Origin: Bdellovibrionia bacterium | Lineage (GTDB): Bacteria > Bdellovibrionota > UBA1018 | Direction: 5' to 3' | DNA length: 11,902 bases | Assembly: GCA_045805065.1 (NCBI GenBank) | Contig: JBJMMA010000038.1 | Span: forward strand, 1 to 11,902 | Shown here: in pieces, positions 1-11,902 of the stretch | How the letters are laid out: every line of letters starts with the position of its first letter | Position numbering within the stretch: position 1 is the first letter of the stretch | Position numbers and translations under genes: made by a program | Notes under the pieces: generated by a model | What the model was told of the DNA's origin: nothing | What the model saw: only the letters and a program-made list of their open reading frames with translations | The model's database searches: none

Positions 1-1
1 G

Positions 2-562
2 AAGAGAGTTCGCAAACTCATCCTGGTTGCGCCCTATGTGATCCGACTCGACCAAGCGCAGCTGGTTCAAAGACTCTGGGCAGGCCAGATTGAGTTGATG
101 AGAGGGATGGGTCTCTTTCCTGGCTCAAGCTTTGAGATCGCCCAGAAATGGTACAATCAGTTTCTCAATCACTACATGCACCATCGTTTCCAAAAGGTCA
201 TTCCAGACGAAACGGTCAGAAAAGCCTGTATTCAGCTCACGTTTGGAATCATGAACTTCAATGCCTTTCCGCTATTCAAATCGCTTCCTGAATCCAGCGT
301 GCATCTGATTTCAGGCGCCCGCGACACCCTTGTGCCTCAAGGGCTTTATTCTGAGGTGTGGTCCAAGCTTCCTCGGAACGCGAAGGCAAGCTGGCTTTGC
401 GTTGAAGACGGGGAGCATCTGCTTTTAGAGCAGTACCCAAACTACCTGGCTTCCTGGATCGAGCGCGTATTAAAAGGCGATCCGAGGGTGATGCAGGGTC
501 AAAAAATTAACGGTCGAGGCTACTCTTTTGAATTTGGCCAGACTGGCGAGTTCAATCTCTAG
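2..562 (+). CDS. Alpha/beta-hydrolase fold protein, 5'-truncated by the window edge
   Basis: The frame is open from base 2 (KRVRKLILVAPYVIRLD...). It shows the RVRKLILVAP strand that follows the nucleophile elbow, the acid motif HLISGARDTLVP and the His motif VEDGEHLLLEQYP. The nucleophile elbow lies upstream of the window. Confidence 0.85.
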   Translation, partial: KRVRKLILVAPYVIRLDQAQLVQRLWAGQIELMRGMGLFPGSSFEIAQKWYNQFLNHYMHHRFQKVIPDETVRKACIQLTFGIMNFNAFPLFKSLPESSVHLISGARDTLVPQGLYSEVWSKLPRNAKASWLCVEDGEHLLLEQYPNYLASWIERVLKGDPRVMQGQKINGRGYSFEFGQTGEFNL

Positions 563-642
563 TTCTTTCATTACATAAAGCTATTTTAGTAGATAAGTTA
601 TAATTCAGACTCCATAAATCAGGGCGTTTTGCCGATCAAAAG

Positions 643-3600
643 ATGATGCGTCCTGCGCTCGTCTTAAAACTGTTCAGCAAAGCGATCTTACCGAGAGGTT
701 TGCTCCTTCTCGCGCTTGCCTTTGCGTCGCTCTCTGCATGGGCGAGTGGTCTATCGCTTTCTCAGCCCTTCGATGCCTTAAAAGAGTTCCCCAACTACTT
801 TCTTCCGAAAGAGTATCGCGGCCGACAGACTTCTGACATCCCAGCCGATGTCATAAAAAAACAGCGTGAACTCCTGGACCAGGCTCTGGGCTCAGTGTTT
901 GAGCGACTCGTCGTGCCTATTGTTCCTGAGGGCGAAAAAGGAATCAGACAAGTTCGTTATTTCCCTTATCTCAGGGAGCGGCTGCTTCGTGTGGATCCTG
1001 GAATGAAGCTCTATGCAAGCGGTGGCGTGGTTCGAACGGCGCTGTCCTATGTCTATGATGAAGTTTTTCAGGCGCTGGAGATGGATCCGAAAAAAGATGC
1101 CGCACAGGTTCTCAAGAAGATCGCCGAGAGCAAGGAAGATTTGCCAGCGATTCGAGTGAGGGGTGTTGGCAGTGACTTTGACATGCTTGTTCAATCTTCC
1201 AATGGACAGACCCACCAGCTTCAAGCACTTGCAACTCAGATTACAAACAGCGCATCTGAAGCAAGCGGCGCGAAACTTTCAAACTATTCCGTACAAAACG
1301 CGTTCTTCACCTTAGGGGACGTTCGAGATTATAATTCCCAGATTGAGCGCTCCACGCGCCAAGGGGGATCGGTCGTCGACTATCTGGCATTTGAGCTTGG
1401 TACAAAGACACTCAAGGAACCGCCCCGCTTTCCAGGTTTAGTGGAAAGGATTGTGTCTGGCCACTACGAGTTTGCGCCTCCGGCTCAGGGAGCCGCACCT
1501 GAGGATCTAGGGGATTCGGTCATTCGTGGAGCTCGAACCTTGTTGGAGTTGCCGTGGCTTAAGCTCGAAAATGAGAAATACTATCGAGAACAGGTGCAGG
1601 CGCTGAACGAGAGTTTGAGTAAGGGCCAGGCGCTTTCAAAGCGCGCCATGGGACAATTTGCCAAGGGTATTCGTAATTCACGCTATTTCGGTGCACATAA
1701 TCGTTTTTATCGCGCAAATTCTGACACGGCTGAAGCAGACATCTTGAAGCTTGCCTCCCGACTTGCGAACGGAAACGTATCGACGCTCCTGCCCGAGTTT
1801 GCTGATGCAAGAAAGATCGAGATTCGATCAGGTGACCGCTCAGAACTCAATGGATTGCCTAAAGAGCTTTTAACTCCGGTGTCCGAGTTCAAGGCAAAGT
1901 ACACGGACAAAGGCGTACTTCATCATGGTACGCCTTCCATCGAGAATGCTCTTGCCATTATGAGGCAAGGTCTTTTCTTGAGTAAGAATGGCCAGGGAAC
2001 AGCACTCTACGGCAGGGGCGTATACTCATCTCCAGATCGCAAAATTTCGGAGGGATATGCGGGTGATAAAGGTATCATCTTTGACCTGCAGATCAAAGAT
2101 GATCCACGCTTGAATATCCTGAACTGGGAAAAAGTCGCGAATCATCCCGCCATTCAGAAGATCAAGAGGGAAGCGGGCAAACAGGGCCGGGATGTCTTTG
2201 AGTACCTCTCGCGCGAGCATGGCATCGATATCATCAAGAACCATCACGTGTTGATTCAGAACTCGGATGCCGTCGCACTTCCTGGCGGACTTAAGGCGAT
2301 TGCTCAATCGATTGCTTATGAGCTTGTTCACGACAAAAAAGTGAATTTGGACAATTTCATGCAGATTCTGCCGCTCAATGATTATCTTGAGCGCATCGGC
2401 GAGAGCTCGCCACTCGATCAGGGCCAATGGCAAAAAGTATATGCATCGCTCACAGATGAGATCGTAACAAAAAGTGGCGGCTCAAAGTCTTTCAAGGCGT
2501 TTTCGAATGATTCGGCAGTGACATTTGTTCGCGATGTCATCCTGACCGGAAAGTTCACTCCTGATCAAAGCACCTTGGTTTCCTTGGCTAAAGCCTTTTT
2601 GGAGGGAGACAAGGAGTCCTACTTTTACAAGGGCACTGAACTGGGAGTAGACCTCATCCGGCTTATCCACGATGGGGCCGATCGTGAACACCTGATTGTG
2701 ACGGCACTGAGTGCCGCAAAGTCAACGGTGCAAGCTAGAGCTTTGTCATTGATTGATTGGGGTACGCCACAGGCTCAGAAATACGATCAAGCTCTCGGGC
2801 AGGCTCTCCTGCGAGGCGACGCTAATGGATTTCTTGACAAGTTGAGCGCAGCTTATAAGAGACCTCCTGATTCTCAGAAAAAGATCTATGACTCCGCAAT
2901 ACAATCTGCTCTTCAATCGATTCGGAAGGACAAAAAGTACGTCCCTTCCAGAGATCTCGCGCTTGTCGGGTTTGTCAGACATGTGATCCTGTCCAAGAAG
3001 TACGTCGCAAATCAAAGTGAAATAGCCGCTTTTGCGTACGCGTTTCTGGAGGGGGATAAAGAGTATTATCACATCGAGGGCAACGAACTCGGGGCGCAGC
3101 TGATTCCATTGATTGAGGATAAAGATGTGCGCGCGGATCTTCTTCAGCGAGCGTTCAGTTCCAAGAAGCATCGGCTCCAATCAGCGGCTCTTGAGATGAT
3201 TGATTGGAGCTCGCCTCAGGTCCGTGAATATGATCAAGTACTTGGGAAGACCCTTCTCTTGGGAGATAGTGAAAGTCAGTCTGAGAAGTTGAAGGCTGCT
3301 TTCCTTAGACCTGCCGAATCCCAGAATAAGATCTTTGAAGTTGCAAACCAGAATGCTCTCCGTCAGATCCGCGAAAACAAGGAATACGTCGCTCCTCAGG
3401 ATGCTGCCCTGGTGAATTTTGCCAAGAAGGTGATCCTTTCCAAAAAGCTGATTCCAAGGCAGAGCGATCTTGTTACTCTGGCTCACGTGTTCCTGGATGG
3501 AGATAAGGAATATTATTTTAACGAAGGGACAGGCTTGGGTGCGCGCCTGATTCCTTTGATCGAAAATCAGGCTGAGCGTGAAAGGCTGATGGAACGTGCG

Positions 3601-5040
3601 TTGAGTTCCAAGAAGCCTCAGCTCCAGCAAGCCGCACTTGAAACGGTTAATTGGGGCGCTCCCCAGGCTCAGGAATATGATCAAGTTCTTGGGAAGACAC
3701 TTCTATTAGGAGACGGCGATGGTCCCTCGGAGAAGTTGAAAGCGACACTACAAAGGCCTGCACAGTCGCAGCAAAAGATCTTTGAGATCGCGACTCAGAA
3801 TGCCTTGCGCGAGATCCGCGAAAACAAGAAATACGCTGCTTATGAGGATGTCGCTCTCGTACAGTTCACGAAGCAAGTGATCCTTTCCAAAAAGCTGATT
3901 CCAAGGCAGAGCGACCTGGTTACTCTGGCTCGCGCGTTCCTGGACGGTGATAAGGAACACTATTTTAAAGAAGGCACGGGTCTGGGTGCGCGCCTGATTC
4001 CTTTGATCGAAGATAAGAATGTGCGTGAGGAACTTCTTGAGCGGTCGTTAAGTTCCAGGAAGTATGACCTCCAGAAGGCCGCCCTTGAAAAAGTCGATTG
4101 GAGTTCACCTCAGGCCCGTGAATACGATCAAGTTCTAGGGAAGACTCTTCTCTTGGGACATAGTGAAAGTCAGTCTGAAAAGTTGAAAGCGACGTTACAA
4201 AGGCCTGCACAATCACAGCAAAAGATCTTTGAGATCGCGACTCAGAATGCCCTGCGCGAAATCCGCGAAAACAAGAAATACTCTGCCCATGAGGATGCGG
4301 CTCTCGTGCAGTTTACGAAGAATGTGATTTTATCCAAAACGCAGGTTCCAAGGCAGAGCGATCTTGTTACTCTGGCTCACGCGTTCCTGGACGGTGATAA
4401 GGAACACTATTTTAAAGAAGGCACGGGTCTGGGTGCGCGCCTGATTCCTTTGATCGAAGATCAGGCTGAGCGTGAAAGTCTCTTGGAACGTGCGTTAAGC
4501 TCCGAGAAGCCTCAGCTCCAGCAAGCCGCACTTGAACAGGTAGATTGGAGCTCGCCTCAGGCCCGTGAATACGATCGCACCCTGGTGAAAAACCTGTTCG
4601 CAGGCGGGAATTGGGATGTCGAAGCGAAAGTCAGACTGATCAAAAAGCAACCTGCTGATGTTCAGCCCGCGCTGTTCAAGGAAGCTTTTGAGGCAAGCTT
4701 GAACAATCCGAATACCAACGAATCCATGGCCCGAGTTTTCCTGGGCGAATTGCAGAAAGCCGGCATCTTTCAGCCTGACTCAAAGCTTTTGGAAGCGATC
4801 ATGGCAAAGCATCTCAGGCCAGGCGACAGGGATTCCGCTCGCGAGAAGGCCCTCCAGGACTTGAAAGAAGCGGTTAACCGTGGTGATGCGTGGGCCATCA
4901 GTGCAGCAAAGTCGTATGTGTCGGATTCCGGCGTGCCTCGATTGGAGAGAAATCGAGTCGCCAAGATGCTGCCATCGCTTAATCTCAAAGCCGATCATTG
5001 CGTGATCATGTATATGAAACGGTTGTTCGGCAAACAATAA
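643..5040 (+). CDS. Large exported multidomain protein: signal peptide, CCA/poly(A)-polymerase-like nucleotidyltransferase, PARP-like ADP-ribosyltransferase, 5 x 149-aa repeats, Cys-containing C-terminal tail
   Basis: 1465-aa ORF with signal peptide ending LSAWA (aa 34). NTase motifs: LYASGGVVRT (aa 123-132), SDFDMLV (aa 177-183) and EDLGDSVIRGAR (aa 287-298, cf. EDPLRILRAxR). ART motifs: LHHGT (H428), LYGRGVYSS (Y461), SEGYA (Y472) and GIDII..HHVLIQN. There is no clear SD, so the start could be 643 or 646. Confidence 0.85.
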   Translation: MMRPALVLKLFSKAILPRGLLLLALAFASLSAWASGLSLSQPFDALKEFPNYFLPKEYRGRQTSDIPADVIKKQRELLDQALGSVFERLVVPIVPEGEKGIRQVRYFPYLRERLLRVDPGMKLYASGGVVRTALSYVYDEVFQALEMDPKKDAAQVLKKIAESKEDLPAIRVRGVGSDFDMLVQSSNGQTHQLQALATQITNSASEASGAKLSNYSVQNAFFTLGDVRDYNSQIERSTRQGGSVVDYLAFELGTKTLKEPPRFPGLVERIVSGHYEFAPPAQGAAPEDLGDSVIRGARTLLELPWLKLENEKYYREQVQALNESLSKGQALSKRAMGQFAKGIRNSRYFGAHNRFYRANSDTAEADILKLASRLANGNVSTLLPEFADARKIEIRSGDRSELNGLPKELLTPVSEFKAKYTDKGVLHHGTPSIENALAIMRQGLFLSKNGQGTALYGRGVYSSPDRKISEGYAGDKGIIFDLQIKDDPRLNILNWEKVANHPAIQKIKREAGKQGRDVFEYLSREHGIDIIKNHHVLIQNSDAVALPGGLKAIAQSIAYELVHDKKVNLDNFMQILPLNDYLERIGESSPLDQGQWQKVYASLTDEIVTKSGGSKSFKAFSNDSAVTFVRDVILTGKFTPDQSTLVSLAKAFLEGDKESYFYKGTELGVDLIRLIHDGADREHLIVTALSAAKSTVQARALSLIDWGTPQAQKYDQALGQALLRGDANGFLDKLSAAYKRPPDSQKKIYDSAIQSALQSIRKDKKYVPSRDLALVGFVRHVILSKKYVANQSEIAAFAYAFLEGDKEYYHIEGNELGAQLIPLIEDKDVRADLLQRAFSSKKHRLQSAALEMIDWSSPQVREYDQVLGKTLLLGDSESQSEKLKAAFLRPAESQNKIFEVANQNALRQIRENKEYVAPQDAALVNFAKKVILSKKLIPRQSDLVTLAHVFLDGDKEYYFNEGTGLGARLIPLIENQAERERLMERALSSKKPQLQQAALETVNWGAPQAQEYDQVLGKTLLLGDGDGPSEKLKATLQRPAQSQQKIFEIATQNALREIRENKKYAAYEDVALVQFTKQVILSKKLIPRQSDLVTLARAFLDGDKEHYFKEGTGLGARLIPLIEDKNVREELLERSLSSRKYDLQKAALEKVDWSSPQAREYDQVLGKTLLLGHSESQSEKLKATLQRPAQSQQKIFEIATQNALREIRENKKYSAHEDAALVQFTKNVILSKTQVPRQSDLVTLAHAFLDGDKEHYFKEGTGLGARLIPLIEDQAERESLLERALSSEKPQLQQAALEQVDWSSPQAREYDRTLVKNLFAGGNWDVEAKVRLIKKQPADVQPALFKEAFEASLNNPNTNESMARVFLGELQKAGIFQPDSKLLEAIMAKHLRPGDRDSAREKALQDLKEAVNRGDAWAISAAKSYVSDSGVPRLERNRVAKMLPSLNLKADHCVIMYMKRLFGKQ
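2506..4710 (+). repeat. Intragenic tandem repeat: 5 units of 447 bp (149 aa), last unit degenerate at its 3' end
   Basis: The Phe codon of FL(E/D)GDKE falls at 2596, 3043, 3490, 3937 and 4384, exactly 447 bp apart. Units start at about 2506, 2953, 3400, 3847 and 4294. Confidence 0.97.
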
Positions 5041-5068
5041 TTTGACGGTCAGCGCTCTACGGCAAGTC

Positions 5069-5096
5069 TAAGATCTCTTTAGTTTAATGCCGATAA
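5069..5096 (+). promoter_or_regulatory. Putative sigma28 (FliA) promoter
   Basis: TAAG-N16-GCCGATAA. The -10 matches the consensus perfectly (TAAA-N15-GCCGATAA), and the -35 context TCTAAGAT.TC is shared with the promoter at 10435-10461. Confidence 0.65.
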
Positions 5097-5107
5097 TGAG
5101 GTGATAG

Positions 5108-5161
5108 AGATCGCTCAAAGCTGATCATTGCGTGAAGGCTTACATTAAGAGACTCTTCTAA
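5108..5161 (+). pseudogene. Orphan 3'-end fragment paralogous to the C-terminus of the 1465-aa protein (RSLKADHCVKAYIKRLF*)
   Basis: 5114-5135 matches 4984-5005 at 21/22 nt. It translates as LKADHCVKAYIKRLF* versus LKADHCVIMYMKRLFGKQ*. In-frame TGA TAG at 5102-5107 precede it and there is no usable start. Confidence 0.75.
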
Positions 5162-5235
5162 GCGCAGTAAGCATCTGCAGGCGCATTTTTCCTCATTTCT
5201 CGTCCGCTTATCACCGAAAAGCAGGTGAGGGAATC

Positions 5236-6663
5236 ATGAGAAAAAGCCTTGTAATCGCAGGACTGTTTGCTGCTTTGAGTTTCACGCTCTTTCAGTCTTA
5301 TGAGCTCAAGCGCCCATGCCTTGAGAAGCCGTGGGGGGCGCCTCAGCGTCTCGAGTATCGCAACCTCTGCTACAACGATGTTCAGGCTTTGTATGGCGTA
5401 AGAAAGCTCGATCAGCGCGCCATCCCTTATATCGAAGAGAAAAGTTATGAGTATCCTGTTCTCATGGGAATGAGCATGTGGGCCACGTCGCTCTTTGCGC
5501 ATGATCATGTGGAGTACTTCAAGGCTAATGTGCCGCTTCTCGCCTTTATGGCGATTCTCTCGCTGGCGGGTCTTTGGGGAGCGATCGGACTGCGCCGCGA
5601 GCTTCTTTGGTTTGCCATTGGAACTCCGACCTTGTTTTACGCCTTTTTGAACTGGGATCTGATTCCGGTTGCTTGCGTCTGTATTGCCATGTGGGCCTGG
5701 TCTCGAGAGCGCATAGCCGCAAGTGGAGCAGCGCTAGGGCTTGGTGTTGCAGCCAAGATTTATCCTGGCTTTCTTCTGCCTTCATTGATGATTGCGCTTT
5801 GGCGGAAGGCGGATCATCAGGAGCAAAGAACGAAGAAAGTGGCTCGCTTGCTCGCAGGATTTTCCGGAGCCTGGCTTGCTGCAAATCTTCCTGTGCTCAT
5901 TGCCGAGTACGCCAAGACAGGCGCTGTCGACGGATGGCTTTCCGTATTCAGCTTTCATGCAAAGCGCGCGTCAGACTTTGGAACCGTCTGGTATTGGTTG
6001 TACCGTTTTTCGACGGATGATTTTCCAACCTATCTTGCGACCTTGCCAGCCATTGTTGCGGGTGCAAGTGCCGCTTGGGTTGCAGCGCAGAAAAGATACG
6101 GCTCGATTCGATTGCCTTTGGCCGCAGCTTTGAGCGTTCTCACAATCACTTTGATGGTTTTCGCTCACATGATCGAAGGGATTGCTTTAGGCGAAGACTT
6201 CCGCGGAATCGTGGATCATTGCTCCGAGTTTCTCTTTGCCTCAGGAACGATCGCTCTTTTGTTTTCGCAATGGAAGCGCGGGAATGATTCATGGGCTACG
6301 GGCGCAGGAATTCTGGCGCTCTATCTCGCAGTCAGCAAGATTCATTCACCACAACATGCGCTTTGGGTTTTGCCTTTGATGCTTTCGGTGCGAGTCCCTT
6401 TGTCTACGCGCGTAGGCTACTTGCTCGGTGACGCTTTCGTATTTGCGGGCGGGTTTACCTGGTTTGCCACGTCTCCTGAAATGCAGTTCAATTTCTGGCA
6501 GGTCGTTTTTATCGCTGGAGTCTTTGTGAGAGCGGGCTTCCTGCTTCGCTTCTCCGCTCAGTGTGCTTTGGGCGCTCCGAGTTTGATGCAAGGCAAGCGC
6601 ACTGAAAAGTTTGCCGGAGAAGTCAGTACGGCTTTAGTTCACGAGACATCGGCTGCCGCTTAA
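5236..6663 (+). CDS. GT-C fold membrane glycosyltransferase, GT87/DUF2029-like (polyprenol-phosphate-sugar dependent)
   Basis: Multi-TM 475-aa protein with motifs LCYNDV..LY, PY....YEYPVL, FLNWDL, LGLGVAAKIYP and SKIHSPQHALW, all typical of the family. SD GAGGGA precedes ATG 5236. Confidence 0.85.
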   Translation: MRKSLVIAGLFAALSFTLFQSYELKRPCLEKPWGAPQRLEYRNLCYNDVQALYGVRKLDQRAIPYIEEKSYEYPVLMGMSMWATSLFAHDHVEYFKANVPLLAFMAILSLAGLWGAIGLRRELLWFAIGTPTLFYAFLNWDLIPVACVCIAMWAWSRERIAASGAALGLGVAAKIYPGFLLPSLMIALWRKADHQEQRTKKVARLLAGFSGAWLAANLPVLIAEYAKTGAVDGWLSVFSFHAKRASDFGTVWYWLYRFSTDDFPTYLATLPAIVAGASAAWVAAQKRYGSIRLPLAAALSVLTITLMVFAHMIEGIALGEDFRGIVDHCSEFLFASGTIALLFSQWKRGNDSWATGAGILALYLAVSKIHSPQHALWVLPLMLSVRVPLSTRVGYLLGDAFVFAGGFTWFATSPEMQFNFWQVVFIAGVFVRAGFLLRFSAQCALGAPSLMQGKRTEKFAGEVSTALVHETSAAA

Positions 6664-6674
6664 GGCTTTAAAAA

Positions 6675-6716
6675 CGGCAAAGGCTGAGCCTCGGAGTGAA
6701 GCTCAGCCTTCTGTCG
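6675..6716. terminator. Intrinsic terminator hairpin between convergent genes
   Basis: AAGGCTGAGC (6680-6689) / GCTCAGCCTT (6701-6710) form a perfect 10-bp stem that can be extended on both sides. On the - strand it is followed by TGCCGTTTTT. Confidence 0.8.
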
Positions 6717-6767
6717 ATCTTATTTTAAGAAGGGAAACCCGGGATCGGATCTTGTCTGTTCTGAAGA

Positions 6768-7673
6768 TCAGTACAGGCAAGATGCGACAGAGCTTCCACC
6801 GCTGGTGGTCGAGCGATCTTCGACTGGTACTTGCGCAGGTGCTGGCTGGGAGTAGGACTCAGAAGAAGAGTTATAGTTCGACTCAGTCATGGAATCTCCG
6901 CATCCGCCGGATGCGCAACCCGATGGGACGCGGTTAACTTCTCCGCTAGCGCTGCCCGTGCTGCTGCTGCGGCTGCTGGAGGAGTTGGATCTGGACTCTT
7001 CGTAGTAGCTCGAGGACGAGGAGCCGCTACCCGAGTTAGACACGACAGCTTTGGACTCGTACGAAGTTCTCACGCCTGCTGGCATGTCGCGAGGGACGGT
7101 GCCTGCGTAGATCTGGGATTTCTTGAGTTCGTTTTCCATGCAGTTGAGCTGAAGGGTTTCTTCGTCAAACTGAGCTTTTCTGGAGCGAACTGCGAGGTCA
7201 CGCTGCTCTTCGCTCTTTCCGCCTCTGAACCAGCTGAAGAGACCGCCGATTGCAGCACCGATTGCGGCGCCAACCAGCGCCATGCCACCCGTGACAACGG
7301 TGAGCGCCGCGCCGGCAACTGCGCCTACAGCTGCGCTGCCAACAGGTTTTTCTGCGAAGGTCTCTGCGTGCTTGAAGCGAAGGTCATTATATTTTTCTTG
7401 AAGGACCTGGTGATCCATTCCCGCGTAAGCTCGACAGGTGTAGTTCTCGGAGTCATCACGAACAATATCCGTTGCTCTGACTTGTCGGCTTTGAATATCG
7501 GTCACAACACGTTGTTGGGGAACCATTACGGTCTCGACGCGCTTGACTGGAACTTGAACGTCGGCACTGCGGTCTTGAAGACGAATGTCAGCCCAGGCGC
7601 GGCTGGAAGCAATGCTCGTCATGGCGATGGAAGTGATCAGGGTAATAGCAATTTGGCGTTGATAGTTTCTCAT
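6768..7673 (-). CDS. Secreted glycine-zipper protein with Ser-rich tail (301 aa), function unknown
   Basis: Start re-assigned to ATG 7673 on the basis of SD AGAGGAG. Signal peptide ends SRAWA. Glycine zipper GSAAVGAVAGAALTVVTGGMALVGAAIGAAIGGLFSWF lies at 7227-7340. The C-terminus is Ser-rich low-complexity sequence ending SCLY. Confidence 0.8.
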   Translation of the reverse strand: MRNYQRQIAITLITSIAMTSIASSRAWADIRLQDRSADVQVPVKRVETVMVPQQRVVTDIQSRQVRATDIVRDDSENYTCRAYAGMDHQVLQEKYNDLRFKHAETFAEKPVGSAAVGAVAGAALTVVTGGMALVGAAIGAAIGGLFSWFRGGKSEEQRDLAVRSRKAQFDEETLQLNCMENELKKSQIYAGTVPRDMPAGVRTSYESKAVVSNSGSGSSSSSYYEESRSNSSSSRSSSTGSASGEVNRVPSGCASGGCGDSMTESNYNSSSESYSQPAPAQVPVEDRSTTSGGSSVASCLY

Positions 7674-7709
7674 AGTTTCTCCTCTAGATTTATCGACACA
7701 CTGAATCAT

Positions 7710-7725
7710 TGCAAGCGAGGGGCCA
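7710..7725 (-). promoter_or_regulatory. Putative sigma54 (-24/-12) promoter of the glycine-zipper gene
   Basis: The - strand reads TGGCCC-CTCGC-TTGCA, matching TGGCAC-N5-TTGCW with exact GG-N10-GC spacing, about 37 nt upstream of the ATG. Confidence 0.7.
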
Positions 7726-7826
7726 GAATGGCCCTTGAGGAAAAACAGGGATTTAGCCGAAAAATCTGCCTAAACTTTGAGCAGGTGAAAAGTAAGGTAT
7801 CTATACACAGAGACTAAATAGCGTGC

Positions 7827-7846
7827 ATGTGTCTGAACTGACACAT
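7827..7846. promoter_or_regulatory. Palindrome; candidate enhancer (bEBP UAS) or small hairpin after the miniprotein stop codon
   Basis: ATGTGTC-N6-GACACAT contains TGT-N10-ACA and lies about 100-120 bp upstream of the -24 element. Confidence 0.4.
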
Positions 7847-8112
7847 TAATAAGGGCAGGCCTGGCCATCGGGAACGCTGAGACCTGCGCAGAAAGTTGCG
7901 CAAACGCCTAGACCGCCTCTTCCACTGGACCCATAGACGCCACCGTTGCACATCACCTCGCGACCGCAACAAGTATTGGTCCTGCAATCCCAGTTACAAG
8001 CGGGCTGAGCGACTACCTTTTGATTTGGAATCGAGATGATAGCGATCATCAAAGTTAAAAGGCCCATAGTGATAAGAAGGGCCCGAGAGGCAAATCCAAG
8101 TTGAGCGCGCAT
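7846..8112 (-). CDS. Small secreted cysteine-rich protein (88 aa; 8 Cys in a mature part of about 53 aa)
   Basis: SD GGGGAG 7 nt before the ATG. Hydrophobic signal segment ending KVVA. Mature part QPACNWDCRTNTCCGREVMC...CATFC...CPY. Confidence 0.8.
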   Translation of the reverse strand: MRAQLGFASRALLITMGLLTLMIAIISIPNQKVVAQPACNWDCRTNTCCGREVMCNGGVYGSSGRGGLGVCATFCAGLSVPDGQACPY

Positions 8113-8160
8113 GAGAATACTCCCCGTCAGTTAAAGTTAAACTAACGGACTAGAAAACGT

Positions 8161-8196
8161 CAAGGGCCGCTCCCCCGTGCAGGAGAGCGGCCCTTG
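8161..8196 (-). terminator. Intrinsic terminator downstream of the clostripain-family gene
   Basis: Perfect 12-bp stem CAAGGGCCGCTC / GAGCGGCCCTTG, followed on the - strand by ACGTTTTCT. Confidence 0.8.
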
Positions 8197-8220
8197 GCTT
8201 TAAAACTCAGCGCTCAGGAA

Positions 8221-9462
8221 TTAGTGAAGCAGATACTGAAGAGTATTCGCCCACTCAGAGCCGTGCTGGAATGCGAGATCGCTGTAGATCTGCGCATTGC
8301 TGTCATAATAGTTCATGCTGGTTGGGAGCCAGAAGGAGATCCCGTTGGCTTTCTTAGACCAGCTTGAGGTGACAGCGTTGACTACCAGGTACTGGCTGAC
8401 AGCCGTACGAACCTGAGCCGTCACAGCGCGGTTCACGTTGAGGCGTTGGGCATCAACACGGTTCAGGAAGTCGATCAAATCGCCGTAGTCGTCATAGGTG
8501 AATTTTGCAGTCGCTTCGGCTGCTGCAATGACCTTGGCGCGGCTTGCGTTGTCGAGCTTCATCATTTCAGCGCCCAGTGCGCGGATCGATTGCTCGAACA
8601 TGTCTGAGCGGCTCAAGTCATAGGCTGATGCCGTGACTTCTTGCGTGCCGTTGCTTCCGCGTTGATAGCTCTTGGTATACTCTGTGACGATCAATGCAGC
8701 GACATCGCGTGGATTCATGCTGCGAGTGCCCCAGCGTGCGAAGATCTGGTCGTATGGCCAGCCTGCACCTGGCTCAAGGTCCTGAGAGCCAACGAAGTAC
8801 TGAACGGAGTTCTTCATTTCAGAAGCAACTTCTGCCATTGCCATCAAGCAAGCATCGCTGCCGTAGACGTCGATCTTATGACCGATTGCTTGTGCGCCGC
8901 GAGCCAGAGCCATTCCAAGCTCTTTCGTGGTGATGTGGTGGCCGGAGAAATCATCCCAGCTGATATCCGTTGGGTGGAAGATGTTGTCGCCGCCAAATTC
9001 GGTTGCATGCAGTGCGTGCCAGCCGCTGCCATGGTCCCATACGTCGACAAGATAATGTTGAGCAGGGTAGGTCTTGGCACCCCATGCGATGAAATCAGCT
9101 AGGCTTTGCCAATCACCCATGTCAACGCGTCCAATTTCTTGAACGACTGGAGAAGTAACTTTCTTCTTATCGTTATCTCTTTTAATCAGAAGACGTTGAG
9201 CTTTGCCCTTTGAATAACTCGCCCATTGGACAACGATGTTGATCTTATCGGAGGAGCCCACCATTTCCATCTGGTTCAGGTTCATCGAGCCAAAGCTGTC
9301 GAGATTGTTATTGCCGTTGAGATAGACCAGGAAGGTCCATTCTTTCGGAGCGTTCGGGCCGGCGTGAGGATTCGTGTGAGCGGCGGCTTGTGCGTTACCT
9401 GTAAATGCCGCGGCGGTGATCAGTAAAAGACTGCACAGCAGGGATGAAATTTTTTCTCGCAT
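8221..9462 (-). CDS. Secreted clostripain-family (peptidase C11) cysteine peptidase, 413 aa
   Basis: Motifs KEWTFLVYLNGNNNL, YPAQHYLVDVWDHGSGW (catalytic His), DVYGSDACLMAMAEVA (catalytic Cys) and EPGAGWPY. Start re-assigned to ATG 9462 (SD GGAGG), followed by a signal peptide ending NAQA. Confidence 0.92.
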   Translation of the reverse strand: MREKISSLLCSLLLITAAAFTGNAQAAAHTNPHAGPNAPKEWTFLVYLNGNNNLDSFGSMNLNQMEMVGSSDKINIVVQWASYSKGKAQRLLIKRDNDKKKVTSPVVQEIGRVDMGDWQSLADFIAWGAKTYPAQHYLVDVWDHGSGWHALHATEFGGDNIFHPTDISWDDFSGHHITTKELGMALARGAQAIGHKIDVYGSDACLMAMAEVASEMKNSVQYFVGSQDLEPGAGWPYDQIFARWGTRSMNPRDVAALIVTEYTKSYQRGSNGTQEVTASAYDLSRSDMFEQSIRALGAEMMKLDNASRAKVIAAAEATAKFTYDDYGDLIDFLNRVDAQRLNVNRAVTAQVRTAVSQYLVVNAVTSSWSKKANGISFWLPTSMNYYDSNAQIYSDLAFQHGSEWANTLQYLLH

Positions 9463-9673
9463 TCGGCTCCTCCATGAGTTTGCAAGATTGTATTTTTTAC
9501 TGCTTAGGTACTGCTTGTACTGCGATGGTGAGCCGCGCCGCTTCCTAGCGTAGGTCATGGCGGATTCGCGTCAGTTCTTTCAAATCCACCCACCATGGCG
9601 GATTTTCAGACCGGTGCGATCCCGTTGTGACGAGGTCATTAAGTTGTGCTGCTCAAGGAAGAGGTTAGCATGA

Positions 9674-9718
9674 TTTAGGCCCGAAACAATCCCACCAGGA
9701 GATTTTTTCAGGCCTAAA
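9674..9718. other. Long imperfect inverted repeat after the lipoprotein stop codon (possible terminator or stabilising stem)
   Basis: TTTAGGCC.GAAA.AATC / GATT.TTTC.GGCCTAAA. There is no U-tract on the - strand. Confidence 0.5.
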
Positions 9719-9736
9719 ATTTTCACTGTGTAAAAA

Positions 9737-10396
9737 TTACATGAGCGACGATTGAGAAGTCGCTGCGGTGTACGTAGGCATGATGGTCTTGAGATTCAAC
9801 ATGAGAAGAAGTCCGGAGTTCTTGCCATCATTATCAGCACCAACGATTGAGATCGTGCCGATTTGCTTGTTGTTCTGATCGAAGAACAAGAAAGTTCCCG
9901 TGACGCCTTGAGCTCCAAACTTCACAGGGATGAAAACGCCGACGAAAGCAGAGCCGATGTAGAACGTTGCGTTGTCCCATTGAGGAACTTGAACTGCGAC
10001 GGATGGAAGCGCGCCTCCAATAATGCCTGGAATTGGGCGGCCACCTGGGAGTTGGTTTGCTGGAAGAGTGTTCGCATTTCCATCAAGGAAAGACAGGTCA
10101 TTCATACTTAGACCCAGTTGAAGGAGCATGCCTTGTCCAGCCAGGTTTGGAGAGACTTCGATGTAGCTGCTTTGAGTGTGTGGGATCTGCATCGTCACGC
10201 CACCTTGAAAGATGACGTTGGTGAGAACAGCGCTGATAGTCAACGTGCCGTTCACAAGACTCACATTAGGACCTTGCACACCGTCAATGACTGGATTGCC
10301 TGCGTTGCCTTGGCTGTTACATGCCGTGACAGCAGCGGTAGCGAATACGGCGGCCATGAGGACGCCGACCTTTGAAATGATCGTTTGTTTGTTCAT
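9737..10396 (-). CDS. Lipoprotein of unknown function (219 aa, beta-rich)
   Basis: Lipoprotein signal with lipobox VTA-C26. SD GAGGGG. Pro/Gly motif LPGGRPIPGIIGGALPSVAV. Confidence 0.85.
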   Translation of the reverse strand: MNKQTIISKVGVLMAAVFATAAVTACNSQGNAGNPVIDGVQGPNVSLVNGTLTISAVLTNVIFQGGVTMQIPHTQSSYIEVSPNLAGQGMLLQLGLSMNDLSFLDGNANTLPANQLPGGRPIPGIIGGALPSVAVQVPQWDNATFYIGSAFVGVFIPVKFGAQGVTGTFLFFDQNNKQIGTISIVGADNDGKNSGLLLMLNLKTIMPTYTAATSQSSLM

Positions 10397-10434
10397 GATT
10401 TTCCCCTCGGTTGTTTGAACGAACCTATGAATCC

Positions 10435-10461
10435 TTATCGGTGCGCGGAGGGGATATCTTA
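10435..10461 (-). promoter_or_regulatory. Putative sigma28 (FliA) promoter of the lipoprotein gene
   Basis: The - strand reads TAAG-N15-ACCGATAA, about 40 nt upstream of ATG 10396. The -35 overlaps the helicase stop codon. Confidence 0.65.
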
Positions 10462-11625
10462 GAGCTTTGACTCATGATCGAGGAGCGATGTGCAGAAGTC
10501 GCATAGATCGCAAAGACTTGATGCGCCGTGTTCACAAAAATAAGAGCGCAGCGATGCTCTGCGGCAAGCGCTTTGAATTAAAAAATTTTGCACATCGTGA
10601 AGCTCTTGCAGTCTGCGTGCGGAGCCTTGCGTCATCCACTGAAGAAGTCGAAAGTCTTCTTCATCCCAAAAGATCAGAGCTCGCGACTTAAGATGAGGAT
10701 GCCGTCCCGCGCGACCAATCGATTGCGCAAGCGATAACAGGGACGGCGGTGCTTGCCAGAGTAACGCCCAGCGAAGATGAGGATGATCCATTCCCATACC
10801 AAAGGCGGATGTCGCAATGACGATCTCAGGCTGATGCTCTTCAATTTGATTTTCGATGATTCGGCGCTCTTCGCTCGACATACCTGCGTGATAAACCGCG
10901 CACCGCTTACCCGTAGCTTTTAGAAGAAGAGATAGCCTCTCGGCAGTCGCTCGTGTTTGCACAAAGAGAATCCCCGCATCTTTTTGAGTGAGGACAAATT
11001 CAAGAAGGCGTTGGGTTCTTTGCGGCCAAGGAACTCTTTGAACCGAAAGATGCAAAGTCGGTGGAAGTCCAAATTCTCCCATCTCTCGGATAGGAGCGGG
11101 AAGCTCATGCCGAAGTTCCTCGCGAGCAAGCTTTGGAAGAGTGGCACTCAGCCAAACGCTTCTTGGGATTGAGTGCTCTTTTAGAAACTTCGGGATTTGT
11201 AGAAAAGACGGGCGAAACTTCTCTCCCCAGTCCCATAGACAATGGCACTCATCCACGGCAAGCAGTGAGGGTTTCCATGCTGCAGCTTTTTGCGAAGACA
11301 AAGGATGCGCGAGTCGTTCCGGACTGATGATCCAGACTCCGGTCTTGGCCTGAGGCGGAGGCATAGGGTCAGGGCCTGCGGCAAGAGTCACGGGAATTCC
11401 AAGACGCGTGAGTTTTAGGTGTTGCTGTCTGGCTAGCGCAACCAGCGGTGTTACGAGAAGCACTCGGTGATTGCGTGCATAAGTCTCGTAAATCAGGCTT
11501 TTTCCTGACCCAGTGGGCGCGATACAAATCAAATGGCCTGGCTCGCGAAGGGCTTCTAAGGCCTCCTTTTGAAAAGGCCTGAGCTCAAATGGCCTACTTG
11601 AATCAAGAGATGATTGAGCAAACAT
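10459..11625 (-). CDS. recQ: RecQ-family SF2 DNA helicase, short form (helicase core plus Zn-binding subdomain)
   Basis: Motifs LRPFQKEA (motif 0), APTGSGKS (I), AVDECHCLWDWGEKFRPSF (II plus aromatic loop), SAT (III), YHAGM, VIATSAFGMGMD (V), QSIGRAGR (VI) and CRR...CDLCDFC (Zn). The protein ends just after the Zn site. Confidence 0.9.
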   Translation of the reverse strand: MFAQSSLDSSRPFELRPFQKEALEALREPGHLICIAPTGSGKSLIYETYARNHRVLLVTPLVALARQQHLKLTRLGIPVTLAAGPDPMPPPQAKTGVWIISPERLAHPLSSQKAAAWKPSLLAVDECHCLWDWGEKFRPSFLQIPKFLKEHSIPRSVWLSATLPKLAREELRHELPAPIREMGEFGLPPTLHLSVQRVPWPQRTQRLLEFVLTQKDAGILFVQTRATAERLSLLLKATGKRCAVYHAGMSSEERRIIENQIEEHQPEIVIATSAFGMGMDHPHLRWALLWQAPPSLLSLAQSIGRAGRHPHLKSRALIFWDEEDFRLLQWMTQGSARRLQELHDVQNFLIQSACRRASLRSYFCEHGASSLCDLCDFCTSLLDHESKL

Positions 11626-11664
11626 GGAGCGCCGCTTGTGCGACGCTCATGCCATATCCTCCAA

Positions 11665-11901
11665 TTACTTAGAAGCTGGCTGCCTTGTCAGAGTACCTGC
11701 CCAATGTTGGGCAGCAAAAGTCTCGTAATTTGCCCAACCTTTGGATTGCAGCGCGGTCATCGCTACGAAGATCCCGACAAGAAAGAGGAGCGAGCACTCC
11801 ATCTTCATCGCGGACACGTAGTTATATGCGCGCGGTACTCTCTTGTTGAAGAAATAGAACGCAGGACCCCAGGCAAGAGAAAGAACGATCAGGAATCCGA
11901 C
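11665..11901 (-). CDS. C-terminal part of a membrane protein (start beyond the window)
   Basis: The frame is open to the window edge: ...VGFLIVLSLAWGPAFYFFNKRVPRAYNYVSAMKMECSLLFLVGIFVAMTALQSKGWANYETFAAQHWAGTLTRQPASK*. It has two hydrophobic segments. Confidence 0.7.
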   Translation of the reverse strand, partial: VGFLIVLSLAWGPAFYFFNKRVPRAYNYVSAMKMECSLLFLVGIFVAMTALQSKGWANYETFAAQHWAGTLTRQPASK

Positions 11902-11902
11902 C

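Follow-up and report, generated by a model that had tools for sequence, protein, structure and literature searches.

We identified in a soil-dwelling predatory bacterium, immediately downstream of the gene for a 1465-aa protein (P0001), a startless 16-codon copy of that gene's own 3' end. This orphan tail lies between the P0001 gene and a gene for a GT87-like membrane protein, and its codon usage supports the view that selection once acted on its translated product and that it is today the dead relic of a homologous tail. We propose, with a probability of roughly 0.5, that it is the remnant of a second tail-bearing gene, most likely a paralog, that once occupied the interval between the two present-day genes. 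The window, i.e. the whole stretch of 11,902 nucleotides that was analysed, derives from a metagenome bin of 262 contigs and contains the following features.

631..638, + strand: FliA-type -10-like sequence GCCGATCA, 4 nt before the ATG of P0001
643..5040, + strand: P0001 gene, 1465 aa (ORF, repeat, structure and domain analysis)
4984..5005, + strand: core repeat copy 1, codons LKADHCV plus 1 nt, inside the P0001 gene
5006..5040, + strand: distal tail 1, IMYMKRLFGKQ plus stop codon, resembling the MinD membrane tag
5041..5113, + strand: spacer of 73 nt, unique in the genome, holding the promoter and the candidate start of the relic
5068..5096, + strand: predicted FliA (sigma-28) attack-phase-type promoter, CTAAG (5068-5072), 17 nt, CCGATA (5090-5095)
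5101..5124, + strand: GTG, candidate start codon of the lost gene, 4 nt past the -10 element, with its present frame
5114..5135, + strand: core repeat copy 2 (repeat search)
5114..5161, + strand: orphan tail LKADHCVKAYIKRLF plus stop codon, startless, preceded by TGA TAG in the same frame
5162..5170, + strand: A-Q-stop continuing the orphan frame, aligned with the K-Q-stop of the gene
5162..5190, + strand: weak hairpin (-8.2 kcal/mol by folding) followed by AUUUUU, not called as a terminator
5236..6663, + strand: GT87-like membrane protein gene, 475 aa, with the Shine-Dalgarno sequence AGGTGAG at 5223-5229

Duplication of the C-terminal tail

P0001 ends in LKADHCVIMYMKRLFGKQ (longer C-terminal stretch, LNLKADHCVIMYMKRLFGKQ), and the intergenic DNA re-encodes this tail in frame +1 relative to the P0001 gene, closed by its own TAA. 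The two core repeats are 21/22 identical with a start-to-start spacing of 130 nt, and the longest exact word common to both copies is 13 nt. Identity falls to 11/23 in the distal tail and to 5/12 in the next 12 nt. Nevertheless, Y, K, R, L, and F are kept across both distal tails via different codons (TAT/TAC, AAA/AAG, CGG/AGA, and TTG/CTC in P0001 and orphan, respectively), and only one of the five kept distal residues has identical codons, which is the saturation expectation. The retention of residues at synonymous saturation indicates prolonged selection on both tails. In ungapped BLOSUM62 comparison, the gene tail scored at best 64 against the 195-nt intergenic DNA, whereas 2000 shuffles averaged 7.8 and peaked at 31; the distal eight residues alone scored 24, a value that only one shuffle in 5000 of this 24-nt segment reached. 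The likeness of tail and orphan is thus far beyond chance. The TGA TAG at 5102-5107 directly precedes the orphan in its own frame, so that it is unreachable by read-through. Downstream, the orphan frame continues as F-stop-A-Q-stop, compared with F-G-K-Q-stop in the P0001 gene, and the first TAA of the orphan may be a later nonsense change. Several of these sequence features had been described correctly in an initial sequence-only reading, namely the re-encoded tail with its TAA, the near-identical first 22 nt, the four synonymous codon pairs, the preceding in-frame stops, and the FliA-like promoter just upstream; its conclusion of past protein-level selection rather than recent duplication agrees with the saturated distal codons.

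A simple tandem duplication of the 130-nt gene end, followed by drift, would account for a unit length that equals the spacing, and a weak likeness (12/15 nt) exists between the spacer end and the ribosome-binding region of the GT87-like gene. However, a never-translated copy cannot keep residues through synonymous changes, and the flanks, i.e. the spacer and the region after the orphan, do not align significantly (293/2000 shuffles score as well), which makes this origin very improbable. A diversity-generating retroelement with variable and template repeats was also considered and rejected: no reverse transcriptase family was found in the window, and the differences are not adenine-specific, with A in 5/20 differing positions of the downstream copy and 6/20 of the upstream copy.

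Assembly evidence

The order tail 1, spacer, orphan, and next gene was reproduced in public soil-run contigs, which matched the pieces 4635-5047, 4987-5094, 5083-5246, and 5121-5312 with 0 differences. These low-depth contigs stem from four runs of one study and leave parts of the stretch uncovered; the runs may be the source samples, and they then back the sequence without independence from the source reads. No run contig skips the 130 nt, which is uninformative either way at this depth. A chimeric assembly of two strains' gene ends would be conceivable for a metagenome bin of 262 contigs, the more so as the two run contigs linking tail 1 to the orphan overlap by just 12 nt. Separate run contigs nevertheless cross 5040/5041 and 5113/5114 without differences, and a de Bruijn assembler would not be misled by an exact word of only 13 nt; we regard a chimera as hardly credible.

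One contig of run X2, at a depth of about 3, carried 43 unlike letters ending exactly at position 4987, 3 nt into the core, and an 18-nt motif of this loose end was absent from the genome. This observation bears on a possible integrative element. The duplicated 3' end of E. coli icd at the e14 and phage 21 attachment site is a known parallel, with an orphan gene end likewise lying downstream and copies differing mostly by protein-preserving changes; e14 reportedly integrates in icd and supplies a substitute 3' end. An element that brought a substitute 3' end to the 22-bp core, and was later lost nearly completely, would explain the direct repeats flanking the insert, the functional replacement tail provided by the insert, and the position of the X2 loose end inside the core. 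In contrast to icd, only 130 bp separate the copies, no prophage is present, and no integrase or mobile-element family was detected by Pfam among the eight large ORFs of the window. An internal deletion would moreover have had to spare both junctions exactly, and the loose end rests on that single shallow contig. An attachment-site duplication is therefore very unlikely.

Promoter and downstream gene

In Bdellovibrio bacteriovorus, 92 of the 140 attack-phase promoters are described as having the motif TTAAG-N16-CCGATA (PMC3627812). The spacer motif, with the full -10 octamer GCCGATAA at 5089-5096, matches 4/5 and 6/6 bases of this consensus with a spacing one base longer, the consensus being that of B. 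bacteriovorus and the host belonging to another family (Bacteriovoracaceae). It qualifies as a predicted FliA/sigma-28 attack-phase promoter. The 4 nt between its -10 element and GTG 5101 equal the distance between the -10-like element and the start codon of P0001, and GTG 5101 now opens a frame of only seven codons (MIEIAQS, then stop). CGAT[AC]A was present 4-11 nt before the ATG in all six related or tail-bearing genes examined, which suggests that their mRNAs are leaderless or nearly so. The putative promoters of this group thus share CTAAG-N17-CCGATA (spacer) or CGAT[AC]A (six related genes) with those of B. bacteriovorus, but differ in having the -10 element only 4-11 nt from the start codon.

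The GT87-like gene now probably depends on the spacer promoter. A terminator scan called none, the folding of 5030-5240 had a z-score of 0.37, and no Rfam family reached its threshold (sole match SNORA61, 17.8 bits against a gathering score of 74); an RNA element at the locus was rejected on these grounds. A repeated or mobile element was rejected for the spacer, which occurs once in the genome. The spacer does not significantly resemble the DNA upstream of P0001 (176/2000 shuffles score as well).

Relatives and gene content at the locus

Three paralogs (P0003, P0004, P0005) occur in a relative with 73-78% identity, all on one contig, its longest with 413,193 nt; the source genome has one such gene and all own-genome matches lie within the window's contig. 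Two of these paralogs end in LKAESCLI[IM]NLKRFFK[FI]R, and the third ends in NIKADHCVTLLLKRLF, i.e. in the orphan-like form KADHCV...KRLF. In the alignment, the distal tail of P0001 shares 5/11 residues with the P0003 tail and the orphan 3/11; tail 1 looks native because it is slightly nearer to the tails of the long paralogs than the orphan is. The sister species G001 has a GT87-like ortholog of 68% identity, and directly adjoining it lies a gene encoding a 218-aa exported protein. This gene has TCCGATAA 7 nt before its ATG and lacks any match in the source genome. Because this locus is filled in G001, a slot consisting of FliA promoter, exported protein gene, and GT87-like gene exists and is empty in the source genome.

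The sequence-only reading had already proposed the scar of a deleted paralog. The three paralogs of the relative, the tail form of one of them, and a promoter form shared with six genes speak for this proposal, which is unproven and has a nearly equal competitor in a displaced tail (see below). The strain with an intact gene at this site that it had suggested looking for was not encountered: no tail-bearing gene was found here among the genomes compared, and the slot in G001 is taken by a different, unrelated gene. DNA of 4850-5240 matched only itself in 41 genomes, the upstream ORF (2-562) had no match in G001 or G022, and the C-terminal 165 aa had none in G001, G036, G038, and G087. The C-terminal 176 aa retrieved only the query's own protein from the protein collection, two scans of metagenome contigs found nothing, and an alignment scan of genome contigs returned one locus, the cut gene of the sister species.

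Proposed deletion of a paralog and alternatives

In the scenario we favor, the lost gene would have had its own FliA-type promoter and would have been removed by a single internal deletion that began near codon 5 and ended 16-17 codons short of the stop. What remained would be the promoter (5068-5096), GTG 5101, and, out of frame with this start, the tail (5114-5161), so that none of the orphan tail would be made today. The surviving promoter would drive the GT87-like gene, whose 5' leader, roughly 130 nt long, would include the orphan, and gene conversion between the neighbouring tails before the loss would explain why their first 22 nt are nearly identical. Other gene remnants from internal deletions likewise retain a promoter and both gene ends, out of frame and untranslated; the deletion here is unusually clean, and the relic is recognisable only via a conserved tail module that is also present on the adjoining upstream gene. 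Counting against a deleted paralog, the residues MIEI after GTG 5101 are unlike a signal-peptide start and the spacer lacks significant likeness to the upstream region of P0001. The 21/22 identity of the core further demands either gene conversion as an additional event or a lucky coincidence; at saturation, at least 6/7 identical codons are expected with P = 0.02.

Alternatively, the orphan could be the older tail of the P0001 gene itself, pushed aside by an imported 3' end. The distal tail of a diverged homolog together with 73 nt of 3' flank, including the FliA promoter of the next gene, would have been copied in by repair or import, with copying starting from the 22-nt core and rejoining by microhomology (ATCG/CT) just before the core, so that the core was duplicated and the old tail left out of frame. 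This single step would account for both the 21/22 core and the immediate saturation beyond it, as both cores would be the recipient's own, and displaced 3' fragments with a short conserved stretch are described from polymorphic toxin loci (PMC3482391). On the other hand, the assembly contains no donor, the spacer and tail 1 each occurring once, and the strict tail pattern is confined to the two copies in the genome, with 0 matches in two public collections (metagenome contigs and genome contigs). Tail 1 rather than the orphan is nearer to the long paralogs, and G001 already has FliA-type control before its GT87-like gene, which points to a native and not an imported promoter. A displaced tail fits the data almost as well as the scar of a paralog, but we consider it somewhat unlikely.

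Toxins of the cdiA/rhs type carry a VENN or PxxxxDPxGL demarcation motif. Their orphan cassettes, as described in PMC3482391, resemble the present locus in being startless downstream 3' fragments with a short shared stretch followed by divergence. Here, the fragment has 16 codons and lacks a toxin domain, an immunity gene, and either motif; the next gene encodes the GT87-like membrane protein instead of an immunity protein. Orphans were also not recurrent: downstream of six other tail-bearing genes, no orphan tail exceeded shuffle scores within 249-600 nt. A polymorphic-toxin cassette was thus rejected. The suggestion that the tail may serve as a recombination handle for swapping cargo found no support either, with no recurrent orphans, a spacer that is unique in the genome, and no toxin or immunity cassette.

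The orphan could also be a silent spare tail, fused in frame by a deletion between the 22-nt repeats in a one-way switch that would change the membrane helix and remove the downstream promoter. Both cores start on a codon boundary, which would make the fusion in frame, and the orphan retains a clean 16-codon frame. Yet the homology is just 22 nt with a mismatch, orphans do not recur at the other tail-bearing genes, and the orphan frame has a likely nonsense change; such a switch is highly improbable.

P0001 and its protein families

P0001 comprises a signal-peptide-like N-terminus, a CCA-adding-enzyme-like nucleotidyltransferase domain, a PARP-like domain, about 4.5 repeat units of 149 aa (447-nt DNA repeats), and the tail. 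G127, G128, D178, and D180 are invariant or nearly so in 28 sequences, and the best Foldseek matches were CCA-adding enzymes (E 1.5e-3, probability 1.00); with its G[GS] and DxD motifs and modelled fold, P0001 qualifies as a predicted Pol-beta-type nucleotidyltransferase. H428 and Y461, candidate residues of the H-Y-(E) type motif of PARP folds, are invariant in the same number of sequences. The PARP-like assignment draws on a Pfam PARP match of P0005 below the cut-off (23.2 against 26.7 bits) and on weak Foldseek matches to PARP1 catalytic domains (E 0.025-0.1, model pLDDT 89). Two large families of exported nucleotidyltransferase-PARP-like proteins from predatory Bdellovibrionota, which are remotely related to each other, carry near-terminal Cys tails throughout; 766 representatives at E up to 0.001 belong to the larger one. 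Neither family had a match at the curated cut-offs of Pfam or NCBIfam, and a literature search on Bdellovibrio C-terminal cysteines and secreted ADP-ribosyltransferases or nucleotidyltransferases, on which alone the absence from print is based, found neither family nor tail.

The tail as a C-terminal module

The looser pattern C-V-x3-[LMI]-x-[KR]-[LIF]-F ends five long ORFs of the genome and is never internal. Besides P0001, its bearers are three remote homologs and one unrelated protein, P0031, which had no relatives in the protein collection. The near-terminal Cys is kept in 22/28 sequences and in 130/150 family representatives, and is followed by 9-12 residues in the window's tails and by 2-20 across the family; C1453 is the only Cys of P0001. 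There was no genome-wide excess of C-x2-hydrophobic-[FYLW] near C-termini (46 observed, 43 expected). The sequence-only reading had suggested a C-terminal signal shared by an effector family, recognisable by such patterns; the looser form and the conserved Cys bear this out in part, while the strict form has only the two copies and three of the four other bearers are remote homologs.

The C-terminal membrane-targeting sequence of E. coli MinD is given as KGFLKRLFGG (PMC5471200). The tails examined here have hydrophobic moments of 0.27-0.74 and, as predicted short amphipathic FLKRLF-like helices at the extreme C-terminus, share with MinD the succession hydrophobic-hydrophobic-K-R-L-F-(G) (YMKRLFGKQ, YIKRLF, LLKRLF, FLRRIF, SIKRIFGK). 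In contrast to MinD, which lacks the Cys, a conserved Cys always precedes the tail, membrane binding is putative, and the bearers have signal-peptide-like N-termini; the tail would therefore act outside the cytoplasm. Sorting signals of the Cys type (MYXO-CTERM and the like) also combine a conserved near-C-terminal Cys, often the sole one, with exported proteins. Such a tripartite signal, consisting of a Cys motif, a transmembrane helix, and a basic tip, was rejected, as the tails have neither a transmembrane helix nor a Gly-Cys motif, and the 2-20 residues past the Cys are too short for a membrane helix.

A further, quite improbable interpretation is that Cys and MinD-like helix form a portable, selected tag fixing FliA-controlled exported predation enzymes, i.e. 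the nucleotidyltransferase-PARP-like proteins and at least one unrelated protein, to an extracytoplasmic membrane. The Cys would serve in lipidation, cleavage, or disulfide capture, and the orphan would be a spare variant that could be re-attached by a 130-nt deletion, silencing the GT87-like gene. Under the preferred reading of a deleted paralog, the orphan as such is a commonplace outcome of gene loss and the tail is moderately interesting: it closely resembles the MinD membrane tag yet sits on proteins leaving the cytoplasm, and the orphan acts as a natural marker of the last 15 residues as a unit that selection keeps independent of codon choice. Cys tails, MinD-like tag, and start-proximal promoters bear on how enzymes are placed on or in prey.

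Elsewhere in the genome, a 19/20-nt match to the tail on contig C80 corresponds to a chance HDHCVKA within a Cys-rich protein, and two short tail-like frames, found on C98 and C142, overlap other genes in alternative frames and were dismissed as noise.

Duplicated C-terminal tail downstream of the large gene

The Bdellovibrionia bacterium bin (G000), from an organism related to the predatory bdellovibrios, has a size of 4.22 Mb on 262 contigs and a G+C content of 52%, and the window is one entire contig, C38. The following features are discussed:

643..5040, + strand: gene of P0001, a 1465-aa ORF with the C-terminal end LNLKADHCVIMYMKRLFGKQ and a stop
5068-5095: promoter-like element in the spacer downstream of this gene, CTAAG-N17-CCGATA

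The claim of the sequence-only reading that the tail of P0001 is encoded a second time in the intergenic DNA was borne out. A repeat search recovered a direct repeat (4984-5005 and 5114-5135, spacing 130) with 21 of 22 positions identical, and one frame of the 195-nt gap between the P0001 gene and the next gene contains MR, two stops, RSLKADHCVKAYIKRLF, a stop, AQ and a last stop. Identity drops to 11 of 23 in the 23 nt after this core; the residues Y, K, R, L, and F nonetheless persist via different codons. The P0001 tail scored 64 at best against the gap, where none of 2000 shuffles exceeded 31, and the match of its distal eight residues was equalled by one of 5000 shuffles. Under G000 codon usage, one identical codon among the five for these residues is the saturation expectation, while at least six of seven identical core codons would occur at saturation with P = 0.02. 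This orphan copy (5114..5161) has no start codon, is preceded in its frame by TGA TAG, and lies in frame +1 relative to the P0001 gene.

The public runs containing the stretch are soil metagenomes, all from one study. Contigs of runs X1-X3, which are possibly the source samples of the assembly, cover positions 4635-5047, 4987-5094, 5083-5246, and 5121-5312 with 0 differences and bridge both junctions of tail, spacer, and orphan. One 151-nt contig of X2 matches 4987-5094 exactly and carries 43 unlike, A-rich letters before it. These end at 4987, 3 nt within the core repeat, and an 18-nt motif taken from them is absent from the G000 genome; this loose end may be either a chimeric read or a real junction.

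Domain architecture of P0001 and conservation of the tail

P0001 matched no Pfam or NCBIfam family, and its N-terminus looks signal-peptide-like by eye. A model of residues 30-600 built from 28 family sequences (mean pLDDT 89.4, pTM 0.90) had CCA-adding enzymes as top structural matches (E 1.5e-3, probability 1.00), with PARP1 catalytic domains ranking next (E 0.025-0.1); a Pfam PARP match on a P0001 paralog was below threshold. G127, G128, D178, D180, H428, and Y461 are invariant or almost so in the family. C-terminal to the modelled half lie about 4.5 repeats of 149 aa, seen in the DNA (2753-4639) as four to five tandem 447-nt repeats with 60-79% identity. Repeat number varies among paralogs, which are 991, 1314, and 1465 aa long.

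The sole cysteine of P0001, C1453, lies in the tail. A cysteine is present among the last 28 residues of 22 of 28 family proteins, in several as the only one, and a relative at 73-78% identity encodes three paralogs with the terminal tails LKAESCLIMNLKRFFKIR, LKAESCLIINLKRFFKFR, and NIKADHCVTLLLKRLF. The strict motif DHCxxxYxKRLF has two copies in G000, tail and orphan, and searches of two public DNA collections gave 0 matches. In the G000 ORFs of 150 aa or more (1.67 million residues), the pattern C-[VLIA]-x2-[FYLMN]-[LMI]-x-[KR]-[LIF]-F matched four times, each time at most five residues from the stop. With the fifth position free, 16 six-frame matches were found, a count that is descriptive only because the pattern was drawn after the first extra tails had been seen: five on long ORFs (275-1465 aa before the motif), all at most three residues from the stop, the orphan, and ten in short frames. 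The pattern suggested from sequence alone, C-x3-4-hydrophobic-x2-LF, had yielded one real addition in G000, that on contig C213.

Three of the four other bearers in G000 (on contigs C213, C9, and C222) are members of a single family, P0030. This family counts 766 representatives at E ≤ 0.001, and 130 of its best 150 have a cysteine in the last 25 residues. The P0030 and P0001 families aligned in hhalign over 372 collinear columns (E = 1.2e-3, probability only 20%), and BLASTP gave no significant match between them; the P0030 family is read as a remote homolog of the P0001 family. This second, far larger exported family (C213 5783-8317, C9 6053-7729, C222 5504-7732, C106 37930-40863) is nucleotidyltransferase-like and PARP-like, has 'SQPHWKDHPEW' helical repeats in place of the 149-aa repeats, and shares the near-terminal cysteine. 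The fourth bearer, P0031 (286 aa, tail GCVIGFLRRIFTKR at the stop), has a signal-peptide-like start, resembles P0001 in the tail only, and has no relatives in the collection searched.

The distal tail motif matches the membrane tag of E. coli MinD, given as KGFLKRLFGG in PMC5471200, and has moderate hydrophobic moments. We read the tail as a putative membrane-binding helix that exported proteins carry together with a conserved cysteine. The tail is a conserved module, and the earlier proposal of a shared C-terminal signal is supported in part; no evidence was obtained here for a sorting or translocation role. Among 3804 non-overlapping ORFs of G000, cysteine occurs in excess 13 positions from the C-terminal end (77 vs about 44 expected), and several large Cys-poor proteins end in a cysteine plus about 12 helix-like residues (e.g., on C7, C95, C126, C202, and C247).

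FliA-type promoters close to start codons

Attack-phase promoters of B. bacteriovorus are described in PMC3627812 as TTAAG-N16-CCGATA in 92 of 140 cases and attributed to FliA. CGAT[AC]A occurs 4-11 nt before ATG in all six related or tail-bearing genes examined (P0001; C177 and C46 of the sister species G001; C21 of the relative G036; C213 and C78 of G000). In the spacer, 4 nt separate GCCGATAA from a GTG at 5101, as many as at the start of P0001; the GTG frame is now closed after seven codons. Many genes of G000 and relatives have CCGATAA or CCGATCA only 2-11 nt upstream of the start codon (window 631-645; L013 2063-2083; gene starts on C78 and C213), with a gap of 2-8 nt in eight further genes among 19 listed. 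Such closeness of the -10 elements suggests that sigma-28-dependent mRNAs in these genomes may be leaderless or nearly so.

Origin of the orphan tail

The GT87-like gene downstream of the orphan has an ortholog in G001 (68% identity), which adjoins a 218-aa gene with an exported-looking product, preceded by TCCGATAA, 7 nt, and ATG. Farther upstream are Fic-like and ArgR-like ORFs, named by reading their sequences. G000 contains no match to the 218-aa protein, and G001 none to the ORF that lies upstream of the P0001 gene in G000. The slot before the GT87-like gene thus appears to hold a FliA-driven exported-protein gene in G001, and only promoter, start codon, and tail in G000.

A never-translated duplicate was ruled out because both tails were under selection. 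We favour a relic, at a probability of about 0.5: a tail-bearing gene downstream of the P0001 gene would have been deleted, as the sequence-only reading, supported in part overall, had proposed. This is favoured because the relative has three paralogs and G000 one, the slot architecture is present in the sister species, the promoter looks native, and the P0001 tail is slightly nearer to those of the long paralogs. Displacement of an older tail of the P0001 gene by a 3' end that was imported or copied from a template would account in one step for the abrupt change from 21/22 identity to saturation, but no donor was found in the assembly, and we consider it the less likely of the two main readings. 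A scar left by integration, a switch to a spare tail, a simple tandem duplication, and a chimeric assembly together share the remaining probability. As an ordinary gene relic, the orphan is of less interest than the by-products, the exposed tail and the short-leader FliA promoters.

Farther downstream, a pair of long candidate ORFs on opposite strands covers nearly the same stretch (6768-7709, −; 6831-7817, +), the former with weak glycine-zipper and OmpA-like lipoprotein matches below cut-offs, followed by genes for a clostripain-family (C11) peptidase (8221-9558, −; E 1e-48) and a RecQ-like helicase (10459-11625, −).
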